The notes under the pieces are model-generated. The model made no database searches, had not been told where the DNA came from, and was given only the letters and a program-made list of their open reading frames with translations. From Octopus vulgaris (lineage: Eukaryota): DNA of 64,000 nucleotides. The position numbers and the translations under genes are program-made. Shown here in pieces: positions 1-64,000 of the stretch. The DNA lies in contig CATOCA020000001.1 in assembly GCA_951406725.2 (NCBI GenBank), positions 7,316,001 to 7,380,000 on the forward strand, written 5' to 3'. The stretch's first letter is position 1. Every line of letters starts with the position of its first letter.

Positions 1-1249
1 GTGTAAGTGTTCAAGTACTCGTCGGTCACTCAGCAAAACCTCTGTCTCGACGAAATTCCTGGTCAGTGCTGAAGAAAGAGAAGACAAAATTGGCGGAGGA
101 GACTAAGATCGTTACAAGTGCTAAACCACACTGCATCGCTCTGAACTGTGTAACATCGTGCTACACAGCGCTGCACCACACCTCGAATGGCAGATCGTTT
201 CTTATACAAAAAGAGACGCATTAAATGGCAGTGGAATGGCTTCTCTAGAAAGCACGTTCCAGCAAACAGCATTTCGAGTCGTGTGTAAGAGATCGCTTTT
301 GTCTCGTTCTTTTCGAATGAGAGGGAAATAAAGAAATATTATCACCCAAGATGGTAAAGCTGTTTTTATATTTAGTGAGGATGAGAGAGAAATACGTTTA
401 AACAGAGGAAACTGGGATTCAAGGTTTTGACAAATATAACAATTATTAAGGACCATCTGGATGCTGTACAAAGGAACTCGTCTACGAACAAACGGTGGAT
501 GTCAATACTCTGAAATTATTGAAATAACTCAAGAAGTTATCTACTTAAACAAGAAAATATTAAATGAAATCTCGGCAGGAACAAAAGGTTTATGTTTTCT
601 GGGGTGAAGCTACACAAGATTCTGTGAATATATGTCATTCATCTGATAATGTAATCAAAGAATGTTTAATGGAAGTGTGTGATGTAGAACGTGCAATCGG
701 CTGAGGGACAGAGGAAATGATCTTACTTTTATAGGTAAGACAGGACTAACCGATAAAAAACAAGCTGTCAGTTCTAAGATGGCGTTGCTAAAATGAATGG
801 AGTTATTGAGGAGTTTCAGTTTCGAATTCTCCTTTCTACAATGTAAAATATTTGTATGTTCACTGACATTCACTCAACTCTCTGGCAGAAAATCCAGCTG
901 TATCATATTGAATCACGAGGGTTTGGTAAATCTCGCCGCAATACAGCCAGGTACCGTCTGACTTTTCTGGATTCCCTGGTAAACGAAATATACAGGGAAA
1001 CTAGTGACCCCCAGCTCAGTATGACCCCCTTCTGTAAATATCTGTCTATATAATTCTTTTTCAGCAGAATGTAGGAGGGTCGACTCAAACGCAATGACAA
1101 AGTGAATCTTGCTCTTCACACAGAGCAAGAAGATGACTCTAAATAATTTGATAAACTCGGCCCCTCTCCTCCTAGGAAGGTCTGTTAGGCTAATCTTTTC
1201 AATCCCTTCCGTTTCATTGAACTATTTCCTAATTTCTACCATAAGCACG

Positions 1250-1490
1250 TGGAGGGGCATAATCGATTATATCGACACTGGAATGCGACCGAGGCGTTAT
1301 TTTATGATCTGCAGATGGATGAAAGATGAAACAAACTTGAGCAGGTTTAAATTTAAAACATTATGTCAACACCGAAAAGATGAAAGCTGGAGATGACCTC
1401 GGCAGAATTTGAACTCAGAAAGTACAGACGGATTAAATGCTGTTCAGCATTTTGTCCGGCGTGTTAACGACTCTACCAGTTCACCGCCTT
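1250..1490 (-). mobile_element. Degenerate CORE-type SINE fragments (left arm only)
   Basis: ccgaaaagatgaaagc...gacctcggcagaatttgaactcagaa resembles the reverse complement of the SINE at 56715-56915. Confidence 0.6.
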
Positions 1491-1559
1491 TCTGAGGTAA
1501 TTAATTTTGTCAAATGTTTTCGCATTGTAAAAAAAAATCTCGTTAGCGAGTTTGGTTGG

Positions 1560-2253
1560 CTGAAAGTGAAAGAAGGAAACCAACACAGAAGCAGAGAAAG
1601 AAAGAAATAAAGAAAGAGAGAAAGAAAGATAAGAAAGAAAGGACGGAAGAATGGAAGGAAGAAGGAAAGAAAGGAAGGAAGAAGGTAAGAAAGAAAGAAA
1701 GACGGACAGGAAGAAAGAGAGAAAGGAAGAAAGAAAGAAAGAAAGAAAGGAAGAAAGAAAGAAAGAAATAAAGAAAGAAAGAACGACTGAAAGACTGAAA
1801 GGAAGAAAGAAAGACTGAAAGAAAGAAAGAAAGGAAGAAAGAAAGAAAGGAAGGAAGAAAGAAAGAAAGGAGGGAAGAAAGGAAGAAAGAAAGAAAGAAA
1901 GGAAGGAAGAAAGAAAGAAAGGAAGGAAGAAAGAAAGAAAGGAAGAAAGAAAGAAAGGAAGGAAGAAAGAAAGGAAGAAGAAAGAAAGGAAGAAAGAAAG
2001 AAAGAAAGAAAGGAAGGAAGAAAGAAAGAAAGAAAGGAAAGAAAGAAAGAAAGAAAGAGAAAGAAAGAAAGGAAGGAAGAAAGAAAGAAATAAAGAAAGG
2101 AAGAAAGAAAGGAAGAAAGGAAGAAAGAAAGAAAGAAAGGAAGAAAGAAAGGAAGGAAGGAAGAAAGAAAGAAAGAAAGAGAAATGAAGGAAGAAAGAAA
2201 GAAAAAGAGAAAGGAGAGATAGATAGAAATGAAGAATGAAAGAAAGAAAGAAA

Positions 2254-2306
<53 letters not shown>

Positions 2307-2646
2307 GAAGAAAGAAAGAAAGAAAGAAAGAGAGAAAGAAAGAAAGGAAGGAAGAAAGAAAGAAATAAAGAAAGGAAGAAAGAAAGGAAGAATGGAAGAA
2401 AGAAAGAAAGGAAGAAAGAAAGGAAGGAAGGAAGAAAGAAAGAATGAAGAGAAGAAAGGAAGAAAGAAAGAAAAAAGAAAGGAAAGAAGAAAGAAAGAAA
2501 GGAAGGAAGAAAGAAAGAAAGAAAGAAGAAAGAAAGAAAGAAAGAAAGGAAGAAAGAAAGAAAGAAAGAAAGAAGGAAGAAAGAAAGAAAGGAAGAAAGA
2601 AAGAAAGAAGAAGAAAGAAAGAAAGAAAGAAAGGAAGAAGGAAGAA

Positions 2647-2690
<44 letters not shown>

Positions 2691-2721
2691 GAAGAAAGAA
2701 AGAAAGAAAGAAAGAAAGAGA

Positions 2722-2770
<49 letters not shown>

Positions 2771-3920
2771 AGAAAGAAAGAAAGAAAGAGAAGAAAGAAA
2801 GAAAGAAAGAAAAAGGAAGAAAGAAAGAAAGGAAGAAAGAAAGAAAGAAAGAAAGAAAGGAAGAAAGAAAGAAAGAAAGAAAGAAAGGAAGAAAGTATGA
2901 AAGAAAGAAAGAAAGGAAGAAAGAAAAGAAGAAAGACAGAAAGAAAGAAAGAAATGGAGAAGGAAAGGAGGAAAGAGAAAAAGAGGAAAAGAAAGGAAGA
3001 AAGAAAGAAAGAAAGAAAGAAAGGAAGGAAAGAAAGAAAGGGAAGAAAGAAATGTGGAATGAAACAAATGGAGAAAAAAGAGGGAAGGAAAGAAAGCAAG
3101 AAAGAAAGAAAGAAACATAGAAAAAAAGATTGGAAGAAAGAATGAAAGAAAGGAAGGAGGAAAGAAAGGAAGAGAGAAAGAAAGAAAGGAGAAAGAAAGA
3201 AAGAAGAAGGTGAGAAATAAATAACTAAAGAAAGAAAGAAAGAACGCTGGAAAGAGAGAAAGAAAGAAAGACAGAATTTAAAAAAATGGTGAAGGAAAGG
3301 AGGAAAGAACGAAAGAAGAAAGAGGAAAGAAATAAATGAAAAAGAAAGAAAGAAAGGAGAAAGAAAGTGGAAAGTAATAAATAAATAAAGAAGAAAGAAG
3401 GAGGGAAAGAAAGAAAGAAAGAAGAAAGATAAAAAGAGAAGAAAGAAAGAAAGAAAGGAAGAAAGAAAAAGAAAAAAGAAGGAAGAAAGAAAGAAAGAAA
3501 GGAAGAAAGAAAGAAAGAAAGAAAGGAAGAAAGAAAGAAAGAAAGAATGAAAGGAAGGAAGAAAGAAAGACAGAATGAAAGAAACAAAGAAGGAAACTAA
3601 GAAAGAGAGAAAAATGACAGACAGAAAGAAAGAAAGAAAGGAAAAAGGAAAGAAAGAAAGAAAGAAAGACTGAAAGGAAGAAAGAAAGACGGAGAGGAAG
3701 AAAGAAAGAAAGAAAGGAAGAAAGAAAGAAAGACTGAAACGAAGAAAGAAAGAAAGAAAGAAAGGAAGGAAGAAAGAAAGGAAGAAAGAAAGAAAGGAAG
3801 AAAGGAAGGAACAAAGCAAGAAAGGAACAAAGAAAGAAAGGAAGAAAGGAAGAAAGAAAGAGAGGAAGAAAGAAAGAAAGGAAGAAAGAAAGAAAGGGAG
3901 AAAGAAAGAAAGAAAAAAGT

Positions 3921-3971
<51 letters not shown>

Positions 3972-4106
3972 GAAGAAAGAAAGAAAGAAAGAAAGGAAGA
4001 AAGAAAGAAAGGAAGAAAGAAAGAAAGAAAGAAAGGAAGAAAGAAAGAGAGAAGAAAGAAAGAAAGAAAGAAAGAAAGAAGAAAGAAAGAAAGAAGAAAG
4101 AAAGGA

Positions 4107-4185
<79 letters not shown>

Positions 4186-4209
4186 AAAAGAAAGAAAGGA
4201 AGAAAGAAA

Positions 4210-4258
<49 letters not shown>

Positions 4259-4333
4259 AAAGAAAGAAAGAAATGAAAGAAAGAAGAAAGAAAGAAAGAA
4301 AGGAAAGAAAGAAAGAAAGAAAGAAAGAAAGAA

Positions 4334-4381
<48 letters not shown>

Positions 4382-4385
4382 AGGA

Positions 4386-4421
<36 letters not shown>

Positions 4422-4581
4422 AAAAAGAAAGAAAGAAAGAAAGAAAGAAAGAATGAAAGAAAGGAAAAAGAAAGAAAGAAAGGAAGAAAGGAAAGAAAGG
4501 AAAGAAAGAAAGAAAGGAAGAAAGAAAGAAAGAAAGGAAAGAAAGAAAGAAAGGAAGAAAGAAAGGAAAGAAAGAAAGAAA

Positions 4582-4638
<57 letters not shown>

Positions 4639-4652
4639 GAAAAAGGAAGAAA

Positions 4653-4717
<65 letters not shown>

Positions 4718-4746
4718 GAAGAAAGAAAGAAAGAAAGAAAGAGAAA

Positions 4747-4778
<32 letters not shown>

Positions 4779-4800
4779 AAGAAAGAAAAAGAGGAAGAAA

Positions 4801-4833
<33 letters not shown>

Positions 4834-4893
4834 GAAGAAAGAAAGGTAGAAAGAAAGAAAGAAAGAAAGAAAGGAAAAAAAGAAAGACAGAAA

Positions 4894-4934
<41 letters not shown>

Positions 4935-4969
4935 GAAGAAAGAAAGAAAGAAAGGAAGAAAGGAAGAAA

Positions 4970-5026
<57 letters not shown>

Positions 5027-5028
5027 GA

Positions 5029-5120
<92 letters not shown>

Positions 5121-5182
5121 ATGAAAGAAAGGAAGAAAGAAAGAAAGAAAGGAAGAAAGGAAGAAAGAAAGAAAGACTGACA

Positions 5183-5219
<37 letters not shown>

Positions 5220-5250
5220 GAAGAAAGAAAGAAAGAAAGAAAGAAAGAGA

Positions 5251-5288
<38 letters not shown>

Positions 5289-5314
5289 ATGAAAGAAAGG
5301 AAGAAAGAAAGAAA

Positions 5315-5359
<45 letters not shown>

Positions 5360-5402
5360 GAAGAAAGGAAGGAAGGAAGAAAGAAAGAAAGAATGAAAGA
5401 AA

Positions 5403-5455
<53 letters not shown>

Positions 5456-5538
5456 GAAGAAAGAAAGAAAGAAAGGAAGAAAGAAAGAAAGAATGAAAGA
5501 AAGGAAGAAAGAAAGAAAGGAAGAAAGAAAGAAAGAAA

Positions 5539-5583
<45 letters not shown>

Positions 5584-6473
5584 GAAGAAAGAAAGAATGA
5601 AAGAAAGGAAGAAAGAAAGGAAGAAAAAAAGAAAGGTGGAAAGAAAGAAAGAAAGAAAGGTAGAAAGAAAGAAAGAAAGAAAAGAAGAAAGAAGGAAAGG
5701 AAGGAAGAAAGAAAGAAAGAATGAAAGAAAGGAAGAAAGAAAGAAAGAAAGGAAGAAAGGAAGAAAGGAAGAAAGAAAGAGAGGAAGAAAGAAAGAAATG
5801 TAGAAAGAAAGAAAGAAAGGAAGAAAGAAAGGATGGAAGAAAGAAAGAAAGAAAGGAAGAAAGAAAGAAAGGAAGAAAGAAAGAAAGAAAGAAAGAAAGG
5901 AAGAATGAAAGAAAGGAAGAAAGAAAGAAAGTAAGACAGAAAGGAAGAAAGAAAGGAAGAAGGAATGAAGGAAAGAAAGAAAGAAAGAAAGGAAGAAAGA
6001 AAGACAGAAAGAAAGGAAGAAAGAAAGAACGAAGGATAGAAAGAAAGAAAGAAAGGAAGAAAGTATGAAAGAAAGAAAGAAAGAATGATTGAAAAGAAGA
6101 AAGACAGATTGAAAGAAAGAAATGGAGACGGAAAGGAGTAAAGAAAGATAGAGAAAAAGAGGGAAAGAAAGGAAGGAAGAAGAGAGAGAGAACGGGAGAA
6201 AGGGAGAAAGGGAGAAAGAAAGGTGGAAAGTAATAAAGAAATAAAGAAAGAAGCAAATAAAGAGGGAAAGAAAGATAAGAAGAAAGATAAAAATTTAGAA
6301 CGAAAGACAGAAAGAAAGGAAGAAATAAATGTAAAAAAGACAGAAGAAAGAAAGAGAGAAAGGAAGAGAGAAATAAAGGAGAAAGAAAGAAAGAAAGAAA
6401 AAAGAAAGGAAAGGAAGAAATACAAAATGAAAGAAACAAAGAAGTAAACTAAGAAAGAGAGAAAATGACAGAC

Positions 6474-6506
<33 letters not shown>

Positions 6507-6554
6507 GAAGGAAAGAAAGAAAGGCTGAAAGGAAGAAAGAAAGAAAGACGGAGA

Positions 6555-6599
<45 letters not shown>

Positions 6600-6660
6600 G
6601 AAGGAAGAAAGGAAGAGTGAAAGGAAGGAATAGAGACAAAAATAAAGGAAGAAAGAAAGG
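1560..6660 (+). repeat. ~5-kb (GAAA/GGAA)n polypurine tract; mirror about 49160-53673
   Basis: Almost pure A/G on the plus strand; source of the FLSF/KERK pseudo-ORFs. Confidence 0.97.
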
Positions 6661-7147
6661 TGAAGTGATTCTGCAATGGAGGAGGAGGTGAGAGAGGGAG
6701 AAAGAGGAAGAAGGAGAGGAAGAGAGAAAGAGCGAAATAGAAGAAAACGTTTTGAGTAGAGATGGAAAGTTTGAGTTGAGAGACGAAGAGAAAAAGGCGA
6801 AGTGTTAATATATAGAGGGGGAAGAGAGAGGGAGAGAAGGAGAGAGAGAGAAGGAGAAGGAGAGAGAAAACATGAGGAAGAACTAGATGGGGAGAGAGAG
6901 AGAGAGAGAGAATCAGATATTCACAGAGACATACAGACAAAGGGAGAGAGAGAAAGGGATGTGAGAGAGAGAAATGAAGATGGCAGAGAGGGGGAGAGGG
7001 AGAGAGAGAGAAAGAGAGAGGGAGAGAAAGAAAGAGAGAAATAGAAGTGAGAAAGGGAGTGAAATATAAGATTTGCATGAAAGGGAAAGTATGAGGCAAG
7101 AGTGAAAGTAAAAGAGGGGGAGTGATAGGATATTAAGTAATGCAGCG

Positions 7148-7186
<39 letters not shown>

Positions 7187-7392
7187 ACTGATATATATAT
7201 GTTTGTTGAGGGAGGGGGAGGATGAGGTGAGCGATATTGCAAGGGAGGCGGAGTGGTTAAAATAAATAAATAACGAGTTACTGAGAGGAAGGAGAGAAAG
7301 AGGGACAAGTGAGAGATAGAAAAGGTGAAAGAGAGGGAGAGTGAGAACAAGTGAGAGGAAGCATATAATGAGGGGGGAGGGAGGGACAGATA

Positions 7393-7430
<38 letters not shown>

Positions 7431-7803
7431 TGATGGCGAACGAATAAATATATTAATAGAGGAAGAGTAAGAGGTAATAAAGAAAGTAAAAGGGGCGGAG
7501 ACTTATTGGATTATATAATGAGGTGGGAGTGTTAGAGAGAGAGAAAGGGCGTTGTCTTAAGCGAGGGAGAGTGAGAGGTGAGGAATATTGGAGTGGGAGG
7601 AAACAAGACAGACGAACCAAGGGTAGTAACTCTTCTTGCATCCCTTTTTGCTTTCAACTGTATTACTTTCCGTTGTGTTAAATAAAATCTGTTTTACTGC
7701 GCAGACTCTGAAGATATCCAATTAGAATTCAATGAAAATAAGAGATCGAACTATTTAGAAAACATTATCAATAAATATCGAACACTTCTACACATAACAT
7801 ATA

Positions 7804-8180
7804 GGCGCAGGAGTGGCTGTGTGGTAAGTAGCTTGCTAACCAACCACACGGTTGCGGGTTCAGTCCCACTGCGTGGCATCTTGGGCAAGTGTCTTCTGCT
7901 ATAGCCCCGGGCCGACCAAAGCCTTGTGAGTGGATTTGGTAGACGGAAACTGAAAGAAGCCTGTCGTATATATGTATATATATGTATGTGTGTGTGTGTT
8001 TTTGTGTCTGTGTTTGTCCCCCTAGCATTGCTTGACAACCGATGCTGGTGTATTTAGGTCCCCGTCACTTAGCGGTTCGGCAAAAAGAGACCGATAGAAT
8101 AAGTACTTAAAGGTGGTGCTCCAGCATGGCCGCAGTCAAATGACTGAAACAAGTAAAAGAGTAAAAGAGAGAGTAAAGAG
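7804..8180 (+). mobile_element. tRNA-derived SINE family 1; mirror about 47615-47995
   Basis: Head ggcgcaggagtggctgtgtggtaag (A-box-like) and gggttcagtccc (B-box-like); tail gactgaaacaagtaaaagagtaaaag; many copies in the window. Confidence 0.85.
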
Positions 8181-8850
8181 TATAACTGATTCGTTTGACT
8201 TTTGACATTTAGAATTTCACCTTTTTACACTTCCGGTTCTTACTCTTTAATTCCCTCTTTTCTGCAATCTGCACAAGACCTCTGGAACTGCTAGATATCA
8301 CAGCCAAAGCTCACATAAGGAATGATAAACTATCAAGCTTCATTATTATTTTATAGACGCTACATCAAATATCCTTTTTTATATGAAACAACATCGCAGA
8401 TCCGATGTCCCTTGGTTGATGTTTCTCGAAGGATGCGAGACATTATAGAAGAGAGTTTCTTTTATAAATTCATCGTAACTGCCTTTCATTTATATAAAAA
8501 ATGAAGGATTAGACTCTGAGGATATGAAGTCCCTTGTTTTGTGTTTGGGGCTGACTACAACCCCCTCTTAAAGTGCCTTTCAATTTTCTATCAAAAGCAA
8601 CGCATATCTTCGTGTACTTGGTGGTTATTTCTAGCGTGATGGGAAATTATTTAGAGGACAATTCTTTTCATAAATGTTTCATAAATTTTCAATGATTGAA
8701 CTATTTAATTACTTCAATTATGAATTACACATTAATTATGTAATTAATCATTAGTTACATGATTTATTTGTTTCTACTCAACAAAAACTAGAGACAAAAA
8801 AATTAAGGCAAAGTTGAAAATATAATTTATTAGAAAGAAAGTAGCGTCTC

Positions 8851-9037
8851 AGAAATAAAAAGAAAGGAAGATGGAAAGGGTAAGATATAATGAGGAAGAA
8901 AGCGGAAGGGAAAGAAAGAAAGAACGAAAGAAAGAAAGAAAGAAAGAAAGAAAGGAAAAAGAAATAAAAAGAAAGGAAGATGGAAAGGGTAAGATATAAT
9001 GAGGAAGAAAGCGGAAGGGAAAGAAATAAAGAACGAG

Positions 9038-9068
<31 letters not shown>

Positions 9069-9142
9069 AATAAAAAGAAAGGAAGATGGAAAGGGTAAGA
9101 TATAATGAGGAAGAAAGCGGAAGGGAAAGAAAGAAAGAACGA

Positions 9143-9174
<32 letters not shown>

Positions 9175-9175
9175 A
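8851..9175 (+). repeat. ~110-bp purine-rich tandem repeat, 3 copies; mirror about 46625-46940
   Basis: Unit gaaataaaaagaaaggaagatggaaagggtaagatataatgaggaagaaagcggaaggg recurs at about 8851, 8960 and 9065. Confidence 0.85.
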
Positions 9176-9939
9176 GAGAGAGTGACACATAAGGAAACGA
9201 CATTATCGTATAATGTGCAAGGAGAGAGAGAGAGAGAGAGAGAGAAAGATAGAAAGAGAGAGAGAGGAAAAGAAAGAGAAAGTGAAACCTACGGAATCGG
9301 CATTAATGTATAATGTGCAAAGAGAGAGAAAGAGAGAAAAGGGTGTGAGACATAGAAATGAAGATGGCAGAGAGGGAGGGAGAGAGCGAGAGAGGGAGAG
9401 AGAGAGGGACAGAAATAGAAAGGCAGAAGGAGAGAGACAGAAAGAGAAAGAGACAGACAGACAGACAGAAAGAAAGACGGAACCAACATTAACGTATAAT
9501 ATGCAAAGAGAGAGAAAGAGAGTGAGAGACAGACAGACAGACAGACAGAGAGAGAGAGAGAGAAAGAAAAAGAAAAGAGAAGGAGAGAGACAGAATGAAA
9601 GAGAGAAAGAGAGTGAGAGACAGAAAGAGAGAGAGAGAAAGAAAGGAAGAGAGAAAAAGAGAGACAGATAGAGAGACAGAAAGAGAGACACAGAATGAAA
9701 GAAAGAGAGATACCAAAAGAGAAAGAGAAACAGAAAGAGAGATAGATAGATAGATAGAGAGAGAGAAAGAGAGAGAGAGAGACTGATATATATTTGAAGC
9801 AAGAGGAGAGAATGAGGTAATATAGAAAGGAAGGCGGAGGTGTGTTGAAAATGAGAGGCTGAGAGAAAGGAGACAAAGAGGGAGAAGATGATTGACGTGT
9901 TTTGGTAGACGGGAGAGAAAGGGAGGGAGAGAGAAAGAG

Positions 9940-10500
9940 AGAGAAAGAAGAGTGACAGAGTGATATAGAAAGATATATAGAGTAAGGGAGGGGGAGAGAG
10001 AGAGAAAGGACGACTGAGAGAGAGAGGATGGGAGGGAGAGAGAAAGAGAGAGAAAGAAGAGTGACGGAGTGATATTGAAAGTTATATAGAGTAAGGGAGG
10101 AGGAGAGAGAGAGAAAGGACGACTGAGAGAGAGAGAAAAAGAGGGAGAGAGAAAGAGAGGATGAGGTAAGAGAGAGAAAGAAGAGTGACAGAGTGATATA
10201 GAAAGATATATAGATTAAGGGAGGAGGAGAGAGAGAGAGGGAAAGGAGGACTGAGAGATAGAGGAAGGGAGGGAGAGTGAAAGAGAGCATGAGGCAAGAG
10301 AGAGAAAGAAGAGTGACAGAGTGATATAGAAAGATATATAGATTAAGGGAGGAGGAGAGAGAGAGAGAAAGGACGAATGGGAGAGAGAGGAAGGGAGGGA
10401 GAGAGAGAGAAAGAAGAGTGACGGAGTGATATAGAAAGATATATAGAGTAAGGGAGGGTGAGAGAGAAAGAGAGAGAAAGAACGACTGAGAGAGAGAGAG
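9940..10500 (+). repeat. ~120-bp GA-rich minisatellite, about 5 copies; mirror about 45290-45830
   Basis: Unit gagaaagaagagtgac(a/g)gagtgatatagaaagatatataga recurs five times. Confidence 0.8.
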
Positions 10501-10841
10501 GGGGATTGAAACAAAATGCTATATGTGTCTAGCAAGGTAGAGAACGGGGGCGGGGTTAAGACGGAAAAGAAGAGAGTGGGAGGATTCTGTAATAAATAAT
10601 GAGATGAGAGAATAGAAAGAGATATAGAGACAGAGAAAGAGGGAGCGAGAGAGAGAGAGAGAGGACGATGAATATATTTGCAAATAGAGGAAGGGTAGGA
10701 GGTAATAAATGAAATGGGTGGAGTCAAGGTGAATTATATAATTAGATGGGAGGAGCGAACGGTAAGGATAGTAACTCTTCTTGCATCCCTTTTTGCCTGA
10801 AACTGTATCAGGTTCTGTTTTGTGAAATAAAATCTGTGAAG

Positions 10842-13800
10842 ATTTCCAAATCTTTCATTCTTTCCTTCTTTCTTTCTTCCTTCCTTCCTTCCATTCTTTC
10901 TTTCTTACTTCCTTTCTTTCTTCCTTCCTTCATTTCTCTCATTCTTTCCTTCTTTCTTTCTTTCGTTCATTCGTTCATTCTTTCTTTCTTTCCTTCTTTC
11001 TTTATTCCTTCCTTCCTTCCATTCTTTCTTTCTTACTTCCCTTTCTTTCTTCCTTCCTTCATTTCTCTCATTCTTTCCTTCTTTCTTTCTTTCTTTCCTT
11101 CTTTCTTTCTTCCTTCCTTCCTTCCATTCTTTCTTTCTTACTTCCCTTTCTTTCTTCCTTCCTTCATTTCTCTCATTCTTTCTTTCTTCCTTTCTTTCGT
11201 TCATTCGTTCATTCTTTCTTTCTTTCCTTCTTTCTTTCTTTCTTCCTTCATTTCTCTCATTCTTTCCTTCTTTCTTTCTTCCTTTCTTTCGTTCATTCGT
11301 TCATTCTTTCTTTCTTTCTTTCTTTCCTTCTTTCTTTCTTCCTTCCTTCCTTCCTTCCATTCTTTCTTTCTTACTTCCCTTTCTTTCTTTTTCCTTCATT
11401 TCTCTCATTCTTTCCTTCCTTCTTTCTTTCTTTCTTTCCTTTCTGTCATTCTTTCATTTCCAAATCTGTTTTAATGTAAACAATTCATTGAAGTCTTTCG
11501 AAATTGGCGAATATGTTTAGGGAAGAAGAAAGGAGTGTTTCATTGAGACCTTACGTTTTTTTAAGGGCTTCAGTCATTGCACAGCGGCCAGGCTGGAGTA
11601 AACTTTTCAGGAATTTCAATTGAAGGGAGTACTCCAGCATGTGCGTGTGTGTGCGTGCGTGCATAATACTTCTGTTGGAAACTTTTGCCAAGCGACTAAG
11701 TTTCTTTCTTTCTTTCTTTATTCTTTCTTTCCGTTTTCTTTCTTTTTTCCCTTCTGTCTTTCTTTCTTTCTTTCTTCCTTCATTTCTCTCATTCTTTCTT
11801 TCTTTCTTTCTTTCGTTCATTCGTTCATTATTTCTTTCTTTCCTTCTTTCTTTCTTCCTTCCTTCCTTCCTTCCATTCTTTCTTTCTTTCTTCCTTCATT
11901 CATTTCTCTCATTCTTTCTTTCTTCCTTCATTTCTCTCATTCTTTCTTTCTTCCTTTCTTTCGTTCATTCGTTCATTCTTTCTTTCTTTCCTTCTTTCTT
12001 TCTTTCGTTCATTCGTTCATTCTTTCTTTCTTTCCTTCTTTCTTTCTTCCTTCCTTCCTTCCATTCTTTCTTTCTTACTTCCCTTTCTTTCTTCTTTCCT
12101 TCATTTCTCTCATTCTTTCCTTCTTTCTTTCTTTCTTTCCATTCTGTCTTTCTTTCTTTCTTCCTTCATTTCTCTCATTCTTTCTTTCTTTCTTTCGCTC
12201 ATTCGTTCATTCTTTCTTTCTTTCCTTCTTTCTTTCTTCCTTCCTTCCTACCAATCTTTCTTTCTTACTTCCCTTTCTTTCTTCCTTCCTTCATTTCTCT
12301 CATTCTTTCTTTCTTTCTTTCTTTCGTTCATTCGTTCTTTCTTTCATTCATTCGTTCATTCTTTCTTTCTTTCCTTCTTTCTTTCTTCCTTCCTTCCTTC
12401 CATTCTTTCTTTCTTCCTTCCTACATTTCTCTCATTCTTTCCTTCTTTCTTTCTTTCGTTCATTCGTTCATTCTTTCTTTCTTTCTTTCCTTCTTTCTTT
12501 CTTCCTTCCTTCCTTCCATTCTTTCTTTCTTACTTCCCTTTCTTTCTTCCTTCCTTCATTTCTCTCATTCTTTCCTTCTTTCTTTCTTTCTTTCCTTTCT
12601 GTCATTCTTTCATTTCCAAATCTGTGTTAATGTAAATAATTCATTGAAGTCTTTCGAAATTGGCGAATATGTTTAGGGAAGAAGAAAGGAGTTTTTCATT
12701 GAGACCTTACGTTTTTTTAAGGGCTTCAGTCATTGCACAGCGGCCAGGCTGGAGTAAACTTATCAGGAATTTCAATTGAAGGGAGTACTCCAGCATGTGC
12801 GTGTGTGTGTGTGCGTGCATAATACTTCTGTCGGTAACTTTTGCCAAACGACTAAGTTACTTTCTTTCTTTCTATTTTCTTTCTTTCCTTTTTCTTTTTT
12901 TTTCCCTTCTGTCTTTCTTTCTTTCTTTCTTTCTTCCTTCATTTCTCTCATTCTTTCTTTCGTTCATTCGTTCATTCTTTCTTTCTTTCCTTCTTTCTTT
13001 CTTCCTTCCTTCCTTCCATTCTTTCTTTCTTTCTTCCTTCATTCATTTCTCTCATTCTTTCTTTCTTCCTTTCTTTCGTTCATTCGTTCATTCTTTCTTT
13101 CTTTCCTTCTTTATTTCTTCCTTCCTTCCTTCCATTCTTTCTTTCTTTCTTCCTTCATTCATTTCTCTCATTCTTTCTTTCTTTCCGTCTTTCGTTCATT
13201 CGTTCATTCTTTCTTTCTTTCCTTCTTTCTTTCTTCCTTCCTTCCTTCCATTCTTTCTTTCTTACTTCCTTTCTTTCTTCTTTCCTTCATTTCTCTCATT
13301 CTTTCCTTCTTTCTTTCTTTCTTTCCTTTCTGTCATTCTTTCATTTCCAAATCTGCTTTAATGTAAATAATTCATTGAAGTCTTTCGAAATTGGCGAATA
13401 TGTTTAGGGAAGAAGAAAGGAGTGTTTCATTGAGACCTTACGTTTTTTTAAGGGGTTCAGTCATTGCACAGCGGCCAGGCTGGAGTAAACTTTTCAGGAA
13501 TTTCAATTGAAGGGAGTACTCCAGCATGTGTGTGTGTGTGCGTGCGTGCATAATACTTCTGTCGGTAACTTTTGCCAAACGACTAAGTTACTTTCTTTCT
13601 TTCTATTTTCTTTCTTTCCTTTTTCTTTCTTTTTTTCCCTTCTGTCTTTCTTTCTTTCTTTCTTCCTTCATTTCTCTCATTCTTTCTTTCTTTCTTTCTT
13701 TCGTTCATTCGTTCATTCTTTCTTTCCTTCCTTCTTTCTTTCTTCCTTCCTTCCTTCCATTCTTTCTTTCTTACTTCCCTTTCTTTCTTCCTTCCTTCAT

Positions 13801-14362
13801 TTCTCTCATTCTTTCCTTCTTTCTTTCTTTCTTTCCTTTCTGTCATTCTTTCATTTCCAAATTTGTTTTAATGTAAATAATTCATTGAAGTCTTTCGAAA
13901 TTGGCGAATATGTTTAGGGAAGAAGAAAGGAGTGTTTCATTGAGACCTTACGTTTTTTTAAGGGCTTCAGTCATTGCACAGCGGCCAGGCTGGAGTAAAC
14001 TTATCAGGAATTTCAATTGAAGGGAGTACTCCAGCATGTGCGTGTGTGTGCGTGCGTGCATAATACTTCTGTCGGTAACTTTTGCCAAACGACTAAGTTA
14101 CTTTCTTTCTTTCTATTTTCTTTCTTTCCTTTTTCTTTCTTTTTTTCCCTTCTGTCTTTCTTTCTTTCTTCCTTCGCTTCTCTCATTCTTTCTTTCTTTC
14201 TTTCTTTCGTTCATTCGTTCATTCTTTCTTTCCTTCCTTCTTTCTTTCTTCCTTCCTTCCTTCCATTCTTTCTTTCTACTTCCCTTTCTTTCTTCCTTCC
14301 TGCGTGTGTGTGCGTGCGTGCATAATACTTCTGTCGGTAACTTTTGCCAAACGACTAAGTTA
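10842..14362 (+). repeat. Tandem satellite: ~245-bp conserved core plus variable (CTTT/CCTT/CATT) spacer; 4 full cores and 1 partial
   Basis: Core atttccaaat...gaagtctttcgaaattggcg...gctggagta...tactccagcatg...cgactaag at about 11456, 12612, 13343 and 13853; partial at about 14300. Confidence 0.95.
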
Positions 14363-14364
14363 CT

Positions 14365-14505
14365 CTGTCTTTATTACCCACAAGGGGCTAAACATAGAGG
14401 GGACAAACAAGGACAGACAAACGGATTAAGTCGATTACATCGACCTCAGTGCGTAACTGGTACTTAATTTATCGACCCCGAAAGGATGAAAGGCAAAGTC
14501 GACCG
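14365..14505 (-). mobile_element. CORE-type SINE 3' fragment; mirror about 35210-35350
   Basis: gtcgattacatcgacc...atcgaccccgaaaggatgaaaggcaaagtcgacc matches the reverse complement of 56790-56865. Confidence 0.8.
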
Positions 14506-15419
14506 CAGGGACGTAAACAACCAAACACTGGTCGTGAAGCCATGGGGTTTAATAAAATGTAAACACACACACGCGCGGACACACATACATAGAGTAAGTC
14601 TGTAATTAATCATTAATTAAATAATTAAATACATCGATTCGGTGCAATAATGAAAGTTTCAGAATTCCTCGTGCCTTTCAGCTGCATTTGGTTCCAATCG
14701 TTCACACTTACATCTCAATACAAATCATAGGTTGGATGCTGCAGCAACTGAAATCACAAGTCAACGCGCATTCGCGTTTCTTCATCCTTTTTCCCTTTGT
14801 GGATGCGGCCAAGCTTCCATTCGGCGACGCAATACACAGCACTTAGAAGAGGGTCAGACTTAATTCACCTGTTTAAACAAGTTTCGTGCAAATCGTTCGC
14901 TCTGATGACGCGTCAGAGAACGTTAAGGATATTCTCCTAAGCTTGGCCTCGCATCATGCTAGAAATAACAGCCAGGTACCACATATCGACATAGTTTTTG
15001 CTTTTCAGTTTATTGTCTTTTTATTCCCATCCTGAATGCAGATGGTGAAGTCCATGGAGACACGTTCCTTCTCTTTCCATAGATGCGACCTTCTTTGAGC
15101 TAGAAACAACAGGCAGAGTACCCTCAGCCATATCTTAAATCAATTAGCAATTTTGGAATATATTTCACTTTGAAAAGAAATCACATTTAATTTATTTGGT
15201 TTGCAGATTTTTCTGTATTCTTTCTTTCTGCGCGTGAATACTTAAAACGAAAGATTATCGAGATGGATGTCAGCTGAATTAAAAGAAACGATATTACAGC
15301 CATAGCGTGAAATATTTCACGCCTCCTTCTCTCCATGAATACATGTGGAGCAGAAAGTTCAACTATCAGAAACATGTATCCGAAGATTTGATTTGTTTTA
15401 TCAACTAAAATTACAGACA

Positions 15420-15580
15420 GGGCTTTACGGTAAGAAAGTTGGTTCCCAACCGTATGGTTCCAGGTTCGATATCACTGCGTGGCGCCTTGTCCAGATGTCT
15501 TCTGTTATACCTTCGGGTCGACCTTAGAGTAGACTTGGTAGACGGAAACTGAAAGAGGCTCTTCGTATACACACACACTT
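15420..15580 (+). mobile_element. Diverged SINE family 1 5' part; mirror about 34135-34295
   Basis: ggtaagaaagtt...ggttccaggttcg...ttggtagacggaaactgaaagagg. Confidence 0.7.
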
Positions 15581-16530
15581 TCTTTCTTTCTTTCTTTCTT
15601 TTTTTAATCTTCTTATTTGTTTCTTTGTTTGCTTGTTTCTTTCTTTCTTCCTTCATTTCCCTCATTTCTTTCTTTCTTTCTTCATTTCTTTTTTCCTTTT
15701 TCTTTCTTTCTTTCCTTTCTTTCTTTCTTTCTTCCTTCATTTCTCTCATTCTTTCTTTCTTTCCTTCCTTTATTTTCCTTATTTCTTTGTTTACTTTCTG
15801 TTTTTCATTTCCTTCTTCTTACCCTTCATTCTTTTTTTCTTTCTTCCTCTCATCTTTCCTTCTTCAATCCGTCTTTCATTTTTCTTCCTTTCTTTTTTCT
15901 GTCGTTACTTCGTTTCCTTTCCTTGTCTCCTTTTTCTCTCTCTCCCTCTCACCCTGCTCTAATCCTTCTCACTTTCTTTCCTTCTTTTTTTCCTTCTTTC
16001 TTTCTTTTTTCTTTTTTCCCTTCATTCTTTCTATCTTTCCCTCTTTTTCCTTCTAACATTCTTTCTTTTCTGTTTCCCTTTCTTTCTTACTTTCTCCCTT
16101 TCTTCCTTTATTTCTCCCTTTCTTTCTTTTTTCTCTTTCTTTCTTTCTTTCTTTCTACTTTCTTTCTTTCTTTCTTTCTTTGTTTCTGTCTCTCTTTCTT
16201 TCTTTCCTTACTGCCTTTTTTTCCTTCTTTCTTTCCTTACTGCCATTCTTTCCTTCCTTCTTTTACTTCCTTATTTCCTTCATTCCTTATTTCCTTCTTT
16301 CCTTCCTTCCTTCTTCCTTCCTTCCCTCCAGCCTTCCTTTCTTTCTTTCTCTCTCCCCGCTCCCATTTCATGCATTATTACAGAATCACGTTACTTTATT
16401 CATTCCTTGCTCTTTTCTTTCTTTCCTTCTTTTTTTCTCTTTTCATTCTTCCTTTCTCTCTCTCTCTCTCACTCTCTTTCATTCTTTCCTTCTTTTTACT
16501 CTCTCTCTCTCTCACTCTCTTTCTTTCCCT
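15580..16530 (+). repeat. Polypyrimidine low-complexity tract; mirror about 33105-34135
   Basis: C/T-dominated composition. Confidence 0.9.
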
Positions 16531-17336
16531 TAATCTCATTGTTTCCCTCCCAAAACAATTTCGACTTTTATAAAAGAATCTCACCTCTCTATTGTCTCGC
16601 ATCATTCGTGAAACAGCAACCAAACACCTTGAAATTCCTAAAGTTTTTATTTTATAAAAGCAGGACACTTGACGAAGCGTCTATCAAACATATTGTCCTA
16701 CAGGTGGTCGGGTAAGATGGTAGAAATAACAGTTCAATACACTATATTCTGCATTGTTTTTCATGAAAGATTGAAGGAGACGTTAAGAAGCATCCGGAGG
16801 AATAATATACAATTGGTGAACCTAGGTGATGCTAGAAATAACAGCCAAGTATATCAAAGTTTTGTGTTGTCACTCATATAAAAATTAAGGGTACTTAGAA
16901 AATCCTCGCTCTCCCACCTCAGCATATATTAATATATCACCCCAAATCTAAGCCGAATAGCCCTAACCTCTAAGCCACTTGCCTTCACTCCAGCGACCAT
17001 GCAAACTGTGTGATGATTGCAGGCAGAGTGAAAGGAAAAGTAAAGAATTGGAAATGTGAAAAAGCGAAATAAAAAACGAATCAGTGACGTGGAGTCGCAA
17101 TCTGTACTAATTCCATTGATCAATGTTCGATATTTATCGATAATGTGTTATAAACACTATTTTATATTATTCTCACTCTTTTTAATAATAGGCATCACTC
17201 GCCGTCGCTCCGTCCCTTTCTCTCCCTCCACACACCGCACGATGCTCTCTGAAGCGGAGTTCCATCCAGATGTCCTCACATCCGATTCTCTCATCAATAG
17301 GCAAACCGTTGTTCCATCCGTCGTCCGACTTGTGTG

Positions 17337-17391
<55 letters not shown>

Positions 17392-17400
17392 GTCCATATA

Positions 17401-17639
17401 TTGGGTTGGTGCATAATCATTGCGGCTTTTTTCAACAAATTTTATTCAACAAAAACAATAACATGTAACAAAAACATCGTTAAATGATTATTCCGGAGCA
17501 TATTCACCATCTACTTCAATAACTGCTTCCCATTCGCTTGATAGACGATCATGTAAAGTTGTTTTTGATAAATATTTTTATTGTTTTTGTTGAATATTAT
17601 TTGTTGAAAAATAGCCGCAATAATTATGCACCAACCCAA
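17401..17639. mobile_element. Internally deleted mariner element (MITE-like); mirror 32032-32270
   Basis: TIRs ttgggttggtgcataat(c/t)attgcggc ... gccgcaataattatgcaccaacccaa flanked by TA on both sides. The interior minus strand reads ...SEWEAVIEVDGEYAPE*, like a mariner transposase C-terminus. Confidence 0.9.
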
Positions 17640-17689
17640 TATTTTACCTGACCCTAGGATGGTGTGATATCTTGAATTGAGCGTGACAT

Positions 17690-18325
17690 GGATTAAAGTG
17701 ATAGAAGGTTGCACAATAGCATCTGACTCACTCTCTCGTCCCTTCCTCTGTGATTCTAGTGGAAGGATGAAGTGAAGAAAACTACAGACGGGTTGCAGTT
17801 CACCCTCCACAAAGCTTGCGGGTCCGTTGAGCCTGTCTAGTGGTTTCCCCAGCACACTCAACAGGTTCACATCCTTAGATAGGCAAGCCCTAGTCCACCA
17901 ATGGTTAAAGGCCGTGTGCTACCCTTACCAAGGTTTAGCCAGCCTGTGGAAGCCGTGAGCCTGGGTGTGGATACTGTTGCATGCAGATAGCATTAATGAA
18001 CCACAGGTGAGAGGTGGGTGTCACAGGAGGACCAAAGCGGACGGACTACTCCAAAGGTCACTGCATCTGCCCTTGACAGAAGTACTAATTGACCCAGATA
18101 TACCTTGCAACCTAGAAAATGATTACAAGGGCAACGAAAGCTTCAATTATGCGGGTCCAGAGTCGGCTTCTTTCCTTCAGACCCAGCAGACAACCGTTGC
18201 CCGACCTGTGGCAAAGACTTCCCAGCACGTATCGGACTGGACGACAACTGCCGGACACACCGTTACCCATCTCCTTCTCCCATGTAATGTATTTGGTCAT
18301 CGTCGACAACGACGGAAGAACTAAT
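17690..18325 (+). mobile_element. Internally deleted RTE-clade LINE (5'-UTR-like part joined to 3' end); mirror about 31345-31975
   Basis: The 3' part encodes RCPTCGKDFPARIGLDDNCRTH, resembling the RTE C-terminal C2H2 finger (CPxCxxxFxARIGLxSHxRTH), followed by gtcatcgtcgacaacgacggaagaac. The 5' assignment rests on recalled resemblance only. Confidence 0.6.
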
Positions 18326-19218
18326 ACCTGCCTCTGACTTGCTATTCTCATACGATGAAAAAAGACTCTCTCTCTCTCCTACCTGTCTCTGTCACTCTAT
18401 TTTCTCTCTCTCACTGTATATATCTCTGTCTGTCTGTGTGTCTCTGGCACCGTTGTGTCACCCGTCTCTCTCTTCCTGCCTGTTTCTCTCTCTCTCTCTC
18501 TCACTCCCACTCTATCACTCTTTCTCTCTCTGTCTCTCTCTCTTTCTCCTCTTTCTCTCTGTCCCTATCTGCCCCCCTCTCTCTCCCTTCTCTATTTCTC
18601 CCACTCTCTCTCTTACTCATTCTCCATCTCTCTTTGTCTCTCACTCCCACTCTATCTCTTTCTTTCTCCTCTTTCTCTCTCTCCCCTTCTCTCTTTCTCC
18701 CACTCCCTCTCTTACTCATTCTCCCTCTCTCTCTTTGTCTCTCACTCCCACTCTCTCTGTCTCTAATGCCTGCCTGATGGACACCTGACTGATTGATTTT
18801 CTTTTCGCATGATCGGACGGCGACGGTAAGCGGATCGATTTCGAATCACCGTTTGAGCAATTCCACTGAAACACGGACACACTCGCCAAATTGGCAAGAT
18901 GTTTATATTGTGGCCCACGAAAGAGACGGTTATCTGCGTCAGAGAAGGGGAAGCGAATCAAGGGTTTGAGTTACACTCGAACATACACACGCAAGAAGCG
19001 ACCTTTGCCACTTCGTTTTATTGACAATAAAGGTCAGAAAGAAAATTTGACCCAAACGAGAGAATTTAATTTACAACATTAAGGGAGGTAATACTTCTTA
19101 TTCTACAAGAGTTATTGCCCTTGAACTGTTAAATTAAAGTTTCATCTTAAGGGCGATGACAAGCAGTAGAGCAGCTGTGAAGGTTCCGTATGTATGTGTG
19201 TGCATATATATATACATA

Positions 19219-19800
19219 GACGTAGGAGTGGCTGTGTGGTAAGTAGCTTGCTAACAAACCACATGGTTCTGGGTTCAGTCCCACAGCGTGGCATCTTGGG
19301 CAAGTGTCTTCTGCTATAGCCTCAGGCCAACCAATGCCTTGCTAGTGGATTTGTTAGACGGAAACTGAAAGAAGCCTGTCGTATATATGTATATAGACTT
19401 AGGGGTGGCTGTGTGGTAAGTAGATTGCTTACCAACCACATGGTTCCGGGTTCAGTCCCACTGCGTGGCACCTTGGGCAAGTGTCTTCTGCTATAGCCTC
19501 AGGCCAACCAATGCCTTGTGAGTGGATTTGGTAGACGGAAACTGAAAGAAGCCTGTCGTATATATGTAATGCATATGTGTATATGTTTATGTACCTGTGT
19601 TTGTCCCTCTAGCATTGCTTGACAACCTATGCTGGTGCGTTTACGTCCCCGTCACTTAGCGGTTCGGCAAAAGAGACTGATAGAATAAGTACTAGGCTTA
19701 CAAAGAATAAGCCCCGGGGTCGATTTGCTCGACTAAAGGCGGTGCTCCAGCATGGTCGCAGTCAAACGACTGAAGCAAGTAAGAGAATAAGAAGAGAAAG
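19219..19800 (+). mobile_element. Tandem SINE family 1: 5' half (19219-19395) plus full copy; single copy at mirror about 30275-30685
   Basis: Head-to-gaagcctgtcgtata segment occurs twice in tandem. Confidence 0.85.
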
Positions 19801-19809
19801 AAAGAAATG

Positions 19810-19845
<36 letters not shown>

Positions 19846-19848
19846 GAT

Positions 19849-19896
<48 letters not shown>

Positions 19897-19995
19897 TATA
19901 AACATATGCATAGATATATACATACATATATAAAAACATACACACACACTCAAACATATACATATATATATACAGACGTCAGAGAGAGAGAAAGA

Positions 19996-20042
<47 letters not shown>

Positions 20043-20344
20043 CGAGAAAGAGAGATTGAACAGATCTCAAGAGATTCTCAATGTAGAAAACACTTAGCAG
20101 CTACCAAACAGATTCAACTTCGACTCGGAAAGCTTTACCGACGACCAAGTCCCCGACATGAAGAGTGGCTGCAACAGAAATCCATGGATACACGGAGATA
20201 AAGACAAAGCAGAGAGTGGAACATCCTCAATCTTTGCTTCCTCTCTGCTAACATCTATCCATTGATATTTATTTTATATATCAATCCCAACAAGTTTCAC
20301 ATGTTTATTTGCCTCATTCTCTCACTCTTTGTCTCTCTTTCTCT

Positions 20345-20515
20345 CTTTGTATCGGTGTTTGTCTCCATTATGTAGCGGTTCGGCAAAAGACATCCGATAG
20401 AATAAAACGTAGGCTAAAGAAAAATTGCCGGAGTAATTTATTTTGGGTTAAATCTTTACAAATTGTTGCTCCAGCATGATTGCAGTTTAATAACTGACTC
20501 AGGAAAAACAAAAGA
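20345..20515 (+). mobile_element. Diverged SINE family 1 3' fragment; mirror about 29550-29715
   Basis: tagcggttcggcaaaagacatccgatagaataa...gctccagcatgattgcagt. Confidence 0.7.
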
Positions 20516-20549
20516 TATGCACACATACATACATACATACATACATACA

Positions 20550-20580
<31 letters not shown>

Positions 20581-20686
20581 GTATGTGTGTATGTATGTAT
20601 GTATATATGTGTGTGTGCGTGCCTCTATGTGTATATATATATGTATCTATGTATGTATGTATGTATATATATATATATATATATAT

Positions 20687-20999
20687 ATGAAAAAACAAGT
20701 CAAAAATAGAAAATGCTAAAATAATTTTATAGTGAACATTTCAGTACCGGTTTCGGTCATTTTGAGACCTTTTCAACTGTAACGATTAAATAATTAAATT
20801 TAGAAAAATTAGAAGAAAAGTTTTCTTAAAAGAATATTTCTATAGTAGTGTTCAGATTTAAGTGGCATTCTGCCTTTCTCTGACTCCCTTGTTTGCACTT
20901 GTGTGTTCGAGGTAGTTGTGAGTTCTTGGTAGGGTAGTAGAGGGAAGGCTGGTGAGGAAAGGGGGGTGGGAGAATCCGGGAGCGCCCCGATGGCCGCAC
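20687..20999 (-). repeat. 5' inverted pseudo-LTR copy
   Basis: About 313 bp, with about 5 differences from the 3' copy by eye. Confidence 0.93.
20742..20779 (-). ncRNA. Same hammerhead in the inverted pLTR
   Basis: Exact reverse complement of 23748-23785. Confidence 0.75.
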
Positions 21000-23066
21000 A
21001 GAAATAGGAGTAACTACACCCCCTCGAAAGGTAAGAATAAAACACTTGATGATTTCTGTGACCACATATCAAATTACCCATATCAACATATGCACAAACA
21101 AAAACACAAACCAAACTTCAGCAAAAAAGAATGGGCTGAGTTGAACAAATTAAAACTAGATAAAACAATAACAATCAAAGAGGCCGATAAAGGGAGTGCT
21201 GTTGTCTTAATGGATACGACATTTTACATAACTTTGGTACTTTCTATGCTGGAAGACACAACATACTATGAAAAGGCACAAAACTACAGTCAACAAAAAA
21301 TAATGAGGGAACTAAAATCCATATTAAACCCATACAAAGCAGGGCTCACCGACAAAGAATATGATTATATGACCAATTTCACAAGTAAAACTAGCCAATT
21401 CTACGGTATACCTAAGATCCACAAAAGTGAAAAAATAAGCAACGCATGCAAGATAGCTACAGACAAAATAATTAAAGTCCCTAATCCTAATGACCTCAAA
21501 TTGAGACCCATAATAGCAGGTCCCGCATGCGAAACCCACCGCCTCAGTAACTTTTTAGACACCCTGTTAAAACCACTCCTCAAACATGTCAAAAGCTATA
21601 TAAGGGACGACTTAGATATGCTTAATCACCTACCGAATACTATAAACAAAAACACCATACTGGTATCCTTCGATGTAGTCAACCTCTACTCCAATATCCC
21701 CCACAACCTAGGACTAGAGGCAATCCAATTCTGGCTAGAGAATCACGCCAACGAACTACCACACCGCATCAAAAAAGAATTTGTGATAGAAGGGGTTAAA
21801 TTCATCCTGGAAAATAACTTCTTCGCCTTCAATGACAACTTCTACCGACAAAAATCGGGGACTGCGATGGGTACACGAATGGCCCCCTCCTTTGCCAACC
21901 TAGTCATAGGATACCTAGAGATCAGTCTGTATCGTAAGGTTCTAGAAAGATATGGCAGCCCTTTCTCCATCTACATAGAAAACAACTGGAAGAGATATCT
22001 AGATGACTGTTTCATCCTTTGGCATAAAAATATAGAAAAACTCATAGAATTCCAGAAAATTTTAAACGGACTGGACGTAAACATCCAATTCACGATGGAA
22101 TATAGCCAACAACAACTCCCCTTCCTCGATATCCTCATTAAGAAAGCTAATAATACAATAGAAACAGACATATACTATAAGCCTACAGACTCTAAGCAAT
22201 ATCTTCCATTCAATTCATGCCACCCCAGACACACCAGGATGAATATCCCCTTCAATCTAGCAAAAAGGATATGCACTATAGTCTCTAACGCAAACACCAG
22301 AGACACACGACTACAAGAACTAAAAGATACCCTAATCACCAGGAACTATCCACCTTCACTTATTGACAAGTGCATTCAACGTGCCCTTCAACTTAACATC
22401 AAGGAACTGAGACATCCCAAATCAAAGAAAAACTTACAACCAAAAGCCTTACCATACATCTCCACACACAACCCTCTCAATAACGAAGCCTTCGACACCA
22501 TCCTCCACAACATACCCCTCCTAAAAAAAGACCACAGAATGAACACAATCCTCCAAACACACACGATCATAAAAAGCAAAAGACAGCCTAGATCCATGAA
22601 AAGTCTCCTTACACAAGCCCGAATTCACTCTTCAACACAGAAGCCGACAGTAAAAAAATGTGGAAGACCCAATTGCGGGATATGCGACTATCTAATCGAG
22701 GGTTCTGAGTTCTCCTTCAAACAGGGACAACGGTTTACAGTGAAAAGCAACTTCACATGTGCTTCGGAGAACCTAATATACTCACTAACCTGCTCCGGGT
22801 GTCAAGAGCAGTACATAGGCCAAACAAAAAATGGTTTGCGTAAACGAATGGCCCTGCACAGATCCCAGATAAAAATTCCCCAAAACAGAAAAATAGCTTT
22901 TAGCCAACACATAGATACTTGCGCCAACAAAAAAACACCAAACTTCAGAATTTTCCCCCTCTACCAATTTAGGGACGATACAACCTCGAGACAAAGAATA
23001 AGTAAAGAAAATCTCTTTATTACAAAATACAAGCCACTTCTTAACGGGTCTACGACAAACAATTAA
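20952..23066 (+). CDS. Penelope reverse transcriptase plus GIY-YIG endonuclease. Uninterrupted but N-terminally truncated; the first ~16 codons come from the inverted pLTR.
   Basis: RT motifs LRPIIAG, SFDVVNLYSNIP, GTAMGTRMAPSFANL, WKRYLDDCF, LPFLDI, IYYKPTD; Cys linker CGRPNCGIC; endonuclease NLIYSLTCSGCQEQYIGQT...RMALHRSQI. Confidence 0.95.
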   Translation: MRKGGWENPGAPRWPHRNRSNYTPSKGKNKTLDDFCDHISNYPYQHMHKQKHKPNFSKKEWAELNKLKLDKTITIKEADKGSAVVLMDTTFYITLVLSMLEDTTYYEKAQNYSQQKIMRELKSILNPYKAGLTDKEYDYMTNFTSKTSQFYGIPKIHKSEKISNACKIATDKIIKVPNPNDLKLRPIIAGPACETHRLSNFLDTLLKPLLKHVKSYIRDDLDMLNHLPNTINKNTILVSFDVVNLYSNIPHNLGLEAIQFWLENHANELPHRIKKEFVIEGVKFILENNFFAFNDNFYRQKSGTAMGTRMAPSFANLVIGYLEISLYRKVLERYGSPFSIYIENNWKRYLDDCFILWHKNIEKLIEFQKILNGLDVNIQFTMEYSQQQLPFLDILIKKANNTIETDIYYKPTDSKQYLPFNSCHPRHTRMNIPFNLAKRICTIVSNANTRDTRLQELKDTLITRNYPPSLIDKCIQRALQLNIKELRHPKSKKNLQPKALPYISTHNPLNNEAFDTILHNIPLLKKDHRMNTILQTHTIIKSKRQPRSMKSLLTQARIHSSTQKPTVKKCGRPNCGICDYLIEGSEFSFKQGQRFTVKSNFTCASENLIYSLTCSGCQEQYIGQTKNGLRKRMALHRSQIKIPQNRKIAFSQHIDTCANKKTPNFRIFPLYQFRDDTTSRQRISKENLFITKYKPLLNGSTTNN

Positions 23067-23194
23067 TATACCTCAACTTTAGAATAAAAGAAAAAAATAT
23101 ATATACACACACAAATACTACACTCCATAGAATCCATTACTAATCAGCCCCTTCATAGCTATATTTACACCCATTCATATTCTTCCTTCTCTGT

Positions 23195-23395
23195 TGTTTT
23201 CTCCTTCTTCTTCTTCTTCATCATCATCATCGTTATCATCATCATCGGCGTCATCATCATCGCCACCATCATCACCACCATCTTCTCCTTCTCCTCCTCC
23301 TTCTTCTTCATCATCATCGTTATCATCATCATCGTCGTCATAATCATCATCACCATCATCTTCTCCTTCTCCTTCTTCTTCTTCTTCTTCTTCTC
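23195..23395. repeat. (CAT/CTT)n trinucleotide tract in the Penelope 3' UTR
   Basis: Direct reading. Confidence 0.9.
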
Positions 23396-23526
23396 CACCC
23401 CTACCCCTTAAGTTTGTCACGAATGTTTTTTAGTATAACACCTACGCTGGTTCTATAAACAAACCTGTCAATGTGGACATTCTCCTGGGTTGAACTGGGG
23501 CTGCCGGCCGCCGCTGACCGTTCGAA

Positions 23527-23840
23527 GTGCGGCCATCGGGGCGCTCCCGGATTCTCCCACCCCCCCTTTCCTCACCAGCCTTCCCTCTACTACCCTACCA
23601 AGAACTCACAACGACCTCCGACACACAAGTGCAAACAAGGGAGTCAGAGAAAGGCAGAATGCCACTTAAATCTGAACACTACTATAGAAATATTCTTTTA
23701 AAAAAACTTTTCTTCTAATTTTTCTAAATTTAATTATTTAATCGTTACAGTTGAAAAGGTCTCAAAATGACCGAAACCGGTACTGAAATGTTCACTATAA
23801 AATTATTTTAGCATTTTCTATTTTTGACTTGTTTTTTCAT
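23527..23840 (+). repeat. 3' pseudo-LTR (portion matched by the inverted copy)
   Basis: Reverse complement of 20687-20999. Confidence 0.93.
23748..23785 (+). ncRNA. Minimal type I hammerhead ribozyme, U3-A8 core variant
   Basis: cag TTGAAAA GGTC tcaaaat GACC GAAAC cg GTA ctg: stem I cag/ctg, stem II GGTC/GACC, palindromic stem III ACCGGT. Confidence 0.78.
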
Positions 23841-23872
23841 ATATATCAACTCGTGTGTTCCTTTTCACCCTT

Positions 23873-23922
<50 letters not shown>

Positions 23923-23924
23923 TA

Positions 23925-24245
23925 TTTTTCTCGTTTCAGTCATTTGACTGCAGCCATGCTGGAGCATCGCTCTTTAGTCGATCAAATCTACCCCAGGACC
24001 TATACTTTGGAAGCCTAATACTTATTCTATCGGTCTCATTTGCCGAACACACCACCATCGGTTGTCAAGCGATCTTGGGGGGACAAATACAGATACAGTT
24101 TTCATCTACCAAATCCACTCACAGGGCGCTGGTCTCCCCGAGGCTATAGCAGAAGATACTTGCCCAAGGTGCCACGGAGTGGGAATGAACACGAAACCAT
24201 ATGGTTGGTAAACAAAATAATTACCACACAGCCACTCCTGCGCCT
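23925..24245 (-). mobile_element. SINE family 1; mirror about 28500-28820
   Basis: gtttcagtcatttgactgcagccatgctggagc ... accacacagccactcctgcgcc. Confidence 0.85.
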
Positions 24246-24374
24246 ATACATACATATATATATACATATATATACATATATATACATATATTTATATTTA
24301 CATTTACATTTATATTTATATACATGCACATACATATGCATGCCCGGTTTGTATGACCAAGTGGTGCAGATGAG

Positions 24375-24775
24375 CTGTGATCTTTGTGGGTCCTAAAGTG
24401 TATTGAGACGTCCCTTAGATTTTCAGACCTTCTGGCATACAGAGTATTGAAATGTGTGCACAGACATATACGCAGAATAGTTGGTGGAGGTTCGTTTTGT
24501 ATGGCTTCGCAACTGAGATATGGTCCAGAAATAGAATTTTCAGAAAATATTCTCCACACACAAAAGAAATTGTTGAATTTCATTTTCTCGTTGATAATAA
24601 CATTTTTCATTGATTTTGTTTTCAGTTTTGATTGGGTCATCCTGGCTTCTTCAAAACTTTCAATGCAATTTTGTTTGCCATTGAACTCGGTCTGAAGCAA
24701 GGGTTTCTATGGCTTTTGGATCAATTCCAACTGACATTTCATTTTATTTCCTTACAAAGTACTTAAAATACCTCT
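24375..24775 (-). pseudogene. Degraded RTE LINE 3' fragment; mirror about 27970-28370 (+)
   Basis: Across frames: [18 protein letters not shown] / CIESFEEARMTQSKLK / FQYSVCQKV*KSKG..HFRTHK, resembling an RTE C-terminus with a C2H2 finger. Confidence 0.6.
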
Positions 24776-24780
24776 CTTAT

Positions 24781-24831
<51 letters not shown>

Positions 24832-24870
24832 GTGTGTGTGTGTATGTATATGCATGTATATATGTATGTA

Positions 24871-24959
<89 letters not shown>

Positions 24960-25014
24960 TATATCTATAAATATATTTATATACATACGTATATATATAA
25001 ACATATATATATAT

Positions 25015-25135
25015 ATCACGTGATCACGTGTCCGACTAGACCATCAGATGTTGCTACACATTGCTGGTCACAATGCGTTCGCATTATTTTAGCCTTCGAA
25101 TGACGCCACCCCGCTGGCTAAGCGAGCAGGTCAAT
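25015..25135 (-). mobile_element. SINE family 2 3' fragment; mirror about 27660-27780
   Basis: ccatcagatgttgctacacattgctggtcacaatgcg matches 25778-25815. Confidence 0.8.
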
Positions 25136-25177
25136 GTATATATATATATATAAATATATACATATATATATGTATGA

Positions 25178-25222
<45 letters not shown>

Positions 25223-25237
25223 AATGTATATATATAT

Positions 25238-25437
25238 TGTTATATTTCGGAATGGTCATATTGCCAGTTTAGCCAATAAAAACACACGCACTATATATTT
25301 GGTGTTATTTTGCTTCAGTGATATTTATTTTTTACATTAATCTTAATCTTATTTCGGCCAAAGTACATTCGTCACACTCCTGTGACCGCATCAGTGGTCC
25401 TTTGTTTTCTTCTCACTTATTTGTGTCTCTCCTTACT
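25238..25437 (-). repeat. Copy A of ~200-bp pLTR-like repeat (inner end of left arm)
   Basis: Direct repeat of 27114-27313 and inverted repeat of 27341-27541; hammerhead-like motif at 25356-25400. Confidence 0.9.
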
Positions 25438-25637
25438 CTCTGGAGATGCTGACCCATCACCTGTGTTATCCAGAAACTGAGATATTAACTACTTCTACTT
25501 CTCCATTTTTCATTCCACTCTAATTAAATATTCTAAATGACCCGAGATACTCGCCCTGTTTTGGTTTTCATTTATTTTCCTTTAATATGTATGTATGTAT
25601 CTCTCTTTCTATATATATATAGATATATATATGTATG

Positions 25638-25683
<46 letters not shown>

Positions 25684-25755
25684 TATATAAATTTATACGT
25701 CTGTATGTATATATGTATACATATATATATATATTTATATATATATATATATATA

Positions 25756-26048
25756 TCACCGTGATCACCGTGACCGACCATCAGATGTTGCTACACATCG
25801 CTGGTCACAATGCGTTTGTATTGTTTTAGCCTTCGACCGACGCTACCCCGCTGGTTCAGCGAGCAGGCCAACAGAAGAAAGAGTGAGAGAAAGAGTGGTG
25901 AAAGGGTACAGCAGGAATCACCACCCCCTGTCAGAGCCTCGTGGAGCTTTTAGGTGTTTTCGCTCAATAAACACACACAACGCCCGGTCTGGGAATCGAA
26001 GCCGCGTTCCTCCGACCGCGAGTCCGCTGCCCTAACCACTGCGCCTCC
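25756..26048 (-). mobile_element. Full tRNA-derived SINE family 2 in the spacer
   Basis: Minus-strand head ggaggcgcagtggttagggcagcggactcgcggtcggaggaacgcggcttcgattccc; tail ggtcacggtgatcacggtga. Confidence 0.85.
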
Positions 26049-26092
26049 ACACACACACACACACACACACAATATATATATATATATATATG

Positions 26093-26133
<41 letters not shown>

Positions 26134-26409
26134 TATATATATATATACATATATATACACATAAGTGTGTGTGTGCCATAAGCTGTTTTCACTGTCCGTC
26201 TTGTTTATAGCAGAGAACGTTTGCTCTAGGTGCCATGCAGTGGAATTGAACCCGGAATCCTGTTGTTCAGAAACGAACTGCTGACCACACAGCCACGCCT
26301 ATACCTGTAACGCTTGTCTACGTGTCTGTGTGTGTGTCCATACATATATCACTATATACACGTTTCTAATTATATGTGTGTAAGTATGCATGTGTGTGCC
26401 TGTGTATAT

Positions 26410-26710
26410 ACAGATAATTCGATTGAATGTTAAGGTATCGGACGATGTCAGGCAGAGAGATTATGACGTCACAAGAACAAAATAGATTTAAAGAGAGAGC
26501 TTGTCATTCTCTTCTCTTCTCTCACTCTCTCCCCAAACCTTTCTTCTCTCATAATAATTACATCGAAAAAGACCTTAGAAATGAGAACCCAGGTTCGAAA
26601 TTTCCCCACGACACCTGATGAAAGCTGGAGGGTATATCAGCCGAAGCGTTGTGTTTACAACAAACAAGATGAGGACGAATATCCGTCAAATGTAAATAAT
26701 GTAAATAAGA
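26410..26710 (+). mobile_element. Penelope-type pLTR remnant with degenerate hammerhead (26611-26654)
   Basis: acac CTGATGA aa GCTG gagggtatat CAGC c GAAG cgtt gtgt: stems I and II are intact, but GAAA reads GAAG. Confidence 0.6.
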
Positions 26711-26940
26711 AGTTTTATCGTTTCAAATTTTTTAATTCTTTGCTTGTTTCAGCGTATTTTTGACCACCAAAATGACGAAGATTGTATTTTTAGCTGCATT
26801 ACTAAAGGCATTATGTGACTTCGGACTGTTCATTGCTTATACTGTCAATATAGTCGAGTGAAATACTTGACGTGTATCTAAAGGAAATGTTGACCGGCCA
26901 TAATCAAGGATATTCTGTTCGATAACAGCTTCAAAGGGCG

Positions 26941-26989
<49 letters not shown>

Positions 26990-27006
26990 GTGTGTGTATG
27001 TATATA

Positions 27007-27056
<50 letters not shown>

Positions 27057-27059
<3 letters not shown>

Positions 27060-27541
27060 TTAAATATTTGTTGTGCAAGAATTCTTATGTGAAGTCGTGT
27101 GTTGAAACAGATATTGTTATATTTCGGAATGGTCACATTGCCAGTTTAGCCAATAAAAACACACGACTATATATTTGGTGTTATTTTGCTTCAGTGATAT
27201 TTATTTTTTACATTAATCTTAATCTTATTTCGGACAAAGTTCTTTCGTCACACTCCTGTGACCGCATCAGTGGTCCTTTGTTTTCTTCTCACTTATTTGT
27301 GTCTCTCCTTACTAACCGTCTTACAAAATGGCTGACGTTTAGTAAGGAGAGACACAAATAAGTGAGAAGAAAACAAAGGACCACTGATGCGGTCACAGGA
27401 GTGTGACGAAAGAACTTTGTCCGAAATAAGATTAAGATTAATGTAAAAAATAAATATCACTGAAGCAAAATAACACCAAATATATAGTGCGTGAGTTTTT
27501 ATTGGCTAAACTGGCAATATGACCATTCCGAAATATAACAA
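27057..27541 (-). mobile_element. Fold-back mini-element: two inverted ~200-bp pLTR-like copies (B 27114-27315, C 27339-27541) with a ~55-nt one-sided tail, inserted in (TA)n
   Basis: ...gtgtctctccttactaa|ccgtcttacaaaatggctgacgt|ttagtaaggagagacac...; 23-nt spacer, of which cgtc/gacg can pair to leave a 13-nt loop. Confidence 0.85.
27378..27422 (+). ncRNA. Hammerhead-like motif (non-canonical core); also at 27232-27276 (-) and 25356-25400 (-)
   Basis: ggacca CTGATGC g GTCAC aggagt GTGAC GAAA gaac TT tgtcc; copy A has the palindromic loop gtac. Confidence 0.55.
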
Positions 27542-27553
27542 TATATATATACA

Positions 27554-27619
<66 letters not shown>

Positions 27620-27894
27620 TCATACATATATATATGTATATATTTATATATATATATATACATTGACCTGCTCGCTTAGCCAGCGGGGTGGCGTCATTCG
27701 AAGGCTAAAATAATGCGAACGCATTGTGACCAGCAATGTGTAGCAACATCAGATGGTCTAGTCGGACACGTGATCACGTGATATATATATATATATGTAT
27801 ATATATATATGTTATATATATAGTATGTATATATATATATATATATATATACGTACATACATATATACATACATATACATACACACACACACAT

Positions 27895-27970
<76 letters not shown>

Positions 27971-28819
27971 AGAGGTATTTTAAGTACTTTGTAAGGAAAT
28001 AAAATGAAATGTCAGTTGGAATTGATCCAAAAGCCATAGAAACCCTTGCTTCAGACCGAGTTCAATGGCAAACAAAATTGCATTGAAAGTTTTGAAGTAG
28101 CCAGGATGACCCAATCAAAACTGAAAACAAAATCAATGAAAAATGTTATTATCAACGAGAAAATGAAATTCAACAATTTCTTTTGTGTGTGGAGAATATT
28201 TTCTGAAAATTCTATTTCTGGACCATATCTCATTTGCGAAACCATACAAAACGAACCTCCACCAACTATTCTGCGTATATGTCTGTGCACACATTTCAAT
28301 ACTCTGTATGCCAGAAGGTCTGAAAATCTAAGGGACGTCTCAATACACTTTAGGACCCACAAAGATCACAGCTCATCTGCACCACTTGGTCATACAAACC
28401 GGGCATGCATATGTATGTGCATGTATATAAATATAAATGTAAATGTAAATATAAATATATGTATATATATGTATATATATGTATATATATATGTATGTAT
28501 AGGCGCAGGAGTGGCTGTGTGGTAATTATTTTGTTTACCAACCATATGGTTTCGTGTTCATTCCCACTCCGTGTCACCTTGGGCAAGTATCTTCTACTAT
28601 AGCCTCGGGGAGACCAGCGCCTGTGAGTGGATTTGGTAGATGAAAACTGTGTCTGTATTTGTCACCCCAAGATCGCTTGACAACCGATGGTGGTGTGTTC
28701 GGCAAATGAGACCGATAGAATAAGAACTAGGCTTCCAAAGTATAGGTCCTGGGGTAGATTTGCTCGACTAAAGAGCGATGCTCCAGCATGGGTGCAGTCA
28801 AATGACTGAAACGAGAAAA

Positions 28820-28863
<44 letters not shown>

Positions 28864-28869
28864 AATATA

Positions 28870-29170
28870 TGGCCCAGTGGTTAGTGCAACGGACTCACGG
28901 TTGTAGAATCGCGGTTTCGTTTCCCAGGCCAAGCGTTGTGAGTGATTCTTGAGCTAAAACACCTAAAGCTCCACGAGGCTCCGGCTGAGGGTGGTGGTGA
29001 TCCCTGCTGTACTCTTTCGCCACAACTTTCTCTCAGTCTTTCTTCTGTTGGCCTACTCGCTTAGCCAGCGAGGTTGCGTCATTTGAAGGCTAAAACAATA
29101 CGAAACGCATTGTGACCAGCGATGTGTAGCAGCATCTGACAGCCTGGTTGGTCACGGTGACGGTGAGGGT
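28870..29170 (+). mobile_element. SINE family 2, right arm only
   Basis: ggcccagtggttagtgcaacggactcacgg...ggtcacggtgacggtga; absent between the homologous left-arm flanks. Confidence 0.85.
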
Positions 29171-29200
29171 GTTATATATATATATATATATGTATATATG

Positions 29201-29234
<34 letters not shown>

Positions 29235-29286
29235 TGTATGTATGCATACATACATACATACATACCTACATACATACATACATACA

Positions 29287-29317
<31 letters not shown>

Positions 29318-29396
29318 GTGTGTGTATGTATGTATATATGTGTGTGTGCGTGCCTCTATGTGTATATGTATATGTATGTATATATATATATGTATA

Positions 29397-29472
<76 letters not shown>

Positions 29473-30233
29473 TACACATAGAGGCACGCACACACACATA
29501 TATACATACATACACACATACATATGTATGTATGTATGTATGTGTGCATATCTTTTGTTTTTCCTGAGTCAGTTATTAAACTGCAATCATGCTGGAGCAA
29601 CAATTTGTAAAGATTTAACCCAAAATAATTTACTCCGGCAATTTTTCTTTAGCCTACGTCTTATTCTATCGGATGTCTTTTGCCGAACCGCTACATAATG
29701 GAGACAAACACAGATTCAAAGAGAGAAAGAGAGACAAAGAGTGAGAGAATGAGGCAAATAAACATGTGAAACTTCTTGGGATTGATATATAAAATAAATA
29801 TCAATGGATAGATGTTAGCAGAGAGGAAGCAAAGATTGAGGATGTTCCACTCTCTGCTTTGTCTTTATCTCCGTGTATCCATGGATTTCTGTTGCAGCCA
29901 CTCTTCATGTCGGGGACTTGGTCGTCGGTAAAGCTTTCCGAGTCGAAGTTGAATCTGTTTGGTAGCTGCTAAGTGTTTTCTACATTGAGAATCTCTTGAG
30001 ATCTGTTAAATCTCTCACACTCTCTCTCTCTCTCTTTCTCTTTCTCTCTCTATCTATCTATCTATCTCTCTCTCTCTCTATCTATCTATCTCTCTTTCTC
30101 TCTCTCTGACGTCTGTATATATATATGAATATATTTGTGTGTGTGTGTGTGTGTTTATATATGTATGTATAGATGTATGCATATGCTTATAGTATATATT
30201 TATTGAATATATATATATATATACATGTGTATC

Positions 30234-30269
<36 letters not shown>

Positions 30270-33162
30270 CATTTCTTTCTTTCTTTTCTCATTCTCTTAC
30301 TTGTTTCAGTCATTTGACTGCGGCCATGCTGGAGCACCGCCTTTAGTCGAGCAAATCGACCCCGGGACTTATTCTTTGTAAGCCTAGTACTTATTCTATC
30401 AGTCTCTTTTGCCGAACCGCTAAGTGACGGGGACGTAAACACACCAGCATAGGTTGTCAAGCAATGCTAGAGGGACAAACACAGGCACATAAACATATAC
30501 ACATATGCATTACATATATACGACAGGCTTCTTTCAGTTTCCGTCTACCAAATCCACTCACAAGGCATTGGTTGGCCTGAGGCTATAGCAGAAGACACTT
30601 GCCCAAGATGCCACGCAGTGGGACTGAACCCAGAACCATGTGGTTTGTTAGCAAGCTACTTACCACACAGCCACTCCTACGTCTATGTATATATATATGC
30701 ACACATATACATACGGAACCTTCACAGCTGCTCTACTGCTTGTCATCGCCCTTAAGATGAAACTTTAATTTAACAGTTCAAGGGCAATAACTCTTGTAGA
30801 ATAAGAAGTATTACTTCCCTTAATGTTGTTAATTAAATTCCGTCTCTTTCGTGGGCCACAATATAAACGTCCCGCCAATTTTGGCGAGTTGTCCGTGTTT
30901 CAGCGGAATTGCTCAAACGGTGATTCGAAATCGATCCGCTTACCGTCGCCGTCCGATCATGCGAAAAGAAAATCAATCAGTCAGGCGGCCATCCGTTCAA
31001 TCGAGCAAGAGAAAGACGAGAAAGAAAGAGAGTGAGAGAGAAATACAGAGATAGAATGGGAGTGGGAGACAAATAGAGAGTGGGAGAATGAGAGAAGGGG
31101 AGAGAGGGAGGCAGATAGGGGTAGAGAGAGAAAGAGGAGAAAGAAAGAGAGAGAGAGTGGGAGTGAGAGGGAGAGAGAGACAAACAAGCAAGAAGAGAGA
31201 GACGGGTGACACAACGGTGCCAGAGACACACAGACAGACAGAGATATATACAGTGAGAGAGAGAAAATAGAGTGACAGAGACAGGTAGGAGAGAGAGAGA
31301 GAGTCTTTTTTCATCGTATGAGAATAGCAAGTCAGAGACAGGTATTAGTTCTTCCGTCGTTGTCGACGATGACCAAATACATTACATGGGAGAAGGAGAT
31401 GGGTAACGGTGTGTCCGGCAGTTGTCGTCCAGTCCGATACGTGCTGGGAAGTCTTTGCCACAGGTCGGGCAATGGTTGTCTGCTGGGTCTGAAGGCAAGA
31501 AGCCGACTCTGGACCCGCATAATTGAAGCTTTCTTTGCTCTTGTAATACTTTTTTCTAGGGTGCAAGGTGTACGGGGTCAAGTAGTACCTCTGTCAAGGG
31601 CATATGCAGTGACCTTTGGAGTAGTCCGTCCGCTTTGTTCCTCCTGTGACACCCACCTCTCATCTGTGGTTCATCAATGCTGTCTGCATGCAACAGTATC
31701 CACACCCAGGCTCACGGCTTCCACAGGCTGGCTAAACCTTGGTAAGGGTAGCACACGGCCTTTAACCATTGGTGGGCTAGGGTTTGTCTATCTAAGGATG
31801 TGAACCGGTGGAGTGTGCTGAGGAAACCACTAGACAGGCTCAATGGACCCGCAAGCTTTGTGGAGGGTGAACTGCAACCTGTCTGTAGTTTTCTTGACTT
31901 CATCCTTCCACTGGAATAACATAGGAAAGGACGAGAGAGTGAGCCAAATGCTATTGTGCAACCTTCCCTCACTTTAATCCATGTCACGCTCAATTCAAGA
32001 TATCACACCATCCCTAGGGTCAGGTAAAATATTGGGTTGGTGCATAATTATTGCGGCTATTTTTCAACAAATAATATTCAACAAAAACAATAAAACTATT
32101 TATCAGAAACATCTTTACATGACCGTCTATCAAGCGAATGGGAAGCAGTTATTGAAGTAGATGGTGAATATGCTCCGGAATAATCATTTAAAGATGTTTT
32201 TGTTACATGTTATTGTTTTTGTTGAATAAAATTTGTTGAAAAAAGCCGCAATAATTATGCACCAATCCAATATATGGACACACACACACACAAGTCGGCC
32301 GACAATGGCAAAGAGACGGACGGAACAACGGTTCGCCTATTGATGAGAGAATCGGATGTGAGGACATCTGGATGGAACACCGCTTTAGAGAGCATCGTGC
32401 GGTGTGTGGAGGGAGAGAAAGGGACGGAGCGACGGCGAATGATGCCTATTATTAAAAAGAGTGAGAATAATATAAAATAGTGTTTATAACACATTATCGA
32501 TAAATATCGAACATTGATCAATGGAATTAGTACAGATTGCGACTCCACGTCACTGATTCGTTTTTTATTTCGCTTTTTCACATTTCCAATTCTTTACTTT
32601 TCCTTTCACTCTGCCTGCAATCGTCACACAGGTTGCATGGTCGCTGGAGTGAAGGCAAGTGGCTTAGAGGTTAGGGGTATTCGGCTTAGATTTGGGGTGA
32701 TATATTAATATATGCTGAGGTGGGAGAGCGAGGATTTTCTAAGTACCCTTAATTTTTATATGAGTGACAACACAAAACTTTGATATACTTGGCTGTTATT
32801 TCTAGCATCACCTAGGCCACCAATTGTATATTATTCCTCCGGATGCTTCTTAACGTCTCCTTCAATCTTTCATGAAAAACAATGCAGAATATAGTGTATT
32901 GAACTGTTATTTCTACCATCTTACCCGACCACCTGTAGGACAATATGTTTGATAGACGCTTCGTCAAGTGTCCTGCTTTTATAAAATAAAAACTTTAGGA
33001 ATTTCAAGGTGTTTGGTTGCTGTTTCACGAATGATGCGAGACAATAGAGAGGTGAGATTCTTTTATAAAAGTCGAAATTGTTTTGGGAGGGAAACAATGA
33101 GATTAAGGGAAAGAAAGAGAGTGAGAGAGAGAGAGAGTAAAAAGAAGGAAAGAATGAAAGAG

Positions 33163-33205
<43 letters not shown>

Positions 33206-35350
33206 GAATGAAAAGAGAAAAAAGAAGGAAAGAAAGAAAGAGCAAGGAAGGAATAAAGTAACGTGATTCTGTAATAATGCATGAAATGGGAGCGGGGAGA
33301 GAGAAAGAAAGAAAGGAAGGCTGGAGGGAAGGAAGGAAGAAGGAAGAAGGAAAGAAGGAATGAAGGAATGAAGGAAATAAGGAAGTAAAAGAAGGAAGGA
33401 AAGAATGGCAGTAAGGAAAGAAAGAAGGAAAAAAGGCAGTAAGAAAAGAAAGAAAGAGAGACAGAAACAAAGAAAGACAGAAACAAAGAAAGAAAGAAAT
33501 AAAGAAAGTAGAAAGGAAAGAAAGAAAGAAAGAAAGTAGAAAGGAAAGAAAGAAAGAAAGAAAGAAAGAGAGAAAGAAAGAAAGGGAGAAATAAAGGAAG
33601 AAAGGGAGAAAGTAAGAAAGAAGGGGAAACAGAAAAGAAAGAAGGTTAGAAGGAAAAAGAGGGAAAGATAGAAAGAATGAAGGGAAAAAAGAAAAAAGAA
33701 AGAAAGAAGGAAAAAAGAAGGAAAGAAAGTGAGAAGGATAAGAGCAGGGTGAGAGGGGGAGAGAGAGAAAAGGAGACAAGGAAAGGAAACGAAGCAACGA
33801 CAGAAAAAAGAAAGGAAGAAAAATGAAAGACGGATTGAAGAAGGAAAGATGAGAGGGAAGAAAGAAAAAAAGAATGAAGGGTAAGAAGAAGGAAATGAAA
33901 AACAGAAAGTAAACAAAGAAATAAGGAAAATAAAGGAAGGAAGGAAGGAAAGAAAGAATGAGAGAAATGAAGGAAGAAAGAAAGAAAGAAAGAAAGGAAA
34001 GAAAGAAAGAAAGAAAAAGGAAAAAAGAAATGAAGAAAGAAAGAAAGAAATGAGGGAAATGAAGGAAGAAAGAAACAAAGAAACAAACAAAGAAACAAAT
34101 AAGAACATTAAAAAAAGAAAGAAAGAAAGAAAGAAAGTGTGTGTGTATACGAAGAGCCTCTTTCAGTTTCCGTCTACCAAGTCTACTCTTACGTCGACCC
34201 GAAGATATAACAGAAGACATCTGGACAAGGCGCCAGGCAGTGATACCGAACCTGGAACCATACGGTTGGGAACCAACTTTCTTACCGTAAAGCCCTGTCT
34301 GTAATTTTAGTTGATAAAACAAATCAAATCTTCGGATACATGTTTCTGATAGTTGAACTTTCTGCTCCACATGTATTCATGGAGAGAAGGAGGCGTGAAA
34401 TATTTCACGCTATGGCTGTAATATCGTTTCTTTTAATTCAGCTGACATCCATCTCGATAATCTTTCGTTTTAAGTATTCACGCGCAGAAAGAAAGAATAC
34501 AGAAAAATCTGCAAACCAAATAAATTAAATGTGATTTCTTTTCAAAGTGAAATATATTCCAAAATTGCTAATTGATTTAAGATATGGCTGAGGGTACTCT
34601 GCCTGTTGTTTCTAGCTCAAAGAAGGTCGCATCTATGGAGTGAGAAGGAACGTGTCTCCATGGACTTCACCATCTGCATTCAGGATGGGAATAAAAAGAC
34701 AATAAACTGAAAAGCAAAAACAATGTCGATATGTAGTACCTGGCTGTTATTTCTAGCATGATGCGAGGCTAAGCTTAGGAGAATATCCTTAACGTTCTCT
34801 GACGCTTCATCAGAGCGAACGATTTGCACGAAACTTGTTTAAACAGGTGAATTAAGTCTGAGCCTCTTCTAAGTGCTGTGTATTGCGTCGCCGAATGGAA
34901 GCTTGGCCGCATCCACAAAGGGAAAAAGGATGAAGAAACGCGAATGCGCGTTGACTTGTGATTTCAGTTGCTGCAGCATCCAACCTATGATTTGTATTGA
35001 GATGTAAGTGTGAACGATTGGAACCAAATGCAGCTGAAAGGCACGAGGAATTCTGAAACTTTCATTATTACACCGGATCGATGTATTTAATTATTTAATT
35101 AATGATTAATTACAGACTTACTCTATGTATGTGTGTCCGCGCGTGTGTGTGTTTACATTTTATTAAACCCCATGGCTTCACGACCAGTGTTTGGTTGTTT
35201 ACGTCCCTGCGGTCGACTTTGCCTTTCATCCTTTCGGGGTCGATAAATTAAGTACAAGTTACGCACTGAGGTCGATGTAATCGACTTAATCCGTTTGTCT
35301 GTCCGTGTTTGTCCCCACCTTGTTTAGCCCCTTGTGGGTAATAAAGACAG

Positions 35351-38232
35351 AGTAACTTAGTCGTTTGGCAAAAGTTACCGACAGAAGTATTATGCACGCA
35401 CGCACACACACGCACATGCTGGAGTACTCCCTTCAATTGAAATTCCTGATAAGTTTACTCCAGCCTGGCCGCTGTGCAATGACTGAAGCCCTTAAAAAAA
35501 CGTAAGGTCTCAATGAAACACTCCTTTCTTCTTCCCTAAACATATTCGCCAATTTCGAAAGACTTCAATGAATTATTTAGATTAAAACAGATTTGGAAAT
35601 GAAAGAATGAGAGAAAGGAAAGAAAGAAAGAAAGAAGGAAAGAATGAGAGAAATGGAGGAAGGAAGAAAGAAAGGGAAGTAAGAAAGAAAGAATGGAAGG
35701 AAGGAAGGAAGAAAGAAAGAAGGAAAGAAAGAAAGAATGAACGAATGAACGAAAGAAAGGAAGAAAGAAAGAATGAGAGAAATGAATAAAGGAAGAAAGA
35801 AAGAAAGAATGGAAGGAAGGAAGGAAGAAAGAAAGAAGGAAAGAAAGAAAGAATGAACGAATGAACGAAAGAAAGAAAGAAAGAAAGAATGAGAGAAATG
35901 AAGGAAGAAAGAAAGAAAGACAGACAGAAGGGAAAAAAAGAAAGAAAAAGGAAAGAAAGAAAATAGAAAGAAAGAAAGTAACTTAGTCGTTTGGCAAAAG
36001 TTACCGACAGAAGTATTATGCACGCACACACACACACGCACATGCTGGAGTACTCCCTTCAATTGAAATTCCTGAAAAGTTTACTCCAGCCTCGCCGCTG
36101 TGCAATGACTGAAGCCCTTAAAAAACGTAAGGTCTCAATGAAACACTCCTTTCTTCTTCCCTAAACATATTCGCCAATTTCGAAAGACTTCAATGAATTA
36201 TTTACATTAAAACAAATTTGGAAATGAAAGAATGAGAGAAAGGAAAGAAAGAAAGAAAGAAGGAAAGAATGAGAGAAATGAAGGAAGGAAGAAAGAAAGG
36301 GAAGTAAGAAAGAAAGAATGGAAGGAAGGAAGGAAGAAAGAAAGAAGGAAAGAAAGAAAGAAAGAATGAACGAATGAACGAAAGAAAGAAAGAAAGAATG
36401 AGAGAAATGAAGGAAGAAAGAAAGAAAGGGAAGTAAGAAAGTAAGATTGGAAGGAAGGAAGGAAGAAAAAAGGAAGGAAAGAAAGAAAGAATGAACGAAT
36501 GAACGAAAGAAAGAAAGAAAGAATGAGAGAAATGAAGGAAGGAAGAAAGAAAGGGAAGTAAGAAAGAAAGAATGGAAGGAAGGAAGGAAGAAAGGAGGAA
36601 GGAAAGAAAGAATGAACGAATGAACGAAAGAAAGAAAGAAAGAAAGAAAGAATGAGAGAAATGAAGGAAGAAAGAAAGAAAGAAAGAAAGACAGAAGGGA
36701 AAAAAGAAAGAAGAAGGAAAGAAAGAAAAAAGAAAGAAAGAAAGTAACTTAGTCGTTTGGCAAAAGTTACCGACAGAAGTATTATGCACGCACGCACACA
36801 CACGCACATGCTGGAGTACTCCCTTCAATTGAAATTCCTGATAAGTTTACTCCAGCCTGGCCGCTGTGCAATGACTGAAGCCCTTAAAAAAACGTAAGGT
36901 CTCAATGAAACACTCCTTTCTTCTTCCCTAAACATATTCGCCAATTTCGAAAGACTTCAATGAATTATTTACTTTAAAACAGATTTGGAAATGAAAGAAT
37001 GAGAGAAAGGAAAGAAAGAAAGAAAGAAGGAAAGAATGAGAGAAATGAAGGAAGGAAGAAAGAAAGGGAAGTAAGAAAGAAAGAATGGAAGGAAGGAAGG
37101 AAGAAAGAAAGAAGGAAAGAAAGAAAGAATGAACGAATGAACGAAAGAAAGGAAGAAAGAAAGAATGAGAGAAATGAGTGAAGGAAGAAAGAAAGAAAGA
37201 ATGGAAGGAAGGAAGGAAGAAAGAAAGAAGGAAAGAAAGAAAGAATGAACGAATGAACGAAAGAAAGAAAGAAAGAATGAGAGAGAGAGAAATGAAGGAA
37301 GAAAGAAAGAAAGGGAAGTAAGAAAGAAAGAATGGAAGGAAGGAAGGAAGAAAGAAAGAAGGAAAGAAAGAAAGAAAGAACGAATGAACGAAAGAAAGAA
37401 TGAGAGAAATGAAGGAAGAAAGAAAGAAAGAAAGACAGAAGGGAAAAAAAGAAAGAAAAAAGGAAAGAAAGAAAATAGAAAGAAAGAAAGTAACTTAGTC
37501 GTTTGGCAAAAGTTACCGACAGAAGTATTATGCACGCACGCACACACACGCACATGCTGGAGTACTCCCTTCAATTGAAATTCCTGAAAAGTTTACTCCA
37601 GCCTGGCCGCTGTGCAATGACTGAAGCCCTTAAAAAAACGTAAGGTCTCAATGAAACACTCCTTTCTTCTTCCCTAAACATATTCGCAAATTTCGAAAGA
37701 CTTCAATGAATTATTTACATTAAAACAAATTTGGAAATGAAAGAATGACAGAAAGGAAAGAAAGAAAGAAAGAAGGAAAGAATGAGAGAAATGAAGGAAG
37801 GAAGAAAGAAAGGGAAGTAAGAAAGAAAGAATGGAAGGAAGGAAGGAAGAAAGAAAGAAAGAAGGAAGGAAAGAAAGAATGAACGAATGAACAAAAGAAA
37901 GAAAGAAGGAAAGAATGAGAGAAATGAAGGAAGGAAGAAAGAAAGAAAGAATGGAAGGAAGGAAGGAAGAAAGAAAGAAGGAAAGAAAGAAAGAAAGAAT
38001 GAACGAATGAACGAAAGAAAGAAAGAAAGAAAGGGAAGTAAGAAAGAAAGAATGGAAGGAAGGAAGGAAGAAAGAAGGAAGGAAAGAAAGAAAGAATGAA
38101 CGAATGAACGAAAGAAATAAAGAAAGAATGAGAGAAATGAAGGAAGGAAGAAAGAAAGGGAATTAAGAAAGAAAGAATGGAAGGAAGGAAGGAAGAAAGA
38201 AGGAAGGAAAGAAAGAATGAACGAATGAACGA

Positions 38233-38264
<32 letters not shown>

Positions 38265-41200
38265 ATGAGAGAAATGAAGGAAGAAAGAAAGAAAGAAAGA
38301 AAGACAGAAGGGAAAAAAAGAAAGAAAAAGGAAAGAAAGAAAAAAGAAAGAAAGAAAGTAACTTAGTCGTTTGGCAAAAGTTACCGACAGAAGTATTATG
38401 CACGCACGCACACACACACACATGCTGGAGTACTCCCTTCAATTGAAATTCCTGAAAAGTTTACTCCAGCCTGGCCGCTGTGCAATGACTGAAGCCCTTA
38501 AAAAAAACGTAAGGTCTCAATGAAACACTCCTTTCTTCTTCCCTAAACATATTCGCCAATTTCGAAAGACTTCAATGAATTATTTACTTTAAAACAGATT
38601 TGGAAATAAAAGAATGAGAGAAAGGAAAGAAAGAAAGAAAGAAGGAAAGAATGAGAGGAATGAAGGAAAGAAGAAAGAAAGGGAAGTAAGAAAGAAAGAA
38701 TGGAAGGAAGGAAGGAAGAAAGAAAGAAGGAAAGAAAGAATGAACGAATGAACGAAAGAAAGGAAGAAAGAAAGAATGAGAGAAATGAATGAAGGAAGAA
38801 AGAAAGAAAGAATGGAAGGAAGGAACGAAGAAAGAAAGAAGGAAAGAAAGAAAGAATGAACGAATGAACGAAAGAAAGAAAGAAAGAATGAGAGAAATGA
38901 AGGAAGAAAGAAAGAAAGGAAGTAAGAAAGAAAGAATGGAAGGAAGGAAGGAAGAAAGAAAGAAGGAAAGAAAGAAAGAAAGAACGAATGAACGAAAGAA
39001 AGAATGAGAGAAATGAAGGAAGAAAGAAAGAAAGAAAGACAGAAGGGAAAAAAAGAAAGAAAAAGGAAAGAAAGAAAAAGAAAGAAAGAAAGTAACTTAG
39101 TCGTTTGGCAAAAGTTACCGACAGAAGTATTATGCACGCACACACACACACGCACATGCTGGAGTACTCCCTTCAATTGAAATTCCTGAAAAGTTTACTC
39201 CAGCCTGGCCGCTGTGCAATGACTGAAGCCCTTAAAAAACGTAAGGTCTCAATGAAACACTCCTTTCTTCTTCCCTAAACATATTCGCCAATTTCGAAAG
39301 ACTTCAATGAATTATTTACATTAAAACAAATTTGGAAATGAAAGAATGACAGAAAGGAAAGAAAGAAAGAAAGAAAGAAAGAATGAGAGAAATGCAGGAT
39401 GGAAGAAAGAAAGGGGAGAAAGAAAGAAAGAATGGAAAAAGAAAGAAAGAAGGAAGGAAAGAAAGAATGAACGAATGAACGAAAGAAAGAAAGAAAGAAA
39501 GAATGAGAGAAATGAATGAAGGAAGAAAGAAAGAAAGAATGGAAGGAAGGAAGGAAGAAAGAAAGAATGGAAGGAAGGAAGGAAGGAAGAAAGAAAGAAG
39601 GAAAGAAAGAAAGAGAGAATGAACGAATGGACGAAAGAAAGAAAGAAAGAATGAGAGAAATGAAGGAAGCAAGAAAGAAAGGGAAGTAAGAAAGAAAGAA
39701 TGGAAGGAAGGAAGGAAGAAAGAAGGAAGGAAAGAAAGAAAGAATGAACGAATGAACGAAAGAAAGAAAGAAAGAATGAGAGAAATGAAGGAAGGAAGAA
39801 AGAAAGGGAAGTAAGAAAGAAAGAATGGAAGGAAGGAAGGAAGAAAGAAGGAAGGAAAGAAAGAATGAACGAATGAACGAAAGAAAGAAAGAAAGAAAGA
39901 AAGAATGAGAGAAATGAAGGAAGAAAGAAAGAAAGAAAGAAAGACAGAAAGGAAAAAAGAAAGAAAAAGGAAAGAAAGAAAAAAGAAAGAAAGAAAGTAA
40001 CTTAGTCGTTTGGCAAAAGTTACCGACAGAAGTATTATGCACGCACGCACACACACACACATGCTGGAGTACTCCCTTCAATTGAAATTCCTGAAAAGTT
40101 TACTCCAGCCTGGCCGCTGTGCAATGACTGAAGCCCTTAAAAAAACGTAAGGTCTCAATGAAACACTCCTTTCTTCTTCCCTAAACATATTCGCCAATTT
40201 CGAAAGACTTCAATGAATTATTTACTTTAAAACAGATTTGGAAATAAAAGAATGAGAGAAAGGAAAGAAAGAAAGAAAGAAGGAAAGAATGAGAGAAATG
40301 AAGGAAAGAAGAAAGAAAGGGAAGTAAGAAAGAAAGAATGGAAGGAAGGAAGGAAGAAAGAAAGAAGGAAAGAAAGAATGAACGAATGAACGAAAGAAAG
40401 GAAGAATGAAAGAATGAGAGAAATGAATGAAGGAAGAAAGAAAGAAAGAATGGAAGGAAGGAAGGAAGAAAGAAAGAAGGAAAGAAAGAAAGAATGAACG
40501 AATGAACGAAAGAAAGAAAGAAAGAATGAGAGAAATGAAGGAAGAAAGAAAGAAAGGGAAGTAAGAAAGAAAGAATGGAAGGAAGGAAGGAAGAAAGAAA
40601 GAAGGAAAGAAAGAAAGAAAGAACGAATGAACGAAAGAAAGAATGAGAGAAATGAAGGAAGAAAGAAAGAAAGAAAGACAGAAAGGAAAAAAGAAAGAAA
40701 AAGGAAAGAAAGAAAAAGAAAGAAAGAAAGTAACTTAGTCGTTTGGCAAAAGTTACCGACAGAAGTATTATGCACGCACACACACACACGCACATGCTGG
40801 AGTACTCCCTTCAATTGAAATTCCTGAAAAGTTTACTCCAGCCTGGCCGCTGTGCAATGACTGAAGCCCTTAAAAAAACGTAAGGTCTCAATGAAACACT
40901 CCTTTCTTCTTCCCTAAACATATTCGCCAATTTCGAAAGACTTCAATGAATTATTTACTTTAAAACAGATTTGGAAATAAAAGAATGAGAGAAAGGAAAG
41001 AAAGAAAGAAAGAAGGAAAGAATGAGAGAAATGAAGGAAAGTAGAAATAAAGGGAAGTAAGAAAGAAAGAATGGAAGGAAGGAAGGAAGAAAGAAAGAAG
41101 GAAAGAAAGAATGAACGAATGAACGAAAGAAAGGAAGAAAGAAAGAATGAGAGAAATGAATGAAGGAAGAAAGAAAGAAAGAATGGAAGGAAGGAAGGAA

Positions 41201-44200
41201 GAAAGAAAGAAGGAAAGAAAGAAAGAATGAACGAATGAACGAAAGAAAGAAAGAAAGAATGAGAGAAATGAAGGAAGAAAGAAAGAAAGGAAGTAAGAAA
41301 GAAAGAATGGAAGGAAGGAAGGAAGAAAGAAAGAAGGAAAGAAAGAAAGAAAGAACGAATGAACGAAAGAAAGAATGAGAGAAATGAAGGAAGAAAGAAA
41401 GAAAGAAAGACAGAAGGGAAAAAAGAAAGAAAAAGGAAAGAAAGTAACTTAATCGTTTGGCAAAAGTTACCGACAGAAGTATTATGCACGCACACACACA
41501 CACGCACATGCTGGAGTACTCCCTTCAATTGAAATTCCTGATAAGTTTACTCCAGCCTGGCCGCTGTGCAATGACTGAAGCCCTTAAAAAACGTAAGGTC
41601 TCAATGAAACACTCCTTTCTTCTTCCCTAAACATATTCGCCAATTTCGAAAGACTTCAATGAATTATTTACATTAAAACAAATTTGGAAATGAAAGAATG
41701 ACAGAAAGGAAAGAAAGAAAGAAAGAAAGAAGGAAAGAATGAGAGAAATGAAGGAAGGAAGAAAGAAAGAATGGAAGGAAGGAAGGAAGGAAGAAAGAAA
41801 GAAGGAAGAAAGAAAGAAGGAAAGAAAGAAAGAATGAACGAATGAACGAAAGAAAGGAAGAAAGAAAGAATGAGAGAAATGAAGGAAGGAAGAAAGAAAG
41901 AAAGACAGAAGGGAAAAAAGAAAGAAAAAGGAAAGAAAGAAAAAAGAAAGAAAGAATGAGAGAAATGAAGGAAGGAAGAAAGAAAGGGAAGTAAGAAAGA
42001 AAGAATGGAAGAAAGGAAGGAAGAAAGAAAGAAGGAAAGAAAGAAAGAAAGAACGAATGAACGAAAGAAAGGAAGAAAGAAAGAATGAGAGAAATGAAGG
42101 AAGGAAGAAAGAAAGAACGACAGAAGGGAAAAAATGAAAGAAAAAGGAAAGAAAGAAAAAAGAAAGAAAGAAAGTAACTTAGTCGTTTGGCAAAAGTTAC
42201 CGACAGAAGTATTATGCCCTCACGCACACACATGCACATGCTGGAGTACTCCCTTCAATTGAAATTCCTGAAAAGTTTACTCCAGCCTGGCCGCTGTGCA
42301 ATGACTGAAGCCCTTAAAAACGTAAGGTCTCAATGAAACACTCCTTTCTTCTTCCCTAAACATATTCGCCAATTTCGAAAGACTTCAATGAATTATTTAC
42401 TTTAAAACAGATTTGGAAATAAAAGAATGAGAGAAAGGAAAGAAAGAAAGAAAGAAGGAAAGAATGAGAGAAATGAAGGAAAGAAGAAAGAAAGGGAAGT
42501 AAGAAAGAAAGAATGGAAGGAAGGAAGGAAGAAAGAAAGAAGGAAAGAAAGAATGAACGAATGAACGAAAGAAAGGAAGAATGAAAGAATGAGAGAAATG
42601 AATGAAGGAAGAAAGAAAGAAAGAATGGAAGGAAGGAAGGAAGAAAGAAAGAAGGAAAGAAAGAAAGAATGAACGAATGAACGAAAGAAAGAAAGAAAGA
42701 ATGAGAGAAATGAAGGAAGAAAGAAAGAAAGGAAGTAAGAAAGAAAGAATGGAAGGAAGGAAGGAAGAAAGAAAGAAGGAAAGAAAGAAAGAAAGAACGA
42801 ATGAACGAAAGAAAGAATGAGAGAAATGAAGGAAGAAAGAAAGAAAGAAAGACAGAAGGAAAAAAAGAAAGAAAAAGGAAAGAAAGAAAAAAGAAAGAAA
42901 GAAAGTAACTTAGTCGTTTTGCAAAAGTTACCGACAGAAGTATTATGCACGCACACACACACACGCACATGCTGGAGTACTCCCTTCAATTGAAATTCCT
43001 GAAAAGTTTACTCCAGCCTGGCCGCTGTGCAATGACTGAAGCCCTTAAAAAAACGTAAGGTCTCAATGAAACACTCCTTTCTTCTTCCCTAAACATATTC
43101 GCCAATTTCGAAAGACTTCAATGAATTATTTACATTAAAACAAATTTGGAAATGAAAGAATGACAGAAAGGAAAGAAAGAAAGAAAGAAGGAAAGAATGA
43201 GAGAAATGGTGGAAGGAAGAAAGAAAGGGAAGTAAGAAAGAAAGAATGGAAGGAAGGAAGGAAGAAAGAAAGAAGGAAAGAAAGAAAGAATGAACGAATG
43301 AACGAAAGAAGGGAAGAAAGAAAGAATGAGAGAAATGAATGAAGGAAGAAAGAAAGAAAGAATGGAAGGAAGGAAGGAAGAAAGAAAGAATGAAAGAAAG
43401 AAAGAATGAACGAATGAACGAAAGAAAGAAAGAAAGAAAGAATGAGAGAAATGAAGGAAGAAAGGAAGAAAGACAGACAGAAGGGAAAAAAAGAAAGAAA
43501 AAGGAAAGAAAGAAAAAAGAAAGAAAGAAAGTAACTTAGTCGTTTGGCAAAAGTTACCGACAGAAGTATTATGCACGCACGCACACACACGCACATGCTG
43601 GAGTACTCCCTTCAATTGAAATTCCTGAAAAGTTTACTCCAGCCTGGCCGCTGTGCAATGACTGAAGCCCTTAAAAAAACGTAAGGTCTCAATGAAACAC
43701 TCCTTTCTTCTTCCCTAAACATATTCGCCAATTTCGAAAGACTTCAATGAATTATTTACATTAAAACAGATTTGGAAATGAAAGAATGACAGAAAGAAAG
43801 AAAGAAAGAAAGAAAGAAGGAAAGAATGAGAGAAATGAAGGAAGGAAGAAAGAAAGAATGGAAGGAAGGAAGGAAGGAAGAAAGAAAGAAGGAAAGAAAG
43901 AAAGAATGAACGAATGAACGAAAGAAGGGAAGAAAGAAAGAATGAGAGAAATGAATGAAGGAAGAAAGAAAGAAAGAAGGAAGGAAGAAAGAAAGAAGGA
44001 AAGAAAGAAAGAATGAACGAATGAACGAAAGAAGGGAAGAAAGAAAGAATGAGAGAAATGAATGAAGGAAGAAAGAAAGAAAGAATGGAAGGAAGGAAGG
44101 AAGAAAGAAAGAAGGAAAGAAAGAAAGAATGAACGAATGAACGAAAGAAAGAAAGAAAGAAAGAATGAGAGAAATGAAGGAAGAAAGAAAGAAAGACAGA

Positions 44201-44950
44201 CAGAAGGGAAAAAAAGAAAGAAAAAGGAAAGAAAGAAAAAAGAAAGAAAGAAAGTAACTTAGTCGTTTGGCAAAAGTTACCGACAGAAGTATTATGCACG
44301 CACGCACACACACGCACATGCTGGAGTACTCCCTTCAATTGAAATTCCTGATAAGTTTACTCCAGCCTGGCCGCTGTGCAATGACTGAAGCCCTTAAAAA
44401 AACGTAAGGTCTCAATGAAACACTCCTTTCTTCTTCCCTAAACATATTCGCCAATTTCGAAAGACTTCAATGAATTATTTACATTAAAACAAATTTGGAA
44501 ATGAAAGAATGACAGAAAGGAAAGAAAGAAAGAAAGAAAGAAAGAAGGAAAGAATGAGAGAAATGAAGGAAGGAAGAAAGAAAGAATGGAAGGAAGGAAG
44601 GAAGAAAGAAAGGGAAGTAAGAAAGAAAGAATGGAAGGAAGGAAGAAAGAAAGAAAGAAGGAAAGAAAGAAAGAAAGAATGAACGAATGAACGAAAGAAA
44701 GAAAGAAAGAAAGAATGAGAGAAATGAAGGAAGAAAGAAAGAAAGGGAAGTAAGAAAGAAAGAATGGAAGGAAGGAAGGAAGAAAGAAAGAAGGAAAGAA
44801 AGAAAGAAAGAATGAACAAATGAACGAAAGAAAGAAAGAAGGAAAGAATGAGAGAAATGGAGGAAGGAAGAAAGAAAGGGAAGTAAGAAAGAAAGAATGG
44901 AAGGAAGGAAGGAAGAAAGAAAGAAGGAAAGAAAGAAAGATTTGGAAATC
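35351..44950 (-). repeat. Same satellite, 13 cores
   Basis: Cores at about 35352, 35978, 36744, 37490, 38358, 39092, 39997, 40730, 41444, 42174, 42905, 43531 and 44254; periods about 626-905 bp. Confidence 0.95.
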
Positions 44951-45976
44951 TTCACAGATTTTATTTCACAAAACAGAACCTGATACAGATACAGGCAAAA
45001 AGGGATGCAAGAAGAGTTACTATCCTTACCGTTCGCTCCTCCCATCTAATTATCTAATTCACCTTGACTCCACCCATTTCATTTATTACCTCCTACCCTT
45101 CCTCTATTTGCAAATATATTCATCGTCCTCTCTCTCTCTCTCGCTCCCTCTTTCTCTGTCTCTCTATCTCTTTCTATTCTCTCATCTCATTATTTATTAC
45201 AGAATCCTCCCACTCTCTTCTTTTCCGTCTTAACCCCGCCCCCCGTTCTCTACCTTGCTAGACACATATAGCATTTTGTTTCAATCCCCCCTCTCTCTCT
45301 CAGTCGTTCTTTCTCTCTCTCTCTCTCTCACCCTCCCTTACTCTATATATCTTTCTATATCACTCCGTCACTCTTCTTTCTCTCTCTCTCCCTCCCTTCC
45401 TCTCTCTCCCATTCGTCCTTTCTCTCTCTCTCTCCCTCCTCCCTTAATCTATATATCTTTCTGTATCACTCTGTCACTCTTCTTTCTCTCTCTTACCTCA
45501 TGCTCTCTCTCTCTCCCTCCCTTCCTCTCTCTCTCAGTCCTCCTTTCCCTCTCTCTCTCCTCCTCCCTTAATCTATATATCTTTCTATATCACTCTGTCA
45601 CTCTTCTTTCTCTCTCTTACCTCATCCTCTCTTTCTCTCTCCCTCTTTTTCTCTCTCTCTCAGTCGTCCTTTCTCTCTCTCTCCCTCCCTTACTCTATAT
45701 AACTTTCAATATCACTCTCTCTCCCTCCCTTCCTCTCTCTCTCAGTCCTCCTTTCTCTCTCTCTCTCCCTCCCTTACTCTATATATCTTTCTATATCACT
45801 CCGTCACTCTTCTTTCTCTCTCTTTCTCTCTCCCTCCCTTTCTCTTCCGTCTACCAAAACACGTCAATCATCTTCTCCCTCTTTGTCTCCTTTCTCTCAG
45901 CCTCTCATTTTCAACACACCTCCGCCTTCCTTTCTATATTACCTCATTCTCTCCTCTTGCTTCAAATATATATCAG

Positions 45977-46007
<31 letters not shown>

Positions 46008-46490
46008 ATCTATCTATCTCTCTTTCTGTTTCTCTTTCTCTTTTAGTATCTCTCTTTCTTTCATTCTGTGTCTCTCTTTCTGTCTCTCTATCTGTCTCTC
46101 TTTTTCTCTCTTCCTTTCTTTCTCTCTCTCTCTTTCTGTCTCTCACTCTCTTTCTCTCTTTCATTCTGTCTCTCTCCTTCTCTTTTCTTTTCTTCTCTCT
46201 CTCTCTCTTTCTGTCTGTCTGTCTGTCTCTCACTCTCTTTCTCTCTCTTTGCATATTATACGTTAATGTTGGTTCCGTCTTTCTGTCTCTCTGTCTGTCT
46301 GTCTGTCTCTTTCTCTTTCTGTCTCTCTCTTTCTGCCTTTCTATTTCTGTCTCTCTCTCTCTCCCTCTCTCGCTCTCTCCCTCCCTCTCTGCCATCTTCA
46401 TTTCTATGTCTCACACCCTTTTCTCTCTTTCTCTCTCTTTGCACATTATACATTAATGCCGATTCCGTAGGTTTCACTTTCTCTTTCTTT

Positions 46491-46550
<60 letters not shown>

Positions 46551-46593
46551 TGCACATTATACGATAATGTCGTTTCCTTATGTGTCACTCTCT

Positions 46594-46625
<32 letters not shown>

Positions 46626-46706
46626 TCGTTCTTTCTTTCTTTCCCTTCCGCTTTCTTCCTCATTATATCTTACCCTTTCCATCTTCCTTTCTTTTTATTT
46701 CTTTTT

Positions 46707-46750
<44 letters not shown>

Positions 46751-49239
46751 TCGTTCTTTCTTTCTTTCCCTTCCGCTTTCTTCCTCATTATATCTTACCC
46801 TTTCCATCTTCCTTTCTTTTTATTTCTTTTTCCTTTCTTTCTTTCTTTCTTTCTTTCTTTCGTTCTTTCTTTCTTTCTCTTCCTCTTTCTTCCATCACCT
46901 CATTATATCTTACCCTTTCCATCTTCCTTTCTTTTTATTTCTGAGACGCTACTTTCTTTCTAATAAATTATATTTTCAACTTTGCCTTAATTTTTTTGTC
47001 TCTAGTTTCTGTTGAGTAGAAACAAATAAATCATGTAACTAATGATTAATTACATAATTAATGTGTAATTCATAATTGAAGTAATTAAATAGTTCAATCA
47101 GTGATTGAAAATTTATGAAACATTTATAAAAAGAATTGTCCTATAAATAATTTCCCATCACGCTTGAAATAACCACCAAGTACACGAAGACATGCGTTGC
47201 TTTTGATAGAAAATTGAAGGGCACCTTAAGAGGGGTTTGTAGTCAGCCCCAAACACAAAACAAGGGATTTCATATCCTCAGAGTCTAATCCTTCATTTTT
47301 TATATAAATGAAAGGCAGTTACGATGAATTTATGAAAGAAACTCACTTCTATAATGTCTCGCATCCTTCGAGAAACATCAACCAAGGGACATCGGATCTG
47401 CGATGTTGTTTCATATAAAAAAGGATATTTGATGTAGCGTCTATAAAATAATAATGAAGCTTGATAGTTTACCATTCCTTATGTGAGCTTTGGCTGTGAT
47501 ATCTAGCAGTTCCAGAGGTCTTGTGCAGATTGCAGAAAAGAGGGAATTAAAGAGTAAGAACCGGAAGTGTAAAAAGGCGAAATTCTAAATGTCAAAAGTC
47601 AAACGAATCAGTTATACTCTTTACTCTCTCTTTTACTCTTTTACTTGTTTCAGTCATTTGACTGCGGCCATGCTGGAGCACCACCTTTTAGTACTTATTC
47701 TATCGGTCTCTTTTTGCCGAACCGCTAAGTGACGGGCACCTAAATACACCAGCATCGGTTGTCAAGCAATGCTAGGGGGACAAACACAGACACACAAACA
47801 CACACACACACATACATATATATACATATATACGACAGGCTTCTTTCAGTTTCCGTCTACCAAATCAACTCACAAGGCTTTGGTCGGCCCGGGGCTATAG
47901 CAGAAGACACTTGCCCAAGATGCCACGCAGTGGGACTGAACCCGCAACCGTGTGGTTGGTTAGCAAGCTACTTACCACACAGCCACTCCTGCGCCTATAT
48001 GTTATGTGTAGAAGTGTTCGATATTTATTGATAATGTTTTCTAAATAGTTCGATCTCTTATTTACATTGAATTCTAATTGGATATCTTCAGAGTCTGCGC
48101 AGTAAAACAGATTTTATTTAACACAACGGAAAGTAATACAGTTGAAAGCAAAAAGGGATGCAAGAAGAGTTACTACCCTTGGTTCGTCTGTCTTGTTTCC
48201 TCCCACTCCAATATTCCTCACCTCTCACTCTCCCTCGCTTCAGACGACGCCCTTTCTCTCTCTCTAACACTCCCACCTCATTATATAATCCAATAAGACT
48301 CCGCCCCTTTTACTTTCTTTATTACCTCTTACTCTTCCTCTATTAATATATTTATTCGGTCGCCATCAACTTCTCTCTGTCTCTTTCTCTCTCTTTTATC
48401 TGTCCCTCCCTCCCCCCTCATTATACGCTTCCTCTCACTTGTTATCACTCTCCCTCCCTTTCACCTTTTCTATCTCTCACTTCTCCCTCTTTCTCTCCTT
48501 CCTCTCAGTAACTCATTATTTATTTATTTTAACCACTCCGCCTCCCTTGCAATATCGCTCACCTCATCCTCCCCCTCACTCACCAAACATATATATATCA
48601 GTGTCTCTCTCTCTCTCTCTCTCTCTCTCTTCCTCTCTCTCTCTTTCACTGCATTACTTAATATCCTATCACTCCTCCTCTTTTACTTTCACTCTTGCCT
48701 CATACTTTCCCTTTTATGCAAATTTTATATTTCACTCCCTTTCTGACTTCTATTTCTCTCTCTCACTTTCTCTCTCTCTTTCTTTCTCTCTCTCTCCCTC
48801 TCCCCCTCTCTGCCATCTCCATTTCTCTCTCTAACATCCCTTTCTCTCTCTCTCCCTTTGTCTGTATGTCTCTGTGAATATCTGATTCTCTCTCTCTCTC
48901 TCTCTTTCCCCATCTAGTTCTTCCTCATGTTTTCTCTCTCCTTCTCCTTCTCTCTCCTTCTCCTTCTCTCTGTCTCCTTCTCTCCCTCTCTCTTCCCCCT
49001 CTATATATTAACACTTCGCCTTTTTCTCTTCGTCTCTCAACTCATACTTTCCCTCTCTACTTAAAACGTTTTCTTCTATTTCGCTCTTTCTCTCTTCCTC
49101 TCCTTCTTCCTCTTTCTCCCTCTCTCACCTCCTCCTCCATTGCAGAATCACTTCACCTTTCTTTCTTCCTTTAGTTTTTTCTATATTCCTTCCTGTCACT
49201 CTTTCTTTCTTTCTCTCTTTCTTTCTTTCCTTCTTTATT

Positions 49240-49274
<35 letters not shown>

Positions 49275-49938
49275 ATCTGTCATTTTTCTCTCTTTCTTAG
49301 TTTCCTTCTTTGTTTCTTTCATTCTGTCTTTCTTCCTTTCCTTTCTTTTTCCTTTCCTTCCTTTTTCCTTTCTTTCTTTCTTTCTTTCTTCCTTTATTTC
49401 TCTCTTCCTTTCTCTCTTTCTTTCTTCCTTTCTTTTTTATATTTATTTCTTCCTTTCTTTCTGTCTTTCGTTCAACATTTTTATCTTTCTTCTTATCTTT
49501 CTTTCTTTCCCTCTTTCTTTTCTTCTTTCTTTATTTATTTATTACTTTCCACCTTTCTTTCTCCCTTTCTTTCTTTCTTAGTTTATTTCGTTCTCTCTCT
49601 CTTCTTCCTTCCTTTCTTTCCCTCTTTTTCTCTATCTTTCTTTCCTCCTTTTCTTCTCCATTTCTTTCTTTCTTTCTGACTTTCAATCATTCTTTCTTTC
49701 TTTCTTTCATACATTCTTCCTTTCTTTCTTTCTGTCTATCCTTCGTTCTTTCTTTCTTCCTTTCTTTCTGTCTTTCTTTCTTCCTTTCGTTCTTTCTTTC
49801 TTCCTTTCATTCATTTTCTTTCCTTTCTTTCTTCCTTTCCTTCATTCTTTCTTCCTTTCTTTATTCCTTTCTGTCTTAGCCTCTTTCTTTCTTCCTTTCT
49901 ATCTTTCTTCATTTCTTTTTTTCTTTCTTCCTTCCTTC

Positions 49939-50003
<65 letters not shown>

Positions 50004-50542
50004 TCTCAGTCTTTCTGTCTTTCTTTTTTCTTTCTTTCTTCTTTCTTTCTTTCTTTCTTTCTTTCGATCCTTCGTTCTTTCTTTCTTTCTTTCTTCCTTT
50101 CTTTCTTTCTTTGTTTCTTTCTTCCTCGCAGTATTTCTGTCTTTCTTTTTTCTTTCTTTCTTACTTTCTTTCTTTCTTACTTTCTCTTTTCCTTCCTTTC
50201 TTTCTTTCTTCCTGTCAGTCTAGCTTTCTTTCTTTCTTCCTTTCTTTCTTTCTTCCTCTCTTTCTTTCTTCCTTTCTTTCATTCTTCCTTCCTTACTTTC
50301 TTTCTTCCTGTCAGTCTTTCTTTCTTCCTTTCTTCTTTCTTTCTTTCTTTCTTTCTATCTTCTTTCTTTCTTTCTTTCTTTCTTCCTTTCTTTCGTTCTT
50401 TCTATCTTCCTTTCTTTCTTTCTTTCTTCCTTTCTTTCGTTCTTCCTTTCTTTCTTTCTTCCTTTCTTCCTTTCTTTCTGTTCTTTCTTTCTTTCTTCCT
50501 TTCTTTCTTTCTTTTCTTTCTTTCTTTCCTTTCTTTCTTCCT

Positions 50543-50574
<32 letters not shown>

Positions 50575-50683
50575 TGTTTCTTCCTTCCTTTCTTTCTTTC
50601 TTCTTTCTTTCTTCCTTCTTTCTTTCTTTCTTTCTTCTTTCTTTCTTTCTTTCTTTCTGTCTTCTTTCTTCCTTTCTTTCTCT

Positions 50684-50723
<40 letters not shown>

Positions 50724-50725
50724 TT

Positions 50726-50821
<96 letters not shown>

Positions 50822-50823
50822 TC

Positions 50824-50854
<31 letters not shown>

Positions 50855-50857
50855 TCC

Positions 50858-50920
<63 letters not shown>

Positions 50921-50986
50921 TTTCTTTCTTTCTTTCTTTCTTCTTCCTTTCTTTCTTTCTTCCTTTCTTTCTTTCTTTTTCTTCCT

Positions 50987-51047
<61 letters not shown>

Positions 51048-51080
51048 TTTCTTTCTTTCTTTTCTTTCTTTCTTTTCTAC

Positions 51081-51133
<53 letters not shown>

Positions 51134-51148
51134 TTTCTGTCTTTCTTC

Positions 51149-51190
<42 letters not shown>

Positions 51191-51754
51191 CTCTTCCTTT
51201 CTCTCTTTCTTTCTTCCTTTCTTTTTTTATTTATTTCTTCCTTTCTTTCTGTCTTTCGTTCTACGTTTTTATCTTTCTTCTTACATGTCTTTCTTTCCCT
51301 CCTTCTTTGCTTCTTTCTTTATTTATTTATTACTTTCCACCTTTCTTTCTCCCTTTCTTTCTTTTTTCATTTATTTCTTTCCCTCTTTCTCTCTTTCGTT
51401 CTTTCCTCCTTTCCTTCTCCATTTTTTTAATTCTGTTTTTCTTTCTTTCTCTCTTTCCAGCGTTCTTTCTTTCTTTATTTCTTTATTTATCATTTTCTTC
51501 TTTCTTTCTTTCTCCCTTTCTTTCTTTCTCTCTTTCTTTTTATCCTCCTTTCTTTCTTTCATTCTTTCTTCAAATCTTTTTTTCTATCTTTCTTTCTTTC
51601 TTTCTTGCTTTCTTTCCTTCCCTCTTTCTGTCCTTCTTTTTTCTCCATTTGTTTCATTCCACATTTCTTTCTCCCTTTCTTTCTTTCCTCGTTTATTTCG
51701 TTCTCTCTCTCTTCTTCCTTCCTTTCTTTCCCTCTTTTTCTCTTTCTTTCTTTC

Positions 51755-51813
<59 letters not shown>

Positions 51814-52152
51814 TCATACTTTCTTCCTTTCTTTCTTTCTTTCTATCCTTTGTTCTTTCTTTCTTCTTTCTTTTTCTTTCTTTCTTCTTTCTTTCTTTCT
51901 TTCTTTCTTCCTTTCCTTCATTCTTTCTTCCTTTCTTTCTTCCTTTCTTCTTACTTCTTTCTTTCTTCCTTCCTTTCTTTCTTTCTTTCTTCTCTTTTCT
52001 TTCTTTTTTCATTTCTTCCTTCCTTTCTTTCTTTCTTCCTTTCTTTCTTTCTTTCTTTCTTCCTTTCTTTCTTCCTTTCTTTCTTCTTTCTTTCTTCTTT
52101 CTTCTTTCTTTCTTTTTCTTTCTTTCTTTCTTTCTTTCTTCTTTCTTTCTTC

Positions 52153-52195
<43 letters not shown>

Positions 52196-52266
52196 TTTCT
52201 TTCTTCCTTTCTTTCTTTCTTCCTTTCTTTCTTTCTTTCTTCCTGTCAGGCGTTCTTTCTTTCTTC

Positions 52267-52337
<71 letters not shown>

Positions 52338-52384
52338 TTCCTTTCTTTCTTTCTTCCTTTCTTTCTTTCTTCCTTTCTTTCTTC

Positions 52385-52448
<64 letters not shown>

Positions 52449-52568
52449 TCTTTCTTTCTTCCTTTCTTTCTTTCTTTCTTTCTTTCTTCCTTTCTTTCTT
52501 TCTTTCTTCCTTTCTTTCTTTCTTTCTTCCTTTCTTTCTTCTTTCTTTCTTTTTCTTTCTTTCTTTCT

Positions 52569-52602
<34 letters not shown>

Positions 52603-52641
52603 TTTCTTTCTTTCTTTCTTTCTTCCTTTCTTTCTTTCTTC

Positions 52642-52720
<79 letters not shown>

Positions 52721-52803
52721 TTTCTTTCTTCTCTTTCTTTCTTTCTTCCTTCTTTCTTTCTTTCTTTCTTTTTCTTTCTTTCTTTCTCCTTTCTTTCTTT
52801 TTC

Positions 52804-52864
<61 letters not shown>

Positions 52865-52903
52865 TTTCTTTCTTCCTTCTTTCTTTCTTTCTTTCTTTCT
52901 TTT

Positions 52904-52936
<33 letters not shown>

Positions 52937-52937
52937 T

Positions 52938-52975
<38 letters not shown>

Positions 52976-53040
52976 TTTGTTTCTTCCTTCCTTCTTTTTC
53001 TTTCTTCCTTTCTTTCTTTCCTTTCTTTCTTTCTTTCTTC

Positions 53041-53091
<51 letters not shown>

Positions 53092-53183
53092 TCCTTTTCT
53101 TTCTTCTCTTTCTTTCTTTCTTTCTTACTTTCTTCCTTTGTTTCTTCCTTCCTTTCTTTCTTTCTTCTTCCTTTCTTTCTTTC

Positions 53184-53220
<37 letters not shown>

Positions 53221-53238
53221 TTTCTTTTTCTTTCTTTT

Positions 53239-53273
<35 letters not shown>

Positions 53274-53427
53274 CTTCTTTCTTTCTTCTTCTTTTCTTTC
53301 TTTCTTTCTTTCTTTCCTTTCTTCTTTCTTCCTTTGTTTCTTCCTTCCTTTCTTTCCTTCTTTCTATCTTCCTTTCTTTCTTCCTTCCTTTCTTTCTTTC
53401 TTTCTTTCTTCCTTTCTTTCTTCCTTC

Positions 53428-53460
<33 letters not shown>

Positions 53461-56400
53461 TGTCAGGCGTTCTTTCTTTCTTCCTTTCTTTCTTTCTTTC
53501 TTTCTTTCTTCCTTTCTATCTTTCTTTCTTCCTTTCTTTCTTCCTTCCTTTCTTTCTTCCTTTCTTTCTTTCTTTCTATCTATCTTTCCTTTCCTGTTTT
53601 TCTTTCTTTCTTCCTTCATTTCTCTCATTCTTTCTTTCTTCCTTCCTTCCTTTCTTTCTTCCTTTCTTTCTTCCTTTGTCATTGCGTTTGAGTCGACCCT
53701 CCTACATTCTGTTGAATAAGAATTATATAGACAGATATTTACAGAAGGGGGTCATACTGAGCTGGGGGTCACTAGTTTCCCTGTATATTTCGTTTACCAG
53801 GGAATCCAGAAAAGTCAGACGGGACCTGGCTGTATTGCGGCGAGATTTACCAAACCCTCGTGATTCAATATGATACAGCTGGATTTTCTGCCAGAGAGTT
53901 GAGTGAATGTCAGTGAACATACAAATATTTTACATTGTAGAAAGGAGAATTCGAAACTGAAACTCCTCAATAACTCCATTCATTTTAGCAACGCCATCTT
54001 AGAACTGACAGCTTGTTTTTTATCGGTTAGTCCTGTCTTACCTATAAAAGTAAGATCATTTCCTCTGTCCCTCAGCCGATTGCACGTTCTACATCACACA
54101 CTTCCATTAAACATTCTTTGATTACATTATCAGATGAATGACATATATTCACAGAATCTTGTGTAGCTTCACCCCAAAAACATAAACCTTTTGTTCCTGC
54201 CGAGATTTCATTTAATATTTTCTTGTTTAAGTAGATAACTTCTTGAGTTATTTCAATAATTTCAGAGTATTGACATCCACCGTTTGTTTGTAGACGAGTT
54301 ACTTTGTACAGCATCCAGATGGTCCTTAATAATTGTTATATTTGTCAAAACCTTGAATCCCTGTTTCCTCTGTTTAAACGTATTTCTCTCTCATCCTCAC
54401 TAAATATAAAAACAGCTTTACCATCTTGGGTGATAATATTTCTTTATTTCCCTCTCATTCGAAAAGAACGAGACAAAAGCGATCTCTTACACACGACTCG
54501 AAATGCTGTTTGCTGGAACGTGCTTTCTAGAGAAGCCATTCCACTGCCATTTAATGTGTCTCTTTTTGTATAAGAAACGATCTGCAATTCGGGGTGTGGT
54601 GATGCGCCGTGTAGCACGATGTTACACAGTTTAGAGCGATGCAGTGTGGTTTAGCACTTGTAACGATCTTAGTCTCCTCCGTCAATTTTGTCTTCTCTTT
54701 CTCAGCACTGACCAGGAATTTCGTCGAGACAGAGGTTTTGCTGAGTGACCGACGAGTACTTGAACACTTACACTGACTCACACTCTGGCAATTAACATCG
54801 TCCTTCGTTCCTGGACAGATACAAATCAATCAAGAAATAAATAAAGACAAACTGTCCTGCACACCGTTGCACATGCCGGATGATGCAATGTTCAGATGAA
54901 ATCTGGGCAGTCATGTATGTATTCCACCGCGTACCAAAAGCTTGGGTCTGGTTCACCAGTAGCCAGATCATATGTGTATGTCCATGTATAATTCATGCCG
55001 TCGACATATCTGGGTTTGTTGCCATTTTCGCCTGACCCCCAACAGTAAGAAAACCTCAGAGACAAATGCAAAAGCATGAGATTCTTCTAATAAAGATTGT
55101 AAGTGTCCTTTCATTGGGGTTGGTGGCAGGTGACAGAAATGTATGTGAGATCGTCTCTATGGAAAGCAGCTTGACAAATCCTCACACGGGGCTCTTCTAC
55201 TTTGCCCCTTTCCCGTTTGTGTTGAGCATGTTCCATAACGGAATCAATGTCGTTATGTACCAATTTGGAAACGTGCGTGAAAGGAGCAGAGTTCGTCATC
55301 GCGCGACAGACGGAATCTGGGTCCTTGGCAATAACTTTAGTGAGCAGCGCAAAATGTAGAATTCATGTCGTCGGATAAAACTAAAATCGGTGCACCAGGC
55401 AACATCGCAACCCTTAGTGTGGATCAAAGTGGATAGCTGCTCTACTAAGTACATCACACCCAAACAGTAAATGCAGTCGTATGCAGACATCATTTTAGTC
55501 ACGAATGTACAGTCAACCGCGTGAATTTCGGTTTCATTTATACGAACGACGAAAGTATTTCCCGCCCTCTGACTTCCCCTGTTGCGTGATTTAGCTTGTT
55601 GATCACGATGTAGCTTGGTGTAATGCGGTGTTGTGCGGTGCAATGGGGAGAAGCGCAGCAAAATCTTCATAGCTCTGTTGTTTGCCAGTTGAGATCCAAC
55701 AGATGCTTGCTGTTCGTCACTTCAAACTGTGGGTCTTTGTGGTATGCAAGCAATCATTTTCGACTCAATTTATACGAAGGAAAGGCTGACCACGAGTTTG
55801 GTGGTTAACAATTTCGTCGGACGACCAAGTGGACGTTATCAGTGGTGGGCCGCTGTTCAAGTGGTTTGCAGGACACACGAATACACACGACACGTCTGTG
55901 TCTTCGCAATTAGCCGGAGAGGGTTGAAGATGCCGATGTACTGGCGGCCACTGGATGCGGTAATTCACGCGGTCTCCCCGCTCGCCACCAGACGTTTATT
56001 TTCCGTATTTGGACGTATCAACAGCTAGCAGGTAGAATAAGAGACGGACATACACAGAAGGTGTCCGTCGGCGAACTGTTGGGCAACGAATAGAGATAGA
56101 GAGGGAGGATCTTCCTATGAGAGGCCGTTATTTGACGAGCGATTGATGACGACTCTGAACCTTTGCTACACTCGCACGCTTCAATTACTGAAACGGCTCC
56201 GTCCCCTAATAAACTCGATACACTTGGCTATTAAGCAAGGAATTGTGGCCACGAAACTGGCCGCACCCGTCGGATGTTACTCTGACCACCTTCATTTCAC
56301 AGATGTGTCTGCACATTCATCACTCTTTCCAGCCTCCCACTCCAATTTCGAACACTCTTACCACTGAACTGGGATGTTTCGCCAAGACAGTTCTTCTGTG

Positions 56401-56714
56401 TGTGCCCCCATCTGCATTCGATCCACTTGCCGCTATCCTTGTCCCAGAAGTATAGTAAAACCGTTAGTCTCACGTGCTCCAACAGATGTCTGCTCCTTCG
56501 TACTGAATTTGACCGAAGAAAACGTAAATATTTGTTGTCATCGTCCGATAAATATAATAATCCGCCAGTTTCACTGTACCTTACAGACATCTGTTTATTA
56601 TCATTACTTTTTTGTGTGCTCGATCCGGCTGACAAAACCGCGGTCATCTCTCGAAGTTTATTAGAAGGGAACAGCTACGTTCACGCTAACTGTTGCATAT
56701 CCATTATGAGTTGA

Positions 56715-56915
56715 TGGAAGGCAGCAAGCTAGACGAAATGCTTTGAGGTATTTCGCCCGTCGATACGTTCTGAGTTCAAATTCCGCCGAGGTCGACTTTG
56801 CCTTTCATCCTTTCGGGGTTGATAAATTAAGTACCAGCTGAGTACTGGGGTCGATGTAATCGACTAGTCCCCTCCCACCCAAATTTCAGGCCTTGTGACT
56901 ATAATAGAAAGAATT
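56715..56915 (+). mobile_element. CORE-type SINE
   Basis: gttctgagttcaaattccgccgaggtcgactttgcctttcatcctttcggggttgataaattaagtacc. Confidence 0.8.
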
Positions 56916-57056
56916 ATAAATTGATGGATCACAAGGACAGGAGTCGATTCCCTGATGTCAGCTCGTGTCAGGATTTATGTGTGCGTGTCCATTAAACCCT
57001 TTTTTTTATCACAACAGAAACTGCTGTAACCCTAATCTACTCAATACGAAAGATAT

Positions 57057-57456
57057 ACTCTTTACTCTTTTACTTGTTTCAGTCATTTGACTGCGGCCAT
57101 GCTGGAGCACCGCCTTTAATCGAGCAACTCGACCCCGGGACTTATTCTTTTGTAAGCCCAGTACTCATTCTATCACTCTCTTTTGCCGAACCGCTAAGTA
57201 ACGGGGACATAAACACACCAGCATCGGTTGTCAAGCAATGCTAGGGGGACAAACACAGACACACAAACACACACACATATATATACATATATACGACAGG
57301 CTTCTTTCAGTTTCCGTCTACCATATCCACTCACAAGGCATTGGTCGGCCCGGGGCGATAGCAGAAGACACTTGCCCAAGATGCCACGCAGTGGGACTGA
57401 ACCCGGAACCATGTGGTTGGTTAGCAAGCTACTTACCACACAGCCACTCCTGCGCC
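57057..57456 (-). mobile_element. Full-length SINE family 1
   Basis: Near-identical to 47615-47995, with an extra internal segment. Confidence 0.88.
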
Positions 57457-59319
57457 TATGAGCTGGAAATTTCCTTTAAAATATCTCCAATTTTCTGAAC
57501 GTTATAAGAAAACAAATTCGGAGCGGAGCACAGTGATACAACAAAATGATAAATGATACGACAAAATGTCTACAAGTTTTAGATAGATATCTAACATTGA
57601 CAGTCGGAGCTTGTGTATTTTCAAACCTCAATTGATTTACTTCAATTTTACATCAGATAATTGTGCTGTGTTTCAAACTTACGCTTCTTATTGTTCTTTC
57701 GTTTTATGCTTACCTACAATAGCCACATAACTTTACTGGTCAGCCAAATCTCTCCAAATATATGATAAATGCTAAATCAGTTCCATCACCTCAACTTGTT
57801 TTCTTATCGATTGAATTTTAATTTCGAGTTCTTGGCTGATCCTTTATTTAGACAAAATCCAAAGATGACTCAGCAGCTGTGTCCCACAAATAGAATAGAG
57901 TTAGACGGTGAATAGGTGACGGACACACACACACACATGAAAGGTGTCCCCCCGGACATCTGAGAGAGAGTCACAAACACGGATACTTTAATACAGCGGG
58001 GATTGTGTAATACACTGCTGTTTATTTTGTCATATCTTCCCAGCATTATCCATCATTTGCAGACGCGGTGTGCCGCGATGTGACTCGGTGTAGTGCCGTG
58101 CAGTATGGTGTGACGCAGTATAACCTACATAGTCTTATTCATCAGCAATTCATTCTCTAAATATATTTTGCTAGCCAGGGCTTCGACCACACGAGGGGAC
58201 GTTATTTGGCGATGCAAACCCTACATATTCGATAATTGATCACAAAAGACGACTGTGCCCATCGGATGTCTCTCTGTCCACCTGCATTTCATAGATATCC
58301 CCAAACATTCGTCTCCGCTCTCCATCTCACGCCACTGGACTAAGTCTTTGTTCGGCTAAAGATGACAGATTGAGATGTGAGGACATCTGGATGGAAAGCA
58401 GCTTGACTGAGCATCATCTAATGGGTGCTGTCAACTCTGAAGCCATTCGAGGACAGTAGAAAGAGCATCCGGGTTGCCGGATAAAAAGATGGTCACTACA
58501 CTGCGCCTTGTACATCCGGGCAGTTTACCTCGTGGGGAGAGAGTCTATCCGTTGTCTTGGTAATTACAACTTTATTCTTTGCTAGGTTAACTTCTTACCC
58601 TCTAGATCCCAATCTTTGCTTCCATACCTGAAATGTCTTTACCAATTCTGATACAGGTACCATTATAAGACGAAGGTGATCCGTATATAAAAGTTCTCTA
58701 GAGGAGTCACTTGTAAGTTCCTTGTTATGGCCAAGAGGACAATGATAAGCAGGAGGCCAAGAACCGAACCTCGGTGAAGTACCTGCTCTCTAAATTCATT
58801 ACCCTACTCATGATTAACTTTCCCCTTGCTGACAAATCCCCTGTTCATGGCTTGTATGCCTTTCACTAGCCACCCATCTACCTCTAACCTCCTCAGAGCC
58901 CACTAGATCGCAGATAAAGGGACTCTGTTGAAGTCTTAAGTCCTAAATAACATTTTGATGAAAATTTATTTAACAGAAAGAAAATTCTTTATTCACGACA
59001 AATTGTTTCGTTTCTTGAAACATGGAAATAATTTATATTATTCTCTCTAATAATGAATAAATTACAGGCCTGTATTAATGCAAAATGCTAAAATTCCTTT
59101 CAAAATAATTCAGAACTTCAGCTACGTCATCAGGTGAAAGAAATGTTTTGTTAAATAGTCGGGTCTCGATGTAGGAAGGCAAAGTCAAAATTTTAAAATA
59201 CTATGGAAGACAATAATAATAAAAATTCATAAAAGTTAATAAAACTATCTCCTAATATATGGAAGGGAATTTAAGTAATATAATTAAAAATGACATCTAT
59301 ATACTTCTCTGTACCTTTT

Positions 59320-59715
59320 CAAGTTCCTCAACAAACTCGTGCCATCAGGGTTTCCATTATATATTCTCAAGCGAAAGAAAAGAAGCTGCATTAGGTTTTA
59401 CAGAAATGTGGATGCTACACATGGCCATTACAATGGCATAGGCTACATCATTGTCTGCTTCTACGATCGTGTTATTGCGGCTGAGGTTGTTTGTGGTCCT
59501 TTTGTAGGATCAATGCTGGTAATATCAAAGATCCCACATGGGTTTCAATGAATGGAGTTCCCATTCACATTTAGCACAGAAACAATTCCATGTAAAGCAG
59601 CCTTTGCCCTCCACATGCAACAAAGCACGGTGACAGACGTTTAAACAAATTGGAATATATCTTCGCACACAATTTGTCTCCCACGTTCAGCTGTATTTTG
59701 CATTATCAAGTGTTA
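59320..59715 (+). pseudogene. Helitron-type PIF1 helicase C-terminal relic
   Basis: FLNKLVPSGFPLYILK...RNVDATHGHYNG...KIPH..*MEFPFTF / TCNKAR*QTFKQIGIYL...SHVQLYFALSSV matches the PIF1 motifs PSGxPPH, RNL..GxCNG, TxNKxQGQT and HGQLYVALSRV. Confidence 0.85.
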
Positions 59716-60644
59716 CGATGAAAGCTAATGGGTCATTCCAAAAGAACTCAGTCAAAGCTGTGGACGTGCCCAACACAGATTTGGCACAAAATTATTTTGG
59801 GAATACCGCTATGTGCACAAGGGACATACTTATGATTTTAGGGTCCAACTCCGAAAGGTTTCAATGATACACCCCACCAAAATTTGAGAGCTACACCCCT
59901 CGGGTTGCTCTAATGTCAGTTTATACAGATTGTGTTGAACACCTTTAATACTAATGATAATATTTGTCTAAGAGTAGCTACTCCGGGTAATCTGAACGCA
60001 CCCTGTCAGCATCTGCTGTCGGAATTGCTCTATCTTCTTCCATATTCACGTTATTGGTCTCTCAAATATGAATCCTTTCATAAGCGGACATTTTTAAAAA
60101 ATCAATATTCGAGGGACCCTCATGGGACCAAGAAGCATAATACAAGCAAACTTCTGCTGAGTTTCTTCAATTTCAGGACTAATCTGTCCATGATAGGAAG
60201 ACTGACAATGTACCAGGCATAAACAATATTTAGAGGAGGCCTCTGAAAATGGTTCGAGGTGAACACAACTCATTCTTCTGACAGGTTTTGCCTCGTAAGT
60301 TCACCCTGTGAACAATTAAACAAGGGAATGAAACTTGTGATGCAGGAATGTATGTATCCATACTTTATCCGTTCAAAATTTCAACTGGTTTTCTCATCTC
60401 CTTCATACTTAATTCATGTTATTGGCCTACGATTAGTTTTAAAGATGTTCAGCAGCAAATTATGTATAAATTGACATCCACTCTCCACGAGGGACTTGGC
60501 CCTCAAATTTTGGCGGGGCATATCTTTGAAACCTTTAGGAGTTTGGCTCTATAATTATACGTGTTGTGTTCCTTGTCCATGTTAGAGGTATTGCCAAAAA
60601 CAATTTGAGCCAAATCTTGTTTTAACATTGGGTGAGTTCGTGAA

Positions 60645-60969
60645 GGAACTCTCTGTCGGTTACCACGACACGGATCCCAGCTGATACGATCAACGGAACA
60701 GCTTGTTCGTGAACTTAACGTGCAAGTGGCCGAGTGCTCCACAGACACGTGTATCCTTAACGCACTTCTCAGGGAGATTCAGCGTGACACAAAGTGTGAC
60801 AAGGCCGGCCATTTGAAATACATGTACTACACATTTTTGCCAGCTGAGTGGACGGGATTAACATGAAATAAAGTGTCTTCCTCAAGGACACAACGCGTCG
60901 CTGGGAATTGAACTCACAACATTACGATCGTGAACCGAATGCCCTAATCACTAAGCCACGCGCCTTCAC
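60645..60969 (-). mobile_element. tRNA-derived SINE family 3
   Basis: Minus-strand head gtgaaggcgcgtggcttagtgattagggc...gagttcaattccc, then ttgtgtccttgaggaagacacttt. A related head fragment lies at about 16940-16990 and its mirror. Confidence 0.8.
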
Positions 60970-61470
60970 TGAGCTCCTAATGTAAAATTATTGACTGCAA
61001 GAAATGGAAATCATATATTTACTGACAATTGTGTTTACAAGAAGGAAGGTTCTACTCGAAAGCAAAATGGGATTTTAAGCAAGCTTTACAAAATGGAATT
61101 ACACATTCCATTTTTATGAAGAAATCCACAAGATATTAAAACTGCCTACATAACAATGGAGGTGTTTAGGGAGATAGAGGGACTTACAACAACAACATCA
61201 ACAACAAATGAAATTTCAAAGTTTATCTTTATTTCCACAGTTAATCTCTAACAACAAGGGAAACAATTGCCCTCAATGGAGTAGACAGATCTGCTAGAAT
61301 TAGTAGCCGAATCCTACTCAATTCACAATATGTCATCTGAAGGAAGGACACAGTAGACAATGTGGTATTGAGTTCTCTAAACTTAAGTGAAAGGCAGGAT
61401 AGTCCTGGATGGAAGGCATTTGTCGAATGTAGACTTAGGACACAACAGCAGCGACAGTTTACTCAAAAAT

Positions 61471-61675
61471 TCAATTTGTGTCTAATGATAGACGTTCAAG
61501 AGCATCGAAACACTCGATTTCCTCAGAGCTTCCGTTAATGTTTTAAGTGTACGATTCGCTGGATCACAACACTGGAACCATTTATAGAGCATTCTGAAAC
61601 TTTGTTCTGCTGTATCATTAGGGAAGTCACTCTTGATAATATCCAAGTCAACTTGTTTAATTCCTAATTCTCTCC
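61471..61675 (-). CDS. Probable terminal exon encoding the C-terminal part of a death domain, with an apparent 1-nt frameshift near 61525
   Basis: Acceptor gtatcttttgcag, then (G)RELGIKQVDLDIIKSDFPNDTAEQSFRMLYKWFQCCDPANRTLKTLTEAL. The shifted frame continues EEIECFDALERLSLDTN*. Fits the death-domain pattern RxLG...EQxxxMLxxW...TxxxLxxAL. Confidence 0.75.
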
Positions 61676-62029
61676 CTGCAAAAGATACAACAATACAAAA
61701 ATATAATTAAAACAACATTACCGATAATATAACACACGTGTGTGGTGGGTTGTTATAAATATAGCAAAGAAATTATGTGATTAGAGGAATGAGAAATACT
61801 TAAGAAACAGGGAAAATAGAAGACATTGGTCTCTGTTTCTAAAGATGTTGACAAAAATAACAAACATTTTGAAATAAAGGCTGGAAATGGAGAAAACATT
61901 TTGAAAAAGAATTAACTGAAAGTTACACGAGAAAATGTTTGGTAAAGAGCAGGAAGGAGAAGTGTTTTTCTGTGGGTAAGAGTGTATGAGAGCCTAAAGA
62001 ATCAATAGAGACCAACAGTTACACGATTT

Positions 62030-62410
62030 GATCCATCCATCCATTTTCTCTGTCCTTTATTCATAGAAGGGTTGCTGGGGTAGAGTCTTTAGGAATCTCC
62101 TTCGTCGGGTCCTATCAGAAGATTTTCTGAATCCATTCTCAAAGATGACCAATTGAAACTATGGATTTTATCCAACAATCTAGTCTCGATCTACCCCTAG
62201 GGGTCTCCTGTCAGTTGGCTCAGCTTCAAGAACCCGTTTTGCGATTCATTTTTGTGACATTCTAATCACGTTTCTGTGTTACTGGAGTTCTGACTTCTCA
62301 ATGCAGAGAAGCAGCCGTTTGACCTGGAGAGACACCCAATTCTCCAGCCTACACACCCTGTCGAGTAACGTTACTCCAGAGACCCTTCAAAAGGAGTCTA
62401 TTTCCGACGT
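62030..62410 (-). pseudogene. RTE-type LINE 3' end relic with (GGAT)n tail
   Basis: RVSGVTLLDRV...SLQVKRLLLCIEKSELQ*HRNVIRMSQK*IAKRVLEAEPTDRRP; ccatccatccat at the 3' end. Confidence 0.75.
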
Positions 62411-62799
62411 TTGATAACATTCCATGGTTTATGCCTCAAATTGTCATATTTACAAATATCTAGAAAGCTGAGATTGAAATGTCAAATAATAACAATAATA
62501 TTTGGTACACCTGGACCAATTAAAATAGAAATACATACAATGCATGGTAGAATGATGTCAACCACACAAACAATTTCATAGTGATTGCTACACATCACAT
62601 ATTATAAAAGGCAACAGCTTAGTCTTTCTGTATTCATGACTCATAATAATGATTTCTTCCACTCTTTAGAGAAATTCTTATAATGGAGAGGTTTCAAGGT
62701 AACCCTTACAATGAGAAGTGTTTTAGCAAAAACGAAGGCAGGACTCGCCATCTACATGCCAACAACAGTTAGATCCTGAAGGAACTACTGTATCCATAA

Positions 62800-63306
62800 A
62801 TATCTACCTGAACTGGGAAGTTATCATATTCGATATGCAGGAAAAGAAAGGTCGGGGTAATAGGATTTCTATATGGTGTATTCAATGCACACAAAGTGTA
62901 CAGTGGGATCAGAGAGAAGTTGAAAGAGGGCAAGGGGTTTGTAAGTATGAAATATACAAAATGAATCTGAAGTAATATCAACTCTGAAAGACGTAGTTGC
63001 TGGTTTCTGTTACCTAACAGATATGATTAGAAGTGGAGGAGACTATGCGGAAAGCATAGTAACTGAACTGCAAAATTGTACAGAGAGCTGTTGTGTCTAT
63101 TTGCATTGAAGGGATTCTGTTTCCAGATGAAGTGCAGAGTGATGTGTAGTTGTAAAGTGCAATATTGCATTGAATGTGGAAAATGTATTAAAAACTGGCA
63201 TGAAATGAGGTGGACATACTTCGCTACGAGTAAAATATTCAGGTGTAGAGATGCTGGACAAAAGATGAGCAGGAAGAAAACTTTGTCTTGAAAGAAGCAG
63301 AGATAG
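62800..63306 (+). pseudogene. Degraded LINE RT fragment (RTE-like with Cys-rich insert)
   Basis: GKLSYSICRK...SGIREKLKEG...VVAGFCYLTDMIRSGGDYAESIVT...YRELLCLFALKGF resembles V..F.YLGD....GG.......W..FREL.P. Confidence 0.6.
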
Positions 63307-63308
63307 TA

Positions 63309-64000
63309 TTGGGTTGGCAACTAAGTTCCCGCGGTTTTTATAAATTTTGGAATTTATTGCGTTTTTAAATTTTGGAATCTATTTTTGCTTTTGAGAATTC
63401 TATTTTGAATCATTTTGGAATCTATTTTGTTTTCTTTGTAGTTAATTTTAGTTAATTTTTGTTTATTTTCAGATCATTAAAACTGAATGTCAAGTTAAGA
63501 AAAACGAGCATTTTCGACACCTACTTTTTTGCTTTTAATCAAGGTTCTAAGGCTGCAAAAGCTGCTCGCGACATTTGTACAGTGTATGGAGAGGGTGCCA
63601 TAACTGAAAGAACCGCTTGTGATTGGTATGCCATGTTCACAAATGGAAATTTTGACCTCAAAGATGCACCTTGTTCTGGCCGTCCAGTTGAGTTCGATGA
63701 AGAGCGATTAAACCAACTTTTGCACGAAAATTCACGTCAAATGACAGGGGAACAGTCAGAGAAAATGGAATGCTCTCACACTGCTATAGAGAAGCATCTT
63801 CACTCGATGGGATGGGTTCAGAAGTATGGAGCATGGGTTCAGCATGCTTTAAGTGACAACAGCAGAAATCAACGAGCCACAATTTCTGCTGGCTTGTTTG
63901 CTCGTCACCGCTCAACTCATGGACACAGGCAACGATTTCTTGGCCGAATCGTTACTAGAGTCGGAAAATGGTGCCTGTACATCAATATGAAGCAGCGTAA
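63309..64000 (+). mobile_element. Mariner transposon 5' half with decayed transposase (from about 63483), truncated by window end
   Basis: TA then TIR ttgggttggcaactaagttcccgcgg. Translation: EHFRHLL / AFNQGSKAAKAARDICTVYGEGAITERT..WY..F.NGNFDLKDAPCSGRP...GAWVQHALS...RIVTRVGKW. The first catalytic D (IVTGDEKW) is lost and there is a frameshift. Confidence 0.93.

Follow-up and report, generated by a model that had tools for sequence, protein, structure and literature searches.

Two copies of a duplicated octopus segment, probably joined in inverted orientation after a break near the tip of a Penelope-like hairpin

The locus

The analysed window is a stretch of 64,000 nucleotides from Octopus vulgaris (G000:C31:7316001-7380000, in a 2.8-Gb assembly). 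It covers the centre of a large inverted repeat, whose arms are about 38.5 and 40.4 kb long. The unduplicated spacer between the arms measures 1.9 kb (25438-27340) and holds ~1.6 kb of upstream DNA together with a whole hairpin. The features of the window are as follows.

1 to 25437, minus strand: left arm, one copy of the duplicated segment, extending ~13 kb to the left of the window
20687 to 23874, plus strand: full Penelope of a different family from the hairpin, with an intact 714-aa ORF, in the left arm only
25234 to 25437, plus strand: half hairpin, the tail-less arm of the same insertion in the other segment copy, cut 7 nt before the loop
25437 to 25439, no strand: junction, with 1 nt added or blunt, of single occurrence in the assembly
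25439 to 27056, plus strand: unpaired centre, corresponding to the sequence found upstream of the hairpin in siblings
27057 to 27544, minus strand: hairpin, a head-to-head pair of 5'-truncated Penelope-like 3' ends in (TA)n, with the tail-bearing arm at 27057-27320, a 13-nt loop at 27321-27333 and the tail-less arm at 27334-27544
27341 to 64000, plus strand: right arm, another copy of the duplicated segment, extending to about 67745
28871 to 29172, no strand: SINE-like repeat, in the right arm and most siblings

The hairpin and its Penelope-like family

An earlier note on this DNA, made from its letters, had described a hairpin of ~200 bp with a tail on one side, set in (TA)n. All of this was found: the inverted arms lie at 27111-27313 and 27341-27544 with 96% identity, the tail occupies 27057-27110, and (TA)n tracts border the hairpin on both sides. 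The spacer of 23 nt given in that note is wrong, because past one mismatch the stem continues to 27320/27334, leaving a loop of 13 nt in the DNA fold. The mismatch that hides the inner stem in the window hairpin is paired in most sibling copies. The computed single-strand fold of the hairpin has an energy of -237 kcal/mol. Within the 264 kb around the window there are only two tight hairpins, and the focal one is alone in the 42-kb duplicated unit.

A 30-nt tag of the hairpin family gave 2299 exact matches, against 0 for a control. For the parent search, 11 long loci were picked as minus/plus tag pairs. A Penelope-type parent, which had been proposed as a check, was found in this way, as longer copies encode a reverse transcriptase (RT) and a GIY-YIG-like region, and the hairpin is 97.7-98.2% identical to the 3' end of the parent copy L132. 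The RT of the window Penelope was matched by 6 of the 11 long loci (27%, E about 1e-10), and its amino acids 604-708, the region with a weak Pfam GIY-YIG match, by 8 of them (30%, E about 1e-6). L132 has a 5'-truncated frame of 623 aa with RT motifs including YVDD, a CxxC motif and a GIY-YIG-like core. In the parent translation, a Y..YVG core with two Cys and two His is discernible and was counted as the CCHH pattern of a GIY-YIG endonuclease. A CX2-5CxxC-type motif, described in the available text of PMC8557442, is visible ahead of GIY-YIG in the parent, as in Neptune/Nematis PLEs, a candidate clade for it.

Profile and structure searches with the parent gave a Pfam RVT_1 match at E 0.001, under the curated cut-off, weak RT matches in NCBIfam, no Pfam match to GIY-YIG in the hairpin-family parent itself and no match in the PDB. 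Rfam gave no hammerhead match in the hairpin, solely sub-threshold hairpin/microsatellite matches; a weak Rfam hammerhead match belongs to the full Penelope. The 3' end of the hairpin-family parent contains a CTGA-stem-GAAA core. The layout of the hairpin had been likened to that of the full Penelope at 20687-23874, and this likeness stands, but a shared family does not, as the two have no DNA match and their parents have 27-30% protein identity.

The arrangement of the family was followed in 34 distinct two-arm loci (the hairpin search supplied 17 of them and the tag search 8, and 9 are long pairs), obtained from 58 loci by leaving out duplicates, one-arm views and two multi-arm loci. In every one of the 34, the arms face each other head to head, are truncated independently of one another and have ends separated by 54 nt; each locus has a single tail and is flanked by (TA)n. 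A DNA search with the two-tailed copy gave 852 candidates, and of the 40 that were scored, only this copy itself covers both tails (1/40). A layout of inverted pLTRs with a one-sided tail has been described for PLEs (PMC3846280, PMC8557442), and in vitro both target strands are nicked and extended from two start sites that define the tail (PMC11167929). The single tail and the (TA)n setting of 34 out of 34 loci fit these both-strand RT starts, as far as they are reported in the accessible part of PMC11167929.

Most copies of the duplicated segment carry this hairpin, a Penelope-like insertion with 5'-truncated arms placed head to head. Like the PLEs in the available portions of these three papers, it has truncated head-to-head arms, a single tail and a (TA)n target, and in its family a GIY-YIG-like region, preceded by a CxxC motif, comes after the RT. 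Unlike the PLEs described there, the hairpin family has a tail of 54 nt instead of 30-40, and some of its insertions are palindromes of ~5 kb with the RT region in both arms. Three such palindromes of 4.3-4.9 kb are L129, L130 and L131 (G000:C1:83.58, 78.13 and 74.56 Mb).

Segment copies and changes at hairpin tips

A 442-bp arm piece has 11 matches at an identity of at least 99%, of which 10 lie on C31 and one on C7; both orientations occur. The hairpin insertion is present in 7 of the 9 non-window copies and lacking in two (6691k and 5660k), and it was found in 0 of 18 further, mostly older, family loci. The copy at G000:C7:1.69-1.76 Mb, on another chromosome-size contig, has the outer part of the unit opposite in orientation to the inner part.

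In the copy 4650k, the hairpin loop is flipped. In the copy C31:5856k, the tail and ~230 bp of upstream host DNA have been copied in reverse onto the other side, together with the variants particular to C31:5856k. This grown hairpin (G000:C31:5857068-5857609) and its flanks (L007, L015, L069/L070) have small internal deletions, and a short right-flank piece has been replaced. To judge from these sequences, the focal hairpin is unstable and able to seed inverted copying at small scale. Such changes are rare at other insertions: within 500 bp, inverted host flanks were found in 0 of the 34 dispersed two-arm copies (with one unrelated 68-bp match, and with 3 flanks shorter than that distance). 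A screen of 20 hairpins in the family sequence yielded the focal junction and a few small tip rearrangements, with no large palindrome.

Hairpins with arms of 120-180 bp occur in one copy each at L168:1150-1400 and C31:10031k (about 5356), where the siblings are linear. Their new arms start at a short quasi-palindrome and end in (TA)n, which suggests small template-switch fold-backs that may have returned at a self-complementary TA tract. Another TA-flanked hairpin (L161:8598, L166:1061 and L168:992, compared with G000:C7:1699083) has an asymmetric central gap, which in three copies ends ~19 nt from the centre.

The junction of the inverted repeat

As the earlier note had reported, arm homology stops at CCTTACT, with left-arm positions 25246-25437 matching 27532-27341 at 97.9%. 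The outer flank of the half hairpin is the same as the flank to the right of 27544. The boundary had been placed 2 nt from the stem end; with the stem extended, it lies 7 nt from the 13-nt loop and 14 nt from the centre. Compared with most loci, one base has been added at the join, and compared with one of them the join is blunt. Among 42 matches, the window alone spans the junction, and all 26 other loci shown, of 29, carry the old upstream sequence. No microhomology was found at the junction with close copies, including no inverted microhomology of at least 2 bp. The reciprocal product, with the tail and left stem only, was found in 0 of 18 further family loci.

A chimeric retrotransposon insertion was considered as the source of the junction and rejected, because both sides continue the genomic context of the siblings, and 25439-25584 is 100% identical to several copies. 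The centre starts in an older dispersed repeat (25439 to about 25600), where the partner break lies. This repeat has a CTGA..GAAA hammerhead-like core and forms head-to-head pairs elsewhere (L197, L200, L201). No parent ORF for it was found in 21 loci; ORFs in L058 and L195 were rejected as its parent, as they look like separate insertions.

The position of the boundary near the hairpin tip is unlikely to be due to chance (p about 0.001-0.017). A random break would fall as near as 12-30 nt to the sole tight hairpin in the 42-kb unit with a probability of 0.001-0.003 for the two ends of the junction, and of 0.007-0.017 if ~12 family breakpoints, a rough guess, are allowed, both before selection among many windows. 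A coincidence would mean that, of many family breakpoints, one happened to fall near a hairpin. About a dozen other family homology ends do lie elsewhere (an approximate count), often in simple repeats, and the finding was selected after the fact. Against this stand the low p values and the other rearrangements at the tips of the focal and other hairpins in siblings, and coincidence is considered quite improbable.

The junction might also be an assembly or chimeric-read artefact that joins copies or haplotypes. The 1.4-2.2% by which the arms diverge could reflect alleles, there is a 100-N gap (72797-72896) 5 kb past the right arm, and the junction is not bridged by any contig piece among those listed from 7 public runs. 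Other individuals, however, need not carry the junction. At the junction itself there is no N and no overlap. One arm has a whole Penelope and the other a SINE that its counterpart lacks, and the outer flanks differ, unlike read fold-back artefacts. An artefact is thus held to be very unlikely. Outside the arms, there is patchy inverted likeness (92-98%) between -65 to -42 kb and +129 to +161 kb in window coordinates (G000:C31 ~7.25-7.48 Mb).

Relation of the two arms

Of 3291 complete sites located no more than 6 kb from the centre, 71 differ between the arms. The left arm is nearer to C7:1705k and C31:6547k (44 differences each), and the right arm is nearer to C31:5856k (47). A cleaner alignment has 69 arm differences over 3150 sites, of which 50 have both alleles in other copies, 12 are private to the left arm and 7 to the right; one site near the centre is exclusive to the arm pair. 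At position 27234, both right-arm hairpin stems have A and the half hairpin has C, a marker that is weak alone, as stems also convert each other. In one inner block (253 sites), the right arm is the second-nearest copy of the left arm.

In the outer arms, the arm pair differs at 209 of 15429 sites (1.35%), the lowest value among pairs compared over at least 12.5 kb; the other pairs range from 1.42 to 2.03%, with the right arm and C7 at 1.42%. Exclusive shared sites in the outer arms number 10 for the arm pair versus 21, 18, 14 and 13 for other pairs. Past the outer edge, the left arm continues like C31:10095-10101k and the right arm like C31:4126-4131k, and no new outer junction was seen at the inverted repeat. 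The nearest copy of the left arm shifts block by block, and all segment copies are mosaics.

These data argue strongly, though not finally, that the arms belong, already diverged, to a family that numbers at least 11 copies, and that they are not sisters near the centre. Some shared ancestry or conversion between them apparently exists, in view of the outer-arm distance and the 253-site block. The idea that the hairpin created the duplication is not borne out, as the arms are separate members of the family and their outer flanks follow different copies. Moreover, a palindrome seeded by the hairpin would have the loop as its centre; the middle of the present one is occupied by 1.6 kb of upstream DNA and by the hairpin in full.

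In its full form, that idea holds that the hairpin seeded a local fold-back or template switch from the right arm to the left arm, and that later exchange erased their likeness. After a local fold-back, the arms should be sisters and a new outer junction should exist; neither was seen, and the data speak against it. As all copies are mosaic, later exchange could mask that the arms were once sisters; in the outer part, the smallest distance is, by a narrow margin, that between the two arms, the same hairpin seeded the 230-bp inverted host-DNA copy in C31:5856k, and the size of the spacer fits fold-back duplications as far as these are described in the available text of PMC3907307. Opposed to it are the lack of inverted microhomology at the junction, the 50 of 69 differences that are shared alleles with 1 site exclusive to the arms, the structural markers and outer flanks that differ by lineage, and the inverted host flanks in 0 of 34 dispersed two-arm copies. 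The origin by local fold-back is regarded as highly improbable.

A replicative origin is another alternative. Here, break-induced replication would have switched to an inverted copy elsewhere, copied backwards, ended at the hairpin and rejoined at 25439. The site would then be junction 2 of a DUP-TRP/INV-DUP-like event, and there would be a real new duplication, of another copy and not of the right arm. Such an event accounts for the lack of a new outer junction and for a left arm that runs on like another copy, inverted relatives border the region, and blunt or 1-bp-insertion second junctions are known in such events (PMC11293582, in the part available). No single donor copy, however, fits the left arm throughout. 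A hairpin that stalls a fork would be expected to halt it at the base of the stem, and the boundary is near the tip. Replicative copying is therefore considered unlikely.

A probable break near the tip followed by end joining

The best explanation, with a probability of about 0.58, is that one of two diverged copies of the segment broke near the hairpin tip and was then linked to the other by end joining. A boundary left by a later deletion, which the earlier note had itself set against its model, or by a later join is the best reading. Reverse transcription that started on both strands of a nicked (TA)n target would have produced the insertion. Its 200-bp stem may then have been extruded as a cruciform, which was cut and opened near the tip, and the broken end would have lost the loop and 7 nt. 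This end would have been ligated to another break, which lay in a second copy of opposite orientation, 1.9 kb upstream of the hairpin there. The simplest route would be a deletion of everything between two inverted neighbours; in the present data, such a deletion looks the same as copying of a distant copy.

One stem kept near the tip, a small loss and no homology form the pattern of a palindrome-centre break joined by NHEJ, as described in the accessible part of PMC4940405. In yeast, inverted Alus with 12-bp spacing give hairpin-capped breaks (PMC3855049, in the part available). Counting against end joining, the partner break is away from any hairpin tip, and there is a single junction. In addition, a 1.9-kb spacer with a small insertion also fits the human fold-back duplications in the text available of PMC3907307.

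Comparison with known systems

Among known systems, PATRR translocations were compared from the available portion of PMC4940405. In both cases there is a near-perfect palindrome of several hundred bp, a break near its centre (here 14 nt), a small loss and no homology. Unlike a PATRR, the hairpin is not >90% AT and stems from a single retrotransposon insertion; the partner end falls within a linear repeat and not in the centre of an AT-rich palindrome, and the product is an inverted join of duplicates. By this analogy, the break at the hairpin tip would work like a PATRR break without being one, and cruciform extrusion is putative. A known fragile retroelement-derived inverted repeat shares the 12-13 nt loop; there, the palindrome is centred on the repeat and the arms are sisters, neither of which holds here. 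The locus also differs from hairpin-seeded giant palindromes (short inverted repeats, ODIRA, inverted Alu), as the symmetry centre is off the loop, the DNA of one side is not lost and the arms are not sister copies, with a weak contrary signal in the outer arms.

Inverted arms around an unduplicated centre of kb size are a likeness to fold-back inverted duplications with a spacer, where the centre falls within 0.8-70 kb (PMC3907307), and to ODIRA (PMC4689423). Unlike both, as far as the available parts of the two papers describe them, the locus has no microhomology, sister arms or new outer junction. In the same portions, human fold-back duplications have insertions at 5/21 junctions (PMC3907307), and ODIRA junctions may secondarily lose one arm (PMC4689423). 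Like DUP-TRP/INV-DUP events, as given in the accessible text of PMC11293582, the locus would have one junction hidden in inverted low-copy repeats, and the other is blunt or has a 1-bp insertion. Those events have a 2-3-2 copy profile; the present locus is represented by a single mosaic assembly.

Significance

Each ingredient of the proposed event is already known, and the unusual part is the Penelope source of the hairpin in a known mechanism. Palindrome-centre breaks are well known, usually from engineered or chance repeat pairs, and fragility of this kind is known from inverted Alus and PATRRs. A Penelope insertion makes a palindrome in one step, and the hairpin family alone has its 2299 exact tag matches. 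A literature search, mostly outside subscription journals, found no paper on Penelope hairpins at duplication breakpoints, and the available text of an octopus repeat annotation (PMC13282606) does not mention 'palindrom'.

It is conceivable, though doubtful, that Penelope elements in this genome lay down thousands of palindromes of 0.5 to 5 kb in single insertion steps, and that these act as fragile sites driving the shuffling and inverted copying of segmental duplications, with the junction and the sibling host-DNA fold-backs as traces. Should such tips prove over-represented at rearrangement junctions, a neglected source of structural change would have come to light in animal genomes rich in PLEs. 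The present evidence is one junction, and the stronger claim, that the hairpin made the giant palindrome, fails.

Other contents of the arms

The full Penelope has inverted ends at 20689-20999 and 23527-23838. The right arm and all 9 sibling copies lack it at this site; it is a private insertion of the left arm. The SINE-like repeat is missing, between two (TA)n tracts, from the left arm, C31:4650k and C31:5660k. A tandem array with a TTTC-rich unit of ~730 bp (10900-14300 and 35340-45000 of the window) has ~13 copies in the right arm and far fewer in the left. In the right arm, positions 63456-64521, which extend beyond the window end, hold two adjoining frames of a putative mariner-type transposase, by the look of their motifs.
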